Shown one piece after another: positions 1 through 64,000 of a stretch of 64,000 bases of DNA. The DNA comes from Candidatus Eiseniibacteriota bacterium. GTDB lineage: Bacteria > Eisenbacteria > RBG-16-71-46 > CAIMUX01 > VGJL01. Each line of letters begins with the position of its first letter. Position 1 is the first letter of the stretch. Under the pieces are notes generated by a model that saw only the letters and a program-made list of their open reading frames with translations, did not search any database and was not told where the DNA came from. The DNA is taken from the NCBI GenBank assembly GCA_963792585.1, contig CAWBWI010000006.1, positions 896,001 to 960,000 of the forward strand. The letters run 5' to 3'. A program made the translations under genes and the position numbers.

Positions 1-263
1 GGCGCGAGTTGCTCCACCGCGTAGGGACGGGGCGCGACGACGTCGACGGTGTCGCACGGCGGAAGCCAGAAAGCGGCTCCCTGCCCGCACGCGGAGGCTG
101 CCATGGACGCGAGCGCGGCGATGGGTAGGCCGGAGCGGATGACGCCATGAATGATGGAACCACGACGGATCTCGGCGCGACGCCGTGAGATGATGCGGCC
201 GAATGGTAGGTACAGGCTGCGAAGCCGCGCGAAGCGGCGCCGCCGGAGGAGCGATCGAGCCAT
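1..263 (-). CDS. N-terminal part of a probable TonB-dependent cobalamin receptor (BtuB-like); runs off the window edge
   Basis: Open frame from ATG 263 (or GTG 266), with a GAGAGGGGGG SD at 271-280. It reads MARSLLRRRR...IAALASMAASACGQ...CDTVDVVAPR: a signal-like hydrophobic stretch followed by a TonB-box-like DTVDVVA. It lies directly downstream of a cobalamin riboswitch. Confidence 0.6.
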   Translation of the reverse strand, partial: MARSLLRRRRFARLRSLYLPFGRIISRRRAEIRRGSIIHGVIRSGLPIAALASMAASACGQGAAFWLPPCDTVDVVAPRPYAVEQLA

Positions 264-319
264 CACGGAACCCCCCTCTCGGTCTTGTCCGAACCGAAGG
301 AGATTAGTGAAGGCTTCCC

Positions 320-497
320 GCCAGGTCTTCTGGCTCTCGGATCATCCCGCTCCCCGCGCCTTCCCAGCTTTCGCCAGTGGCATCCTGCGGAGGCGGTCCC
401 CGACTACAGCGGCGGGCCCGCAACGGTTTTCGACCGTTTTCCCTGTGTCCGGCGCCGAAGTGCGCCGGAGGGCGAGAAGCCCTTTCAATGTACCGGC
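320..497 (-). promoter_or_regulatory. Cobalamin (B12) riboswitch
   Basis: The minus strand contains the conserved elements AGGGAA-aacgg-tcgaaa-accgtt, GCCCGCCGCTGT and GCCACTG...GGGAAGG, plus the B12 box GAGCCAGAAGACCTGGC. Confidence 0.93.
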
Positions 498-569
498 AGA
501 CTAGGCTGGTCGAATCGGGACGTCAAGTACGGATGCCCGCGTGCGGATGCCCGAGCGGACACCAACGAT

Positions 570-1529
570 TCAGTCGGCTGCCGAGGTCGGCGCGGACGAG
601 TCCAGCGATGCCATGCCGCGCCGGTGGAGAGGCAGGAGTGCGGCGAACAGGAATGTGTGCGTCGGCACATCGATGCCGGACGCGCCGGCCAGGCGCACGA
701 CCGCGCCGTTCCACGCATCGAGCTCGGACGGCCGGCCGGCCAGCAGGTCACGCTGCATTGATGAGGTGCCGTCCGGCAGCATGCTATCGTACGCGGCCAT
801 GGTGTTTGACGGCAGGTCTTCGGCCACGGAGATCCCTCGGGCGCCGGCAAGCGCCACGATCTCACGCACGCCGTCTTCGAGGAGGCGGCGCGTTTCCGGG
901 ACGGAGCGACATTCGCCGATGGATGCGCGCGCTACCGCACCGACCCCACCCAGAGGCACGACGAAGGCGAACTTCTCCCATAGCGCAACGTGGATGTCGT
1001 CGGAAATCTCGGCTATGGCGCCCGAGCCCTCGAAGGCGGCAAGCAACCGGCGCGTACGTTCGCTCGGCCTGCGATCGAGTTCGCCGAAGGCCAACCAGTT
1101 CCGGCGGCCCAGCGTGCGGATCACCCCCGGCGACTCGATGAAACTGATCGTGCCGCAGGTGCCGCCGACAACACGCTCCGGGCCGATGGCGGCGGCCACG
1201 ACATCGGCAGCCTCCACGCCGTTCTGTAGCGGCACAACGAACGTCTCCGGTCCGAGCATCGGCCCTAGCGTGGCCGCCGCGGCCGGCAACTGCCAGGTCT
1301 TCAATGCCATCAGCACGGCATCGACCGGCCCGACCTCGGCCGGGTCGTCCGTGGCGACGACCGGCTGGACGTGTAGGGTCTCGGTGGGTGTCACAACGGT
1401 CAGGCCGTGCCGGCGCAGAGCCGCGAGGTGTGCCCCGCGGGCCAGGAAGGCGACTCCGTGGCCGGCCAGGGCCAACCGCGAGCCGAATGCCGCGCCGACG
1501 CCGCCCGTGCCGTAGATCGCGATACGCAT
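570..1529 (-). CDS. panE: 2-dehydropantoate 2-reductase (ketopantoate reductase)
   Basis: N-terminal IAIYGTGGVG Rossmann motif, plus LQNGV, LWEKF, SSMQRDL and RPSELD motifs. Confidence 0.9.
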   Translation of the reverse strand: MRIAIYGTGGVGAAFGSRLALAGHGVAFLARGAHLAALRRHGLTVVTPTETLHVQPVVATDDPAEVGPVDAVLMALKTWQLPAAAATLGPMLGPETFVVPLQNGVEAADVVAAAIGPERVVGGTCGTISFIESPGVIRTLGRRNWLAFGELDRRPSERTRRLLAAFEGSGAIAEISDDIHVALWEKFAFVVPLGGVGAVARASIGECRSVPETRRLLEDGVREIVALAGARGISVAEDLPSNTMAAYDSMLPDGTSSMQRDLLAGRPSELDAWNGAVVRLAGASGIDVPTHTFLFAALLPLHRRGMASLDSSAPTSAAD

Positions 1530-1732
1530 GGGGTCAGACTGACGACCCGGGCGTGGCCAGTCAATTCCTCAGCACTCATCCGAGGATTTCCCACCCGTCC
1601 GACCCTGCCGGCGTCCTCACCAGGTCGGTCTCCAAGTTCTTGGCTCACCTCTACCACAACCGGCGATCGGTCCACTCCTCCTGCTACTCTTGTCGAGGAT
1701 CCCTCGGCCGCCGGACGATCCCAGGAGGGGCG

Positions 1733-2275
1733 ATGAGAAGCATCGTAACCGCCGTCAGCAGTGACGCCGACCACTCGTTCAGCAAGCCGAATCGGGACAG
1801 CATTCGACTGCACGCCGGGCTCGGAGTCGAAGGAGACGCGCATTTCGGGGCCACCGTGCAGCATCGCTCGCGAATCGCGCGCGATCCCCGGCAGCCCAAC
1901 CTGCGGCAGGTTCATCTGATCCACTCCGAGCTGCACGACGAACTGCGTCTGAGAGGATTTCGGATCGAGGCCGGGCAGATGGGGGAGAACATCACGACCC
2001 GCGGAATCGACCTGCTTGGCTTGCCGCGCGGCGCGCGGATTCGCCTCGGCGACACGGTCATCCTGGAGGTGACGGGCTTGCGGAGCCCATGCGCGCAGCT
2101 CGACGGGCTTCAGCCCGGCCTGATGGAGGCAACCCTCGGGCGCGACGAGAAGGGCGGCATCATCCGCAAGGCGGGGATCATGGCGATCGTCGTCGACGGT
2201 GGCGAGGTTCGCCCCGGCGATCCGATCGACGTCGAGCTGCCGGCGACACCCCACGTCCCACTGGGACCGGTGTGA
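1733..2275 (+). CDS. MOSC domain protein
   Basis: ATG 1733 follows an AGGAGG SD. Motifs GVEGDAH, RQVHLI, GENITT, RSPCAQLD and GEVRPGD. Confidence 0.85.
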   Translation: MRSIVTAVSSDADHSFSKPNRDSIRLHAGLGVEGDAHFGATVQHRSRIARDPRQPNLRQVHLIHSELHDELRLRGFRIEAGQMGENITTRGIDLLGLPRGARIRLGDTVILEVTGLRSPCAQLDGLQPGLMEATLGRDEKGGIIRKAGIMAIVVDGGEVRPGDPIDVELPATPHVPLGPV

Positions 2276-2465
2276 GAGACGCATGCAAGTTGCACGAACG
2301 TGCCATTTGCGTGGGGGACGTGGGATATTGCGAATCCCGACGTCTTGAAATTCGCAATGGCCCTTCCTCGAGGCTTGGCCAGCGGAACCCCTAGTTGCTT
2401 GCCGGGTATGGCGCTAGGTCTTCTCCCATCGTGACCGGATGGAATTCGACAAGAGCGTTTCATCT

Positions 2466-2480
2466 CGGCATCAGGCTTGC
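2466..2480 (+). promoter_or_regulatory. Putative sigma-54 (-24/-12) promoter of the pilin gene
   Basis: CGGCATCAGGCTTGC is GG-N10-GC with TTGC at -12, about 75 nt upstream of the pilin ATG. Confidence 0.6.
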
Positions 2481-2553
2481 GAGAGGGTGTCCGGTTGGTC
2501 CATCGAGACCGCATGGGTTTGGGTCGAATCGCGGGACGAAGGGAAGTGTCACC

Positions 2554-2928
2554 ATGAAACGGCTGGGTCGCGAACAGGGATTCACCCTGATCGAGTTGGC
2601 CATCGTTTGCGGGGTGATCGGCATCCTGTCCGCCATCGCAATTCCGAACTACGCCAAGACCAAGGCGCGGTCATCCGGGGCAGCCTGCGTCACGAACCAG
2701 CGAAACCTGTTCGTCGCCGCGACGCTCTACGCGTCCGACCACGGAGTCGCGGACGTTGTTCTGAATTGCCACACCCTGTTCGAGGAGAAGTACATCTCCG
2801 CGGAGATGGCGGACTGCCTCGATAGCGACGTCCGCGGCCAGGACGACTACAGCATCACGATCGAAGAAGGAAAGGTGACGAACGTCACGTGTGACATCGT
2901 CCCGGACGAGCACCACTGGGACCCCTGA
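2554..2928 (+). CDS. Type IV pilin / prepilin-type N-terminal methylation domain protein
   Basis: Class III signal peptide MKRLGREQG/FTLIEL with E5, followed by a hydrophobic helix and IAIPNY. Confidence 0.88.
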   Translation: MKRLGREQGFTLIELAIVCGVIGILSAIAIPNYAKTKARSSGAACVTNQRNLFVAATLYASDHGVADVVLNCHTLFEEKYISAEMADCLDSDVRGQDDYSITIEEGKVTNVTCDIVPDEHHWDP

Positions 2929-2982
2929 TTCTCCCGCTGGTCGACGGATCCGGCGAAAGGCGGCGCGGGATCCGCATCGAAC

Positions 2983-4989
2983 TCAGGGAGTCCCTCCACG
3001 ATCGAGAACGATCAGCTTCACGATCCCCCGGCCGGTCGGGGTCGTGAGGCGCAGGAAGCGGATTCCGCTGCCCGTCGCATTCCAGCTCCATTCGTGCCTC
3101 CCACCAGGGAACACACCATCGATGAGGCAATCGACTTTCCTGCCGGCGACGTCGCAGAGATCGAGTCGCACGGGCCCCGACTCCGCGAGTTCGAAGGAAA
3201 TGCGCGTCTCGCCGCACGCCGGGTTCGGCCTCGCGATGAGAAGCGGACGCGTGGGCGCGACAACCGGCAACGACGCGTCGGCCGTCATCGGCTCCTCGAG
3301 CCAGTGGACGATCCGTCCAACCAGCGTCCGCAGGTTGTTCGGATCCGGCCCCTCCGTGGGCACGGAATTCAGGGCAACGGGCATGAAGACCGCCCGCGCC
3401 CCGTTGGGCGCCACGTTGCGCAGCATCGCGCGCGATCCGTTCGGCGCAGTCAACACGGCCACGGCGGAGGCGCCCGGCACGGCATCGTCTCCTTTGCTCT
3501 GGAACGGTCCGTTGAACTGCAAATCGAGACTCACCGCATCTCCGATCGGATCGCCGGGCGTGCCGTCCAGGTGCGCGTAGCCGGTATCGAGCGTCCAGGA
3601 CGTGACTCCCAGATCGTCGCGCACGAAGTCGCTCTGGGCGGAGATCCCGTTCAGGAACCCCTGGCTCGTAAGGCAGAGGGCGCTCCCACCGGCCATCAGT
3701 TGATCCAGGGCGACGATGTCGAAACGATCCAGGGGGTAGGTCCCGAGATCGAAACCAGTGTGCCAGAGGACGACCTCGTAGTCGCGGATCTCTTCGATGA
3801 GCGGTGAATCCTGCCCGTGCGCGTGATAGCTGTCCCAGACGTCATAGATCAAGCCGTTCGCCGCAAGTGCCTCGAGCACGGCGGCTTCGTCCGCGCGGTT
3901 GCCGTCATCGTCGACGACCAACAGCGATCGTCCCCCGTTGAAGAGCTCGATCCTCTCCGAAGCCTCCCTCCCGGACGCGCGCGAGGCGACGCGGATGGTT
4001 CCACCGCGGACGGCGAGCGCCGCGTCGGTCCGAACACGAACCCGGACGAGCGACTCTCCGCCGGGATCCAGCGGAAGGTCGGCCGCGCCGTCGACCATCG
4101 CGTCCCAGCCCGCGAACGAACCCGCATCGAGGCCGATCGAGATCGTGTCGGTTTGCGGACCGGTGTTTCGAACGGTTGCATCGAACACCGACTCGCCGTT
4201 ACCCGAGGGAAGCGAGGCGACCGTGCGGGCGAGCGTGAACTCGAAATCTCCGTACGGTAAGCGTGCCGCCTGAATGACCGGACGGTTCCCCGCGGTCTGT
4301 TGCAGGAACGCGACCGCATGGATTTCAGCGCCGTTCCACGCGTCGTCCGTGGGGACCACGCGCGAGACGGTGACCCGATCGCCGGGGCTCTCGAGCGTGA
4401 TCGGCTGATCCACGATCGCGCGCACGACGTGTTGCCAGTGCTTCCCGCCGTAGGGGATCTCGTTCTCGTAGAGGATCAGCATGGCGTGCAGAGAGGAAAT
4501 CGCCACCGGATCGAGCAGCTCGAAGGTCGCCTGGATGACCACCCCATCCTCACCCGGAATGTAGGAGCCGGCGATCTGCACGGGGCTCGTCCCCCCGGTT
4601 TCCTGCAGGCGCTCCTCGATTCGCGCACGGTAATCGCCGGAGGTCTGATCGCAACTCTCCGCGCCGTCAACGGCAACCTTCCCGTCGATGCGCACGGCGG
4701 GAACGCCGCCCACCCCGTACCAGGCGCCGCGCGCCGCGGCCTCCGTCGTCGAGAGGGCCCCCGTGATGTGGTATTCGAAGGAGATGAAGCGCTCGCCGTA
4801 CTCCTCTTGCATCACCCGGAGCCCGCACCGGGCCCAGAAGCAGTAGCCTCAGAGGACGTGCCCGAAGTCCTCCGCGAGAATCACCTTCGGCACGCCGGCG
4901 GTCGCCGGCGCGGCGGGCAGCGCCGCGGAGAGAACTACTGCCATCGCGGCCGCGAGCACCGCGCCGTGGAAGCGGATTCGAAATCGCAT
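2983..4989 (-). CDS. Probable secreted selenoprotein: Omp28/thioredoxin-like domain with UxxC, central domains and a C-terminal FlgD/T9SS-like domain (TGA at 4849-4851 read as Sec)
   Basis: ATG 4989 (GGGGGG SD) is in frame with ORF 2983..4815. It reads signal peptide, then KVILAEDFGHVL-TGA-GYC. Downstream Omp28-type motifs: FEYH, YGVGGVP, LYENE, HVVR, AVAFLQ, VIQAA. A hairpin follows the TGA. Confidence 0.8.
4812..4848 (-). promoter_or_regulatory. Putative bacterial SECIS element
   Basis: After the TGA the sequence reads ggctactgcttct GGGCCC-GGTGC-GGGCTC. The apical loop begins with GG 19 nt after the UGA. Confidence 0.6.
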
Positions 4990-5197
4990 CGTCCCCCCTG
5001 GAATACACCGCGTTGCGAAAGCCGGCCATGACCGTCACGACGTTGCAGAAGGAGTATAGCAGGGGACGTCGGCCCGGCGCGATGCCTCCGCTGTGGCCCC
5101 GGCGCGTCTTTCTTCCCGGCTTGACTCCGGGTACGGCCGCGTCGAGGATGGTCGTTCCATCGTATCGATGCGCAACCGCCGGACAGGAGAACGCCGG

Positions 5198-5593
5198 ATG
5201 AAGGTGAACGTCATCCTCTACGTGGAGGACCAGGAACGCAGCGCGCGATTCTACGCACGCGTGCTCGGCTTCGGTCCCACCCTCGATGTCCCCGGAATGA
5301 CCGAGTTCGCGATCGGGACCGACGTCGTGCTCGGTCTTATGCCCGCCGCCGGGATCGTGCGCCTACTGGGCGACGCCATCCGGGATCCACGGGAGGCGGC
5401 GGGAATCCCCCGCGCGGAGCTCTATCTCATCGGCCCCGACGCGACGGCCATGCATGCCGCGGCGCTCGCGGCGGGCGCTCGGGAGTTGAGCCCCGTCGCC
5501 CGGCGCGACTGGGGCCATCGCGCGGGGTATGTCGCCGATCCGGACGGGCATGTCGTGGCCTTCGCCGAAGTCGATCGCAACGCCCCGGCGTGA
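5198..5593 (+). CDS. VOC/glyoxalase family protein
   Basis: ILYVEDQERSARFY and RDWGHRAGYVADPDGH motifs; AGGAG SD. Confidence 0.85.
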   Translation: MKVNVILYVEDQERSARFYARVLGFGPTLDVPGMTEFAIGTDVVLGLMPAAGIVRLLGDAIRDPREAAGIPRAELYLIGPDATAMHAAALAAGARELSPVARRDWGHRAGYVADPDGHVVAFAEVDRNAPA

Positions 5594-5666
5594 GCCTGCG
5601 AGAAGACGTTTCCTTCCATCAAAGCCCTGCCATAGACTCTTCTCACCCAACCAAGGAGGGTTCGAA

Positions 5667-6248
5667 ATGACCAAGCGTAGGATGATCGCCCTCGTGTCGA
5701 TGCTGCTCACCGTCGGAACGGCCCTCGCCGCTCTGGCGCAGCGCCCCGACCCCGCAATGATGATCGGCGCGCAGAAGGAGGCGATGGCGCGCTTCGCATT
5801 CATGGACGGCGTCTGGAGAGGTCCCGCGTGGACCATCCTGGACACGGGCGAAAAGCACGAGATCACGCAGACCGAGCGGATCGGACCGATGCTCGATGGA
5901 TCGATCAGGGTGATGGAAGGGCGGGGCTATAACGCGGACGGAACCGTGGGCTTCAACGCCTTCGGTATCATCTCCTATGACCTGAGCACGAAGAGCTACG
6001 CCCTGCACTCGCACGCACAGGGATTCGCCGGCGACTTCCCCCTTACGCCGACCGCCGACGGATATGTCTGGGAGATCCCCGCGGGACCGATGACGATCCG
6101 CTACACCATGACCCTGAAGGACGGCACGTGGACCGAAGTCGGGGATCGCGTCATGCCCGGCAAGGACCCGATTCGCTTCTTCGAGATGGACCTGAAGCGC
6201 GTGGGCGACACCGACTGGCCGGCGGCGGGAGCCGTGCCGGCGAAGTAG
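5667..6248 (+). CDS. Secreted protein, DUF1579-like beta-barrel
   Basis: AAGGAGG SD, signal peptide, and FMDGVWRG and FFEMDLKR motifs. Confidence 0.65.
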   Translation: MTKRRMIALVSMLLTVGTALAALAQRPDPAMMIGAQKEAMARFAFMDGVWRGPAWTILDTGEKHEITQTERIGPMLDGSIRVMEGRGYNADGTVGFNAFGIISYDLSTKSYALHSHAQGFAGDFPLTPTADGYVWEIPAGPMTIRYTMTLKDGTWTEVGDRVMPGKDPIRFFEMDLKRVGDTDWPAAGAVPAK

Positions 6249-6330
6249 CGGGCGGCCCGGCTCGCGACGACCGGTCGGCGGCATCAGGGTCGTTTGGGGC
6301 GCGCGTCGGGAGAACCGGCGGGAGCACCGT

Positions 6331-7020
6331 CTATCCCGCGTATGCCTCCGAGAGCTTGGCCAGATAGGCGATGACCGCGTCCGCGAAGCTGCGGTAGTGG
6401 ATCCCGTCCACCACCCATGTGGCCGGATCCGACTGGGACATGAGGTACATCTCGATCTCCACCGCGGCGCCGAGCGCGCCGGTGAACTCCCCTTGCGCCG
6501 CGAGCCCGGAGCCCGCGATCAGGTAGAGGTCCTTCCGGTCGAACGACGGCGCGTGGGCGAAGACGAAGCCGGGCGCCATTTGCACCGTCGCCCGCGCCTC
6601 CGCGACCGCGGCGACGTTGTCGCCCATGGCGAGCAACACGGCCGCCCGTCCCGCGTGCGCCTCGGAATCCGAGGACACAAGCTCGATCGCGGCGTCGAGG
6701 CGACCCAGCGCCACACGCAGCGCCGTCGTATCGGCCGCGAGTTCCAGCCGGCTCCACCCCTCCCCCACAAATGCGGGCTCGTGGAGACGGTCCCGCGCGA
6801 TCGCGGCCTCGAAGAGCCCGGCGGCGTCCGCGAAGTCCCCTCTCTCGAACGCGACCCAGCCCTTGGCGGTGAGCGCCTCGGCGGTGTCGAGCGGCACGGT
6901 CGGCCCTCGATCGTCTCCGCAGGCGACGAGGGCGAGCAGGATCGCCGGCAGGATCCTCATCCACCCGACGCGCCTGAGACCGCGGTTCGTCTCGCACCCG
7001 TATCGCATGCCGTCCTCCAT
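6331..7020 (-). CDS. TPR-containing lipoprotein
   Basis: Lipobox LALVAC and TPR-like helices (GWVAFERGDFADAAGLFEAA). Its start overlaps the stop of the upstream gene. Confidence 0.75.
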   Translation of the reverse strand: MEDGMRYGCETNRGLRRVGWMRILPAILLALVACGDDRGPTVPLDTAEALTAKGWVAFERGDFADAAGLFEAAIARDRLHEPAFVGEGWSRLELAADTTALRVALGRLDAAIELVSSDSEAHAGRAAVLLAMGDNVAAVAEARATVQMAPGFVFAHAPSFDRKDLYLIAGSGLAAQGEFTGALGAAVEIEMYLMSQSDPATWVVDGIHYRSFADAVIAYLAKLSEAYAG

Positions 7021-9086
7021 CAGAACTCGATCGTCGCCTGGGCTTCGCCGAAGTGAACGCCGAAGGCCCCGTCCGCCGTCACCGTCGCGCTCGGCGTTCC
7101 CGGCAGCAGGTTCACGTTCCCGTGATAGAAGCCGGGACGCCCCGCGATTTCCTCCATCGAGATGGGCACACCGTCCGTCACGACCCGCAGCTCATCGAGA
7201 TGTCCCTCAGCAGTTACGAAGACCTGGAAGGAACGTGCCCGTCCGGGATTGCGGATCAGGCTCAGGTTCAGGACAGGCGCCGGCCGCGCCGTCACTGCGA
7301 TCGAGCCGGAAACGCCCGTCACGCGGAGGCTCGTGCCGATTGGATTGCGAAGCGACAGCCCTCCCAGCGTCAGTGTTGTCGACGCCCCCGAGTCGGCCAA
7401 GGCGCCGAACCGGAGGCTCGCAATCGTCCCTGTTCCCGGAGCAAGCGACGTACCGCTGGGGGCGCCGAGGGTCAGCATGAGCGTTCCGCTCTGCGGAACG
7501 GTCGCCGTGCAGTTGAGGCCGCTCCCCCGCCCCGCATGCTCCGCCCCGAGAAATCCCACAACGGTGGGATCGAATGCGATCTCCGTCTTGAGACTCCTGA
7601 TGTCGTTGTCATTGTCCAGCGTGAGCGGAATCTCGATCTCCCCGGCGGCCGGGACCGTCACGTTGGGCAGACCGACGACATTCTGGCCATCCGGGTACCC
7701 AACGAGATCGAAGTTGCTCGTCGTCTTGGAGGACCAGTGCAGCCCGTCGAACGCCTCGACCTTCACCCTCGCCCGCGTCGAGGGCGTGTCGGGAATCACC
7801 CAACGGTATCCACCGATGTACGGCTGGTCCGTGGCGATGTCGATCCAAGTCGTCCCGGCATCGGTCGAGTATGCGAAATCGATCCGAAGGTCCATCGGTT
7901 CCGTATCGCCGTCGTGCACCGTGAAGAGGATGTCGTGCGGGGTACCGACCAGCCAGTCCTCTCCGGCGCGCGGAGAGCTCACATAGATCGTCGGAGCCTG
8001 CGACATGGCGAAGTCGGAGTCCGATACGTCCTCGCCGTGGTCCTGCCCGTCGGAGACGATCGCCCGCACCCGTCCATGCCTGGTGTTGTTGTGGGGGTTG
8101 GTCAACCACCAAAACTTGCCCGTATTCTCGCTCGGGGTCTGACCGATCGGATCCCACGTCTCCCCGCCGTCGCTCGAGAACTCGAAGCGCATCTCCAGGC
8201 CGGACGTCGGCGTGTCGGGGTCGGTCGCTGCGTATAGGATCGTTTCAACTTCGCCCGATCGGAGGATCTCCCCTCCATTGGGGCTCAAGACCTGGACCTG
8301 CGGCGGCTGCGTCAGGATCGTGAAGTCCGCGTCCGAATCATCATAGGTTTCGTTCTGGCCGTCTCCGACGATCACGCGCAGGCGGGCGCGGGTGGTCCGC
8401 GTGCTGGGCACCGTCCACCGGCAACTCCCCATGTTGTAACACCAGCTGTCGGCGTCCGACCACGATACGCCGGAATTCGTCGAGAGCAGGACCTTCGCAT
8501 AGAGGTGCGCATCGGGGGTGTCGGGATCGGTCACGTCGTAGGTGATCGACAGCACCAGACCCGACGGGTAGGTCTCTCCACCATTGGGGACGAGAAGCGT
8601 CACCGAAGGGGGCATCGACGGCGATCCATCCGGCCACTGGACGGAGAGGCGATATGGGGCATCCGCGTCGTGCGCGCCGCTGAAGCCGAAGACGAGGACG
8701 TAGAAGGTCCCTGTCCGGTAAGTGTCGATCGACAACTCCTCATCATCCAGCCCGGAACGGGTCGCCCGCCATCCCTCGAAGCTCTCGATCTCGCCCGTCA
8801 TCGGATTCTTCACGAATAGGATCAGGTCGTAGTCGGCGGGAAGATCGTGGAGCCGGATCTGAATCGTTCCCATGACGGCGACCACGAAGGTGAACCAGTC
8901 GGGGTCATCGGCGGTCGAGATCCACGACTCGACCTCGACGCCGTTTTCGAGGACCGTGGCCGTCGCGGCGGTATCGTTGGGCTCGAAGCTGTCCGCGCGT
9001 CCCGGAGCCGCCGCAAGCAATCCAGCGGCCAGGAGCAGCAAGACGGCCAGCGCTGCGCGTGGGCCGCGCCCGAGTCGATCCGTCAT
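7020..9086 (-). CDS. Secreted multidomain protein: PPC-like domain, three PNGGE-type Ig-like repeats and a cohesin-like domain
   Basis: Signal peptide from ATG 9086. DSFEPNDT..DPDWF..DYDLIL (PPC-like); repeats PNGGE...STNSGVSW/SSDGGETW/STDAGTTW...RARxRV; IEIPLTLDN..IAFDP..GTIASLRF (cohesin-like). Confidence 0.7.
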   Translation of the reverse strand: MTDRLGRGPRAALAVLLLLAAGLLAAAPGRADSFEPNDTAATATVLENGVEVESWISTADDPDWFTFVVAVMGTIQIRLHDLPADYDLILFVKNPMTGEIESFEGWRATRSGLDDEELSIDTYRTGTFYVLVFGFSGAHDADAPYRLSVQWPDGSPSMPPSVTLLVPNGGETYPSGLVLSITYDVTDPDTPDAHLYAKVLLSTNSGVSWSDADSWCYNMGSCRWTVPSTRTTRARLRVIVGDGQNETYDDSDADFTILTQPPQVQVLSPNGGEILRSGEVETILYAATDPDTPTSGLEMRFEFSSDGGETWDPIGQTPSENTGKFWWLTNPHNNTRHGRVRAIVSDGQDHGEDVSDSDFAMSQAPTIYVSSPRAGEDWLVGTPHDILFTVHDGDTEPMDLRIDFAYSTDAGTTWIDIATDQPYIGGYRWVIPDTPSTRARVKVEAFDGLHWSSKTTSNFDLVGYPDGQNVVGLPNVTVPAAGEIEIPLTLDNDNDIRSLKTEIAFDPTVVGFLGAEHAGRGSGLNCTATVPQSGTLMLTLGAPSGTSLAPGTGTIASLRFGALADSGASTTLTLGGLSLRNPIGTSLRVTGVSGSIAVTARPAPVLNLSLIRNPGRARSFQVFVTAEGHLDELRVVTDGVPISMEEIAGRPGFYHGNVNLLPGTPSATVTADGAFGVHFGEAQATIEF

Positions 9087-9097
9087 TCCTCGAACTC

Positions 9098-12000
9098 TCA
9101 ATGGAGCACCAAGACCTTCCGGCTCACGGCATTCCCCGCCGTCTTGAGGCGGAGCAGGTAGACCCCCGAGGCGAGCGGTGCGCCCCTGCCGTCGCGCGCG
9201 TCCCACGCGATTGTGTGCGTCCCCGCCGTGAAGACACCTTCCTTCACGACCGAGACGATGCGTCCTCCCATATCGAGCAGCTCCAACCGGATCGCGCGCC
9301 CGCCGGCCGGGATCGAAAGGCGCAGGGCCGCGCGATCGCGCACCGGGTGGGGGCTCGGCATTTCCAATGCGAAGACCGCGCCCCCGATGCTCGCGCCGTC
9401 CCAGGATCCGAGGACGACCGACGTCGGCTCCGCGCCGCCCTCGTAGATCCGCAGGGTGTACGTTGCCATCTGCCCCTCGACCGGCGATGAGTCGATGTAC
9501 TCGCAGGCGCGACAGGCGGCCAGCCGCTCGGCCGTCAGCCTCTCCGTCCGCCCCCCGACCTCGCGATCGATGTCGAATCCCAGCACGGTCACATCCAGGG
9601 GAAGACTCCAGTAAAGCCGGACTCCGCCGGGGACCGCCTCGAGACCCGAGGCTTCGAGAAGAACCGGATATGGTTCGCACGCGAGCTCATAGCTCGGGAT
9701 GGTGTCCGGGCATGCCGGGGGAAGATCCTCGATGCGATACAGGCAGCTGTCGCAGGTGGTCGTCCGTGCGTCCCGGATGATATGGACCGACGGCCCATAC
9801 CAGTCTCGGATGTTGCACGCGAAGTGGGTGCTGTCCGCGAGGATCGCTGCGTATGGACCCGACGCGTCGATCCACGGACAGAACCCGCCGTCGCCGTCGT
9901 ACCGGAGCTCGATCTCCGGAACGCCCCAGACGAAGGCATTGCGCTCCATCCGGAAGTGTCCCGGACGCGGTTCGCGGAGGGGATTCGTCCGAAGGCAGGC
10001 TCGGAGACCCACGTTCACGAACACGTTTCCGATCAGGTCCATCGAACCGGCCAGGTGGACCATGTCGTCCATGTCGCACATGCTGCCGCCAACAAACGTG
10101 AAAGAATTTCCGACGACCTGGGCGGGACCATCGATGATCAAGCTGGGCTGGAAGGCCATGCAACATCCGTCGAAACGATTCTTCGTGACCTCGCCCCGCA
10201 CCGCGCCCGCGCCGTAGGAGTAGGGCTCCGCGTCATTGACCATGACGGCGTTCTTCCGGAACACCCCCTCGGCGACGACGCCCCCGGCCGTCGGCGCCCG
10301 ATTGTTCTCGATTCGGTTGCCCTCCACCCAGCACCGGCGGCAAAAGAGCCCCCCGGCGACCCCGCCGGTCTCCGGATCCGTCGACCAGATGTCCGCGTTC
10401 GGGGTCGAGTTCTCGACGCGGTTGTAGTGGATGTCGTTGTCGATGATTCTCGCGCCCGCCGTGGCGAAGATTCCCGCCCCCCGCGCCCCCGCGCCGCTCG
10501 CGGTGTTTGCCGCCACGGTGTTGTCGCGGATCATGGCCGGCGCCTCGCAGAGGATTCCCGCGCCCGGACCGCCGACCTGTCCGCCCGTAATCAGGAATCC
10601 ATCGATCTCGGTCAGGGGCCCTGCCTGCGGGAGCACATGGATGACCCGTTGATCGGGTTGCCCCGGCTTCAACCACGACGACGGCCAGGAGGCGACTCCG
10701 CGCAACCGCACCGGTCGATCGATGACGAGGCTCTCCTCGTAGGTTCCGGCGGCCACACGGATCTCGCTGCAGGGCGCCGCGGCGGCCAAGGCAGCTGCGA
10801 TGGTCGGCGCGTCCTCCGGCACGCGGATGACGGGAGGCGACCCCAGATAGAGCGCCGGCTGCACCGAACGCGTCTCCCCGTCCCACACAACCGCCACGAG
10901 ATCGTATGCGCCCTCGGGCGCCCCGCGCAGATCCGCCCGCACCCGCAGAGAATCCGTTCCCAAGACCTCGACAACTTCGATCGGTACGACGGGTGTGCCG
11001 TCTCCCGAATGCTCCAGCCTGAGCTGGAGGCCCTCCCACAGGTCGCGGCCCGTGATCGTTCCCTCGTATAGGGTCGGGGCAGGCACCCAACCGTCGAAGA
11101 ACCCCCATATCTCCACGGGACCCACCTCGATGTCGGCAGCGGGTATCTCCCCTGCGGTCGCTGTCCGCAGAACGAGCGCCCAGATTCCGCGCGCTTGCCC
11201 CACCAGGTCGAATCCCAGCGTCACCCACGGACCCTCGATCGTCAGGATCTTGCTCGGGATTCGTTCGCCGTGCGGACCGTCGAGCCGCGCATCGAGGACT
11301 TCCTCCAGACCGTAGCCATACACGCGAACCCGCTCGTCGATCGCGGGCTGCAGGGTGTGGGGAGTCACCCCAACGGTCATCGGGCCCGTGCAACCAACCG
11401 GCAGGCTTCCGATCCGGCCGCAGTTGTTCCAGTCGCTCCAGAGCGGCGAGGATTCGTGGACCGACGTTTCGTCGTTCGGGCAGATTCGCGGATCGACCTG
11501 TACCTCAACGTCCATGCCCCGCGTCGCCGGCGGATCCTCGATCTGCGGAGATTGAAGGTCATGGTAGATGTTGCAGCCGAAGACCGACCGGTCGGGCGCC
11601 TCGACAAAGGTTCCGAACGAGGGACCCTTGTCGAAGAAGAGACAGTTCTGAACCTCGACCAGCTCGTTGCTCACGATTGCGGCCGTCGCGCGCGCCCGAT
11701 TCGATAGGAAGGAGCAATTCCGGAACTGGAAGCGGATCGCCGCCATCTCGCCGGAAAACGTGGCCGCGGCGGGGCGCGATCCTCCCCAGTCACCGTCGAT
11801 GGCGACCGCTCCGCCCCATCCCGCGTTCGGGTTGTCCGCCGCGTTACGGATGAAGAGACAGTCGACGAAACTCCCGGCCGCCTCGCCGCTGTATCCGACC
11901 GCCCCGCCGCGGGCGTGGTCGTAGTCGACGCTCGTGACGTGGTTGTCCCTGAAGACGCAGCGCACGGCATCGAACGTGCCGTTGGTGCAGAGGACGGCCC

Positions 12001-12355
12001 CCCCGATCGCCTCGGCGCGTCCACGTTCGAATGTCAGTCCCTCGACGAGTAGGGTGCTGTTCTCCAGCTCCAGCATCCGCCGGGCGTCACCGCCGCTCAC
12101 AAACGTAGAGTCGGCGCCTTCGCTGCCGCGGATGGTCAGCGGAACGAACGGCCGAAGTTCCTCCGAGTAGGTCCCCGGATGGACTTCGATCGTGTCCTCG
12201 GCCGCCGCGGCGGAGATCGCTGACCGGATCGTGAAGAAGGGACCGGCCTCTTGGTCGACGACGAGCGTTGCCGCAATGACGGGAGAGGCGGCGAGTCCGA
12301 GCATGAGGAGGCATGAGATGACGGTGGCGATCAGAACGAGGGTCGGGTCGTTCAT
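9098..12355 (-). CDS. Large secreted protein with two pectin-lyase-like parallel beta-helix regions and a C-terminal FlgD/T9SS-like domain
   Basis: Signal peptide from ATG 12355. Two TI.AA..AA...I.V..GTY.E starts with GGAV/GAGI repeats. C-terminal DMGGRIV...WDARDGRG...SGVYLLRL. Confidence 0.75.
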   Translation of the reverse strand: MNDPTLVLIATVISCLLMLGLAASPVIAATLVVDQEAGPFFTIRSAISAAAAEDTIEVHPGTYSEELRPFVPLTIRGSEGADSTFVSGGDARRMLELENSTLLVEGLTFERGRAEAIGGAVLCTNGTFDAVRCVFRDNHVTSVDYDHARGGAVGYSGEAAGSFVDCLFIRNAADNPNAGWGGAVAIDGDWGGSRPAAATFSGEMAAIRFQFRNCSFLSNRARATAAIVSNELVEVQNCLFFDKGPSFGTFVEAPDRSVFGCNIYHDLQSPQIEDPPATRGMDVEVQVDPRICPNDETSVHESSPLWSDWNNCGRIGSLPVGCTGPMTVGVTPHTLQPAIDERVRVYGYGLEEVLDARLDGPHGERIPSKILTIEGPWVTLGFDLVGQARGIWALVLRTATAGEIPAADIEVGPVEIWGFFDGWVPAPTLYEGTITGRDLWEGLQLRLEHSGDGTPVVPIEVVEVLGTDSLRVRADLRGAPEGAYDLVAVVWDGETRSVQPALYLGSPPVIRVPEDAPTIAAALAAAAPCSEIRVAAGTYEESLVIDRPVRLRGVASWPSSWLKPGQPDQRVIHVLPQAGPLTEIDGFLITGGQVGGPGAGILCEAPAMIRDNTVAANTASGAGARGAGIFATAGARIIDNDIHYNRVENSTPNADIWSTDPETGGVAGGLFCRRCWVEGNRIENNRAPTAGGVVAEGVFRKNAVMVNDAEPYSYGAGAVRGEVTKNRFDGCCMAFQPSLIIDGPAQVVGNSFTFVGGSMCDMDDMVHLAGSMDLIGNVFVNVGLRACLRTNPLREPRPGHFRMERNAFVWGVPEIELRYDGDGGFCPWIDASGPYAAILADSTHFACNIRDWYGPSVHIIRDARTTTCDSCLYRIEDLPPACPDTIPSYELACEPYPVLLEASGLEAVPGGVRLYWSLPLDVTVLGFDIDREVGGRTERLTAERLAACRACEYIDSSPVEGQMATYTLRIYEGGAEPTSVVLGSWDGASIGGAVFALEMPSPHPVRDRAALRLSIPAGGRAIRLELLDMGGRIVSVVKEGVFTAGTHTIAWDARDGRGAPLASGVYLLRLKTAGNAVSRKVLVLH

Positions 12356-12661
12356 GGGTATAGGGCCGCTCCCCCGTCGACCAGGGTGACGGGGAGAGAT
12401 TCGCTCGCCAGTCGCGGCCGCCACGTGTGTGCTGGAAACGTTGTAGGCGAGACGCGAGGCGGCCCTGCGTCCGTTCGCCATGGACCCTCCGATTCGGGCA
12501 ACGCAATTGTAGGACGACAGGGGGGCCCGGTGCAATGGAGCATCTACGAGGCGTCGCCCCCAGGACCACGGACCTCAGGGCCGGCTCATGGGTTCTGTAT
12601 CCTGATCCCCGCTCCCGGATGGGAGCGAACGCCCCCGGATCCGATCCCGAGATTAGGAACG

Positions 12662-13108
12662 ATGCTTCCCTTCAGGCAGGTCGCTCGGGTGATTGTCATC
12701 GATTCCACGGGCTTCATCTTGCTCCGTAGGTACTCCGAAACCAGGGGGTGCCAAGGGATTTCCTTCTGGGTCCCGCCGGGAGGCGCTCTCGAGCCGGGGG
12801 AAAACCATCCCACGGTCGCCCTCCGCGAACTTCGGGAAGGGACCAGCCTGGAGGCGCATCTGGAGCGTCCGCTATGGGAGCGGCGCTTCACGCTGCAGAT
12901 GCAGTGCGGGCCTGTGGACCAAGTCGAGCGCTACTTTCCGGCGCGGTTGCCGCTGGAGAAACCGCCGGTTCTCAACTCGTCCGAGGAGGCGTGCCACCGG
13001 CTATTTACAGTGCCTCGGATCCGCGGTTACTCTCCGTACCAGGCGCCGCGACTTGCGCCGCGTACTTCGCAAATGAACCAGGGGAAGGCGTTCGCCCATG
13101 CAGAATGA
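12662..13108 (+). pseudogene. Degenerate NUDIX hydrolase
   Basis: The Nudix box GGALEPGENHPTVALRELREGTSL has lost conserved E and G residues (consensus REUXEEXGU). The C-terminal part no longer resembles the family. Confidence 0.5.
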
Positions 13109-13475
13109 GCCCGACACACACAACACCCCCGGCGCATGGCCGGCGCATCTCGACGCCACATCGGCGGCCCCTGAGAACCATGTGGTCCTCCTGGAGAACG
13201 AGCATGTTCGGGTACTCGACACGCGCATAGGCCCGGGCGAACGCACGCCTGTGCACACACATCCTTGGCCGAGCGTTCTCTACATCTTGTCCTGGAGCGA
13301 CTTCGTTCGCTACGACTCCGATGGAAACGTACTGCTCGACTCGCGGACCTTCCCGACAAGACCCGTGCCGAGGACAACCCTGTGGTCGGCCCCATTGGGA
13401 CCGCATTCCGCGAAGAACGTCGGTAGCCAGGTCCTGCACGTGATCGCAGTCGAAGTGAAGGGCTCGCATACCTAA
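13098..13475 (+). CDS. Cupin domain protein
   Basis: VLLENEHVRV, HTHPWPSVLY and HSAKNVG motifs. Confidence 0.8.
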   Translation: MQNEPDTHNTPGAWPAHLDATSAAPENHVVLLENEHVRVLDTRIGPGERTPVHTHPWPSVLYILSWSDFVRYDSDGNVLLDSRTFPTRPVPRTTLWSAPLGPHSAKNVGSQVLHVIAVEVKGSHT

Positions 13476-13514
13476 TCGCGAGGTCTTCCTCTTGAACCAG
13501 CCCCGGAGAGAGAC

Positions 13515-13961
13515 ATGACCCACATCGTCGTCGTGGAACGAGAAATGACGGAAACGGAGTTCGCTCGCGAAACCGCCGGATTCGAGGAGCACGCAGCCGA
13601 ACACGGGAATCCCCCGGATCGCTCGGAACGGTTCGGTTTCGTAGCGCTGGATGGGGAGACGTTCGTCGGTTGTTCCAGTGGCCTTGCGTATAGGACGGCT
13701 ACCGGGTATGGAGACTGGTTCTACCTGACCGATCTATACGTTGAAGAGGCGTTCCGCGGACGGGATATCGGCGCCGAGCTACTTCGACGATTGGAGCGGA
13801 GAGCGTTCTCCCTCGGCATAGGCAATATCTGGACCTGGACCGCCGGTTATGAAGCGCCCGGCTTCTACAAGAAGCAGGGATACGAGGTCTTCGTCGAGAT
13901 GGACAACTGGTATACGAGCGGGCATAGCCGGGTCGGCCTAAGAAAGGCGCTCCTCCGATGA
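13515..13961 (+). CDS. GNAT family N-acetyltransferase
   Basis: LYVEEAFRGRDIG and APGFYKKQGY motifs. Confidence 0.85.
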   Translation: MTHIVVVEREMTETEFARETAGFEEHAAEHGNPPDRSERFGFVALDGETFVGCSSGLAYRTATGYGDWFYLTDLYVEEAFRGRDIGAELLRRLERRAFSLGIGNIWTWTAGYEAPGFYKKQGYEVFVEMDNWYTSGHSRVGLRKALLR

Positions 13962-14112
13962 CCCTAGGGCTGGGCGAGGGTTGGGGTGCCATGTCCGGAT
14001 CCGAAGATATCGCCGAGGAGTCTTGGAGCCTGCCCCACAAGCCGGCTGAAGAAGCGCGGCCAAGACCGTTCGGTCCACGGTCAGGTGGTCAGCCCGTCAA
14101 CTTGGAGGGAAC

Positions 14113-14898
14113 GTGTCCGAAACCCCGATCCGATTCGATTCCGCCGCCGTACGGGAGTCCTGGGACTTCGCCGCCGACGCCTACGCGGGAGGCCAGGCCG
14201 CGGGAACCGACTCCTACCGCTATGAATTCTTCGGCCCCGCCCAGGTGGAGTTGTGTGGCGAGGTCGACGGGAAGCGGCTCCTCGACGTCGGTTGCGGGAA
14301 CGGCTACTTCTCGCGTGAGATGGCGCGGTGCGGGGCCAGGGTGACCGGCATCGACATCTCGCCGCGGATGATCGAGCACGCCCGACGGATCGAGACGGCC
14401 GCGCCGCTCGGGATCGACTACCAGGTCTTGGACGCAGCAGAAATCTCGACTCGCTTCCCGGCCGGCTCATTCGACATGGCGACCTCGTGCGTCGCCCTGC
14501 AGGACATGCCGGAGATTCCGACCGTGCTTCGAGGAATTCGTGAGAGCCTGCGACCAGGCGGCCGGTTCATCGTGTCGATCACCCACCCTTGCACCGACAC
14601 GCCCTACCGAGCCTGGGAGCGCGACGACGCGGGCCGGAAACAGTGGCTGCGGATCGACCGCTACTACGAACGTGGGCCGCTCGATTTCACCTGGCGGGGC
14701 TGGCCGTACGAGTTCACGACGCCGTCGTGGCACGCCCCCCTGGAGGACTGGTTCGAGTGGATCCTCGCTGCGGGCTTCCAGCTACGGGGCCTCTACGAGC
14801 CGATCCCCAGCGCGGAGGCGCTCGCGGCCCGCCCCGACCTCCAGGACGCCACTCGCGTGCCCTACTTCCTCTTCTTCGACCTGATCCGGCCTCTTTGA
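14113..14898 (+). CDS. Class I SAM-dependent methyltransferase
   Basis: LLDVGCGNG, GIDIS and LRPGG motifs; GGAGG SD before the GTG start. Confidence 0.85.
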   Translation: MSETPIRFDSAAVRESWDFAADAYAGGQAAGTDSYRYEFFGPAQVELCGEVDGKRLLDVGCGNGYFSREMARCGARVTGIDISPRMIEHARRIETAAPLGIDYQVLDAAEISTRFPAGSFDMATSCVALQDMPEIPTVLRGIRESLRPGGRFIVSITHPCTDTPYRAWERDDAGRKQWLRIDRYYERGPLDFTWRGWPYEFTTPSWHAPLEDWFEWILAAGFQLRGLYEPIPSAEALAARPDLQDATRVPYFLFFDLIRPL

Positions 14899-15068
14899 GG
14901 TCGCAATTTCAGCGATTGTCCGCTGTAGACTTGTGGGTTTCCGAATGGCCGCCTTGCGCGCGTGATGCCAAACGGCTTCCGGTGCGGAACACCAGGCCCG
15001 AGCGTCCCCGGACTTCGTGGCCGCAACCGCCCGGCGCGCCGTCGCACTTCTAAGATGGGAGAACGGCC

Positions 15069-16304
15069 ATGAAGACCACTTTGCGGATGATCGGCATTCC
15101 TATCGGGATCCTCTTGGCGTCGATGCTGGCCGGAGCGGCATGCGCCCACGCAGATCCCGTGATCGACGCGAACTCGAGAGCCTGTGAGATCATCTCCAAG
15201 GTTCCGTTGACTCCGATCGCGGTGCGGGCGATGGCCATCGTCCAGGTTTCGGTCTTCGAGGCGGTCAACGCGATCACCGGAAGATATCCGCCGTACCCCG
15301 TCAAAATCGATGCCGCGCCCGGCGCTTCCGTGGAGGCAGCCGTTGCGGCGGCAACCCATGAGGTTCTGCTGAAACTGGTGCCGGCTCAGGAGGCGGCGAT
15401 CGAGGCGGACTACCAGTCCGCCATCGCAAGGCTGCCCGCCGGTCCCGCGACGACAGACGGAATCGCCGACGGCAACAGGGCCGCCGCGGCCGTCCTCGCG
15501 CTCCGGGCCGACGACGGCATGGTCGTTCCCGATGAGTACCGACCGCATGCGTCGGCGGGCGTCTACGTGCCGACGACCCTTCCGGCCGTGCCGCACTGGG
15601 GCAAGCGCAAGCCTTGGGTGATGATCGGCAGCGACCAGTTCCGGCCGGGCCCCCCGCCCAACCTGACCAGCGAGACATGGACCCGCGACTACAACGAGAT
15701 CAAGGCGATTGGCGCGAAGACCAGCGCCCGGCGCACTCCCGAACAGACCGCGATCGCCCGATTCTGGGAAACGACGTCCCCCTCGGTCTACTGGCCCATC
15801 GTGCGCTGCGTCGCGGCCGCGCCGGGCCGCTCAGTGACCGAGAACGCGCGGCTGTTCGCGGTGAGCGGGATGGCGATGGATGACGCGTTGATCGCAGTTT
15901 TCGACGCCAAGTATGCCTACGGCTTCTGGCGCCCGATCACCGCCATCCGCAACGGCGATCGCGATGGCAACGAAGCTACAGAGCGCGATCCGGGCTGGAC
16001 GCCGTTCATCGACACACCCATGCACCCCGAGTATCCATGTGCCCACTGCATTGTATCGGCCGCCACCGGCGCCGTGCTCGAAGCGGAGATCGGCGGGAAT
16101 CCGGCGCCGGCGCTGAGCACAACGAGCCCTGCCGCGGCGGGAGCGGCGCGCACATGGACCAGCGTCGACGATTTCGTTCGGGAAGTCGCGGAGGGGCGCA
16201 TCTACGACGGGGTGCACTTCCGCAACTCGACCGAGATCGGTGCGGCAATGGGAGAGAAGATCGGAGCACTCGCGGTGAAGAGCTTCCCCAGGCCGATTCG
16301 ATGA
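15069..16304 (+). CDS. Secreted vanadium-dependent haloperoxidase / PAP2-superfamily protein
   Basis: Signal peptide; active-site segments KYAYGFWRP, HPEYPCAH and RIYDGVHF. Confidence 0.85.
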   Translation: MKTTLRMIGIPIGILLASMLAGAACAHADPVIDANSRACEIISKVPLTPIAVRAMAIVQVSVFEAVNAITGRYPPYPVKIDAAPGASVEAAVAAATHEVLLKLVPAQEAAIEADYQSAIARLPAGPATTDGIADGNRAAAAVLALRADDGMVVPDEYRPHASAGVYVPTTLPAVPHWGKRKPWVMIGSDQFRPGPPPNLTSETWTRDYNEIKAIGAKTSARRTPEQTAIARFWETTSPSVYWPIVRCVAAAPGRSVTENARLFAVSGMAMDDALIAVFDAKYAYGFWRPITAIRNGDRDGNEATERDPGWTPFIDTPMHPEYPCAHCIVSAATGAVLEAEIGGNPAPALSTTSPAAAGAARTWTSVDDFVREVAEGRIYDGVHFRNSTEIGAAMGEKIGALAVKSFPRPIR

Positions 16305-17140
16305 CGGAATTCAGTCCGCAGAACTCGCACGTAGATGGACGCCCAAAGGACGCGTGGGCCCTTGGCGCGGCGTACGAACCGTACATCGGTCGATGGAGTC
16401 GACGGGTCGCGCGGGATTTCGTGCAATGGCTGGGCGTGCCCCCAGGCAGACGCTGGATCGATGTCGGTTGCGGGACCGGAGCGCTCACAGAGACGGTCCT
16501 GGCTGTGGCGTCACCGGCTTTCGTGGAGGGCGTCGATCCATCGACATTCTATGCGGAGTACGCGCGGGCTCACATCGACGCCAGCCATGTTCGATTCCTG
16601 GTTGGCGACGCGCAGCGGCTGCCGCAGGCGACCGACAGCGTGGATGCGGCCGTCGCGGGACTCGTCCTCAACTTCGTCCCGGACCCGGCATCGGCCGTCG
16701 GGGAGATGGCACGCGTCGTGCGCCCCGGCGGGACAGTAGCGGCATATGTTTGGGACTATGCGGACCGCATGGAACTCATCCGGCGCTTCTGGGACGCGGC
16801 GATCGCGCTCGATCCGGAAGCCGTGGTGGAGGACGAGGGCAGGCGGTTCCCCATCTGTAGCCCGGACATCATCGGGGCGGTCTTTCGCGAAGCCGGTCTC
16901 AGTGGAGTGGAAGTGCGCGCGATCGACGTGCCCACGGTCTTCAAGAACTTCGACGACTATTGGGCTCCGTTTCTCGGTGGACAGGGTCCGGCCCCGAGCT
17001 ACGCCATGAGACTGCGCGAGGACCAACGATCGCGGCTGCGGGAGACCCTTCGCAGCGCTCTTCCCATCGGCAGCGACGGCTCGATCGCGCTCACGGCGCG
17101 CGCGTGGGCCGTCCGCGGCGCAACCCAAACGGGAGGATAG
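16301..17140 (+). CDS. Class I SAM-dependent methyltransferase
   Basis: WIDVGCGTG, VLNFVPDP and RPGG motifs; ATGA overlap with the upstream gene. Confidence 0.85.
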   Translation: MTEFSPQNSHVDGRPKDAWALGAAYEPYIGRWSRRVARDFVQWLGVPPGRRWIDVGCGTGALTETVLAVASPAFVEGVDPSTFYAEYARAHIDASHVRFLVGDAQRLPQATDSVDAAVAGLVLNFVPDPASAVGEMARVVRPGGTVAAYVWDYADRMELIRRFWDAAIALDPEAVVEDEGRRFPICSPDIIGAVFREAGLSGVEVRAIDVPTVFKNFDDYWAPFLGGQGPAPSYAMRLREDQRSRLRETLRSALPIGSDGSIALTARAWAVRGATQTGG

Positions 17141-17144
17141 TTCA

Positions 17145-17702
17145 ATAAGGGCTCCTTCGAAAACGCCTGCTGCCTATTCCCCGGCGAAGCAACTGGCGTC
17201 TTTCGTCGCCGCGTACGACCCCGCGATCGCGAAGCTCGCGCGCGCAACCCGCGCCGCGCTTCGAAAGCGTCTCCCCACCGCCATTGAGTTGGTCTACGAC
17301 AACTACCAGTTCCTGGCGATCGGTTTCGGCGCGACGGAGCGGGCATCCGACTGCGTCGTGTCGCTGGCCGTGTCGCCGAAAGGGGTTGCGCTCTCCTTCT
17401 ATTACGGAGCGACCCTGCCGGACCCCGACACGGTCCTTCTCGGCGAGGGCAAACAGAATCGCTTCGTGCGTCTCGAATCCGCAGCGACCCTGGCCGACGC
17501 CGGTAGCACCATCGGCCCGGAGAGAACGGCGGGGAGCTCCTCCCACCCCCACCCGTGCCCGCTCGCGTCCCCGCGGACATGCTCTGCTGCCGGCGCGACC
17601 ATGCGGTATTGTCTCCCCAATGACCGGAAAGGCAGTCCGGAGCGCGACTGCGAGCATCCACCGGCAAATGTCCGCCGCGAAACGAATGGAGACGACGGAT
17701 GA
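17145..17702 (+). pseudogene. DUF1801-like protein lacking a canonical start; C-terminus appears replaced
   Basis: The frame reads PAKQLASFVAAYDP...ELVYDNYQFLAIGF...LPDP..LLGEGKQNRFVRL from an ATA at 17145, 8 nt after GGAGG. It becomes non-protein-like after about 17500. Confidence 0.55.
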
Positions 17703-18304
17703 TCCACCCACTCCCCATCACCCTCGAGGGCCACGGCGTGCGGCTCGAGCCCCTGGCACCGGACCACGCCGCCGGCCTGGCTGCGGCCGCAGCCGACGGC
17801 GAGCTGTGGCAGCTCTGGTTCACGTCGGTGCCGACACCGGAGGAGACGGACGCCTACATCTCCGCGGCGCTCGACGGCCAGCGGAAGGGACACATGCTCC
17901 CCTGGGTGGTTCGCGCCCTCCCCATCGGCGAGATCGTCGGCACGACCCGCTACCACGACATCGTTCCCGAGATCGACCGGGTCGAGATCGGCTACACCTG
18001 GTACGCGAGGCGGTGGCAGCGCACCCGCATCAATACGGTCTGCAAGCTGCTCCTCCTCGCCCACGCATTCGACTCGCTCGGATGCCGGGTGGTCGGCCTG
18101 CGCACAGACAACTTCAACTTCGCCTCGCAGCGGGCGATCGAAGGATTGGGCGCGAAGAAGGACGGCGTCCTTCGCCACCACACCGCGCGGCGCGACGGGA
18201 CCGTCCGCGACAGCGTCCTCTACAGCATTCTCGCGGGCGAGTGGCCGGACGTGCGCCGGCATCTCGAACTCCGCTTGGCACGCCATCGCGAGACCCCGTC
18301 CTGA
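17699..18304 (+). CDS. RimJ/RimL-type GNAT N-acetyltransferase
   Basis: VRLEPL, VEIGYTW, SQRAIEGLGAKKDGVLR and RDSVLYSI motifs. Confidence 0.88.
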   Translation: MIHPLPITLEGHGVRLEPLAPDHAAGLAAAAADGELWQLWFTSVPTPEETDAYISAALDGQRKGHMLPWVVRALPIGEIVGTTRYHDIVPEIDRVEIGYTWYARRWQRTRINTVCKLLLLAHAFDSLGCRVVGLRTDNFNFASQRAIEGLGAKKDGVLRHHTARRDGTVRDSVLYSILAGEWPDVRRHLELRLARHRETPS

Positions 18305-18375
18305 GACGGCGCGGCGAACAACGATCGTGAGCGGAGCCGGGGTTCGCCCCTGGTGCCGCCGCAAGGAGACGCTCG

Positions 18376-18870
18376 ATGGCGAAGATCCTCGCGGAGCGCA
18401 TGACGGCCGAAGCCGACGGCGAGTTCGTCGTCTTCCTGATCGGCATGCGGATCAATCGCGCGTGGAAGATCCACAAGTGGCTTCCCGTCGCGCTCGCGAT
18501 GCCCAAGATGATGCGGGAGCTGGCGGCGGAGCCCGCCCTCGGCTTTCTTGGCTGTGAAACCTGGTTCGGGAAATCCACGATCTTCGTGCAGTACTGGCGC
18601 TCCTTCGAGCACCTGGAGAGCTATGCGAAGAACCCGGACAGGCACCACCGGCCCGCCTGGGCCGCGTTCAATCGCGCGGTCGGCTCGAATGGGGACGTCG
18701 GGATCTGGCACGAGGCGTTCCGTGTGCGCCCCGGCGACCACGAGTGCCTCTACAACAACATGCCCCCCTTCGGGCTGGGCAAGGCGACAAAGCTCGTCCC
18801 GGCGACGGGCAGGCGTGAAACCGCCGCCGGACGGATGGCGATGCACGGCGGGGAGACGTCCTCAGTTTGA
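18376..18870 (+). CDS. DUF4188 family (monooxygenase-like) protein
   Basis: FVVFLIGMRIN, VQYWRSFEHL, VGIWHE and YNNMPPFGL motifs. Confidence 0.8.
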   Translation: MAKILAERMTAEADGEFVVFLIGMRINRAWKIHKWLPVALAMPKMMRELAAEPALGFLGCETWFGKSTIFVQYWRSFEHLESYAKNPDRHHRPAWAAFNRAVGSNGDVGIWHEAFRVRPGDHECLYNNMPPFGLGKATKLVPATGRRETAAGRMAMHGGETSSV

Positions 18871-21231
18871 ATGGAACCGGTAGAGGTGGTCCCTCGACAC
18901 GCTTCCCGCGTAGCCGCCGTCGAAACTTCCGCCCACGTAGCCGCCCGCTCTCACGGAGATCGCGATCCAGGAGGAATCCGGCGGCGTCCCCGCCGGGCCC
19001 GGCACGATGAAGTGATACGTCTCCGACGCGGTTTCCATAAGGGTCTCGGAATCGTTACCCCAAGCCCTCACCCAGATGTACCCCGAAGACTTCGCAGACT
19101 CCGTTGCGGGATCGTCCATGCGGATCTTCTCCGTCTCGACCGACAGGCTCATGCCAAGCGACTCGCCGGGGATCAACTCCGCGGACGGCACCGTCCATGT
19201 GGCTTGTACCGTGGTCTCCCAGTCCCCAAACCAGACCTCGGTGAAGAACGGATTGTCGTAGCCGGAGCGAATGGATAGGCCGCCGGCAGTGACTGTGAAC
19301 TCATTGATGTTCAGGCGCACGCCGTTTCGGGGCGCGACGTCCCGATTCTCGACGTGATCGAGGACCCAGCGGCCTCCTTCAATGGTGAAAGGCACGCCGC
19401 GGCTCGCCATCCCCGCAACCGTGACAACGACATCCCCCGAGCGCGCTCCCGCCGGCACGGTCGCCGTGATCCGCGCTTCGGACCAGGTGGTGATCGCCGC
19501 GCCGGTGCCGTTGAAGCTCACCGCACCGGATCCCTGGGTGGCGCCGAATCGTTGCCCGACGATTTCCACGGCGTCCCCTGCCTTGCCGTGATCGGGCGAG
19601 AGGGATGTGATCGACGGTGGGAAGGACACCACGAGATCGTGAAGCTCCACGCTCTGGTCAGTCGGTCGGTTCCAGTCGATCTGGATTGCGACCTCTGCGG
19701 TATCCCCATCGGCGACGGCGCGAATCCAGCTATCGCCGGGGAAGACATCGCCGACGACTGCGAATCGGCCGTCCGCGCCGCTCGGGATCTGTGACCAGCC
19801 CCCCTCGTATGTCTCCCCCGCCACGCGGGCGAAGGACGACGGCACCACACCGGCCACCGGGTCTCCCGACGGATTGACGAAGCGGCCGCGTACGCTGTAG
19901 GACCATCCGGTCCTCTGCGCGATCGGGGGGAGGAGTTCCGCCTGCGTCCCGAGTTCCCGTTCGATCTCGACGCGGAGATCGTTCACGCCGGTCGCGCCGC
20001 GCGCGATGATCTCGAAGAGCCGGTCGAATCCCAATGCGGGCGCGGGGACGTTCGTGGGTCGTCCCGTGGTCAAGTCCTTCATGGATGGCTGGGCGCGGGT
20101 GAGCGCCGCAAGCAGCGCCGCCGCGAACCCTTCCGTCCCTGGAAAGTCGTCGGTCAACGGCGAGTGGTTCAGAAACAAGACATGGGGATCGAGCGGGTCG
20201 TCGGACTTGATTCCACCCGTAAAGAACCACTCCAGAACGAATGCGTAGTCGTCCGCGATCCTCTCGCGCCCGATCGCGTCGCCGATACCGTGCTCGGTAT
20301 TCCACAGCGGCTGCTGCCCCTCGAGCGTCGATTGAGCGTCATCGCCGACCAGGGTGTGGACGGCATAGTGCCCGGTTTCGTGCGCGATGTTTCCGACATT
20401 CGCGGACAAGGTCAGATGGATCGTAGGACGGATCAGGCGTCCGTGCGCCCCGAGCGACCTCCACCAGAAACCGTCGTAGTAGAGCCCGTCGAAGGTATAG
20501 TGCCGGTGCATTCGACCGTTCACCTCGGCGCGCACCGCCGTCTGGCGCGCCGGCGCGAGGGCCGCGAGAAAGCTGTCCACGTAGCTGCTGGCCTGCAGCT
20601 CCATGTGGAGCATCCGCGTCGCGTCGTTGCTGCCGGCCGGGATCGACGAGAACCAGTATCGGCTGAAACCGCGGCGCGCCGTCGACGGACCGATCGCGAC
20701 CGCGCGACCGGCGGGGATCTCCTGACCTCGCAAGGCCGAGCCCTCGAAGGGCATCGTGAGGAGGAACGCGATCCCCTGATCGAGGGTGTCAACCTCGGGC
20801 ACGGCGATCCAGCGTTCCGATCCCGGCGTGACGTCGTCGAAGAGACCATCGACCCGGCCGTAGCCGAAAACCATCGGGCGATCCCCCGCCGTCCCGGGGA
20901 CGACGACCTCGATGGGCTCGGACCCGGCGTACTCGATGGCAAAACCGTTCCCGGCGAATGGCCCCGCCGGTCCGGTGAGGATTCGGGCTACCGTGATCGT
21001 GCCGGTGCCTCCCTCCGGAAATCGAAGAGCGCACTGGGTCAGACTGTCCTGCAGGATCGCCTCTCCTCCCGGGGGAATTGCGTACTGGTGCGCGGGACCA
21101 AGGGTGAACTGCGCCGTCTCATCGCCCTCCGGGTCACTGAGGCGCGGGTGATCCGCGCATCCAAGCGCGAACAAGGCCGGAAGCAGGATGATCCACGATG
21201 CCATTGGGTGAAGCGGTCCGACGCCGCGCAT
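18862..21231 (-). CDS. Lipoprotein with an HExxH zinc-peptidase-like motif and an IPT/TIG domain
   Basis: AAGGAG SD before ATG 21231; lipobox FALGC; IAHETGHY; PSITSLSP..G..VEIVGQRFG...WSEARITATVP (IPT). Confidence 0.7.
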   Translation of the reverse strand: MRGVGPLHPMASWIILLPALFALGCADHPRLSDPEGDETAQFTLGPAHQYAIPPGGEAILQDSLTQCALRFPEGGTGTITVARILTGPAGPFAGNGFAIEYAGSEPIEVVVPGTAGDRPMVFGYGRVDGLFDDVTPGSERWIAVPEVDTLDQGIAFLLTMPFEGSALRGQEIPAGRAVAIGPSTARRGFSRYWFSSIPAGSNDATRMLHMELQASSYVDSFLAALAPARQTAVRAEVNGRMHRHYTFDGLYYDGFWWRSLGAHGRLIRPTIHLTLSANVGNIAHETGHYAVHTLVGDDAQSTLEGQQPLWNTEHGIGDAIGRERIADDYAFVLEWFFTGGIKSDDPLDPHVLFLNHSPLTDDFPGTEGFAAALLAALTRAQPSMKDLTTGRPTNVPAPALGFDRLFEIIARGATGVNDLRVEIERELGTQAELLPPIAQRTGWSYSVRGRFVNPSGDPVAGVVPSSFARVAGETYEGGWSQIPSGADGRFAVVGDVFPGDSWIRAVADGDTAEVAIQIDWNRPTDQSVELHDLVVSFPPSITSLSPDHGKAGDAVEIVGQRFGATQGSGAVSFNGTGAAITTWSEARITATVPAGARSGDVVVTVAGMASRGVPFTIEGGRWVLDHVENRDVAPRNGVRLNINEFTVTAGGLSIRSGYDNPFFTEVWFGDWETTVQATWTVPSAELIPGESLGMSLSVETEKIRMDDPATESAKSSGYIWVRAWGNDSETLMETASETYHFIVPGPAGTPPDSSWIAISVRAGGYVGGSFDGGYAGSVSRDHLYRFHSN

Positions 21232-21477
21232 GCCGATCTCCTTTGTTTTGAAGCGGAAGGCAGATTCACCCAATAATCGGATTGATTCGATCGGATCCTG
21301 AGGACACAACCCATCGACGCGTAAGTTCCGCACACCGACCGATGCCATGCTGGCTCTCCCCACGCCAGACCCCCTAGCCGCAGCCGCCCCGGATCCGTTA
21401 CCCTGATCGGGTGCCGTCACATCTTCCGGCGCCCCCAATCCTGAAGATCCCGAAAGAGATGCCCGAACGGAGGTTGC

Positions 21478-22551
21478 ATGCCAAGCTTCGCACTGATCGG
21501 CCCGCCCGGGAGCGGGAAGAGCACGGTTTTCGAACTCGTCGCCGGGATGGCGGCGTCGCGCCAGGCGTTGAAGCAGAACTTCACCGCCGACCGCGCGATG
21601 GTTCCCGTCCCGGACCAACGATTCGACAAGCTCTGCGCGCTCTTCAAGCCAAAGAAGAACGCGCCGGTGAGCGTCGAGATCCTCGATATCCCCGGCATCG
21701 ACGCGCAGACCGATGTGAAGCTCCGCACCGTCGCGATGACCGAGGTCAAGAAGGCCGACGGGATCGCGATCGTCCTGAACCTCTTTCTTCCCGGCTCTCA
21801 CGAGACGGCGCTCGCCGCGCTGCGCGAAGTCTGGGACGAGTTGGTCTTCGCCGACTACGCGGTCGCCCAGAAGGGGATCGAGAACGTCGAGAACGCAGCC
21901 CGGAGCAAGCAGAACTCCGACGCCGAGAAGCGCCTCAACTTCCTTCAGTCGCTGATCCCGCACCTCGAGGGAGGCGCGGGCCTGCGCACGGTCACATTCG
22001 ACGAGGAGTCGGAGAAGCTCGTCCGCCAGTACGGCCTCCTAACCCGCAAGCCGATTCTCGTGATCGCCAACTTGGGCGAGGAGTCCCTCGCCGAGGGCAC
22101 GAAGGCCCCGGGCGTGGAAGCCCTTCACGCATTCTGTGAGGAGCGGACGTGGCCCCTCTTCCCGCTCTCCGCAAAGGTGGAGTACGAGATCGGGCAACTC
22201 GACCCGGAAGATCGCAAGGAGCTGCTCGCTTCCTATCAGCTCGACGAACCGGGACTGCACCGTTTCGTGCGCGCGGCCTACGCGGCGCTCGATCTGATCA
22301 CCTTCTTCACCGTCGGCGAGGACGAGGTCCGCGGCTGGACGGTCAAGCGCGCGACCCCGGCGCGGCGCGCCGCGGGCGCGATCCACTCCGATCTCGAGCG
22401 CGGCTTCATCCGCGCGGAGGTGATCGACCAGGGGCTCCTGCTCGAACTCGGCTCGATGGCCGAGGCCAAGAAGCGTGGCGTCCTGCGGCTCGAGGGAAAG
22501 GATTACCCCGTCCAGGACGGCGACATCTTCCACGTGCGGTTCAGCGTGTAG
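21478..22551 (+). CDS. ychF: Obg-family ATPase YchF
   Basis: GPPGSGKST, VPVPDQR, DIPG, LITFFTVGEDEVRGW, AGAIHSDLERGFIRAEV and EGKDYPVQDGD motifs. Confidence 0.92.
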   Translation: MPSFALIGPPGSGKSTVFELVAGMAASRQALKQNFTADRAMVPVPDQRFDKLCALFKPKKNAPVSVEILDIPGIDAQTDVKLRTVAMTEVKKADGIAIVLNLFLPGSHETALAALREVWDELVFADYAVAQKGIENVENAARSKQNSDAEKRLNFLQSLIPHLEGGAGLRTVTFDEESEKLVRQYGLLTRKPILVIANLGEESLAEGTKAPGVEALHAFCEERTWPLFPLSAKVEYEIGQLDPEDRKELLASYQLDEPGLHRFVRAAYAALDLITFFTVGEDEVRGWTVKRATPARRAAGAIHSDLERGFIRAEVIDQGLLLELGSMAEAKKRGVLRLEGKDYPVQDGDIFHVRFSV

Positions 22552-22659
22552 GGGGCGACGGGACGGACGGTCCGGCGCAGGGGACTCCGCCGGAGCGTCG
22601 CTGACCGACTCTCAGTTCCCTGTTTCCGATCGCCTCCCCGTCTGATTCAATCAAGAGAG

Positions 22660-24564
22660 ATGAACGACCTGAAGACCGGCCGCTCGCCCGAAATCGACAT
22701 CCTGTTCCTCCACCCCACAGGTAGTGAGGATCCCGTGTCGGTTTCGATCGCGATCGGGATCCTGGAGCTGCTCCGCCTCTGGTTCGAAAAGGCGGGACTC
22801 TCCGTCTCCGCGTGGCCCGAAACGGCGGTCGACGCCGAGGGACATCATCGCTTCGTCCTGCGCACACAGCCGTGGGCGGCGAGTGAGATCCGACGCAAAC
22901 TCCTGCTGGTCCCCACGGCGGAGCGTGTCCTCACCCTGAACCTGGTCGCGGAGCCGACCCGGCAAGCCGAGATCACGATCGTGGACCACCGAGGAGATCG
23001 TCTGACCGACGCCGTCATCCCCCTCGACGCCGCGGCGCTGTTCGAGGGTTTCCCGAAGGCGGCGTGCACCTTGATCGAGGCCCTCGACCAGCCGATCAAG
23101 GCGTGCACTTCCGCGGGTTTCTTCCAGACATCCGATGCGACGACGGCAATCGCCTCCATCGCCGCGCTCGAGCGCCTAGCCGCCTTCAAGGCGGGAGTCG
23201 GGCGAGACGAACCCACCCGCCTGCTCGAACCGATTCTCGCGCTGCTCACCCGCGAACCGTCTCATCCGATCGGCCGCGAGTGTCTCGCGCGCATCGCAAC
23301 CGCGCTCGTCGAGGCAAAGAAACCCGAAGCTCAGGCTGCCGCCTGCCAAGCGTTGGAGCGCTGGTGCGATCTCGCCCCTCTCTCCCCCACACCGGCCTAC
23401 TTTCTGGCCATCGCACGGCAACGGACCGGCTCCGGCGAACCGGCGCGCGCGGCCTATGAGGAAGCCCTGCGGCGCGATCCCCTCTACGTGCCCGCGATCC
23501 AGGGATATGCGGATTGGCTGGCGGAGCGGGGCTTCGTGGACCAGGGCGTAGGTGTCATCCAGCGCGCTTTCGGGCAGACGGCGTTCGAGGGGAATCTGCT
23601 CGATCAGGCCGGGTGCCTGCTCGCGAACGCGGGGCGCATCGCCGAGGCCGAACCTCTCTTCGCGCGCTCGATCGTGTCCGATGGGCCGCCCACCGCGCAC
23701 TCGAACCTCGCCCGCAGCCTGATCGTGCGCGGCAGGGAAGCCGAAGCGCTCGAGGTGCTGCAGGAAGGGATGGCCTCCGGCGTCGAAACAACCCACCTGG
23801 AACTCCTCGGCAAGATGGCGAAGGGCGCGGGGATCGTCGCCTCGCAGGCCCGCGCGATCGTCCGCGGGCGGATCGCCGAGGGGAGCGCCGACGAGGAACT
23901 CCTGCACACCCTCGTCACCCTCTGCCTGGAAATGGACGGCCCGGAGGCCGCCGCCCCCCATGCGCGCCGCCTGATCGACATCGCGACCAAATCGGAGTAC
24001 CGCCGCGCCGGCTACTACGTCCTGCTGCGTTCGCGGATGGAGGATTTCGAGAGACGGTGGGATGCGGCCGTCCTCGACGTGACCGAGAACGATGGTGCCG
24101 CCGCTGAGCCGTTCTTCCGGGAGGTCGTGACCCTCGAGCCGGGGTTCGGCCGCGCTCAATTCCTGCTCGGCGGCGCCCTCGAGAAGCTCGGAAAGATCGC
24201 GGACGCGCTGCCCCACCTGGAAATCGCCGCGCAGACCGAGGGGGACGACCCGGGCCTGCTCGACCTCGTCGCCCGCGCGCTCGCCGACGCCGGGAACCAC
24301 ACGAGGGCCGCCCAGGCCCATCACCGCGCCGCGATCCTCGCCCCGCAAGATCCGCGGATCCTCCGAAACGCCGCGGTCTCCATGATCCGCGCGGGCTACA
24401 TCGACGAGGGGGTCGGATTCGCCCGCGCCTCCCTCACCCTCCAGCCGGAGCAGCCGGAACTCCACGACCTCCTTCGGGAAGTCGCCGATCGGCGCCACGC
24501 GCGTCGCAGCGGCGCGCTGGCGAAACTCCTCCGAACGATCGGGATGGGCAAGCCGAAGAAGTGA
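22660..24564 (+). CDS. Tetratricopeptide repeat protein
   Basis: Long ORF with many TPR-like helical pairs (AYEEALRRDP, AHSNLARSL, AQFLLGGAL). Confidence 0.7.
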   Translation: MNDLKTGRSPEIDILFLHPTGSEDPVSVSIAIGILELLRLWFEKAGLSVSAWPETAVDAEGHHRFVLRTQPWAASEIRRKLLLVPTAERVLTLNLVAEPTRQAEITIVDHRGDRLTDAVIPLDAAALFEGFPKAACTLIEALDQPIKACTSAGFFQTSDATTAIASIAALERLAAFKAGVGRDEPTRLLEPILALLTREPSHPIGRECLARIATALVEAKKPEAQAAACQALERWCDLAPLSPTPAYFLAIARQRTGSGEPARAAYEEALRRDPLYVPAIQGYADWLAERGFVDQGVGVIQRAFGQTAFEGNLLDQAGCLLANAGRIAEAEPLFARSIVSDGPPTAHSNLARSLIVRGREAEALEVLQEGMASGVETTHLELLGKMAKGAGIVASQARAIVRGRIAEGSADEELLHTLVTLCLEMDGPEAAAPHARRLIDIATKSEYRRAGYYVLLRSRMEDFERRWDAAVLDVTENDGAAAEPFFREVVTLEPGFGRAQFLLGGALEKLGKIADALPHLEIAAQTEGDDPGLLDLVARALADAGNHTRAAQAHHRAAILAPQDPRILRNAAVSMIRAGYIDEGVGFARASLTLQPEQPELHDLLREVADRRHARRSGALAKLLRTIGMGKPKK

Positions 24565-24607
24565 GTCGGCGAGTCGGCCGCTCTTCGAATCCCGCGACCT
24601 TCGGGAT

Positions 24608-25399
24608 CTACTTGATCAACCGCCGCTTCATCAGGACGATCGCCGTCACGATCGCCCCGCACATCAGAAGCAGCAAGTAGCCCGCGCTCCAGTACCACCC
24701 CGGAGGAAACCACCCGAGAAACGCCCCGCGCACGAGCAGCGCGATGTGCGTGAGCGGCAGTACGGTCGCCACGATACGCGCCCATCCCGGCAGGATGTCG
24801 ATCGGGAAGAAGGTCCCGCTGAAGAGAAACATCGGGAAGATGAAGAGGAAGATCGGGAAGTTCATCGAGTCGATCGACGGGACGAGCGCTGTCGTGATGA
24901 GGCCGAGCGAAGCGAACAGGAAGCCGCCGATCAGCGCCACGGGGATCGCCCAGAGCGCCGTCGGATAGTGAACCAGGCCGAAGGCGGAGAGAACACCGCC
25001 CATGATGACGCAGGCGATCATGCTCTTCGTCGCCCCCCAGAGCATCTCGCCCATGATCACGTCCTCGACGAGCAAGGGGGTCGCGATGATCGCATCGAAG
25101 GTCTTCTGGTAGTACATCCGGACGAACGACGCGTACGTGTTCTCGAAGTAGGCCCAGAACATGATCGCCACGGCCACGACGCCCGGCGCCATGAACGGAA
25201 GGTAGCCGACTTCCCGTCCTTGATAGGTGAGGATGCCGATCATCGAGCCGAGTCCGATCCCGAAGGCGACGACGTAGAAGACCGGCTCGAGCAGCGGCGG
25301 GAGGAAGTTGGTCTTCCAGGTCGTCCGGTAGACGTCGAAATCGCGCCGCCAGACGTGGAAGGAGCGGGTGGAGACATTTCGCAGCGTTTGCAGCATCAA
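24608..25399 (-). CDS. ABC-2 transporter permease (NodJ-like)
   Basis: Multiple TM segments; YLPFMAPG, TFDAIIATPL and FSGTFFP motifs. Confidence 0.88.
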   Translation of the reverse strand: MMLQTLRNVSTRSFHVWRRDFDVYRTTWKTNFLPPLLEPVFYVVAFGIGLGSMIGILTYQGREVGYLPFMAPGVVAVAIMFWAYFENTYASFVRMYYQKTFDAIIATPLLVEDVIMGEMLWGATKSMIACVIMGGVLSAFGLVHYPTALWAIPVALIGGFLFASLGLITTALVPSIDSMNFPIFLFIFPMFLFSGTFFPIDILPGWARIVATVLPLTHIALLVRGAFLGWFPPGWYWSAGYLLLLMCGAIVTAIVLMKRRLIK

Positions 25400-26319
25400 T
25401 CCCTCAACACCCGTCCGGCCTGTTTGAGGAAGACGTCTTCAAGCGTCGCGCGGCGCAGGCTGCGCTCCTGGTGCGGGAAACGTTCGCCCAGATCGCGCGC
25501 GCCGTCCGTACCCGCGGGCAGGTAAACGAAGAGACGATCCTCGACCTCCTCGCTCGGCCACCCGCGTTCGGCGATGAAACCCGTGACCTCGGGACCATGG
25601 TTCCAGAGCTCCAGGACCTCCTCACCGACCAGCTCGCGGACAAGGTTCGCGGGGGATCCTTCGAGGAGGATCTTGCCCACGTCCATCAGGATCACCCGGT
25701 CGCAGAGCTGCGAGGCCTCCTCCATGTAGTGCGTGGTGATGAGGATCGTCGTCCCCTCGGCCTTCAGGGCGCGGACGCGCTGCCAGATCATGTGACGCGC
25801 CTGCGGGTCGAGGCCGGTCGTCGGCTCGTCGAGGATCAAGAGACGCGGCTGGTTCAAGAGCGCGCGGGCGAGGATCAGCCGCCGCTTCATCCCGCCGGAA
25901 AGCTCCTGCGTCTTCGCGTTCGCCTTCTCGTCGAGCTGCATCATCTTCAAGAGATCCGCGGTTCGCGCGCGGGCCGTCGCGCGGGGCATTCCATAATAGC
26001 GGGCGAATACGAGGAGGTTTCTCTCGACCGAGAAGTCGGGATCGAGATTGTCCTCCTGCGGGCAGATCCCGAGGTTCGCCTTCACCTCGCGCGGGTGGGT
26101 CATCACGTCGTGGCCGAAGACGCGGACCCTTCCTGCGGTGACCGGCGAGAAGCAGGAGACCATCTTCACGGTGGTCGTCTTCCCCGCCCCATTGGGGCCG
26201 AGGAAGCCGACGCACTCCCCCGCCGCGACGGCGAAGTCGATTGCGTTGACCGCGGTCAGTTCCCCGTAGCGCTTCGTGAGGCCGCGCGCCTCGATGACCG
26301 GTACCCCTGCATCCATCAC
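25396..26319 (-). CDS. ABC transporter ATP-binding protein (NodI-like)
   Basis: GPNGAGKTT, LSGGMKRR, LDEPTTGLDP and TTHYMEEA motifs. Confidence 0.92.
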   Translation of the reverse strand: MMDAGVPVIEARGLTKRYGELTAVNAIDFAVAAGECVGFLGPNGAGKTTTVKMVSCFSPVTAGRVRVFGHDVMTHPREVKANLGICPQEDNLDPDFSVERNLLVFARYYGMPRATARARTADLLKMMQLDEKANAKTQELSGGMKRRLILARALLNQPRLLILDEPTTGLDPQARHMIWQRVRALKAEGTTILITTHYMEEASQLCDRVILMDVGKILLEGSPANLVRELVGEEVLELWNHGPEVTGFIAERGWPSEEVEDRLFVYLPAGTDGARDLGERFPHQERSLRRATLEDVFLKQAGRVLRD

Positions 26320-26398
26320 CCATGGATCGTACCCGTCGCACCCGATCTCTGCTACCCTGTGCGCCGTGCGACCCCATCCGTTCGTATCGGGCTCGGCG

Positions 26399-27556
26399 AT
26401 GAGCCACCTCGAGTGCGCCCGCTGCGGGCAACACGAGGAGGCCGACCGGATCGCATCCGTCTGCGCGGCTTGCGGCGGTCCTCTCCTGGTTCGGTACCAC
26501 CTGGCCAGGATGGACCTGCGCGGACTCCCGTGGGACCTCGGGCAACGGTCCGCGGATTTGTGGCGTTACACGGAGCTTCTTCCCGTTCGCTCCTCCCGCT
26601 GGCGGATCGGTCTCGGCGAGGGGATGAGCCCCGTGCTCTGCGCCCCCCGCCTGGCGCATGAGCTTGGACTCGAGAAGCTCTGGGTGAAGGACGAGGGGCG
26701 CAATCCGACCGGCTCATTCAAGGCGCGTGGGATGGCCGTCGCCGTCGCGCGCGCGGCGGAGCTCGGGGCGCGGACCCTGAGCGCCCCGTCGGCGGGCAAT
26801 GCCGGCCTGGCCCTGGCCGCCTACGCCGCGCGGCACGGGCTGCGCGCGCTCGTCGCCTTCCCGGTCGACATCCCGGGGATCTATGTCCGCGAATGCCGCG
26901 GCTATGGCGCCGAGGTGATCACGGCCGGGGCGACGATCCGCGAGGCGGGCGCCGCGTTGCGCGCCCACATTGAGCAGAAGCCCGCCTGGCAGGATGCGAT
27001 CGACGTCTCGACCCTGCGCGAGCCGTATCGACTCGAGGGGAAGAAGACGATGGGTTTCGAGATCGCCGAGCAGTTCCGCGGCCGGTTGCCGGATACGATC
27101 ATCTATCCGACCGGCGGCGGGACCGGGCTCATCGGGATCTGGAAGGCGTTCGAGGAGATGGGATCGCTCGGCTGGCTGGTCGAGCAGCGTCCGCGGATGA
27201 TCGTGATCCAGATGGCCGGCTGTGCGCCGATCGTGGATGCGTTCCGTGCGGGAACGGAGTCCGCCGTGCCGGCGACCGATCCGACGACTCGTTGCTGGGG
27301 CCTGCGCGTTCCCGCGCCGTTCGCGGACCGTGAGATCCTGCGCGTCGTGCGCGAGAGCGGAGGCGCGGCCGTCGCGGTGCCGGAAGAAGATCTCGTGCCG
27401 ATGGCGGAACGCGCCGCCCGGCTCGAAGGCCTCGACGCCGCTCCCGAAGGCGCTGCCGCGCTGGCGGCGTTGCCGATCTTGTTGCGCGATGGAGTCATCC
27501 AGAAGACGGATCGGGTCCTTGTGTTGAATACCGCCGCTTCGGGAATGTACAAGTAA
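26399..27556 (+). CDS. thrC: Threonine synthase-like PLP enzyme
   Basis: N-terminal CxxC..CxxC, NPTGSFKARG, SAGNAG, EGKKTMG and PTGGG motifs. Confidence 0.8.
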   Translation: MSHLECARCGQHEEADRIASVCAACGGPLLVRYHLARMDLRGLPWDLGQRSADLWRYTELLPVRSSRWRIGLGEGMSPVLCAPRLAHELGLEKLWVKDEGRNPTGSFKARGMAVAVARAAELGARTLSAPSAGNAGLALAAYAARHGLRALVAFPVDIPGIYVRECRGYGAEVITAGATIREAGAALRAHIEQKPAWQDAIDVSTLREPYRLEGKKTMGFEIAEQFRGRLPDTIIYPTGGGTGLIGIWKAFEEMGSLGWLVEQRPRMIVIQMAGCAPIVDAFRAGTESAVPATDPTTRCWGLRVPAPFADREILRVVRESGGAAVAVPEEDLVPMAERAARLEGLDAAPEGAAALAALPILLRDGVIQKTDRVLVLNTAASGMYK

Positions 27557-27676
27557 GAGCAGCGCACGCCTGCCAATGGGAACGCGGCCGAAGCGATGCA
27601 AGCCCGCACCAAGTCGCTTTGGCTATGAAGCGTCTCGTCACACCGGGAGTGAATAAGTCTGTTACGGAAGGAACTC

Positions 27677-28666
27677 ATGCGAGCAATTGTTCACACGGAA
27701 TACGGATCCCCGGAGGTACTTCGGCTCCAGGAGATAGAAAGACCCACTCCTCGGGACAACGAAGTACTGGTGAAGGTCTTTGCGGCATCCGTGAACGCAT
27801 ATGATTGGCATCTGCTGACCGCGGACATCTTCCTGGTTCGTCTCATGGGTGGAGGGTTGCTCAAACCCAAGAGCACCATACGGGGCGCGGACATTTCCGG
27901 GCGGATCGCGGAGACCGGAAAGAGCGTCACGCAGTTCCGGCCGGGCGATGAAGTGTTCGGGGATATTGCTGCATGCGGTAGTGGCGGGTTTGCCGAGTAC
28001 GTGTCGGTTCCCGAAGGTCTACTGGCGCGAAAACCCTCCAATCTGGCTTTCGAGGACGCAGCGGCCGTGCCCATGGCGGCCATCACCGCCCTGCAGGGCC
28101 TGCGCGATCGAGGCCACATCCAACCTGCGCAAAGCGTCCTGATCCAGGGGGCATCGGGTGGGGTGGGGACGTTTGCCGTCCAGATTGCCAAGTCGTTCGG
28201 GGCCGAGGTCACTGCCGTCTGCAGCACGAGGAATCTGGATCAGGCCCGTTCGCTCGGGGCAGACCACGTCATCGACTACACCAAGGAGGACTTCACCAGG
28301 AGCGGGCAGCAGTACGATCTGATCTTCGCCGCCAACGGATACCATCCGCTCTCGGCCTATCGGCGTGCCCTGACCCCCCGGGGCATCTACGTCATGGCCG
28401 GCGGCACCAAGGCCCAGATCTTCGAGGCCATGCTCCTGGGACCATGGATGTCGATGACCGGCGGCAAGAAGATGCGAGGCGTCTCGGCAAGGACAAGTCG
28501 ACAGGACCTGGCGTTCCTAGCCGGGCTCTTGGAATCCGGCAAAGTCGTTCCCGCCGTCGATCGACGTTACCCTCTCGAGGAGACGGCGGAGGCCCTCCGG
28601 TATCTCGGCACAGGACACGCCCGAGGAAAGGTGGTCATCACGGTGGAACATGGGGGCAATGCTTGA
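27677..28666 (+). CDS. NAD(P)-dependent alcohol dehydrogenase / quinone oxidoreductase (MDR family)
   Basis: GASGGVGTFAVQIAK, LGADHVIDY and GHARGKVV motifs. Confidence 0.9.
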   Translation: MRAIVHTEYGSPEVLRLQEIERPTPRDNEVLVKVFAASVNAYDWHLLTADIFLVRLMGGGLLKPKSTIRGADISGRIAETGKSVTQFRPGDEVFGDIAACGSGGFAEYVSVPEGLLARKPSNLAFEDAAAVPMAAITALQGLRDRGHIQPAQSVLIQGASGGVGTFAVQIAKSFGAEVTAVCSTRNLDQARSLGADHVIDYTKEDFTRSGQQYDLIFAANGYHPLSAYRRALTPRGIYVMAGGTKAQIFEAMLLGPWMSMTGGKKMRGVSARTSRQDLAFLAGLLESGKVVPAVDRRYPLEETAEALRYLGTGHARGKVVITVEHGGNA

Positions 28667-28757
28667 CCCCGTGTTGCAGGCGACGGTGCTTTGCTCGCTC
28701 CTCGATGCCCGGGATCCCGACCGTCGGGCATCGCGCGCATAGGCGAGGCAGGGCCGC

Positions 28758-29291
28758 ATGTCGCGAGTAGTCGTCACGGGCGGCCCTGGTGTGGGGAAGA
28801 CCACGCTCTTGCTGGCGCTCCAGGCGCTCGGCCACACCATCGTCGGTGATAGCCCAAGGACCATTATCCAAGACCGTCGTAGACACGGCCTGAGTCCACG
28901 ACCGAATGCGTATGAGTTCGCGCACGAGACGCTACAAATGGACATCGCCAACTTCGAGCTTCACGCCGCGACCCAAGGACACGTCTTCTTCGAGCGAGGC
29001 GTCCTCGATGCGCTCTGCGGACTCGATGCCGTCACCCCCCTGAGCCAGAGAGAGTTGCGCATGTGGCTCTCGAAGTATCGATACTCCAAGATCTTCGTCT
29101 TGCCACCATGGAAGGCGATCTACGTGAACGACGCCGAGCGCGACCACACTTTCGAGCACTTGGAGTCGGTCAACAGGATCACGCAGGAATGGTATCTTCG
29201 ATGCGGGTATCCGATCATCGAGGTGCCTAGACTTCCCGTCGCCGAAAGGTGCACGTTTGTGCTGAAGGAGCTGGCAGACGGCGACGCCTGA
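28758..29291 (+). CDS. AAA_28 (NadR-like) P-loop ATPase
   Basis: VVTGGPGVGKTT, FFERGVLD and PPWKAIYVNDAER motifs. Confidence 0.85.
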   Translation: MSRVVVTGGPGVGKTTLLLALQALGHTIVGDSPRTIIQDRRRHGLSPRPNAYEFAHETLQMDIANFELHAATQGHVFFERGVLDALCGLDAVTPLSQRELRMWLSKYRYSKIFVLPPWKAIYVNDAERDHTFEHLESVNRITQEWYLRCGYPIIEVPRLPVAERCTFVLKELADGDA

Positions 29292-29363
29292 CACGCCGAT
29301 GCACAGGATCCACGAGGCGTTCCGCGGTGGATCCATCTCCGTGCGCCGGTCAGACCCGTGCAG

Positions 29364-30101
29364 CTACTTCGACGGAACATTGATGAGGACGGGAAGCTTC
29401 CCCTTCCAGTCGTCCCACGTCCTCGGGTCCATAGCGAGTCGACCCATGAAGTGCGCGACGTTGGCCATGTTGGACTTGCCGGGAGCGAAAAGACTGCTCA
29501 CGAGGTACTCGTGCACCTCGTACTCCGAGACATCTCCCTCCAAGAGCGAATCCGGCCGGACCGCCGCCCACTGGATGCATGGGTGAGAGGTCCCGATGCT
29601 CTTGTACAAGAACTCCGCGGCACGCTGGTTATCCATGGCCGGGGGGACCAAGCCGCGGAGCATCCACATGGCCGCCCTCTCCCGCCGTCCGCGAATCGCA
29701 TCCAGGCCTTCCGGGTGATGGACCGAAACGCTGCTCATGAGGATGAACTTGACCGGCTGCACGGGATGCAGCGACTCGATCGCCCGGCACAGCCTTGCCG
29801 TGGCCCGCGTCACGAGATCGCGCGGCGGCCCAAAGATGCCCGCAAGGCTGATGACGTGACCAAGGCAACAGATGACGGCATCGCAACCTCGAACCTGGTC
29901 CCGGAGTTCCTCGTCGCTCAGAGACGGCAGGTCCGCCTCGAGGACGCGCACCTTTGGGTCGGCGGCGACGCTTTCCGGAAGTTTCCCGGAAGATCGGACC
30001 ACCGTGCGGACGTTGACGTCGTGGCTCCGCAGTTCTTTCAGAACGCGCCGGCCCGTGCGCCCGGTGCCACCGAGGAGCAGAACGGTCTGCAGTTCAGGCA
30101 T
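29364..30101 (-). CDS. NAD(P)H-binding (atypical SDR) oxidoreductase
   Basis: LLGGTGRTG, WAAVRPD and ANVAHFM motifs. Confidence 0.8.
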   Translation of the reverse strand: MPELQTVLLLGGTGRTGRRVLKELRSHDVNVRTVVRSSGKLPESVAADPKVRVLEADLPSLSDEELRDQVRGCDAVICCLGHVISLAGIFGPPRDLVTRATARLCRAIESLHPVQPVKFILMSSVSVHHPEGLDAIRGRRERAAMWMLRGLVPPAMDNQRAAEFLYKSIGTSHPCIQWAAVRPDSLLEGDVSEYEVHEYLVSSLFAPGKSNMANVAHFMGRLAMDPRTWDDWKGKLPVLINVPSK

Positions 30102-30155
30102 CCCGGAGTCTCCGGCTGGTGATGCCTTCGAAGCGCCGATGGCTCGGGGATTTGC

Positions 30156-30734
30156 TCACGGCCGCGTCCCACCCGGGGTGGCGAAGTCGACGTCCTCCGC
30201 CGTGGCGGTGCCGTTCGTGCGGTCCGGGTAGCTCACCCACTTCATCGCGACGTTGAGCTCATGGATAACATTCACCGCCTCGATGCGCACGCCGTTGTCG
30301 AGATCCATGCTCTGGGTGGTGTGCGCGTCCTTGACCAGGGTCAAGTCGTAGCCACGCTCGAGCGCGCCATACGCCGTCGCCCGGATGCACCAGTTGGTCG
30401 CGGCTCCAGCCAGCACGAGGTGGGTCGCGCCGAGCTTCGCGAGCACCTCTTCGAGCGCCGTCTTCTCGAACGACGAGTTGAATCCCTTGTGGATCCGCGT
30501 CTCGCCCTCCGCGGGCACCAGTTCGGGCACCCACTGCCAGTCCGAGCTCCCATGCGGCAACTCATCATCGGCGTGCTGCACCCAGATCACAGGTGCACCC
30601 TGGGCTCGAGCCCGCTCGACCGCGCGGGCCACGTTCTTGATGATCTGGGGCGCATCCCATGCCTCCCGCACCACGCCGACCTGCACGTCGACGACCAGCA
30701 GGACTCCCTTGCTGCCCTCGCGCACCGTTGCCAT
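30156..30734 (-). CDS. Isochorismatase-family cysteine hydrolase
   Basis: LVVDVQ, conserved K, GAATNWCIRAT and DAHTT motifs. Confidence 0.88.
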   Translation of the reverse strand: MATVREGSKGVLLVVDVQVGVVREAWDAPQIIKNVARAVERARAQGAPVIWVQHADDELPHGSSDWQWVPELVPAEGETRIHKGFNSSFEKTALEEVLAKLGATHLVLAGAATNWCIRATAYGALERGYDLTLVKDAHTTQSMDLDNGVRIEAVNVIHELNVAMKWVSYPDRTNGTATAEDVDFATPGGTRP

Positions 30735-30736
30735 TT

Positions 30737-31474
30737 CTATGACCTCCTGTAGACCGAGACGTGGCCCTTGCTTGCCTTGGTGAACGGCCGCCGGTCCCAG
30801 TCGCCCCAGCGTTCCTCGAGCTCGAGACCGGCGAGCTGTCCCATCAAGTCTAGCTCCGACGGCCAGGCGTACCGAAGCCTCACGGGAAAGAAGCGCGGTC
30901 CGCCGGCGCCCAGGCTCACGTGTGTGGCCACGACGAGCTGCCGGACCGTGTCGATTTCCGCCACGTCGAAGCGGACCTCCGTTTGATTCTGCGTGATGAG
31001 TCGCATGTCCTGCCCGTCCCGGAACCGGCCGAGGTCGGGAACGAACAGCTCGAGGACGAAGCGGCCCCCCGGCGCCAGGTGAGCCGTCGCATTCCGGAAG
31101 CAGCGAACCTGATCATCCTGGGTCTGCAGATTGAAGAACGTGTTGAAGACGACGTAGATGAGGGCGAACTCACCTTCGGCGGCCACCTCCGCGAAGTCTC
31201 CCATGACGACAGGAATCTCGCTCCCTCCGGGCTTGGACCGAAGCTTGGCCACCATCTCCAGAGAGGCATCGATCCCGGTAGTATCGACGCCGGCTTCGCG
31301 AAGCGGCAAGGCGACCCGTCCCGTGCCGATTCCCAGCTCCAGAGCCCGGCCGTTCCCGGCGAGATTCTTCAGCGTGGCGACTGTGGCCGGATCGTAGGCG
31401 TCGTAGTACCGGTCGTAGACGTCGGCGATCTGGTCGCCGTAGGTTCGGATGCCATAGTCGTTGGATTCGGTCAT
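30737..31474 (-). CDS. Class I SAM-dependent methyltransferase
   Basis: ALELGIGTGR, VVFNTFFNL and RYAWPSELDLM motifs. Confidence 0.88.
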   Translation of the reverse strand: MTESNDYGIRTYGDQIADVYDRYYDAYDPATVATLKNLAGNGRALELGIGTGRVALPLREAGVDTTGIDASLEMVAKLRSKPGGSEIPVVMGDFAEVAAEGEFALIYVVFNTFFNLQTQDDQVRCFRNATAHLAPGGRFVLELFVPDLGRFRDGQDMRLITQNQTEVRFDVAEIDTVRQLVVATHVSLGAGGPRFFPVRLRYAWPSELDLMGQLAGLELEERWGDWDRRPFTKASKGHVSVYRRS

Positions 31475-31631
31475 GGCTTGGTCACCTCCTGTCCAGCAGG
31501 ACTTCCGTGGATGCTCACCGCAAGGCTACTCCATGGGCGGCCGCCGAAGGGATCCCTGGCTGGGCATGGTCACGCGGGGCGTTCGAGAACGGGAGCGCCG
31601 CGGCCCATGAAAGCCCGCGGATGGGGGCAAA

Positions 31632-31942
31632 GAAAAGGACTACCGGTAGATCCCCTTGACGGCGCCCCAGGTGGTGTCCTTCGTCGGCACAACGCCACAC
31701 TCGAACTCCTGGCTGGCGTCGAAGACCACAAGTTCGCCAATGACCCAATCCGGGAAGGAGAAGTACACGCTTCGAAACATCGAGTCACATCCCGTGAGAC
31801 CGCCCGCGGCGAGTCGCCCGAGCTGCGGAGGATATGTATGGTCGCCGGCTTGCGCGACGAACCAGTACCGGACAGATGCCGCCACGGGAAAGGAGACAGC
31901 CCCCTCGTAGACGAAGATAGGATAGAAGCCCCCTTGGCAGTA
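31632..31942. repeat. Direct repeat A, copy 1 (paralog of 45266-45575)
   Basis: About 310 bp of similarity, including a 74-bp identical block (31818-31891 = 45452-45525). Confidence 0.9.
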
Positions 31943-32347
31943 CACGAAGGTCTCGCCCGCGTAGTCCGGAATCACATACTCCGCCAACAGATTGTTCGGG
32001 ACGCAGCCGCCGTCATCGAAGAATTCGAGATTCCAGGTCGTGGCCACCAGTGCGTCGCCACAGCCATTATTGTTGTAATAGCCGCCCCACCAGCGGGCGA
32101 GCACGATGGTCTCATCGCTCTCCAGATGAAAGTCGTTGGCGACCTCGGTCTCTAGACCAAACTGTCCGAGGATCTCCGAAGAAGCAATCAACCCCTCCAG
32201 ATCCGGCGGTTCGCTCCAGCAAGCGTCGCGGTTGGAGTCGAGAACATTGGGCGGCCCGGAGGGGCCGACGGACATGGTCGGCGTCATGGCCCACACTGTG
32301 CCTGCAGCCACGAAACTCATGGCGAGGATACGGGCGAGCATTTTCAT
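31640..32347 (-). CDS. Secreted Cys/aromatic-rich protein ending in TTWGAVKGIYR
   Basis: GGAGGT SD, signal peptide and C-terminal TWG motif; no recognised catalytic domain. Confidence 0.7.
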   Translation of the reverse strand: MKMLARILAMSFVAAGTVWAMTPTMSVGPSGPPNVLDSNRDACWSEPPDLEGLIASSEILGQFGLETEVANDFHLESDETIVLARWWGGYYNNNGCGDALVATTWNLEFFDDGGCVPNNLLAEYVIPDYAGETFVYCQGGFYPIFVYEGAVSFPVAASVRYWFVAQAGDHTYPPQLGRLAAGGLTGCDSMFRSVYFSFPDWVIGELVVFDASQEFECGVVPTKDTTWGAVKGIYR

Positions 32348-32528
32348 GGTCGGTCACCTCCACGCGTCATCGAGCGCGACTCGATCATACGCCGCCCGAA
32401 GGCCCGATGACAGCGGCGAAGAGGCGGCGCTCTGCAGAGTTCGCGATACAGCGCGTCGCTTCGCGCTATTGGGCGGCCCGCAGGGAGCCGCGCGATGCGG
32501 GCGCAGGAGGCGGCGGGCGAAGACCTCC

Positions 32529-32566
32529 GCGAGCGGCCAGCCACACCCCCACGAGATTGATTCCGA
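32529..32566. repeat. Direct repeat B, copy 1: duplicate of the 3' end of the SMR gene (46037-46074)
   Basis: 34 of 38 nt match, with the exact 20-mer CCAGCCACACCCCCACGAGA. Confidence 0.8.
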
Positions 32567-32849
32567 CAGGGAACTTCACCGCCCCGACCAGTCGCCACGC
32601 CCACTCTGAAGCACTGCGACCGAGTATCGCCGAGCTTCGATTTGGTTTCCGCACGCTGTCCAGGTCCCCATGGGTGATCGCTGGGGTGCGTTCCCCCGCT
32701 GGTGGCGGGAGATGCGAGCCATCGCCCTGCATTCTCCGGCTGGATGGCTGTTCCAGGGAATGCATCTCCCCTCCAGCCATCCGAAGGTCCCTGGCGGTTA
32801 TCGTCACGCGAGGCGTTCGGGAACGCAAACCCCGCGGCACTCTCCTCTA

Positions 32850-33160
32850 GCGCCTCTCGCGGCGGCGGTCGGATCACAGGCTCCGCCGCCACGAGGTCCC
32901 TGCCGCCGTCCGCTTCCCTAGCGTTTGAAATGCAATCCTCATCGAGCAGTGCGAATCCGAGCGCTGGACGCGGCGACCTCGCTGGCGACAAGACGGACGC
33001 TGAGCACGGCAGCCCCAGGTGCCTCAAGATCTTCCCCACAACCTCGGGATCGTTATGAAACGCGAGCACGATCATCGGTACACGTTGCGTCGTCGTCGAG
33101 CAGCGGGGACAGACGAGCGCATCCAGGTGCAGGACGCGGCAAAGTAATGTCTACGGTGGC
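32850..33160 (-). mobile_element. IS91/ISCR-like transposase C-terminal remnant, copy 1
   Basis: Reads LCRVLHLDALVCPRC...MIVLAFHNDPEVVGKILRHLGLP...LSPARSP, typical of the C-terminus of these transposases. No N-terminus present. Confidence 0.65.
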
Positions 33161-33349
33161 GATCGGCGGCCGGAGGTCGAGGACGGAATCGTAGTCCTTT
33201 CAATAGCCGATCTTGTCATGCAGGTGGAAGCGGACCGCGTGTTCCCATGAAGCGAAGCCGATCCGGGGATCAGTGTGTATGGAACGACCGGCCCGCGAAT
33301 CGTAACGTCGTGCCGCCCTTCTGAGGGGGCGGTCGACGGGGTTGCGGAA

Positions 33350-35653
33350 TCACCGGACAGCAACGTACGACGCCGTCCTCGTTCCCTCTGCCGACGTGAC
33401 CCGCACCTGATAAACTCCGGCGGACAGCGCGCGCCCACCGCCGGCCTGGCCGTCCCATGCGATCGTGTGGTCGCCGGCGCCGAAAATCCCCTGGAAGACC
33501 TCGCGGATCCGGCGGCCCGCCACGTCGTGAAGGCTCGCCTGGACCGGCCCGCTCCTCGTGGTCGCGAACCGGATGAAGCCGTGCGCGGATCCCGGATTGG
33601 GGAAGATCTTCAGGTGCATGCCGGCCGCGACCGCCGGGTCATCGCCGACATCCGCGCTCGCGCCGCACTGGATCGGCAGGATCTGGAGGCCGCTGGGCCC
33701 GTCCGCGACGCAGGCGAACGGTGTGCCGCCGGCAAAAATACCGTTCCAGATGCCCACGTCGGTGGCGTAGCCCGGCGTCTTCACGCCGCCGATGATCAAC
33801 GGGAGATAGACATTCGACATGTCGATCACTTGCATGCCGGCGACGTCGTCTGAGACGTAGGCGTGGTTGCCGGAGACGGTCACGCTCTTAGCAAGACCGG
33901 GAGTATCCACAAAGGCCACAGTGACAGGGGTCTGGGGATTGGTGATGTTAAGAACCCGCACACCCGCGGTCCAGTCCGCGACGAGGGCGTAGATGGAAGG
34001 GGGCTGGCTCAGGATGGCCACGTCGGCGGCAAGGCCCGGCGTGTCCACGATGCTGACGGTCTGTGGGTTCGCGGGATTCGTGATGTCAACTACCTGCATA
34101 CCGGCGCTGTTGATCGCGACGTAGGCGTAGTTGCCATGGACCGCCACGCCTTCCGCAGGGCCCGATGTCTGGACGAAGGCCACCTCGACGGGGGCTGCGG
34201 GATTCTCGACGTTCATGATCCGAACTCCCGAGGTCCAGTCCGCAACGAGGGCGTGAAGCGCCTCTGTGAGGGCCACGTCGAACGCAAAACCCGGCGTGTC
34301 CAGGCTGCCTACGATCTGAGGGTTTGCGGGGTTCGCGATCGACACGACCTGCAGGCCGTAGTCGTAGTCCGCGACGAACGCGTGGTTGCCCGCAACGGCC
34401 ACGCCGTATCCAAAACCTGGGGTATCCACTCCTCCCACGCGGTTGGGATTCGCCGGGTTGGACACATCGATCACCTGCAAACCGGAGTTCCAGTCCGCGA
34501 CGCAGGCGAGGTTGCCCGAAACGGCCACCGCGTTGGCATCGCCCGGCGTGTCCTCGGCGCCCACAATCTGGGGGCTCGTGGGATGGGTGATGTCGACGAT
34601 GTGCATACCGCCGTCAAGGTCTGCCACGTGGGCCCGGTTGCCCAGGATCGAGACGCGTATGGCAAGGCCCGGTAGGCCCACGCTGCCTACGACACGAGGG
34701 TCCGTGGGATCCGTGATGTCGACCACGACGAGCCCGCCGATCGAATCGGCGACATAGGCGAAGTTACCGCTCACGGCCACGCCGTTGGCATGGCCCGGAG
34801 TATCCACGCTGCCCCTGATCTCAGGGCCCGGGGGGTTCAGGACGCTGACCACAACCAGACCGTTGGCCCCGTCTGCGACATATGCGTAGTTCCCCGAGAC
34901 GACCACGCCGCGGGCATCGCCCGGGGTGTCCACGCCACCCACGCGAATCGGATTCGTCGGCTCATCCACGTCGACAATGGCAAGGCCATGAAGTCCGTCC
35001 GCGACGGCGAGGATCACTCCGAAGGGATAGGAGAGCCGGTTCGCATCGTTCGCAGTGCCCGGAGTATCCAGGCTCCCCACGATCACCGGATTCGGCGGGT
35101 TCGCGACGTTGATCACCTGCAGACCCGCCTCCTGGTCCGCGACGAAGAGCAGGGGGTACTCGAGTTCCATCCCCGAGGCCCGGTCCGGAGTGTTCACGCT
35201 GCCGACGATCTGAGGGTTCTGGGGATTCGTGATGTCGATCACCACCACCCCGGTCGCCCAGTCTCCGATATACGCATAGTTGCCGAGGACCTTCACCGCG
35301 ACAGCGAAACCCGGCGTGTCCACCTGGCCCACGACTTGCGGGTTTGCGGCATCCGTGACGCTGATCACCTTGAAGCCGGCGGCACCGTCCGCGGCGTACG
35401 CCCAGACGTCGAGTCCTCCATCGTCCACGACGGCGACATCGTAGACCTGGCCCGGCGTGTCGATCGCCGAGGTCCACCTGACGAAGTCCTGATAGTCGAT
35501 GCAGCCTTCCTGGGCCCAAGCGGGCGAGGAAGCGGTCAGCGCGAGGCAAGCACCGAGCAGGCACCGCGCCAGGGTCATGCTCCACGACAAGGAACGACCG
35601 CGAGACGCGGATGCGAGGACGGCCGATGGCCGCTGACCTTCATGGGATCGCAT
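33350..35653 (-). CDS. Secreted LVIVD-repeat protein (14 repeats) with a C-terminal FlgD/T9SS-like domain
   Basis: AGGAGG SD; 14 units of xDTPGxAxxVAVxGNxAYVADxxxGLxVIDxxNP; C-terminal FPNP...DVAGRR...WDG...GVY. Confidence 0.88.
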   Translation of the reverse strand: MRSHEGQRPSAVLASASRGRSLSWSMTLARCLLGACLALTASSPAWAQEGCIDYQDFVRWTSAIDTPGQVYDVAVVDDGGLDVWAYAADGAAGFKVISVTDAANPQVVGQVDTPGFAVAVKVLGNYAYIGDWATGVVVIDITNPQNPQIVGSVNTPDRASGMELEYPLLFVADQEAGLQVINVANPPNPVIVGSLDTPGTANDANRLSYPFGVILAVADGLHGLAIVDVDEPTNPIRVGGVDTPGDARGVVVSGNYAYVADGANGLVVVSVLNPPGPEIRGSVDTPGHANGVAVSGNFAYVADSIGGLVVVDITDPTDPRVVGSVGLPGLAIRVSILGNRAHVADLDGGMHIVDITHPTSPQIVGAEDTPGDANAVAVSGNLACVADWNSGLQVIDVSNPANPNRVGGVDTPGFGYGVAVAGNHAFVADYDYGLQVVSIANPANPQIVGSLDTPGFAFDVALTEALHALVADWTSGVRIMNVENPAAPVEVAFVQTSGPAEGVAVHGNYAYVAINSAGMQVVDITNPANPQTVSIVDTPGLAADVAILSQPPSIYALVADWTAGVRVLNITNPQTPVTVAFVDTPGLAKSVTVSGNHAYVSDDVAGMQVIDMSNVYLPLIIGGVKTPGYATDVGIWNGIFAGGTPFACVADGPSGLQILPIQCGASADVGDDPAVAAGMHLKIFPNPGSAHGFIRFATTRSGPVQASLHDVAGRRIREVFQGIFGAGDHTIAWDGQAGGGRALSAGVYQVRVTSAEGTRTASYVAVR

Positions 35654-35944
35654 AGCTCTATCCTCCTATGGCTCTCGAACCCGGCCGGTTTCGCAGTTGG
35701 TGCCGATCCTCGGCTCTCTCATCACATACAGCCGCAAAAGGAGGCCCGACCCCGCCAGAGATTCCGCCGCGCGGGGATCCTCAAGACAGGAGGGGGCCGA
35801 GCGTGAGAACAGGCGATTCCGCCGAATGACGGCAGCGGACCAATGGACCCTTGAGCCGGAGGATTTCAGCGGGATCCGCAGGGGCGGGGCGTGACAGGAG
35901 GCGTGGAGGGAGCCCTCGTACGCGCCGTCGCCCCGGAGCGGCGA

Positions 35945-38900
35945 CTACGGGGCCGAGGGACCGGGCCCCGAAGAGGACTCGGACGGTCGTTCCGAAGAGG
36001 AAGCCCCCGCGCGCCAGAGCGCGGCCTGATCCGGCCGGCCCCGCCGTTCGTAGAATCCCGCGATCTCCCCGGCCACCCTTCGGGATCGCGGATGCTCGGC
36101 GCCCAGGTCCCCGGCGACGACCTCGTATCCTGCGAGGAGCTCGCGCTCGGCTTCGTCGACTCGGCCGAGGGCGGCGAGAGCCAGTCCACGGTTGCTACGA
36201 AGGTTGCCGAAGTTGGCGTGCCCTGCGGGCCACAGCCCAGATGCGAGCGCGAGACCGGCCGTGAACTGCGCCTCCGCTTCCTCCGCGCGACCGAGATCCA
36301 GATGCGCCTTCCCCAAGTTGTTCATCGCCACGGCGATGTCCGGGTGGCTCTCGCCGTGGACGCGCCGGAAGATGGCTCCTGCCTCGCTGAAAGCGGGGAT
36401 CGCATCCTCGGACCGCCCCATCAGGCGGTAGAGGGCGCCGAGATTGTTGAGCGCGACGGCGACGTCCCAATGCGTCTCGCCCACTGCGCGGCGCGTCCTC
36501 TCGAGTGAGGAGAGTCGAAGCGCCAGCGCCTCCTCTAGCGCGCCGGTTTCTTGGAGCGCCACGGCCAGAGTCTCCTTCGCTTTCGAGACCTCGGGGTTGT
36601 CCGCTCCGAGGCTTCGCTCGAGCGTCGCGATCGCTTCGCGCTCGAGCGGAATCGTCTCGCTGAAGCGTCCGGCTTCATTGAGCACGACCCCGAGGCTCGC
36701 GAGGGCGAACGCCGTGTTCGTGTGGGTCGGGCCGAGGATGCGGGTGTAGATCTCGATCGCTTCGCGCTGGAGCCGCTCCGCCTCGTCCAGCTCGTGGGTC
36801 GCCCGGAGCACGGCGGCAAGCCCGTCCGCGGCTGACGCGACCTCCACGTGGTCGACGACGTGCACGCGCCGGAACATGTCCAGCGCGTCCCGGCCAGCCT
36901 CCACCGCCGCGTCGTAGCGGCCCTGCTTCCTATGGAGCCGGCAGAGATCCATGAGACTTCGCGCGAGTTCCGCCCCGTCGTCTCCTGATCGGGCTCGACG
37001 CATGGCGACCGCCGCCGACAGGAACGACTCTGCCTCGCCGTAGCGTCCCAGGTTTGTGAAGTTGGCACCGCGCGTGCGGAGGTAGCGCTCTCGCACCCCG
37101 ACCCGAAGTGCAGACAGCGCCTCGATCTCCTGGCCGAGAACCGCAAGCTGGGACTCGCCGTTCGCGTAGTCGCCGCGTCGAACGGTCAGTTCAGCAAGCA
37201 GCATCCGACTCTCAATCGTCTCGGGTGCGAGCGGACCCCGCTCGCGTCGCCACATCTCGGCCGCGCGCAGCATCTGGCGCTGCGCCTCTTCGTAGAGGCC
37301 GAGCCCCATGTAGGTGGAACCGAGCGCATGCCGTACGCCCGCCTCCACGAGCGCGGGCGCGCTTGTCTTCTCGTCTAGCTCGCGCGCGGCACGGTCTACC
37401 AGTTCCCGAAGGGTCACCTCCGATCCGCGCGGGTTCATCTCCGGGTTCGCATCGAGGAGCATCCGGGTAAGGAGTGCGTTGACCGCGGTTGCGACCTCTG
37501 CCTGCCCGCGGGCTTCCGCCTCCGCACGGCGTGCGCGCGCTGCCTGCATCAGCGTCGCGGCCAGACCCGCCAGGAGCACGGCAATCGCCGCTGCCGCCCC
37601 CGCCGCGAGGGTCGTGGTCGTGGCGAGCCCAACCGCGAGGGCCACCGCAATGATCACGCCGGCAGCGACGGGAGCGCGATGGCGCCGCGCGAGCTTCTGC
37701 AGGCGGTAGGTCACGCTCGGCGCGGCCGCCAGGACCGGCTCGTCGCGCAGGTGCCGCTCAATGTCGTCGGCGAATGCCGCCGCCGATGGATACCGCTGCT
37801 CTCGCTCCTTGGCCATTGCCTTCAGCACGATCCAGTCCAGATCACCGCGCAGTTCCCGCGCGGCGCAGGGCGCCTTTCCGCGTTCGCTCGCGTCCGCGCC
37901 CGCACCCCCCGGCGCACGGGCGCCGGGCCCGCTCCCGCCGTCGACGTCGACCGCGCTCGGCCTCGGAGGGTCCTCCTCGCGAAGAAGTCGCTGGACCTCC
38001 GCGATCCCGATCCGACGCAACCGCTCGGGCTCGAACGGAAGCCTTCCGGTAAGGAGCCGATAGAGCACGACGCCGAGCGAATAGACGTCGGTGCGGGTGT
38101 CCACGTCGATTCCGCCCGACATCGCCTGCTCCGGGCTCATGAACTCTGGCGTCCCGAGGAAGTCGCCGGCCCCCGTGTGCAGGGTCTCGCCCGAGAGCGC
38201 CCCGGCCGTGGCCTTCGCGATCCCGAAGTCGATGACCCTGGGATGAGGCTTGCCGTCCGTCGCCGAGACCAGGATGTTCGAAGGCTTCAGGTCTCGGTGG
38301 ATGATCCCTTTCTGGTGCGCGTGCTCGACCGCGCGGCAGACGGCGACGAACAGCGCTAGACCCTCGCGCAGCGAAAGCCGCCGATGCTCGCAGAACTCGG
38401 AGATCGACTGACCCGAGACAAGCTCCATGGCAAAGTAGGGTCGGCCTGTTTCCGTCATCCCCGCGTCGTAGACCTTGGCAATCGATGGGTGCTCCATCAG
38501 AGCGAGCGTTTGGCGCTCCGCCTCGAAACGCGCCAGCACTGCCTTCGAGTCCATGCCCGCCTTCAGTACCTTGAGAGCGACCCGGCGTCGAACCGGTGTC
38601 GTCTGCTCGGCTTCGTAGACCTCGCCGAAACCGCCCTCGCCGAGCTGACGGAGGATACGATAGGAACCGATCGACTCGGGCAGCGCCGTGACCACACGGA
38701 TACCCGAGTTCTCCGGATCGCCCGAGAGGCCGTCGGGCCCGCGCCCGGTCGCGCCGGGGTGGAGGATCGGCGGAGGCAGGGAGGACTCTGCACTGGATTC
38801 GCGTGCCAGAAGATCCAGGACCTCGTTGCGGAGACTGTCGTCGCCGCGGCACTGGTCTTCGAGAAACCCGGCCCGCTCGTGCACGGGAAGGTCGAGGCAA

Positions 38901-38947
38901 TCGAGGAACAGCTCCTCGATCCGTCGATGTCGACTCCCGATGTTCAT
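35945..38947 (-). CDS. Membrane Ser/Thr protein kinase with C-terminal TPR repeats
   Basis: LGEGGFGEV, VALK, HRDLKPSN, IDFGIAK, GTPEFMSPEQ and DVYSLG motifs; TM segment; kinesin-light-chain-type TPRs. Confidence 0.93.
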   Translation of the reverse strand: MNIGSRHRRIEELFLDCLDLPVHERAGFLEDQCRGDDSLRNEVLDLLARESSAESSLPPPILHPGATGRGPDGLSGDPENSGIRVVTALPESIGSYRILRQLGEGGFGEVYEAEQTTPVRRRVALKVLKAGMDSKAVLARFEAERQTLALMEHPSIAKVYDAGMTETGRPYFAMELVSGQSISEFCEHRRLSLREGLALFVAVCRAVEHAHQKGIIHRDLKPSNILVSATDGKPHPRVIDFGIAKATAGALSGETLHTGAGDFLGTPEFMSPEQAMSGGIDVDTRTDVYSLGVVLYRLLTGRLPFEPERLRRIGIAEVQRLLREEDPPRPSAVDVDGGSGPGARAPGGAGADASERGKAPCAARELRGDLDWIVLKAMAKEREQRYPSAAAFADDIERHLRDEPVLAAAPSVTYRLQKLARRHRAPVAAGVIIAVALAVGLATTTTLAAGAAAAIAVLLAGLAATLMQAARARRAEAEARGQAEVATAVNALLTRMLLDANPEMNPRGSEVTLRELVDRAARELDEKTSAPALVEAGVRHALGSTYMGLGLYEEAQRQMLRAAEMWRRERGPLAPETIESRMLLAELTVRRGDYANGESQLAVLGQEIEALSALRVGVRERYLRTRGANFTNLGRYGEAESFLSAAVAMRRARSGDDGAELARSLMDLCRLHRKQGRYDAAVEAGRDALDMFRRVHVVDHVEVASAADGLAAVLRATHELDEAERLQREAIEIYTRILGPTHTNTAFALASLGVVLNEAGRFSETIPLEREAIATLERSLGADNPEVSKAKETLAVALQETGALEEALALRLSSLERTRRAVGETHWDVAVALNNLGALYRLMGRSEDAIPAFSEAGAIFRRVHGESHPDIAVAMNNLGKAHLDLGRAEEAEAQFTAGLALASGLWPAGHANFGNLRSNRGLALAALGRVDEAERELLAGYEVVAGDLGAEHPRSRRVAGEIAGFYERRGRPDQAALWRAGASSSERPSESSSGPGPSAP

Positions 38948-39266
38948 GGCGAAACTCCCCCAATCCTGCGCACAAGGAACGCACTTCGAATCCCCTCGCC
39001 CGCCATGCCCACGAAGCGCCCCCTGCCTTCAATACCCCAGCCAGCAGCGGCGCATGAGCGAGGCCAGAGACTGGCGGGGCACCACCGAGCTGACTGGAAG
39101 ACACGCGATTCTAGCATCCCGCGATGGGCGCGAACGGGAGTGGTCCCCGGCTGATCTGTGGTACAGTTCTTCGTTCTTCACGGGCCCCCGGCCTTCTCCC
39201 CGACCGCGCGCGGACCGGGAGCACGACCCAGCAATCCGCTCGGCCCCGCAGGATCGGAGTCCGGAC

Positions 39267-39857
39267 ATGGAAGACGAGGGCAGAAACGAGATCACGAGGC
39301 TTCTGAACCGCGCGGCCCGGGGGGATGGCGCGGCGGCCGGCGATGTCTTCCCGGCGATCTACTCCGAGCTGCGGCGACTCGCCTCGGCCAAGCTCTCGCG
39401 GATGCCCCGCGGCGGGACGCTCCAGACCACGGCGCTTGTCCACGAGGCCTACCTCCGGATCGTCGACAGGAACCCGCAGGGCTGGGAGAGCACCCGCCAC
39501 TTCTACTTCACGGCCGCACGAGCGATGCGCGACATCCTGGTCGAGGAGGCGCGGAGCCGCACGAGCCTGAAGCGCGGTGCGGGCAGCGACCCTGTCTCTC
39601 TCGGCGAGGCGGATACGAAGGCGGAAGAGGCGTGGACCTTCGACACCACGCCCGAGGAGGTCCTGGCGCTCGACTCCGCGCTGACCAAGCTCGAACGCGA
39701 AGACGAGGAAGGGCACCGGCTCGTCCTGCTGCGCTACTACACCGGGCTCAGTCTTCCCGAAATCGCCCGGTTGCTCGGCGCCTCCCTTCGCACGGTCGAG
39801 CGACGCTGGCGGTTCCTGCGCGTCTGGCTCCAGAGGGAGATCGAGGGCGCGGCCTGA
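39267..39857 (+). CDS. ECF-type sigma factor of the kinase-associated (TIGR02999-like) group
   Basis: YSELRRLA, TLQTTALVHEAYLR, AARAMRDILVE and LALDSALTKL motifs, plus a C-terminal HTH. Confidence 0.9.
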   Translation: MEDEGRNEITRLLNRAARGDGAAAGDVFPAIYSELRRLASAKLSRMPRGGTLQTTALVHEAYLRIVDRNPQGWESTRHFYFTAARAMRDILVEEARSRTSLKRGAGSDPVSLGEADTKAEEAWTFDTTPEEVLALDSALTKLEREDEEGHRLVLLRYYTGLSLPEIARLLGASLRTVERRWRFLRVWLQREIEGAA

Positions 39858-40054
39858 AGGATGCCGGTGGCCGGCTGTAGACCGAGGCGAGCCCCGGGCT
39901 TCGACCACGAGCCGGCGGATCATCCGCGCACCGTTTCGATGGCGGCCCCGAACAGTAGCAGGAAGATCCGGAGGACGGTCCACTGGGTCTTCACCGCGGC
40001 TTGGTCCAGCCAGACCGCCGCGCCGATCTGAAGATCCCGCACCCACAGGCGCAC

Positions 40055-40181
40055 AGCACGGCAGCCCTGGGTGCCACAAGCTCTTTCCCCGCAACCTCGG
40101 GATGGGTCAGAAACGCGAGCACGATCATGGGCACACGCTGCGTCGTCGTCGAGGAGCGGGGACAGGCGAGCGCATCCAGGT
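40055..40181 (-). mobile_element. IS91/ISCR-like transposase C-terminal remnant, copy 2 (frameshifted)
   Basis: Aligns by eye with 33003-33128; reads LDALACPRSSTTTQRVPMIVLAFLTHPEV. Confidence 0.65.
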
Positions 40182-40225
40182 ACCGGTGGCGGTGCGCCTG
40201 ATCCGGATCCCTTAGCTTCGATCCG

Positions 40226-42268
40226 CTATTTCAAACGCGTGATCGGCACGGACTGGATCTTCCCGTTCGTTCGCAGCCGCGCAAGGTAGATTCCCGAGGA
40301 CACGGCCTGTCCGTATGCGTCACGCCCGTCCCAGCCGATCGAGTAGGTCCCGGCATCCATGACCACACCGGGGACCAACGTCCGTAGCACCCGACCGCCG
40401 ACGTCGTAGAGCCGGACCTCCACGTGCGATCGGGTCGGGAGGGAATATCGGATCCGTGTCTCCCGGGCGAACGGATTCGGCAGCGCTTCGAACACTGCCC
40501 GCGCCGGGCCGGCCGTTTCGGCGCTCGCGGTCACGTCGTCGGGCAGCAAGGCCAGGCTGTGATCCCCACCCCCGGCGATCAGAACGAATCCCGTGTTCGG
40601 CGACGGGACGTCGCGCTGGCCATCGTAGTTGGCGCCCCACACCACGACGGATCCGTCGGTCCGAAGACCGAGGCTGTGGTACCCGCCGCCGGCGACCGCA
40701 GCGAAACCGGTATTGGGCGCCGGCACGTCGCACTGTCCGTAGGAGTTGTATCCCCAGGCCACGATCGAGCCATCGTTCCGGAGGGCGAGACTGTGAAATC
40801 CGTTCGCGGCGACGGCCACGAAGTTCTCGTTGGGCACGGGCTCGATCGACTGCCCGACATCCGCCCACCCCGTCTCCCCGGGCTCTCCGGCTCCCCAGGC
40901 GGCGACAGTGCCGTCATTCTTCAACCCAACGCAGTGGTAGCCGCCCGCCGCGATCGCGACGAAGTTGGCGTTCGGCGCGGGGACGAAGCACTGTCCCATG
41001 TCGTTGTGGCCCCAAGCGATGACGGTACCGTTGGACTTGAGCCCCGCGCTGTGGAAACCGCCGGCCGCGACCGCGATGAAGTCGACGTTCGGCGGCGGCA
41101 CATCGCACTGCCCATCCTCGTTGGCGCCCCATGCCACGATCGTGCCGTCCTCCTTCAGGCCTAGGCTGTGGAACGCCCCGGCCGAGGCCCCCGCGAAGTC
41201 GGAGTTCGGCTCCGGCACATCGCTCTGGCCATTGTCATCAGATCCCCACGCAACCATGACCCCGTCGGCCTTCACGCCGAGGTTGTGCGCCCCGCCCCCC
41301 GCGAGCGCCACGAAGTTCGAGTTCGGCTCGGGAACGTTGCGCTGGCCGTAATGGTTCCCCCCCCAAGTCACTGGGATCCCGTCCGCCCGGATCGCGAGCG
41401 AGTGGGCGTAGCCGCAGGCCAGGTCGACGAATCCCGTGTTCTGGGCCGGCACGTCGCACTGACCATAGTAGTTGGCCCCCCAGGCCACGACGGAGCCGTC
41501 AGCTTTCAGCCCCAAGCTGTGGCCCCATGCCGCCGCGACGGCCACGAAATCCTGGTTCGGCGACGGAACGTTGCATTGATGCTCGAAGTTGTCCCCCCAG
41601 GCGGCGATCGAACCGTCGGCCCTCAGGCCCAGAGTGTGGTAGCCGCCCGCGGCGATCGCGACGAAGTTGGCGTTGGGCGGCGGTGGGTTGCACTGTCCGT
41701 TGTTGTTGAACCCCCACGCCACGATCGAGCCATCGGCCTTCAGTCCGACGCTGTGGTAGCCGCCGGCGGCGATCGCGACGAAGTTCGTGTTCGGAGGTGG
41801 CACGATGCACTCGCCATAGAGGTTCCATCCGGAGGCGACGATGGAACCGTTGGCCTTGAGAGCTAGGCTGTGGTACCAGCCCGCCGCGACCGCGACGAAA
41901 TCCCCGTTGGGGCCCGGGAGATCGCACTGGCCGAACTCGTTGTATCCCCACGCGACGATCGATCCATCCTCCGACAGGCCCAGACTGTGGTACCAGCCGG
42001 CTGCGATCGCCTCGAAGCCCGCATTCGGGCCCGGGATGTCGCACTGGTCGAAGTCGTTTCTGCCCCAGGCCAGCAAGGAGCCGTCCGCTTTCAGGGCCAG
42101 GGTGTGATACCCCCCCGCTTCCACCGCCACGAGGCCCGTCAGCTTCTCGTCGGCCACGACGACCTGGCTCCCCCAACCGACGATCGACCCGGCTTCCTGG
42201 GCCCGGGACGATGTTCCGGATGAAGCTGACAGGACGGCTGCGAGAAGTAAGATCCTGGAATAGTTCAT
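40226..42268 (-). CDS. Secreted RCC1/BLIP-II-repeat protein (14 repeats) with a C-terminal FlgD/T9SS-like domain
   Basis: GGAGGAG SD, signal peptide and 14 units of AGxxHSLxLxxDGSxVAWGxNxxGQCxVP; C-terminal PNPF...DVGGR...WDGRD..G..VSSGIY. Confidence 0.9.
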   Translation of the reverse strand: MNYSRILLLAAVLSASSGTSSRAQEAGSIVGWGSQVVVADEKLTGLVAVEAGGYHTLALKADGSLLAWGRNDFDQCDIPGPNAGFEAIAAGWYHSLGLSEDGSIVAWGYNEFGQCDLPGPNGDFVAVAAGWYHSLALKANGSIVASGWNLYGECIVPPPNTNFVAIAAGGYHSVGLKADGSIVAWGFNNNGQCNPPPPNANFVAIAAGGYHTLGLRADGSIAAWGDNFEHQCNVPSPNQDFVAVAAAWGHSLGLKADGSVVAWGANYYGQCDVPAQNTGFVDLACGYAHSLAIRADGIPVTWGGNHYGQRNVPEPNSNFVALAGGGAHNLGVKADGVMVAWGSDDNGQSDVPEPNSDFAGASAGAFHSLGLKEDGTIVAWGANEDGQCDVPPPNVDFIAVAAGGFHSAGLKSNGTVIAWGHNDMGQCFVPAPNANFVAIAAGGYHCVGLKNDGTVAAWGAGEPGETGWADVGQSIEPVPNENFVAVAANGFHSLALRNDGSIVAWGYNSYGQCDVPAPNTGFAAVAGGGYHSLGLRTDGSVVVWGANYDGQRDVPSPNTGFVLIAGGGDHSLALLPDDVTASAETAGPARAVFEALPNPFARETRIRYSLPTRSHVEVRLYDVGGRVLRTLVPGVVMDAGTYSIGWDGRDAYGQAVSSGIYLARLRTNGKIQSVPITRLK

Positions 42269-42519
42269 CGTCCTCTCCTCCGTTGTGTGCGCGGCCGATT
42301 CCCTCTCGCCGGCGCGCGCCAGCGAGTTCACTCCGCGGCCATCGAGCAGTCCGAGCAGCCGTTCGTCGGCTCCCCGGAACGCCGGGTCGCCGAATCATAC
42401 CGAGGCGGGCGAACGGGACAGGATGAAGGCGAGGGGCGGTCGTCCCCAGGAGTCGGCCAGTGCGCGGGACTCGTATAGCCCACGCACTGGCCTGGTTGTT
42501 GTGCCCCTCTTTTCATGGT

Positions 42520-42933
42520 CTACCGATAGACAGCCTTGATGTGGCCCCAGGTTGTCTGGCTGTCAGGCGTCAGTTCTTCGACGGTGATGGTCCCCACCAT
42601 GCCGAACATACAGTGGTGCGTGCAGTAGTACTGGAAGACTCCGGCGGTGCCGAAGCCCAGGGTGAAGCTCGCTCCCGGCACGACATCTCCCGAGTCCCAC
42701 AGGCCATCCGGCGTGCAATCGGGTGGACCGCTGGTGGATGTGTGGTTGTCCTCGTCCGCGTTCGTCCAGGTGATCGAGTCTCCCACCGCGATGGTCAGGA
42801 TGTCAGGATGGAACAGATCATCACTACCCATCGTCACCTGCCATGTCGAGGCCTGGGCTGCGGTGCCCATGGAGATGAGTAGAAGGAGGGAGGCCAGAAG
42901 CACCTGTATGAAATCCAGTCGTCCAGTTTTCAT
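42520..42933 (-). CDS. Plastocyanin/azurin-family blue copper protein ending in TTWGHIKAVYR
   Basis: Signal peptide; type-1 Cu ligands in HTSTS and YYCTHHCMFGM; TWG tail. Confidence 0.85.
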   Translation of the reverse strand: MKTGRLDFIQVLLASLLLLISMGTAAQASTWQVTMGSDDLFHPDILTIAVGDSITWTNADEDNHTSTSGPPDCTPDGLWDSGDVVPGASFTLGFGTAGVFQYYCTHHCMFGMVGTITVEELTPDSQTTWGHIKAVYR

Positions 42934-43481
42934 CTGTGCTGTCTCCTGATGACGGGAATGTTGCAACCACCGGATCGGTCCCGTCCACGAGCCGGCTGCG
43001 ATCGGCCGCACGGGTGCGGCAGAGCTTCTACCATCAGAAGTCGCGAAACCCCTGGACCGATACCAGGATTATCGGAAGTTGATCATTGTCGTGGACAAAA
43101 CGAGCTCCCTCACCGCAATATGGGACCGGCTTCCGAGGGGAACCGTGAAGATCGACACAAGTTGGGCGGATCGTCTTGTAACACCGTTGCCGGGGGTACC
43201 CCAGAGAATCCTCCGGTAGTACCACGCGCATGGGAGGCGGCGCTGCCTCGGTGGCCGTGACGTGCCGCGCTGACCATATCGATCTATCCGGCGGAATCTG
43301 ACCCAGGGGGTGATGGTTTTCGACAGCGGCGCGACGTGTCATGCGCCGAAAGGAAGTGGCGGGGCTTCGTCCCGTTGGCTGAATGCGGTAGACTCAAGCT
43401 GCAAGGGGCGAGCTGCTTCGGAGATGAAGTCCTTTCGGCAGGCCGCGCCGGTGTGTCGGACCCCCGACCGTCGCAGACCCG

Positions 43482-44243
43482 ATGCACCAGGAGTCGAGGA
43501 GAGAAATCCCCCTGAAGAGATTCCTCATCGCCGCCGCAGTCGCATGCTCCATCTTTCCCAGCGATCTTCCTGCGCAACCTCGCGAGGGGAAGATCCTCTA
43601 TGTCCAACCGATGGGACGCGGGGTTGCCCCGGGTGACGTAGAATATGTTCGTGAGACGCTGGAGCGTTTCTACGACATGACCGTCATCTCGCTCATGCCC
43701 GTCGAGTTGCCGGGCAATGCCTATTACAGTCCGCGAAATCGATATCGCGCCGAACGCCTCCTTGCGTATCTGAAGGACCATCAACCGACTGACTGCTTCC
43801 GGATTCTGGGTCTTACGGACCGAGACATTTCGACGACCCACGGCGATGTCTTGGACTGGGGCGTCATCGGCCTCGCGATGCTCGGCGGACCGAGCAGTAT
43901 CGTCTCATCGGCGCGGTGTGGAAATCCCGCCTCCGGCGCGACCCGGCGACGCGACCGTCTCGCTAAGGCGGCCGTGCACGAGGTCGGCCACAACCTGGGT
44001 CTATCGCACTGCACGGCTCCAGGCTGCCTCATGAACGACGCGAAGGGGCACGCCTTCACCGTGGATCGCGGGTACGACTTCTGCCCGCAATGCAGGGCGA
44101 TCCTGGACGGGGCGGGGACTGTCCTGAACGCCGATCTCCAGATACCCTGGACCTGGCATGCGGACATGATCCCACAACCCCGCCTCGAATCGCTGACTGC
44201 ATCCGATGGGAGCGTTGACTCCACCTGTGCGGACCGCGATTAG
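43482..44243 (+). CDS. Archaemetzincin-family (M54) Zn metalloprotease
   Basis: AVHEVGHNLGLSHC...CLM...FCPQC motif; start codon uncertain. Confidence 0.85.
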   Translation: MHQESRREIPLKRFLIAAAVACSIFPSDLPAQPREGKILYVQPMGRGVAPGDVEYVRETLERFYDMTVISLMPVELPGNAYYSPRNRYRAERLLAYLKDHQPTDCFRILGLTDRDISTTHGDVLDWGVIGLAMLGGPSSIVSSARCGNPASGATRRRDRLAKAAVHEVGHNLGLSHCTAPGCLMNDAKGHAFTVDRGYDFCPQCRAILDGAGTVLNADLQIPWTWHADMIPQPRLESLTASDGSVDSTCADRD

Positions 44244-44273
44244 CGAGACGCACTATGGGCGTCGACTCCCACA

Positions 44274-44849
44274 CTAACCCCGATTGGCGAGACGGATCAC
44301 GAGCCCCGACCCGAACAGGAACACACCCGCCACGAACATGTAGGGAAGTGTACTTGCCGTAGCCGGGAGTTGGTCGGATGACGCGGCGACGTCCGTCGTC
44401 GCTCCTTCTTGACCCGTCGCCGATCCTTCAGCGAACTCCGTAGGCGCGCCGGCCGCATACGATTCGCGGCTACCGCCGTTCAGGACCGCAAGGAGTCCGA
44501 GAGTCTCGACGTTCTTCGCCACATCCGTATCTTGATCGAGCGCGCCGTATTCTACGCGGACCCGATCGCCCGGGATCATAGCCGCGCCGTAGCCTCGATG
44601 CTGGTCGAGCGCGAAATCCATCGTACGTCCGTCCGGCGCGCGAACGACAAGCTCCTCCCCCGAGGAACTCACGACGGTCCCCGTAGTGTAGGAGGAAGGG
44701 CCTTCGGGAACGACGACAGCAGCGGGCGGAATACCCGAGTTCGCGGTCTGCGGATCATCGATCGGATCCGCTCGGCTGATCGAAGTACCCGCCATCCAGA
44801 TCGCCAGAAGCGCGGCCGGGAATGCCAATGTCCACCTGAGCGTGTGCAT
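44274..44849 (-). CDS. Secreted OB-fold-like protein with a C-terminal LPxTA sorting-type signal
   Basis: AAGGAG SD, signal peptide and C-terminal QLPATAS followed by a hydrophobic segment and RLANRG. Confidence 0.7.
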   Translation of the reverse strand: MHTLRWTLAFPAALLAIWMAGTSISRADPIDDPQTANSGIPPAAVVVPEGPSSYTTGTVVSSSGEELVVRAPDGRTMDFALDQHRGYGAAMIPGDRVRVEYGALDQDTDVAKNVETLGLLAVLNGGSRESYAAGAPTEFAEGSATGQEGATTDVAASSDQLPATASTLPYMFVAGVFLFGSGLVIRLANRG

Positions 44850-44927
44850 GATGTTTCTCCTTGCGCTTCACGCGACGTGAAGCGGTTCACGTAAATCGCC
44901 CCCTCCTGATCATCGACCCGATGAAAG

Positions 44928-44942
44928 GCATACTTCGTGCCG
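44928..44942 (-). promoter_or_regulatory. Putative sigma-54 promoter of the LPxTA protein gene
   Basis: Minus strand CGGCACGAAGTATGC is GG-N10-GC, about 80 nt upstream of ATG 44849. Confidence 0.5.
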
Positions 44943-45273
44943 TCGATCTGGAATTCGTATGCGACGGGTGTAGCTGCCTTTCATTGCTGCTGGATGCGTT
45001 CACGATCCGAGGGCCCTGCGCGAGGTCTGGCGATCGAGCGGAGTCTGTAGATTCTACTCGCCTTCGTCAGCTCTACACGGGCCCGGTGCCAGCCGCGGGA
45101 CGAATGCGATCTGGTCAGTCGCTTTCCGGCAGTAACGAGGATGGAGTCACCCAACCATGGGTTCGCCGTCCATTGATGCCCTCCTTGCGAAGAACGGAGC
45201 TTGGCTCACACCGAGGATCGACGCGTTCGCGCCGCATCGCGCTAAAGCACGTGAAACGTGGTGACGAAAAGGA

Positions 45274-45696
45274 CTACCGGTAGATCCCCTTCACGGCGAC
45301 CCGGCTGGTGCTCCTCGTCGGCACCACGCCGCATTCGAACTCCTGGCTGGCGTCGAACTCAACGAAGCCGTCGAAGATCCAATCCGGGTAGGAAGAACAG
45401 ATGCTCCGGAACATCGAGAGACAATCCGGGATAGCGCCGGCAGCGAGCCGTCCGAGCTGCGGAGGATATGTATGGTCGCCGGCTTGCGCGACGAACCAGT
45501 ACCGGACAGATGCCGCCACGGGAAACGAGACACCGCCCTCGTAGACGAAGATCGGGTAGTACCCCCCTGGCAATAGCCGAATGAGAGTCGTCCTCCCCGA
45601 CTGCCGGGGACCGGTCAGAACCACGTTCGGGAAATGGCGGGCGGCCTGCTGCAGTACAGGAGTGAGGGTGCGCGTCAAGTATGTTGCCGCAGCCAT
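45274..45696 (-). pseudogene. Chimeric relic: N-terminus of an AAA_14-type ATPase joined to the 3' half of a paralog of 31640-32347
   Basis: YLTRTL...VVLTGPRQSGRTTL is joined at about 45575 to YPIFVYEG...VKGIYR. The Walker A Lys is changed to Arg and the TWG Trp to Arg. Confidence 0.75.
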
Positions 45697-45774
45697 GCAC
45701 GAATCGTGACGTCTCCAGAATGCGGTGTCAGGCAAATTGGGAATTCGATTCCTATTCTGCACAGAACATTCGAC

Positions 45775-45965
45775 CCGGGCTTGCCCTTGGCAACCAAGCG
45801 GCGGCGTTGTTCGTCCGTGATCCGCGAGGATTGGCCGCGAGCTTCAGGCTGTTCCTTCAAGACCCGGTTCTCTTCGATCAGATGGGTGATGACCTCCGCT
45901 TGCTGTCGGCTGACCCAAGCCGCGGACGCGGCCAGCAGGAGTTGGAGATGGATTGTATCCACCAC
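45775..45965 (-). mobile_element. N-terminal remnant of an integrase-core-domain transposase
   Basis: Reads LQLLLAASAAWVSRQQAEVITHLIEENRVLKEQ...ITDEQRRRLVAKGK, then breaks off. Confidence 0.6.
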
Positions 45966-46033
45966 TAGGTGAGCACTCCCCCGGGTTCGCTGCGCGGCGT
46001 TGAAGCGCGCGACGCGGGACACGTGGACGGCGG

Positions 46034-46387
46034 TCAGCGAACGACCAGCCACACCCCCACGAGAATGATCCCGATCCCCGCGTACTGAAGCGGCGTCAGC
46101 CGCTCGCCGAACAGGAACCACCCGAAGATCAGGATCACGAGATAACCCAGACTCACCATCAGCGGGTAGGCCATGCTGATCTTGAGAGTCTTCAGGGCCA
46201 TCGAGTAGCAGGCGAGGTTCGCGGCGAAGCAGAAGAGACCGAGCAGATACGACCAGCTCAGGAACGGCGCCAGCGCCCCGTGCACCGGCAGGATCGGCTG
46301 CACGTTGCGCGTCATCGAGTACTTGATGAGGACATTGGCCAGTGCGTTGAGCGTGAGCGCCAGGCCGAGGAAGAGGTATGCGGGCAC
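46034..46387 (-). CDS. SMR/DMT-family small multidrug-type transporter
   Basis: 117 aa with four TM helices; ISMAYPL, FGERLT and GIGIILVGV motifs. Confidence 0.85.
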   Translation of the reverse strand: MPAYLFLGLALTLNALANVLIKYSMTRNVQPILPVHGALAPFLSWSYLLGLFCFAANLACYSMALKTLKISMAYPLMVSLGYLVILIFGWFLFGERLTPLQYAGIGIILVGVWLVVR

Positions 46388-46397
46388 CGCGCGTCGT

Positions 46398-47048
46398 CTA
46401 CGGCCGCTTCGGGCCGCCCTCCTCGAAGAGGCCGAGCTGCTCGGGACCGAGCGGCAGGGAGGCCATCACCTGATCGATCCAGGCGTCCCGCGACCAGGCC
46501 GGCAGTCGCACGCAGTCGACCCGGAAGTCCTTCAGAAGAGACTCGATCACCTGGTCGATCTCCAGCTGGTAGTCGGTCGCGGTGTCGCGGACCCCATCGA
46601 AACGCGGCTTGGTGATGATCGGAACCTTGATCAGGGCGGCGTAGGTCGGGAGCCAGGCCGCCATCAGCTCGTCGAAAACGCGGTTGCGCCCGAACTTCTG
46701 GACCAGATAGGCATAGTTGTCAATGACGGCTCGATCACAGACGATGACGTCATGGCGCGCGGCGGCGGCGATCTCATCGGCGATCTGGGTGTGGAGGATC
46801 CACGACTGGGCCTCCACCGTCGTGTCCCGGTTCAGAGGAAGCGGACAAGCGCGGGCGACCTCCTTTACCATGTCGACACGGAGGTCGCGGCGCTTCAGCC
46901 GGGCGGCCAGCTCGAAGCAGAGGGTCGTCTTGCCGACACCGTGCGAGCCGACAAAGGCGACCTTCAGCCCGAGGGGCTCGGTAGGTGGATCCTGTCTTCC
47001 TTCGATGATCACGCGCGCGAGCCTACCATGCCCTCGGGCAAGCGGCAA
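46398..47048 (-). CDS. AAA_28 (NadR-like) nucleotide-kinase-type ATPase
   Basis: VGSHGVGKTT, EVAR and CDRAVIDNYAY motifs; start uncertain. Confidence 0.8.
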   Translation of the reverse strand: MPLARGHGRLARVIIEGRQDPPTEPLGLKVAFVGSHGVGKTTLCFELAARLKRRDLRVDMVKEVARACPLPLNRDTTVEAQSWILHTQIADEIAAAARHDVIVCDRAVIDNYAYLVQKFGRNRVFDELMAAWLPTYAALIKVPIITKPRFDGVRDTATDYQLEIDQVIESLLKDFRVDCVRLPAWSRDAWIDQVMASLPLGPEQLGLFEEGGPKRP

Positions 47049-47122
47049 CGCCGGCTACGAAACCGGCGGCGGAGTTGGGCGCGAGAACGCGCCCGGAACA
47101 TGCGACCCGCGCGGAGGTCCCC

Positions 47123-47968
47123 ATGACCCGCATCCGTATCGGCGAAGCGGACTACGTCATCGCCGACGAGCAGTGGGAAGAGTACGTGCGAATGGGTCGG
47201 ATCCCGCCGAGTGCCTGGATCCTCTCGCCCGTCTGGACACAAGGAGTTTGGCGGCTCGCCGATTCGATGGAGGTCTACCACCTCTTCATACCATCGCGTT
47301 CCCTCCTGCGCGCGCGCCCCGGGCCGAGCGTGCTGGACGTGATCTTCCCGCGCCGCGGACTCTCGATGACCGAGACCCTGATCCTCGTCAACCTGATCAT
47401 CACCGCCGCGCTCTATCTGGTCTGGCGCGACGACTACTCCGCGAGGCTCTGGTGGCTCGCGCAGTTCCTCCGCAGGTTCGTGGGCGACGGTCGAAACTTC
47501 TGGGCGGCCGGGCTCGCGGTATTCCTCCACGCCACGCCGCAGCATGTCTTCATGAACATGGTCGCGCTGGCCGCCGCGGGAAGCGTCGTGGAGTACTTCT
47601 ACGGCAAGTGGAAGATGTTCGTGAGCTACATCATCGCGGGTTACGGCGGGGCTGCCCTCTCCATCGCGTTACGCGACAAGCCGCTTCTTTCCGTCGGCGC
47701 TTCCGGGGCCGTCTTCGGGCTCTACGGGCTCGTCCTGCTCTTCGTGCTGGGCAATCTTCGACGATTCACCCCGCAGCAACGGTGGAAGTCGGTTCGCGTC
47801 TATCTGCCGATCCTGTTGCTGGCGATCGTCCCCTCGCTCGCCGGGGAACGGGTCGACTTCTATGCGCACCTGGGCGGCTTCCTGACCGGTTGCTTGATCG
47901 GGCTCTTCCTTCCGCCCGGGCCGAGGATCGAGTCGATCGTCGCTCCCCGGGAGGAGCGCGTGGCATGA
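47123..47968 (+). CDS. Rhomboid intramembrane serine protease
   Basis: FLH..QHVFMNM, VGASGAVFG and AHLGG motifs; GGAGGT SD. Confidence 0.9.
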   Translation: MTRIRIGEADYVIADEQWEEYVRMGRIPPSAWILSPVWTQGVWRLADSMEVYHLFIPSRSLLRARPGPSVLDVIFPRRGLSMTETLILVNLIITAALYLVWRDDYSARLWWLAQFLRRFVGDGRNFWAAGLAVFLHATPQHVFMNMVALAAAGSVVEYFYGKWKMFVSYIIAGYGGAALSIALRDKPLLSVGASGAVFGLYGLVLLFVLGNLRRFTPQQRWKSVRVYLPILLLAIVPSLAGERVDFYAHLGGFLTGCLIGLFLPPGPRIESIVAPREERVA

Positions 47969-48573
47969 CCCGCCCCCGATCCAGCGATCGCAGCCTGTTC
48001 CGATTCTGTCCTCACTGCGCCGCCCTCATGAGGTGGATGGAGCCCCATGGCGTCCCACGCCCGGTTTGCCCGGGATGCGGATGGACCCAGTTCCGCAATC
48101 CCGTCGTGGGCGTCGCGGCGGTGATCGACGAGGAAGCCGTCACGGCCCTCCTGGGCGCCGCGGCGGTCCACGCGGCGACGGGAGACGCCCCGGCCCCGGC
48201 AGAACGCCGCGTGCTTCTCGCGCGGCGCGCCGCTTCCTACCGTGGCCTCTTCTGCCTTCCGTGCGGTTACGTCGAATACGACGAAGATATCCGCGAAGCG
48301 CTCGTCCGGGAGACGGAGGAGGAAACCGGTCTCGCCGTCACGCCGGGCGAGATCGTCGCGGTCCATTCGAATTTCCACGATCCGGACCGGCAGAGCGTGG
48401 GGATCTGGTTCCGTGCCATCCCGGTTGGAGGGACGCTCCGACCCGGAGACGATGTCGACAAGCTTCGCTTCGTTTCCTCCGGCGCCCCGGGAGTCCCCCT
48501 GGCCTTTCCCACCGACGCGGAGGTCCTCGCCTTGCTGGCCAAGGATGGCGGGTCTCCGCGCGAGACTGCGTGA
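47965..48573 (+). CDS. NUDIX hydrolase with an N-terminal zinc ribbon
   Basis: FCPHC..CPGC and LPCGYVEYDEDIREALVRETEEETGL motifs; ATGA overlap. Confidence 0.88.
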   Translation: MTRPRSSDRSLFRFCPHCAALMRWMEPHGVPRPVCPGCGWTQFRNPVVGVAAVIDEEAVTALLGAAAVHAATGDAPAPAERRVLLARRAASYRGLFCLPCGYVEYDEDIREALVRETEEETGLAVTPGEIVAVHSNFHDPDRQSVGIWFRAIPVGGTLRPGDDVDKLRFVSSGAPGVPLAFPTDAEVLALLAKDGGSPRETA

Positions 48574-48617
48574 ATCGGTTCTCCTGAAGAGGCGCGGAAT
48601 CGGCTATTCTTGAGTCG

Positions 48618-51203
48618 ATGCGTTTACGACTTCGCGCCGCGATTCTCGTTCTAGCGGTCTCGGGAGCACCGGCCTTTGCACAGGAACCCCGGTCCCTCGG
48701 GCTCGAGAAGCCGTTCTTCGTCGGCAACATGCAGACGATCGACCGCGACGCTGCGATCGACCTCGGCAACGACGGCGTAACCGACCTCCTGATCTATGGC
48801 TCCGGCCTTCTCGGCGGGACAGAGAGAATTCCAGCCGGATCGCGCGGCGCACTGCAGATCATCGCCCGCGACGCCGACGGCCGGTGGCGTCACGCACAGT
48901 CGTTCCCCAATCTGCCCGATCGTTTTGCGGACCCGACATTCGCCCACGGAGATGTGGACGGAGACGGTCTGGAGGACATCCTCACCGGCATCGTCTCCGA
49001 GCAACAGCATTGGAACGATCCGGAAACATACGGCATCGACTTCCTCCGTCAGGCCCCCTCCGGAGAACTCCAGCGGGCCGGCACCGCCTCCCTGGACTCG
49101 ATCATCCAGGAACGTTCGAGAATCAGCATCTTGGGCGACGGCTCAGGAAGGGTCTTGGTCACGACCCCTTCCCATGCCGCGAACGAGGCGTGGGGAGTCT
49201 GGGGGACACTGCTACAGTGGCGTGCGGAGACCGGTTGGATGCAGCTGTGGCGCGCCGCCGCCGATTCGGTGGTCCATTACAATACGGATATCGGGCGCGG
49301 AATCCTCCTCGGAGACGGCTTCCCGCTCTGGGTCACCTACGGCTATGACCCCTACTCCGGCCGCCGTTGGGGCAGCGCCTTCCCGATCAAGCCCGACGGA
49401 TGGGGAACCGCGATCGCCTTCGACCTCCCGCGCAACGGGCAGTTCTATGAGCTGGAGCGTAACGGAGAGCGTGAGCTGTGGTGCTGGACCGAAGCGGAGG
49501 ATGATTCGCTCTATCAGATCGTCAAAGTGCCGGGGGCCGATTCGATCTATGCGCGGGCGATCCCCATCGAAGGACTATCGCAAACCATCAATTTGACCCC
49601 GATCGACGCGGTCGTGACCTCGAGCGGGACGACGTATCTTCTCGCGACCGAAGAATACAACCACGCCTATCTCGTCGAGCTGTCACGAGATGGTTCGGCG
49701 CGCCTCCAGTCCCACTGGACGGGTCCGTACGCGGCACCGATTCGACTGGTCATTGCTCCCAAAGGAAACGTCGAGGTTCTCTGGGGCAACTCCAGAGTGC
49801 TTCTCCTCCTTCCACCGCAGCCCCATGAGATCCCCCCGCCTTTAGTGCCGATCCGCATCTCGCAGCTCGATGCGCAAACGGACTTCGACGGCGATGGTTT
49901 GATCGACCTCGTCGTCCAAGGAACGGTGGGCGGGGTCACCGCGGGTTGGATCCTTCGCGGGATCGACAGACCCCCCTGGTTCCGAACGCCCGAGCCGGTG
50001 AACTCCTTCCCGGATGACCCCCGTATGTCCTACTCCTGCGCTGTCGGCGACCTGGACGGCGACGGCCGCACGGACCTGATCCAGCTCTTCGAGGATTATT
50101 GGAGCGAACCGCGCGCCGCGATGATGGTCTGCCGATTCTGGGATCGATGGCGGTTCCGGCATGACAACGCCTCGGACGCAGCCCTGGCAAACATCGCCGG
50201 CTGGGAAGTCGGTGACTTCGACGGTGACCGCCGCGACGAGGTCATCGTCATCTGGCGCGCCCTCGACGGAGAGGTCAAGCGCACCATCTACAAATGGAAT
50301 CGTAACGGAGAACTGGAGTCCTCCCGAGAATTCAAGGACCCCTCGTTCAATTACTACGATCTTTGGCGCGCAGGTGACGTCGACGGCGATGGCCGCGACG
50401 AACTGATGGGCGCCCGGGAGTTCAGCTTCGCCCTCTGGAGGATCGATCCCGATTCGGCCACGGCCACCATTCTCGGCTCCTGGGCCCACGGACGGGGCTT
50501 CGAGGGAGGCGGGCTCGCCGACCTGAGCGGCGACGGTTGTGACGATCTCTACTGGTTCGGCCAGGACGAGTCGTGGGTCTGGTCTCTCGAGAGCAAGGAC
50601 CCGTACTCGTTCACGCGCGGGCAGATCCCGTTCGAACCTCTCGTCGGCGCGGACTTCACCGCTGTGGACGTGGACACGGATGGATGCCCGGATCTGCTCG
50701 GCGACTCGGACGACGGACTCGTCGAGATGATCGCCAATCCGCTGGATTCCCCCCGCCCCTCCATCGGGGTCCTACCGGAGTTGCTCGCGGACCTCGACCT
50801 GGTCCGGTACTCCCCCACCGTATGGGCGGACGTAGACCGGGACGGAGATCCGGATCTCGTGACCCTCTGCGGGGACGGCATTCGCGTCCACCGAAACGAG
50901 ACGATCCAGCCGGCCGATGACGGCGGCGCGTCCCCGATGGTCCGGTTCGCGGGTCGGCACCCCGCGCGCGACGAGACGAGGGTCGCGGTCCATGCCGATT
51001 GCGCCGGTGAAATCAGCTTGGAGCTTTTCGACGTGGCGGGGCGGCGCGTCTGGAGCGAAAAACGCCCCGCGTGGACCGAGGGGTGGCTCGAGGTTCCGAT
51101 CCGGCCCCGGGTCGGACGGGCCGCCGTCCCGGCGGGCGTTTATTTCCTGCGGGTGGAGGTGTCGGGACGTGTGGAAACGCAGCGAATCGTTCTGGGCTTC
51201 TAG
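48618..51203 (+). CDS. Secreted FG-GAP/VCBS-repeat protein with a C-terminal FlgD/T9SS-like domain
   Basis: Signal peptide; multiple GDxDGDGxxD motifs; C-terminal FDVAGRRV...AGVYFLRV. Confidence 0.85.
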   Translation: MRLRLRAAILVLAVSGAPAFAQEPRSLGLEKPFFVGNMQTIDRDAAIDLGNDGVTDLLIYGSGLLGGTERIPAGSRGALQIIARDADGRWRHAQSFPNLPDRFADPTFAHGDVDGDGLEDILTGIVSEQQHWNDPETYGIDFLRQAPSGELQRAGTASLDSIIQERSRISILGDGSGRVLVTTPSHAANEAWGVWGTLLQWRAETGWMQLWRAAADSVVHYNTDIGRGILLGDGFPLWVTYGYDPYSGRRWGSAFPIKPDGWGTAIAFDLPRNGQFYELERNGERELWCWTEAEDDSLYQIVKVPGADSIYARAIPIEGLSQTINLTPIDAVVTSSGTTYLLATEEYNHAYLVELSRDGSARLQSHWTGPYAAPIRLVIAPKGNVEVLWGNSRVLLLLPPQPHEIPPPLVPIRISQLDAQTDFDGDGLIDLVVQGTVGGVTAGWILRGIDRPPWFRTPEPVNSFPDDPRMSYSCAVGDLDGDGRTDLIQLFEDYWSEPRAAMMVCRFWDRWRFRHDNASDAALANIAGWEVGDFDGDRRDEVIVIWRALDGEVKRTIYKWNRNGELESSREFKDPSFNYYDLWRAGDVDGDGRDELMGAREFSFALWRIDPDSATATILGSWAHGRGFEGGGLADLSGDGCDDLYWFGQDESWVWSLESKDPYSFTRGQIPFEPLVGADFTAVDVDTDGCPDLLGDSDDGLVEMIANPLDSPRPSIGVLPELLADLDLVRYSPTVWADVDRDGDPDLVTLCGDGIRVHRNETIQPADDGGASPMVRFAGRHPARDETRVAVHADCAGEISLELFDVAGRRVWSEKRPAWTEGWLEVPIRPRVGRAAVPAGVYFLRVEVSGRVETQRIVLGF

Positions 51204-52107
51204 CATCCTCTGCCTGGGGTTCCTGCTCTCCGGCTGCGCGGGAGACGAGGAACTCACGTACGATCCGGCGGCGTCGCCGCTCATGATCCAGCCCCGATTC
51301 CAGACGCAGTACGATCTCGCGCCCACCGTGAGCACCGACGCCTCGGTCCTCGCATGGGTCCGCATTGGTTCGAACGGCGACGACGATCCCAACTCGTGCC
51401 GGGTGATGCGACTTCGCCGCGCATCGGGCGTGATCGACACCCTGATCGCCCTCCAATCCCCCATCGAGGCGCTCGACATTTCCCCCGATGGAAACGCAAT
51501 CGTCGGGATCATCCCGATCGGCGCCGACAGCGTTCTACTGGGGCTCTGGCGGGACGGTCAGGTGGAGCCGCCGCGCCTCTTTCCCCTGAGTTACCTGAGT
51601 CCCCGCACGCCCCGATGGGACGGAGAGGTCTCCGTGCTCTTCGGCGCAACCGGACCTGAGGGAGGCGGCGTCTACCGGTGGGACCTGTCGACGGACCGGA
51701 TCACCCCCGTCTCGGTCCGCTTCACGGATCCGCTCGAGGAGTGGAGCGGCCGCTCGCCCGGCATCGACCGCTCGGGCGGCATGGTCTGCATGGAGCGGAA
51801 GACGGATCGCTTCACGTTCCAGGCGATGGTGCAGTCCCTCGATGGGCGAGACGAACCCATCTACGCAGTGGCGGGGGGCTCGCCCCACTTCTGGCAACTC
51901 GTTCCCGATGAGCCGGACGGTCTCCTCTTCCTCGACTCGCGGGCGAACCTCTGGGCCGCCCGCCTCGCGACGGGCGATGTCTACCCGATCCTCGCCGGGG
52001 TCTACGACTACGACGTTTCGCCCGACGGCCGGTGGCTCTTCGCGCGCGCGAGCGTCCCGTACAGCGGACTCGCGCTCATTCTGCGGGACATGCGGGATCT
52101 GCGATGA
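51169..52107 (+). CDS. TolB-like beta-propeller lipoprotein
   Basis: GTG 51169 follows GGAGGT; lipobox LLSGC; ISPDG and VSPDGRW repeats. Confidence 0.7.
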   Translation: MWKRSESFWASSILCLGFLLSGCAGDEELTYDPAASPLMIQPRFQTQYDLAPTVSTDASVLAWVRIGSNGDDDPNSCRVMRLRRASGVIDTLIALQSPIEALDISPDGNAIVGIIPIGADSVLLGLWRDGQVEPPRLFPLSYLSPRTPRWDGEVSVLFGATGPEGGGVYRWDLSTDRITPVSVRFTDPLEEWSGRSPGIDRSGGMVCMERKTDRFTFQAMVQSLDGRDEPIYAVAGGSPHFWQLVPDEPDGLLFLDSRANLWAARLATGDVYPILAGVYDYDVSPDGRWLFARASVPYSGLALILRDMRDLR

Positions 52108-54395
52108 GGAGGCTCCTGGCGACGCTCCTGCCCGCGCTGCTCCTGGCGCTCACCCCGCCCGCGCGCGGCGATTCCCCATACGTTCTCTCGGGGCAGGTCC
52201 GGGACCGGTTGACGCTGCGGCCGATCTCCGGGGCGATGGTGATCCTCGATGAAGCGCGCGAGACGGTCCGCGCCGACTCGCTCGGGCTCTTTCGGATCGA
52301 ACTCGACGGACCGGGAACCTTTCGCGTCCGCGCATCCGCGCCCCAATACGAGGCCACGGCATGGCGGGCGATCACCGTGGCCGCGACAGCCCCCACCCCG
52401 GTGGTCGTGATCGATCTCGACGCGCAGACCTATCGCGTCCCGACCGTCGAGATCTACGGGGAGCGATTCCGGCCCGACCTCCCCCAGGCCCCCACGCGCA
52501 CGCTCCTCGCATCCGACATCCGCCGCGCGCCCGGCGGATTCCAGGATCCCCTCCGGGCGATCCAGGAGAGCCGCTCGATCGAGTCCCGCAACGATCTCGG
52601 CACACTGCTCACGATCCGCGGCGGCGAGCCGGACCAGATCCTCTTCCTCAGCGACGGCTTCGACATCTACAACCCGTACCGGATGCGGATCGTTCTCGGC
52701 GGAGGGGTGAGCCTCGCCAATCCCGACGTGGTCGAGTCGGTCGAGCTGTATGCGGGGGGTTATTCGGCGCGCTACGGGAACCGGACCTCGGGAGTGATCC
52801 ACCTACGGACGCGCGAGGGAAATCGTCTGTCGTTCCGCTCGCGCGCGACCCTCTCGGTGGTCGCCGCTTCGTGCGCGCTCGAGGGGCCGATCGCCGGCGG
52901 GCACGGAAGCTGGCTCGTCGGCGCCCGCCGCACCTATTACGATCTCTTCATCCGTCCCCCACAGGGGCAGGGTACGCAATATCCCTATCTGGGCGAGATT
53001 CAAGGCCGCCTCGACTACGACCTCACCCCCACGCAGAGACTCACCGCACGGGGCTCGACGAGCGACGAAGGGGTCGACGTCATCTGGCAAGGGGATGAGG
53101 ATTCGCAGGACTCCGACACGCGGGCGTCGAGCGCCACGTCGAACGGTTCTCTGGAGCACGTGCTTCGATGGAACGGATCGCTCCACATGACGACCCGGCT
53201 CTCGATGTTGGCCGATCGCAGCAAGCTCTTCCTCTTCGGGGTGCAGGATAGCGCGACGTTCGCCGATGCCCACAGCCGCGCCTGGAGGGCGGGCGTGTCG
53301 CACGAATGGGAGCTGGCATCGCCACCGCATCTGACGCGCGTCGGGATCGAGCTCGACCGCTACCGGTCCAAGGTCGACTGGACGGCCGACGCGGACGCAT
53401 CTCCGACCCAGAACCCAGTGCCCGATTCGCTGCGAATCGACGATGCGCTCACCTATCGCGCCGTGTATATCGAGGACGTCGTGGCCGTCCGTCAGAAATG
53501 GTATCTCTCCCTCGGGCTCCGCTTCGAGGACGCCGAAGGCTCTTCCCCGATCCAGGCGAGCCCCCGCGTCTCGTTGCGCGGCGAGCTTCCCGGCGCGATA
53601 CGCGTGCGTGTCGGTGCGGGCGAGTTTCTGCAGTACCCGGATGGGATCCAGTCCTTCTCGAGGGAGGTCCCGCTGGGTCTCGGGGACTTGAACGAACTGC
53701 CGCCGGAACGCGCCGGGCTCGTGAGCCTGGGTCTCGACGGCGGCTGGAAGAGGATGACCTGGGCGATCGAAGGGTACGCGCGGGACACCCGGGACCTGAC
53801 CGTTCCGCTCGATCGTTCGAGTTATCGGGCCGAGGCGTCGGGGCGGGCGGTCGCCCGCGGTCTCGAGACCGAGATCGCCCTCACGAGCCTTCCCCGCGGG
53901 GTTCGGGATGGAATCTGGCACGAAGGAATCGATCTGCGCCTCGCCCATGCCTGGATCGATAGCCGCTTCCAGGGCGGGATCTTCGAAGACTGGACCCCCA
54001 CCGGAGCCGAGCGGGTCCACTCCTTCCTCGGACGACTTGCCTTCCCGCTCAGTCGCAGCGTTCAGTTCTCCGCAGTCGTCCGGCTCGCTTCGGGCGCGCC
54101 GACCACCCCTCTCCTCGCCCGGATCGCGCACTGGGATGCGGAGGACCGGCCCCGTTACGAGCCGGTCTGGGGCAAGCCGTTCTCTGCACGCACCGCGGCA
54201 TACGAACGGCTCGATCTCAGGATCGATCGAGAGGTCATGGTCTGGGGACGCCGCGGCTTGGTTTTCCTGGAAGTCATGAACGCCACCAACCGGAAGAATT
54301 GCCAATCCTACCAGTGGAATTCCAGCCTCTCGCACCGATATCCGGTGACCGGAATGCCGATTTTGCCGTTCATCGGACTGAGCGTCTGGAGCTGA
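52104..54395 (+). CDS. TonB-dependent receptor with an N-terminal carboxypeptidase-regulatory-like domain
   Basis: LSGQVRD..PISGA, plug IRGGEPDQ and GGYSARYGNRTSGVI, SPRVSL, YERLDLR and C-terminal PILPFIG. Confidence 0.9.
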   Translation: MRRLLATLLPALLLALTPPARGDSPYVLSGQVRDRLTLRPISGAMVILDEARETVRADSLGLFRIELDGPGTFRVRASAPQYEATAWRAITVAATAPTPVVVIDLDAQTYRVPTVEIYGERFRPDLPQAPTRTLLASDIRRAPGGFQDPLRAIQESRSIESRNDLGTLLTIRGGEPDQILFLSDGFDIYNPYRMRIVLGGGVSLANPDVVESVELYAGGYSARYGNRTSGVIHLRTREGNRLSFRSRATLSVVAASCALEGPIAGGHGSWLVGARRTYYDLFIRPPQGQGTQYPYLGEIQGRLDYDLTPTQRLTARGSTSDEGVDVIWQGDEDSQDSDTRASSATSNGSLEHVLRWNGSLHMTTRLSMLADRSKLFLFGVQDSATFADAHSRAWRAGVSHEWELASPPHLTRVGIELDRYRSKVDWTADADASPTQNPVPDSLRIDDALTYRAVYIEDVVAVRQKWYLSLGLRFEDAEGSSPIQASPRVSLRGELPGAIRVRVGAGEFLQYPDGIQSFSREVPLGLGDLNELPPERAGLVSLGLDGGWKRMTWAIEGYARDTRDLTVPLDRSSYRAEASGRAVARGLETEIALTSLPRGVRDGIWHEGIDLRLAHAWIDSRFQGGIFEDWTPTGAERVHSFLGRLAFPLSRSVQFSAVVRLASGAPTTPLLARIAHWDAEDRPRYEPVWGKPFSARTAAYERLDLRIDREVMVWGRRGLVFLEVMNATNRKNCQSYQWNSSLSHRYPVTGMPILPFIGLSVWS

Positions 54396-54441
54396 GAAAT
54401 GTGGTAAAATAGCTCCCTCACCTGCGCTTAAGGAGGCACGG

Positions 54442-56184
54442 ATGCGCACGCTTACTTGGATTCTCTTCGCCCTTCTTTTGGTTCCCGGACTCGCCATGGG
54501 ACTCGATCTCGCCAGCCGGCCGGTGGGTCCCGTCATGACATGGAACGCGGGCGCGATGGAGCGCTACGACTCGGCCTGGCTCCACGTGAAGTTCGTGGAA
54601 GGATCCCGCGTCCGCCTCGATCAAGACCGTTTCGTCGACGACTCGGGCCTCGATCTGACGAACGTGGCGGCCACGCTCGCCGGGGCGCAGGTCGTCGAGA
54701 TCCGCCGCACATTCGACGGCGATCCCGCCGAACTTCGCGCGCTGAAGGCCATCGGAGAGGCGCGTTCCGGAGTAACGGGACCGGACCTCTCGCTCTGGTT
54801 CGACATCCAGGTCGGCGGTGGACATGCGGGGGTCGCCCAACTCGTCAACGAGCTGAACGGCCTCCCCGTGGTGGAGATCGCCCACCCGGCTCCGATCGTG
54901 GAGAACGCCGTCATCGATGCGCCCGCGCCGGCCGCCCCCGTGCAACGGGACGGAACCCGCACGCCGAACTTCGTCGGCCAGCAGGGATACCTGGGCGCGG
55001 CGCCGATCGGACTCAACGCCGCAGCCGCCTGGATCACCACCGGCGGACACGGCGAAGGCCAGCACTTCATCGACGTGGAGTTGTGCTGGACCGAGGATCA
55101 CGAAGACTTCAACTTCGGCAACAACTTCTACATCGGCGGCGCGAGCCAGGATCCGGTGTACGAGACGCACGGCACGGCCGTCCTCGGCGAGATCATCGGC
55201 CAGGACAACGGCTTCGGGATCAACGGATTCGCGCCGGCCATCCAGTACGGCGTCGTCGCAGTCACCGTCGCCGAATGGCCCAATGTCCCCCACTACTTCC
55301 AGGAGGCGATCGATCACCTCAACACAGGGGACGTCTGGCTGATCGAGCTGCAGATGTACCCGCCGGGCAAGAGCGCCACACCGATGGAGTGGCTCCAGGT
55401 CAACTACGACGTGATCTGGACGGGCTCATGGGCGCGCGGGATCGTCTGCATCGAGGCGGGCGCGAACGGGAGCCAGAACCTCGATGACGCGTCTTGGGGA
55501 GGTGTATTCAATCGCAACGTGCGCGACTCCGGCGCGATCATGTGCGCCGCCGGAACACCCACGGGCCTCATCGCCGAGTCCTTCACGAACTACGGGAGCC
55601 GCATGGACGTGCACGCTTGGGGCTCGTCCATCGTGACAACCGGCTATGGCGACCTCTACAACGGAGGCAGCCTGCAGACGATGTACACGGCGGGGTTCAG
55701 CGGGACGTCCGGCGCCTCGCCGATGGCGACCGGAGCCGCCAACTGCTTGCAGGGGATCGCGCGCGCGAGCCTCGGTGCGCCGCTCGATCCGATCCGGCTT
55801 CGGACGATCATGCACGACACGGGCACACCGTATAGCGGGACGCGGATCATCGGACCGCGCCCGAACCTCGCCAATGCCGTGCCGGCCGTTCTGGCGATCG
55901 CCGGAGCGCCGGATCCGGCGACGACTCTGAATCGCTTCGCCTGGCCGAATCCATCGGTCTCGGGATCGGAGATCCGCTTCTACGTGCCGGGGACGGCCTC
56001 CGGCCGCTTGGCGATCTTCGATGCAACGGGACGCCGTGTGCGCAGTCTCGCGGGCGCATCATCGGCCACCTGGTCCTGGGACGGCCGCGACGAGGGTGGT
56101 CGCGAGATCGGCCCCGGGGTCTACTTCTACAGAACCGAAGCGAACGGGGATCGCAACGCCGGTCGCATCATCCGCCTGAGGTAA
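54442..56184 (+). CDS. Secreted S8 (subtilisin-like) peptidase with a C-terminal FlgD/T9SS-like domain
   Basis: Catalytic-triad contexts IDVE, THGTAVLG and FSGTSGASP; oxyanion GANG; WPNP...WDGRD..G...GVYF. Confidence 0.9.
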   Translation: MRTLTWILFALLLVPGLAMGLDLASRPVGPVMTWNAGAMERYDSAWLHVKFVEGSRVRLDQDRFVDDSGLDLTNVAATLAGAQVVEIRRTFDGDPAELRALKAIGEARSGVTGPDLSLWFDIQVGGGHAGVAQLVNELNGLPVVEIAHPAPIVENAVIDAPAPAAPVQRDGTRTPNFVGQQGYLGAAPIGLNAAAAWITTGGHGEGQHFIDVELCWTEDHEDFNFGNNFYIGGASQDPVYETHGTAVLGEIIGQDNGFGINGFAPAIQYGVVAVTVAEWPNVPHYFQEAIDHLNTGDVWLIELQMYPPGKSATPMEWLQVNYDVIWTGSWARGIVCIEAGANGSQNLDDASWGGVFNRNVRDSGAIMCAAGTPTGLIAESFTNYGSRMDVHAWGSSIVTTGYGDLYNGGSLQTMYTAGFSGTSGASPMATGAANCLQGIARASLGAPLDPIRLRTIMHDTGTPYSGTRIIGPRPNLANAVPAVLAIAGAPDPATTLNRFAWPNPSVSGSEIRFYVPGTASGRLAIFDATGRRVRSLAGASSATWSWDGRDEGGREIGPGVYFYRTEANGDRNAGRIIRLR

Positions 56185-56214
56185 TGCCGACCGGCGCCGA
56201 TTCTCGGCGTCGCA

Positions 56215-56261
56215 TGCGAGAGGCGACCTTCTCCATTTCGGGAGAGGGTCGCCTTCTCGCA
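56215..56261. terminator. Strong hairpin between convergent genes (probable terminator)
   Basis: AGGCGACCTTCTCC-atttcg-GGAGAGGGTCGCCT, extendable by TGCGAG/CTCGCA. No long U tract. Confidence 0.55.
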
Positions 56262-56275
56262 ACCGGACGGACATC

Positions 56276-57955
56276 CTAGGCGCGCACGCGTCGCAGGAGT
56301 CCGTCGAGCACGAACTTCCTCAGAATGACGATGCCGAAGAAGGTCAGCATGACGGCGGAGATCACATCGTAGTGCCAGCGGAGGACGGCGGTCGCGAAGA
56401 ACGCCGCGCTTGCGGCCAAGGCGGTGATGTTCACGCCGCGACGCAATCGCGGATCGAGAGCCAGCCATCGCTCCGGCCCCGGTCCGGCCTTCTCGTCCGC
56501 AGCAGTCGCCGTGGTCTGCTTACGGTCGGGCAGCAGATGCACCGCCGCGAAGCTCAGCAGGTAGGCCAGGGAGCCGATCAAGATCAGCATGTTGATCGAC
56601 AGTTCATCCCCGCGGATTCCGGGAATGCCGAAGAGCACCGCCTGGAGGTTGCGCAGCAGGCCGTACTCCAGCCCGTGCGTGTAGAGCCACGCGCCGGTGG
56701 CATAGGTGAAGGAATAGGCCAAGTTGGAGACCGACATGAAGCCGGCGAAGAGACTGCCCGCCGCCGCCACGGGAATCACCGCGCCCACGAGGCTGAACGT
56801 GGTCATCCGGATCAACGCCACGCCGATCGCGAGCAGGCCGTTGTAGGTCGCGAGGTAGGTCACCCGTGCCGCCTCCTCGCTCATGAACGGCAGGAGCGTC
56901 CGCAATCCCCGGCTGATCGAGGTGAAGTACGGATCCACGAGAAGATACTGGGTAAGGTTGATCAGCACGCTGACCACGATGTAGACGCGGAAGATCTTGC
57001 GCAGCCCCAGGCGTTCCTGCCAACGGACTCCCCGCCAAGCGAAGAGGAGCACGCCGAGGAAGTACCCGCCATAGGCCGCGCCATCCCCGATTCCGATCTG
57101 CGTCTGGGTGAACCCGAGCGACTCGATCAGATAGTTGTTCCAGAGGGCCCCCATCGCCGGCTGGAAGTGGAAGATGAAGTAGAAGAGCATCACCCCGAGG
57201 ATCGGACCGGTGTGGATTCCTCGCCAGAAACCGAGCACGGAACGCTTGAGCGGAACGGGCGTGGCCCGATCGGGGGGAAGCATCCGCACCACCACGAGCA
57301 CCGCGAGCGGCACCAGGGCCAAGCCGACCATCAGCCACCGGAAGCGGAAGTGATCCGCCGTGTACCCGCCCATGACCGCGGCGATGATCCCGGTCCCGTA
57401 GATCGCCGTCCAGCAGATCGCCTGATTGAGCCCGACCGTCGTCGCCTTCGAACGTCCGCTCGATCGCGCCTCCTCATCCCCCGCGATCACCGTCGCCCGA
57501 TCGACGGAGACGTCCGTCGCAGCGAGCACGATGGAAAGGCCGAACATGAATCCGAAGAAGATCAACGGCCCGGTGTCGATGAGCGGGGTCAGAAGGTAAC
57601 CGAGGACCGCGAGTCCGAGAAGCAAAGTGAGGATCGTACGCGTGCGCCCGTAAGCGTCGATCAGGAACCCGAGCGCCGGCTTGAAGCTCCACGCGAGATA
57701 GGACTTTGAGAAGAGACTCTGCGTCGCCGCCTCGCTGAGACCGAAGTCGGTCCGGAAGTGCCGGAAGAAGGGCTGGTAGGTGAGTCCCTGGAAGGGATTC
57801 GCCAGACCCTGGAGCACATACTCCATCGCGAAGACCAGTTTGAGCGGATGAACTCCGAAGATCTTGCGGACCGGTCGTGCGGACGGGGCGTCTGCGGCTG
57901 CCGGGTTGGGGTGGGGTTCCGGCGCTGCGGTCGGCGGCGTTCCTGGTGTCTCCAT
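56276..57955 (-). CDS. MFS transporter, folate-biopterin (BT1/FBT)-like
   Basis: More than 12 TM segments; [14 protein letters not shown] and AATDVSVD resemble FBT-family motifs. Confidence 0.7.
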
Positions 57956-58181
57956 GGTCGGAAACGATACGGGAGCCTACCGCGGACGGGAAGGGCCATC
58001 CGCGGGCACCGTCGACGCGGGAGATGGATGGCGGGGAACGTGGACCGGCGGCGCGATCAACGGCATCGGCGATCGACCTTGCCGGACGGCCGCCGAAACT
58101 GGATATTGGATCGTGGAATGGCCGTGCGAGGATATGCGAACCGGAAGCGGCTGCCCGCCTTCCCATAGAGGAGATGAAGTC

Positions 58182-58487
58182 ATGTCGAAGCAACCGAAGC
58201 TCACGGCCGATGAAATCGGTTTCCGGTTGGGCGCGCTGGCGGGTTGGTCGATCGTCGATGGGAAGATCCACAAGGAGTTTCGATTCGGCGATTTCGCCCA
58301 GGCGTTCGGCTTCATGAGCAGCGTCGCCCTGATCGCCGAAGGGATGAACCACCATCCGGAGTGGTCGAACGTCTACAGCAAGGTCGTGATCGATCTGACG
58401 ACCCACGACGCGGGAGGGATCACCGAACTCGACATCGAGCTCGCACGCCGTGTCGAGCAGCTCCTGGATGCGCGGAAGCGTCCATAA
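58182..58487 (+). CDS. phhB: Pterin-4-alpha-carbinolamine dehydratase
   Basis: [18 protein letters not shown] and [13 protein letters not shown] motifs. Confidence 0.9.
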
Positions 58488-58844
58488 CCCGATCTTCGTA
58501 GAAGATCAACCGACACTTCACTCGGTCTGGACCCCGGAATCGGAGATGATTCGTTCGTCGAAGGCGGGCGGATCGAATCGACACTTTCTACGAGCGCCCG
58601 GTCGTTTCGACATATACGAGGACGTCGCGGGGCCTACCTGATTCCCCCGATTGAATCCCCCAGGGTCAGCCCTGCGGCGCTCCTCATGAACTCCCTCCGC
58701 CGTCGCGCGGACCGGCCGCTCCGCAAGCGACTCCCCCGCGCGTGTTTCCCGCTGTCTGGACATGAACCGCCGCGCCCGATACTCTTGCCGAGAATGCGGG
58801 CCGGAAATCCACCATCCGGCCGCGGGGAAAGGATTGGGAGGACC

Positions 58845-60173
58845 ATGGGACGCAGCGTTTTCGTATCTCGGCCGCGCAAGGGAGATCACATCAAGCGCGT
58901 GGGCATCGTCTTCGCAGGCGGGCCGGCTCCGGCCGCGAACGCGGTCATCAGTTCGGCCGCGGTCAGCTTCCTCGATGACGGCCGCGAAGTCGTCGGTTTC
59001 ATGCACGGCTACGAGAATCTGCAGCAGTACCACCCGGTCAACTACCCGCTGATCCCGGACGAGCACTACCGGCAGTTCACCCACAAGGACGTCACCGGGA
59101 ACCGGAACTCCCAGGGAATTCTGATCGGCACCTCGCGCGCGAATCCCGGCAAGGGAATCCAGAGCCCCGCCGACCTCGAGAATCCCGAGAAGACCCTCAA
59201 ACTGCGCAACGTCTACTCCGCCTTCATCGAGATGGGGATCGACGCGCTGATCTCGATCGGCGGCGACGACACGTTGAAGACCGCGAACTTCCTTCACGAG
59301 TACCAGAAGCGACTCCCCGAAGGGGAGAAGCGGATCGCGATCGTGCACCTCCCGAAGACGATCGACAACGACTACCAGGGAATCGATTTCACCTTCGGCT
59401 ACTTCACCGCGGTCGATTTCCTCGCCAAAGAGGTGAAGAACCTCCGCGCCGACGCCGAGGCGGGACGTGTCTACTACATCGCGGAGTGCATGGGGCGCAA
59501 AGCCGGGTGGCTCTCCTACGGCGTCGGGATTGCCGGGGAGGCGAACATGATCTTCTCGGTCGAGGACGTCGACGAGGAGATGACATTCGAGGATGTCGTC
59601 GTCGATCGGGAAAGCGGCGCCACGCGCAAGGAGCGCCGGCTGCGCGTCGAATCGCTCGTCGACCAGATCGTCAACATGATCCTGATCCGCGAGAAGCGGG
59701 ACAAGAAGTACTTCGGAACGATCGTGCTCGCCGAAGGTCTCGCCGAGCTGTTCCCCGAGAAGTACATTCGCGAGATCCCGAAGGACGAGCATGGCAACAT
59801 CTCGATCGGGCGGATCGACATCGGCAAGGAGATCGCCCGCCTGACGCAGGAGGAATACCGGCGCCGCACCGGCAAGGACAAGAAGGTGATCGGCCTGCAG
59901 ATCGGCTACGAGTCGCGCTGCGCCCTGCCCCACGCCTTCGACGTGATGCTCGGAAGCCAGCTCGGGATCGGCGCCTACCGCGCCCTCGTTGAGGAAAACC
60001 TCGGGGGGGTGATGGTCAGCACGAGCGGCCAGCTCGAGCTCGCCTTCGTCCCGTTCGACAAGCTCGTCAACCCGCAGACGATGAGGACCGAGATTCGCTT
60101 CATCCGGCCGGGGTCGGACTTCCACCTTCTCGCCCGATTCCTCGAGAGCCGGACGGAGGTCCAGGAAGACTAG
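58845..60173 (+). CDS. pfp: Phosphofructokinase, probably PPi-dependent
   Basis: GGPAP, GTSR, IGGDDT, PKTIDND, ECMGR and GYESR motifs; GGAGG SD. Confidence 0.8.
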   Translation: MGRSVFVSRPRKGDHIKRVGIVFAGGPAPAANAVISSAAVSFLDDGREVVGFMHGYENLQQYHPVNYPLIPDEHYRQFTHKDVTGNRNSQGILIGTSRANPGKGIQSPADLENPEKTLKLRNVYSAFIEMGIDALISIGGDDTLKTANFLHEYQKRLPEGEKRIAIVHLPKTIDNDYQGIDFTFGYFTAVDFLAKEVKNLRADAEAGRVYYIAECMGRKAGWLSYGVGIAGEANMIFSVEDVDEEMTFEDVVVDRESGATRKERRLRVESLVDQIVNMILIREKRDKKYFGTIVLAEGLAELFPEKYIREIPKDEHGNISIGRIDIGKEIARLTQEEYRRRTGKDKKVIGLQIGYESRCALPHAFDVMLGSQLGIGAYRALVEENLGGVMVSTSGQLELAFVPFDKLVNPQTMRTEIRFIRPGSDFHLLARFLESRTEVQED

Positions 60174-60194
60174 GGCCGGCCGCGAGGAGGCCCG

Positions 60195-60614
60195 TTGCGC
60201 CAGCATCAGGAGATTCTTACGGTGCGGGCCCCCCGCGCGGGTCTGCACCCGATCACCGACACAATCGAGACGGTCGTTCGCGCCTCCGGGATCGTGACGG
60301 GGCTCTGTCAGGTCTTCGTGCCGCACACCTCCGCCTCGCTCCTGATCCAGGAGAATGCCGACCCGTCCGCCCGCCGCGATCTCGAACGATGGTTCGACCG
60401 GATCGCCCCCGAGGACGATCCCCTCTACACGCACACCTCGGAAGGCGACGACGACATGCCGGCGCACCTGAAGACCGCGCTGACCAACGTCTCGGAGCTG
60501 ATCCCCGTCGCCGGAGGCCGTCTCGCGCTCGGAACATGGCAGGGGCTCTATCTGTTCGAGCACCGTCGCCGGGCGCCGGGACGGCGCCTGATCGTTCACG
60601 TTTGGGGGGAATAG
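60195..60614 (+). CDS. yjbQ: YjbQ/UPF0047 family protein
   Basis: HTSASLLIQENADP, DDMPAHLK and LGTWQGLYLFEHR motifs. Confidence 0.9.
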   Translation: MRQHQEILTVRAPRAGLHPITDTIETVVRASGIVTGLCQVFVPHTSASLLIQENADPSARRDLERWFDRIAPEDDPLYTHTSEGDDDMPAHLKTALTNVSELIPVAGGRLALGTWQGLYLFEHRRRAPGRRLIVHVWGE

Positions 60615-60616
60615 CC

Positions 60617-62056
60617 ATGGGCGCGCACGAAAGCTTCCACATGACTCCCGATGAGTTTCGCCGCCAGGGGCGCGCGGTCATCGACTGGATCGCCGACTAC
60701 TACGAGCGAATCGAGTCGTTCCCGGTCCAATCGCGGGTCGAACCCGGCCAGATCCGGGCGTCGCTCCCCGTCGAGCCTCCCGCCGCCGGGGAGGATTTCG
60801 GGAAGATCCTCGCCGACTTCGACAGGCTCATCCTGCCGGGAATCACGCACTGGCAGTCTCCGAACTTCTTCGCCTACTTCCCCGCCAACTCCTCCGCCCC
60901 CGCGGTCCTCGGCGAGCTCCTTTCCGCAGGGCTCGGCGTTCAGGGGATGCTCTGGGCGACCAGCCCCGCCTGCACGGAACTCGAGACGCACGTTCTCGAC
61001 TGGCTCGTCGGCATGCTCGGTCTGCCCGAGAAATTCCTCTCGACCGGCGCCGGGGGCGGCGTGATCCAGGACACGGCCTCGAGCGCGGCACTGTGCGCTC
61101 TCCTGACCGCGCGCGAGCGCGCGACCGGCTGGAGGAGCAATGCGCGCGGTTGCGACGGGAAGCTCACGGCCTACACGTCGACGCAGGCGCACTCATCGAT
61201 CGAGAAGGCCGCGATGATCGCGGGGATCGGGCGGGAAAATCTCCGGCTGATCGCCGTCGATGAGCGGTTCGCCATGCGACCCGACGACCTGCGCGCCCGG
61301 GTCGCGTCGGACCGCGCCGCGGGCCTCGTCCCCTTCTTTGCGGCCGCCACGGTCGGGACCACATCCTCGAATGCGATCGACCCCCTACCGGCGGTAGGGC
61401 GGATCTGTCGCGAGGCAGGAGTCTGGCTTCACGTCGATGCGGCGATGTCGGGAACGGCCGCCCTCTGCCCCGAGTTTCGATGGATCCAGGAAGGACTCGA
61501 ACTCGCCGACAGCTACAGCTTCAACCCGCACAAGTGGATGTTCACGAACTTCGACTGCGACTGCTTCTTCGTTGCGGACCGCAAGGCGCTGATCGAGACC
61601 CTGAGCATCCTGCCCGAGTATCTGCGCAACAAGGCGACCGAATCGGGGGCGGTGATCGATTACCGCGACTGGCACGTCCCCCTCGGCAGGCGGTTCCGTG
61701 CGCTGAAGCTCTGGTTCGTGATCCGCCACTACGGGGTCGAGGGGTTGCGCCACCACGTGCGGCGCCACGTCTCCCTCGCGCAGCAGTTCGCCACGTGGGT
61801 GCGGGAGGATCCCGACTTCGAACTCGCCGTCCCGGCGCCGCTGAACCTCGTCTGCTTCCGGCACCGCGCCGGGGAGAGGTTCAACGAGGAGCTGCTTCTT
61901 CGGTTGAACCACCGCGGCGAAGTCTACCTGACCCACACGCGGCTCAACGACGCCTACACGCTGCGGCTCAGCGTGGCGCAGACCCACACCGAGGAGCGCC
62001 ACGTCACCGGGGCTTGGGAAAAGATCCGCTCGATGGCCGCGGAGATCCGCGGGTAG
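60617..62056 (+). CDS. Aromatic-L-amino-acid decarboxylase-like group II PLP decarboxylase
   Basis: THWQSPNFFAYFP, SPACTELE, HVDAA, NPHKW and LGRRFRALKLW motifs. Confidence 0.9.
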   Translation: MGAHESFHMTPDEFRRQGRAVIDWIADYYERIESFPVQSRVEPGQIRASLPVEPPAAGEDFGKILADFDRLILPGITHWQSPNFFAYFPANSSAPAVLGELLSAGLGVQGMLWATSPACTELETHVLDWLVGMLGLPEKFLSTGAGGGVIQDTASSAALCALLTARERATGWRSNARGCDGKLTAYTSTQAHSSIEKAAMIAGIGRENLRLIAVDERFAMRPDDLRARVASDRAAGLVPFFAAATVGTTSSNAIDPLPAVGRICREAGVWLHVDAAMSGTAALCPEFRWIQEGLELADSYSFNPHKWMFTNFDCDCFFVADRKALIETLSILPEYLRNKATESGAVIDYRDWHVPLGRRFRALKLWFVIRHYGVEGLRHHVRRHVSLAQQFATWVREDPDFELAVPAPLNLVCFRHRAGERFNEELLLRLNHRGEVYLTHTRLNDAYTLRLSVAQTHTEERHVTGAWEKIRSMAAEIRG

Positions 62057-62076
62057 CGAGGCCCGCCGGATCGGCC

Positions 62077-63879
62077 CTACGGCGGGGCCTCCCGGCGCAG
62101 CAGCATCACCCACCCGAACTGGATGTCGGGACGCACCGGATCTTCCACGATGCCGACCTGCTGGTACCGATCGTGGAGCCACTCACCAAGTCGCACCCCG
62201 TAGTTGCCGCTGAAGTAGGCCCAGGCGAGCCCGTACTCGGGCGTGGGGCGATGCGCGAAGGCGAGGAAGTCCGGGGGCGCCTTCGCGAAGGCCTCCACGA
62301 TGGCGTCCTCGCCGTAGAGGATCATCTCGATCGGGATCGTCGAGTGGTAGGGGGTCGGGTTCGGCCGCCGCGTTAGATAGTTCAAGATAACGCCCTCGGG
62401 AACGACCGCCAGGGTCTGCTGCGGTCCGACATTCGCCTCGATCATCGCGATCGCCTCGTTGGCGACGATCCCTCGCGGGTCGGCAAGAAAAGCGTCGGCT
62501 CCCGTGCCCACGCGGACGTTCATCTTGCGCAGCGGTTTCGCGATGAGCGTCAAGTGAATCCCCACGGCCAGGACGAGGAATGTGATCGCGCTCGTCCGGG
62601 CGACCAGGCTCGAACCTCCTCGGCGCGTAACCCACGCCGGCGTCCAGTCGAGCAGGCCCACGATGACGACCATCATGGCCGGCATCCCGAGCGCCCATCC
62701 GTAGAGGAAGATGCGGGGATAGAGGCCCAGTTTCGCCAGCATGAGCAGGGCGTAGGCGAGCAGGGTCAATCCGGCGACCGCCCTTGCGCGATCCGACCCA
62801 GCCCGCCGCTTCTCTCGCGTGAGGAGCCAGGCGAGCGCCAGCAAGACCACGGGGAGCGGCCGGCCGAAGTTCATCCACTCGAGCTTTCGAAACAGCAGCG
62901 CCACCGCTACCGCGGGCAACGCCGCGCCAAGAGCGGCGAGGAGGCGATCCCGCCCTTTCCCACCGATGGATATCAGAGCGAATGGGACCAGGGCGACGAT
63001 CCAGCCGGCTGTCCACGCAAGGATCATCAGGATGCTGTATCCCGGGAAATCGAGCCCGGCCCACCCACGATAGAACTCGGTCTCGCTCCCGATCCCCCCC
63101 AGCACCGCCGGCCATGCTCCAAGCATGCCGTACAGCGCGGGACCGGCCGGCATCGCGGAGGCCAGCAGGGCGAAGGCCACCGCGATGGGCGCCAGCGCGG
63201 CCAGCAGGACGGGAAATCCAGCCCGCCTCCCCGGTCGATTTAGGCAGAACCAGATAAGCCCTGCGCCGGCCGTCGCGACGAATGTCTCCGGCTTCGTGAG
63301 GAAGAGAAGACCCAGCAGAACTCCCGCGCAGGCGGCCCTGCGGCGCGACAATCCGTCACGCGCGCCGATGAGGAGCGCAAGGAACCCGAATGCGAGAACG
63401 GCGCCGTGGGTCAGCTCGTGGGAGTAGGGACAGATGTTGTTGTAGTTGCCCGTCGCGCGCTGCGTGCCGATCCCGAAGATCAAGGCGAAGATGACGCAGC
63501 CCGCCGTCGCCGAGAATCGCGAGCCGGCGGCGCGGAGGATCCGGTAGAGCAGGAAGAGCGTTCCCCCCAGGAGGGCGATGTTCGCCAGAACGAGCGTCCG
63601 CATCCCCACGCCGAGGAGTCGAAAGAGGGCCGCGTTGAAGTAAGGCGACAGCGGGCCGTTCAGGTAGGCCAGATCCCGATAGAGGACCCTCCCCTCCGTG
63701 ATCTGCCAGGGGATGTAGAGTTCCCGCCCCCAGTCGATGAAGACGTCGGCCCACTTGCCCCAGGTCCAGACAAGCATGATCGCGCACGCGGCGGCGATGA
63801 GCGTCGCGTCGAACCAGGGGCCGGTGCGTTGCAGGCGGTCCTGCGCGTTCTGCGCCACGGTGCGATTGGAACCTCCCAA
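62077..63879 (-). CDS. Polytopic membrane protein, GT-C fold (ArnT/PMT-like) glycosyltransferase candidate
   Basis: DWGRELY, LYRDL..NGPLSPY and LTKPE motifs; many TM segments; start uncertain. Confidence 0.65.
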   Translation of the reverse strand: MGGSNRTVAQNAQDRLQRTGPWFDATLIAAACAIMLVWTWGKWADVFIDWGRELYIPWQITEGRVLYRDLAYLNGPLSPYFNAALFRLLGVGMRTLVLANIALLGGTLFLLYRILRAAGSRFSATAGCVIFALIFGIGTQRATGNYNNICPYSHELTHGAVLAFGFLALLIGARDGLSRRRAACAGVLLGLLFLTKPETFVATAGAGLIWFCLNRPGRRAGFPVLLAALAPIAVAFALLASAMPAGPALYGMLGAWPAVLGGIGSETEFYRGWAGLDFPGYSILMILAWTAGWIVALVPFALISIGGKGRDRLLAALGAALPAVAVALLFRKLEWMNFGRPLPVVLLALAWLLTREKRRAGSDRARAVAGLTLLAYALLMLAKLGLYPRIFLYGWALGMPAMMVVIVGLLDWTPAWVTRRGGSSLVARTSAITFLVLAVGIHLTLIAKPLRKMNVRVGTGADAFLADPRGIVANEAIAMIEANVGPQQTLAVVPEGVILNYLTRRPNPTPYHSTIPIEMILYGEDAIVEAFAKAPPDFLAFAHRPTPEYGLAWAYFSGNYGVRLGEWLHDRYQQVGIVEDPVRPDIQFGWVMLLRREAPP

Positions 63880-64000
63880 GGACCGTCGCGCAGTCTACAG
63901 GAGCGGGTGCCGGCTCTCCAGGAGCCTGTGACGTCAGACGGCCGTCGCGTCCCTCAAACCCGTCAGGCAACCGCCCCAGCGAGGATTCGGTCGGCCAGCG

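Follow-up and report, generated by a model that had tools for sequence, protein, structure and literature searches.

To our knowledge, nearly all bacterial selenoproteins are cytoplasmic or periplasmic redox enzymes that occur in one or a few copies. Those with a UxxC motif, as presented in the accessible part of a review (PMC13188914), include selenocysteine (Sec)-containing thioredoxin, glutaredoxin, DsbA-like and DsbG-like proteins and a thiol:disulfide interchange protein. A further candidate, 'hypothetical protein GOS_C', was predicted in 2008 by Zhang and Gladyshev from marine reads and corresponds to the profile NF045500 (Omp28-related selenoprotein); it combines a thioredoxin-like fold and an N-terminal UxxC with a SECIS-like hairpin past the UGA, and has many Cys homologues, its location and architecture not being given (PMC2398784). 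The closest solved relative of the protein described here is HBP35 of Porphyromonas gingivalis, which, according to the available portions of the respective papers, binds haemin, is required for growth when haemin is scarce, reduces insulin in a manner requiring both Cys48 and Cys51 (PMC2907840), and is exported by the Por/T9SS pathway in dependence on its C-terminal domain (PMC3120885, PMC2907840).

Here, we analysed a 64,000-nucleotide stretch of bacterial DNA (hereafter, the window), in which a minus-strand frame running from 4989 to 2983 is open except for a single TGA, codon 47, at 4849-4851. Under translation table 11, the ORF is confined to 2983..4815 (minus strand; GTG start, 610 aa). 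Upstream of the TGA, the ATG at 4989 is the first start codon downstream of the preceding in-frame stop, and a G-rich run, AGGGGGGA, that resembles a Shine-Dalgarno sequence by eye only, lies directly 5' of it. The read-through product has 668 residues and begins MRFRIRFHGAVLAAAMAVVLSAALPAAPATA-GVPKVILAEDFGHVL-U-GYC..., and both the ORF list and the upstream reading bear out the continuous frame proposed in an earlier annotation made from the letters alone (the sequence-only reading). We consider it likely, from the comparative sequence data, that TGA codon 47 is read as Sec by means of a downstream hairpin, yielding an exported 668-residue thioredoxin-fold protein with a U-G-Y-C motif that probably reaches the cell surface through T9SS. 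The features of the locus are:

2983..4989, minus strand, whole coding sequence with TGA codon 47 read as Sec (668 residues plus a terminator, likewise TGA, at 2983-2985)
4897..4989, minus strand, putative signal peptide, residues 1-31 (by eye: basic n-region, hydrophobic core, A-T-A before G32)
4849..4851, minus strand, in-frame TGA, predicted Sec47, first position of U-G-Y-C (motif 4840-4851; from the homologue column and a profile alignment)
4815..4838, minus strand, predicted SECIS hairpin (from covariation, fit to the SECIS model and folding energy)
4225..4896, minus strand, HBP35/Omp28-like module, residues 32-255 (from the AF2 model and structure and profile matches)
3931..4230, minus strand, Ig-like beta-sandwich domain, residues ~254-353
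3286..3930, minus strand, alpha/beta GATase1-like domain, residues ~354-568 (from fold likeness)
2986..3228, minus strand, FlgD-Ig/T9SS type-A-like sorting domain, residues ~588-668 (from family-level profile matches)

The AF2 model of the N-terminal module (pLDDT 95.5) consists of a thioredoxin fold, with Sec47, Cys50 and the cis-Pro-type Pro97, and a beta-sandwich. The model contains strand 5-11, helix 18-35 and strands 36-42 and 66-69, and C15, C18 and P65 are invariant in the family alignment, so that the hallmarks of thioredoxin folds are all in place: the beta-alpha-beta core, a CxxC-type motif opening helix 1 and the conserved proline ahead of strand 3. The best match in the PDB is HBP35 (5y1a; E 5.8e-11, TMq 0.79), and in a profile alignment the Sec column coincides with Cys48 of HBP35 (WCGYCP), which, together with the presence of TGA or Cys in the homologue column, agrees with the earlier proposal that the TGA occupies the site of the first redox cysteine. 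In the predicted mechanism, thiol-disulfide exchange would start with an attack by Sec47, and Cys50 would resolve the resulting selenenylsulfide. Cys55 and Cys113 (mature 23 and 81), which are both present in 30/33 members and both missing in 3/33, likely serve as a structural disulfide.

At the level of profiles, NF045500 is matched by all 24 family members examined (24/24, best E 7.6e-20), the best copy within the genome of the window scoring 49.3 bits and the window protein itself 30.2 bits (E 2.8e-7; cut-off 200 bits), with window residues 35-242 aligned to profile positions 39-264 of 377. The window protein also has the UxxC in a thioredoxin-like fold close to the N-terminus that is typical of NF045500. 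Judged by these matches, the window family is a distant relative of NF045500/GOS_C. The idea of an exported selenoprotein is upheld; as a kind, it had already been predicted in 2008. Pfam Omp28 (PF11551) is matched by 11/24 family members (best E 2.3e-7) and NF033782 (lipoprot_Omp28) by 12/24; the window protein gave no match to PF11551 at E<=1 and scored 14.4 bits against NF033782 (E 0.016; cut-off 150). Accordingly, the Omp28/thioredoxin-like assignment holds for the fold and for the family, whereas the window copy's own Omp28 scores are weak.

The module might also be chiefly a ligand binder, of haem or of a soft metal or metalloid held on the selenolate-thiolate pair, rather than a catalytic oxidoreductase. 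A Sec-x-x-Cys pair is a strong soft-metal ligand, and the many paralogues, with their variable x-x residues and appended domains, would fit diversified binding; the haemin binding of HBP35, and the need for it in haemin-poor medium, also speak for this role. However, catalytic thioredoxins have just this combination of motif, cis-Pro-type proline and fold, and even in HBP35 the thioredoxin activity depends on the two cysteines (PMC2907840, accessible text); we therefore regard a mainly ligand-binding role as unlikely and favor a thiol-disulfide oxidoreductase.

Downstream of the HBP35/Omp28-like module, the domain order is Ig-like, GATase1-like and FlgD-Ig/T9SS-type tail, residues ~354-568 having a class-I glutamine-amidotransferase-like fold (ThuA/STM3548/IFT52-N-like). 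The C-terminal sorting domain of the window copy is shortened and divergent: it scores 13.6 bits (E 0.051) against TIGR04183 (Por_Secre_tail), under the curated cut-off of 23, and is the lone exception to the FlgD_ig matches found in 23/24 family members. Across the family, TIGR04183 is matched by 19/24 members (E<=0.01, best 1.9e-9) and the C-terminal part of PorU by 14/24. The T9SS-like tail proposed from the sequence is thus recovered at the family level, with the window copy remaining below the cut-off. The genome encodes PorU (569 bits, over the cut-off); the 50 further listed matches of this search are all weaker, and about 45 ORFs among them cover only the C-terminal part of PorU. A PorV-like protein (118 bits, cut-off 250) and SprA-like pieces (156 and 130 bits, cut-off 200) were detected as well. 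Our literature search found no work on T9SS in this phylum. Export via the Sec translocon would be directed by the leader, and the C-terminal domain would then pass the protein on to PorV/PorU; delivery to the cell surface by T9SS is likely.

For a surface thioredoxin, an obvious reductant is missing, and we found no conserved redox partner beside the window gene, in the 966-973k array or in a five-copy array in genome G022. This problem would disappear if the selenoprotein were retained in the periplasm or at the inner face of the outer membrane, with the C-terminal Ig domain playing a structural part and reductant arriving by a DsbD/CcdA-type route, as it does for thiol-disulfide oxidoreductases of the periplasm. 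The generic nature of the Ig-like fold of FlgD_ig, and the shortened C-terminal domain and sub-threshold TIGR04183 score of the window copy, are in line with such retention. Against it stand the TIGR04183 and PorU C-terminal matches across the family, the PorU gene with the numerous ORFs that share only its C-terminal part, and the Por/T9SS export of HBP35 through its C-terminal domain (PMC3120885, PMC2907840, in their accessible parts). We consider periplasmic retention improbable and surface delivery the better reading.

The Sec reading of codon 47 itself was examined in homologues. The homologous sites compared, 35 distinct ones at 34 loci from 29 genomes, have TGA in the codon-47 column in 32/35 and TGC in 3/35; of 20 stop-free homologues taken, 17 aligned across the column, and each of these 17/17 has a Cys codon (TGC 13, TGT 4). 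The column lies within a conserved motif, V-P-K-V-x-x-x-E-x-F-G-A-T-W-[U/C]-x-Y-C-P-x-A-R-C-G-L, and the upstream extensions all encode a signal-peptide-like leader with an AxA end just before V-P-K-V. In a phylum-wide sample, TGA was counted by hand at this column in ~103 of the 150 matches listed. Thus, UGA aligns with Cys and conservation extends to both sides, the pattern expected of a selenoprotein and the one that the sequence-only reading had proposed to look for in homologues, and the Sec reading of TGA codon 47 is strongly supported in silico.

The predicted SECIS hairpin begins 15 nt past the UGA with the core G4833-C4821, GCCCG/GUG/CGGGC, in which 4829-4833 pair with 4821-4825 around the loop GUG (4826-4828); a lower stem joins 4834-4838 with 4815-4819, with a bulged U at 4820. 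The extended hairpin has 10 bp and one bulged U, with a folding energy of -14.9 kcal/mol. The loop begins 20 nt after the UGA, so that the distance of 19 nt given previously applies when the closing G-C pair is assigned to the loop. The bacterial SECIS model, as summarized in a figure legend (Fig. 2) of the accessible part of the review (PMC13188914), has an apical loop of 3-9 nt, an upper stem of 4-16 bp, a G within the first two loop positions, a distance of 16-37 nt from the UGA and a minimum free energy <= -7.5 kcal/mol. The window hairpin falls within all of these bounds (loop GUG or GGUGC, 5 bp in the core and 10 bp in total, spacing 20 nt, -14.9 kcal/mol). An Rfam scan of 4700-5000 returned 4 matches, all far under the gathering scores, and no SECIS family.

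The single-sequence fold of a 71-nt stretch was not better than shuffles (z = 0.61), such folding being uninformative because the DNA is GC-rich; the significance of the hairpin therefore rests solely on comparative data. The core stem has all five of its pairs in 29/32 TGA forms versus 3/20 Cys forms, and the loop opens with G in 32/32 versus 1/20. Three Cys forms (L034, L039 and L059) still form a stem of five pairs in this register, around a CUG loop. Pair 21-29 is CG in 24, GC in 7 and UG in 1 of the 32 TGA forms and hence always paired, and 29/32 TGA forms fold at <= -7.5 kcal/mol. On a hand-defined 8-pair structure, the covariation score was 0.227, compared with 0.101 for shuffles (0/500 reach 0.227) and <= 0.110 for slid partners; RNAalifold, run on a 51-nt alignment, retained 3 pairs only, and no more than about half of the sequences form the three lower pairs. 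As the hairpin overlaps the conserved peptide A-R-C-G-L, its conservation is partly protein-level. Codon choice is restricted as well: the Arg codon within the hairpin is CGG in 29/32 TGA forms, and the Gly codon is GGG in 24/25 Gly-bearing TGA forms versus 4/14 Gly-bearing Cys forms. In these alignments, the compensatory changes and the synonymous-codon restriction show apparent RNA-level constraint in the TGA forms only. The proposed hairpin 3' of the UGA is thus present, conforms to the published model and covaries.

The genome contains the machinery that the Sec reading calls for, all above the curated cut-offs: selA (486.9 bits), selB (320.9 bits), selD (386.7 bits) and tRNA-Sec (selC; 68.4 bits), the genes for which the sequence-only reading had proposed a search. 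The selD gene itself has an in-frame TGA (CAG-U-AAK), and its hairpin loop likewise begins 20 nt after the UGA. At the window locus, SelB with Sec-tRNA(Sec) would bind the GGUG-loop hairpin and insert Sec at codon 47.

TGA terminates 1060/1823 stop-to-stop frames of >= 500 codons and is the commonest stop in the genome, a count by which genome-wide recoding of TGA as a sense codon was ruled out. This stop usage, and the agreement between the table-11 and public-catalogue readings, would suit an ordinary stop at codon 47, the real genes then being a 46-codon ORF and a 610-aa ORF from GTG 4815 (or Met60). But in such a downstream ORF there would be no signal peptide, and the thioredoxin fold would be short of its first strand and its active site; furthermore, the upstream leader and motif are conserved at 35/35 sites, Cys fills the column in every aligned stop-free homologue, and the hairpin constraint is confined to TGA forms, which together make an ordinary stop very improbable. 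An error of sequencing or assembly at the TGA, or a recent pseudogene derived from a Cys-form gene, is extremely improbable, apparent frameshifts in two same-genome paralogues notwithstanding, given the TGA in the same column at 32/35 sites and in most phylum-wide matches listed, the intact remainder of the 668-codon frame and the identical TGA in a contig of another public run. This contig (run X1, possibly derived from the window's own sample) spans 4760-5033 with two differences elsewhere and zero at the TGA, an outcome in favor of the TGA; the contigs of runs X2 and X4 end short of it. The frameshifted paralogues lie near C6:970k and C6:972k, and the assembly therefore has indel errors or decaying copies there. 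Codon 47 as Sec remains the reading that we adopt.

The family is present in 27/27 sampled genomes of the window's order besides its own, in 1-11 copies, mostly with TGA. The related records are labelled Candidatus Eisenbacteria. A DNA pattern across the TGA and hairpin found 49 loci; some pattern loci lie in Thiobacillus, Solirubrobacterales, Bryobacteraceae, Pseudonocardiaceae and Anaerolineae records and may be chance matches. A single-protein search of the genome contigs recovered no relative, and a word-based protein search with the family alignment gave 13 matches with uninformative names. Four catalogue orthologues every one begin at the Met following the TGA, confirming that gene callers miss the N-terminus, and in a catalogue of 1.8 billion proteins, a hand count over the 150 top cluster representatives of this family gave 104 that begin just past the Sec column. 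Such post-Sec starts are what callers halting at the TGA would be expected to produce, though a part of them may be fragments at contig ends. Lacking the signal peptide and active site, the truncated calls would be annotated as cytoplasmic hypothetical proteins.

Against the usual picture of bacterial selenoproteins, this is a multi-domain family, mostly in the Sec form, that pairs a secretion signal with a sorting domain of the T9SS type, in an uncultured phylum. Should the proteins be produced in the predicted form, the availability of selenium would shape surface biology in Eisenbacteria. The family tree requires at least 7 Sec/Cys state changes, and the natural Sec/Cys pairs offer material for asking why Sec is favored outside the cell. 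More tentatively, the surface of Eisenbacteria could be coated, via T9SS, with arrays of Sec thioredoxin-fold enzymes, ~10 paralogues per genome at most, forming an extracellular selenium-based thiol-disulfide system. If true, no earlier bacterial selenoenzymes would have been displayed on the cell surface; these might, for example, open disulfide-rich substrates or keep co-secreted cysteine proteases active, and selenium would be a major determinant of how a phylum of soils and sediments interacts with its environment.

Our searches found no literature linking Omp28 to a selenoprotein or Eisenbacteria to selenocysteine or selenoproteins, subscription papers and BSepDB lying beyond the search; in the available text of the review (PMC13188914), the terms 'secret', 'periplasm' and 'T9SS' never occur. 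The UxxC selenoproteins described in that text share with the window protein the Sec at the N-terminal CxxC-type position, the thioredoxin fold and a coding-region SECIS after the UGA, but are single-domain or periplasmic, none being described there with a T9SS-type sorting domain. Among solved structures, the best sequence-profile matches are MJ0307-type archaeal thioredoxins (1fo5 and 1nho; E 1.4e-7 and 9.1e-7), in which the CxxC aligns with the UxxC and the cis-Pro loops align too; these are, however, cytoplasmic proteins of 85 residues that have Cys only and no beta-sandwich. HBP35 has the same succession of signal peptide, thioredoxin module and C-terminal domain and a common W-C-G-Y-C-P-type motif; it differs in having Cys in place of Sec, only 344 residues, neither the Ig-like nor the GATase1-like domain, and a sequence identity of only 16% to the window protein. 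Omp28 in the sense of NF033782 is a named lipoprotein family, whereas the window leader ends in A-T-A/G without a lipobox cysteine (by eye). GOS_C/NF045500, compared by model and description only, shares the predicted Sec in a thioredoxin-fold UxxC and the downstream hairpin; the Eisenbacteria proteins differ in their length of ~350 or ~680 residues, in the added Ig-like and GATase1-like domains and FlgD-Ig/T9SS tail, and in occurring in up to 11 copies per genome. Relative to these systems, the novelty lies in the domain architecture, the probable placement at the surface and the expansion in this lineage.

The minus-strand gene at 2983–4989 of the window reads as a single frame from ATG 4989, the first start codon past an in-frame stop upstream, to 2983 when TGA is translated as selenocysteine (Sec, U), and its only internal TGA is codon 47 (4849–4851), which bears out the read-through frame claimed in the sequence-only reading. 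The table-11 ORF listing gives 2983..4815 on the minus strand, 610 aa with a GTG start. The N-terminus of the read-through protein, MRFRIRFHGAVLAAAMAVVLSAALPAAPATA/GVPKV, looks by eye like a type I signal peptide, and the redox motif is L-U-G-Y-C. A 274-nt contig from one public sequencing run (X1) spans 4760–5033 and differs from the window at 4804 and 4981, with no difference at 4849–4851; this contig and the window may come from one common sample. The features of the gene are:

2983–2985, minus strand: TGA terminator
4822–4824, minus strand: codon of Cys55 (mature position 23)
4654–4656, minus strand: codon of Cys113 (mature position 81)

The convergent neighbour (2395–2928, plus strand) is a small protein whose N-terminus bears a methylation motif of the prepilin type, and the divergent neighbour (5093–5593, plus strand) is a glyoxalase-family protein, neither with an evident selenoprotein link. 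Two long minus-strand ORFs, 7020–9680 and 9098–12535, share a stretch that they read in different frames; cohesin/PPC/BNR models match one of them weakly, and beta-helix models match the other, which also ends in a FlgD-Ig tail.

A six-frame search with residues 1–250 covered the window's genome plus 40 related ones and found matches in 35 of these 41, including all 34 of the window's order (families f1 5/5, f2 13/13, f3 15/15 and f4 1/1) and none of the six from other families. Most matches contain exactly one TGA. Among the distinct sites returned by tblastn, the codon 47 column holds TGA in 32 of 35 and TGC in three, within the consensus V-P-K-V-x-x-x-E-x-F-G-A-T-W-[U/C]-x-Y-C-P-x-A-R-C-G-L; of 20 stop-free homologues, 17 align over the column, all with Cys (13 TGC, 4 TGT), and the remaining three have no alignment covering it. 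Thus, the tBLASTn comparison that the sequence-only reading had proposed gives homologues with TGA or Cys and conservation on either side. At every site, a leader of ~25 residues, ending AxA directly before V-P-K-V, lies upstream of the TGA, an arrangement that is sensible only with translation through this codon. TGA is no general sense codon here, because, among the 1823 stop-to-stop frames in the window's genome that reach 500 codons or more, it terminates 1060.

When that genome (G000; 5.4 Mb, 7 contigs, 65% G+C, 84% complete) was searched for selA, selB, selC and selD, as had also been proposed, selA (486.9 bits), selB (320.9 bits), selD (386.7 bits) and tRNA-Sec (68.4 bits) all scored above the curated cut-offs. 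The selD gene (locus L001, positions 190513–194439 of C6, the contig holding the window) itself contains a TGA, within CAG-U-AAK, and its hairpin loop (GGA) starts 20 nt past the UGA, a spacing equal to that in the window's gene.

In the window's gene, the hairpin GCCCG-GUG-CGGGC begins after a 15-nt spacer from the UGA and, once its lower stem and a single bulged U are included, occupies 4815–4838 (−14.9 kcal/mol). The bacterial SECIS model described in PMC13188914 (Fig. 2 legend) has an apical loop of 3–9 nt whose first two positions include a G (usually as N-G-[G/U]-N-N, the outer pair closing), an upper stem of 4–16 bp, a distance of 16–37 nt from the UGA and an MFE of at most −7.5 kcal/mol; the window's hairpin fits this model in every respect, and 29 of 32 relatives stay within the MFE limit. 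The 71-nt region folded alone is no more stable than shuffles (z 0.61), so the hairpin was judged by comparison, using an ungapped alignment of 51 nt from the TGA in 32 TGA forms. The core pairs are nearly always formed, and they covary: pair 21–29 is CG in 24, GC in 7 and UG in 1, and pair 23–27 is GC in 30, AU in 1 and GU in 1. Covariation scored 0.227 against 0.101 for shuffled alignments (0/500 reached 0.227) and at most 0.110 with slid partners. In pair 21–29, the first Ala codon contributes its wobble base and the Gly/Ala codon four codons later its middle base, and we take the covariation of this pair to be an RNA-level, not a protein-level, signal.

The hairpin is also tied to the TGA forms, with the caveat that its stem falls within the coding sequence of the conserved peptide A-R-C-G-L: the five core pairs are complete in 29/32 TGA forms vs 3/20 Cys forms, and the first loop base is G in 32/32 vs 1/20. 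The Gly codon is GGG in 24 of the 25 Gly-bearing TGA forms vs 4 of the 14 Gly-bearing Cys forms, and the Arg codon is CGG in 29 of the 32 TGA forms. In the three TGA forms without all five pairs in register, the stem is shifted or bulged, and a paralogue near 742 kb of C6 carries ACCCG-GUG-CGGGU, with a further compensatory change (A-U) at the outer pair. Three Cys-form loci (L034 in genome G032, L039 in G033 and L059 in G031) retain a five-pair in-register stem, GCGCG-CUG-CGCGC, with C replacing the loop G, and are nested among Sec forms in the tree; a fourth (L058 in G017) has a stem off by one with a GUG loop. Judging by their sequences, these four stems resemble fossil SECIS elements that persisted when Cys took the place of Sec. 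The comparison supports the SECIS hairpin predicted in the sequence-only reading.

In a maximum-likelihood tree of 51 N-modules (residues 32–255 and their counterparts), one clade of 13 rows is all Cys, with the motif ...C-x-Y-C-P-x-A-Y-Q/A-G-L/I, and the other comprises 31 Sec and 7 scattered Cys rows (support 100/100 for each); the tree requires seven Sec/Cys state changes. With a root placed between these clades, Sec would be ancestral in the second and would have been replaced by Cys several times, in agreement with the fossil hairpins.

The N-module profile (E ≤ 1e-10) matches 34 of 151 sampled genomes of the phylum: 27/27 from the window's order besides the window's own, but 6/123 from other families. 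There are 1–11 matches per genome and 164 altogether; by hand count, about 103 of the 150 listed matches have one TGA and 47 have none. A DNA pattern across the TGA and hairpin occurs at 49 loci in 185,579 species genomes, mostly in records labelled "uncultured bacterium" or Candidatus Eisenbacteria. When 1.84 billion protein cluster representatives were searched, the profile had 198 matches at E ≤ 1e-30, 2591 at E ≤ 1e-10 and 9163 at E ≤ 1e-3. A hand count of the top 150 shows 104 whose match opens inside the first 14 residues of the protein and at profile position 17 or beyond, directly past the Sec column. Gene calls cut short at the TGA would give this pattern, although contig-end fragments may account for some. 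All four of the closest orthologues begin MQEE..., at a Met 13 codons past the TGA; gene callers do miss the N-terminus, as had been claimed.

Tandem copies are frequent, for instance five on one contig of genome G022 and three just past the window's end. The window's genome has five TGA forms, at about 742k, 900k, 968k, 970k and 972k on C6, and one Cys form at about 328k. Those outside the window include:

L125 (G000:C6:960001–979000), about 6188–12873, 6–13 kb past the window's end: three-paralogue tandem array
L126, G000:C6:741738–742445, minus strand: short-form paralogue of ~345 residues, thioredoxin module and C-terminal domain only

The short form has the motif F-G-U-P-P-C. All three array copies contain the TGA. 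Two of them show apparent frameshifts, the 970k copy in its C-terminal half and the 972k copy within the thioredoxin module, which reflect either pseudogenes or assembly indel errors.

The assignment to an Omp28/thioredoxin-like protein holds for the family and the fold, but the window's copy alone gives weak matches: NF045500, the NCBIfam Omp28-related selenoprotein (E 2.8e-7, 30 bits vs a cut-off of 200), DSBA (E 0.01) and TIGR04183, the T9SS type A sorting tail (E 0.051). Among 24 full-length relatives, NF045500 is matched by all 24 (best 7.6e-20), FlgD_ig by 23, TIGR04183 by 19, the C-terminal part of PorU by 14 and Pfam Omp28 by 11. The AlphaFold2 model of the N-module (33 relatives; pLDDT 95.5, pTM 0.90) is predicted to be a thioredoxin fold followed by a beta-sandwich. 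Its top Foldseek match in the PDB is HBP35 of Porphyromonas gingivalis (5y1a, E 5.8e-11, TMq 0.79) and the second is 2axo, a DUF-type thioredoxin-like protein, the rest matching the beta-sandwich alone; a profile search of PDB sequences returned MJ0307-type thioredoxins and HBP35. The Sec column aligns with the first Cys of CxxC and, in HBP35, with Cys48 of F-T-A-E-W-C-G-Y-C-P. Cys55 and Cys113 are both present in 30 of 33 relatives and both absent in three (A/P or Q/Y instead), and because they come and go together, we suggest that they form a structural disulfide of the thioredoxin module, as expected outside the cytoplasm. Residues 254–584 (pLDDT 91.8) are predicted to form an Ig-like sandwich and an alpha/beta domain. 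The best structural matches of the latter include true amidotransferases as well as class-I glutamine-amidotransferase-like proteins to which no chemistry has been assigned (STM3548 2gk3, IFT52 N-domain 5fms and ThuA-like 1t0b).

The proposed T9SS-like tail is likewise a property of the family, whereas the C-terminal domain of the window's protein is shortened, as in its orthologues, and this protein is the sole one of the 24 members without FlgD_ig at E ≤ 0.01. The window's genome encodes PorU (569 bits, above cut-off), PorV-like proteins (best 118 bits vs a 250 cut-off, one adjoining porU) and SprA-like pieces on one stretch of contig C4, under cut-off. Among 50 matches listed besides PorU, ~45 further ORFs match solely the C-terminal part of the PorU model (about positions 960–1095), which suggests a large repertoire of T9SS-type cargo; with PorV and SprA under cut-off, we describe the whole set of secretion genes as T9SS-like.

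By the established bacterial Sec pathway, SelB and Sec-tRNA(Sec) would bind the GGUG-loop hairpin with the ribosome at the UGA, and Sec47 would be inserted. From the leader and the C-terminal domain of the family, the protein is predicted to be exported via the Sec translocon, to fold in the periplasm with the Cys55–Cys113 disulfide and to be passed to the T9SS for surface attachment or release. From the fold and by analogy with HBP35, Sec47, at the N-terminus of helix 1, would attack oxidised sulfur in a substrate, such as a disulfide, and the resulting selenenylsulfide would be resolved by Cys50, in a redox cycle that may be that of a reductase, an oxidase or an isomerase. No partner is encoded near the genes in the neighbourhoods examined. 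A papain-family cysteine protease with a FlgD-Ig tail adjoins the three-copy array, a single case that hints at a link to secreted thiol enzymes:

L125:15895–18031, plus strand: two overlapping ORFs in different frames, Peptidase_C1 (E 1.7e-47) on one and the FlgD-Ig tail on the other

A frame error may have divided a single secreted protease into these two ORFs.

Given the TGA/Cys column, the leaders, the covarying hairpin and the Sec genes, the suggestion of a Sec-dependent exported redox protein appears essentially right, and we regard the window's gene as a real, well-supported selenoprotein gene. Among known proteins, HBP35, the top structural match with Cys48 at the Sec column, is reported to reduce insulin faster than E. 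coli thioredoxin, the C48S/C51S mutant being inactive, to bind haemin and to require its C-terminal domain for transport to the outer membrane; hbp35 complements an E. coli dsbA mutant (PMC2907840). Dependence of HBP35 secretion on Por/T9SS is the topic of PMC3120885. GOS_C, predicted in 2008 and equivalent to NF045500, is reported from the GOS data as 74 sequences with TGA and 312 homologues with Cys; it has a Trx-like fold, a UxxC motif and a SECIS-like element, and the paper gives no functional evidence for it (PMC2398784). The selenoprotein review PMC13188914 does not mention Omp28, Eisenbacteria, T9SS, secretion or periplasm, nor does the BSepDB paper mention Omp28 or Eisenbacteria; we found no paper linking Omp28 or Eisenbacteria with selenoproteins in the literature searched, and BSepDB entries or supplementary tables may already list such genes. 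The window's family is distantly related to NF045500/GOS_C but falls outside it when the curated cut-off is applied. The kind of protein, a Trx-fold UxxC selenoprotein related to Omp28/GOS_C, is thus already known from predictions; the multi-domain T9SS-tailed architecture, the likeness to HBP35 and the order-wide expansion are new.
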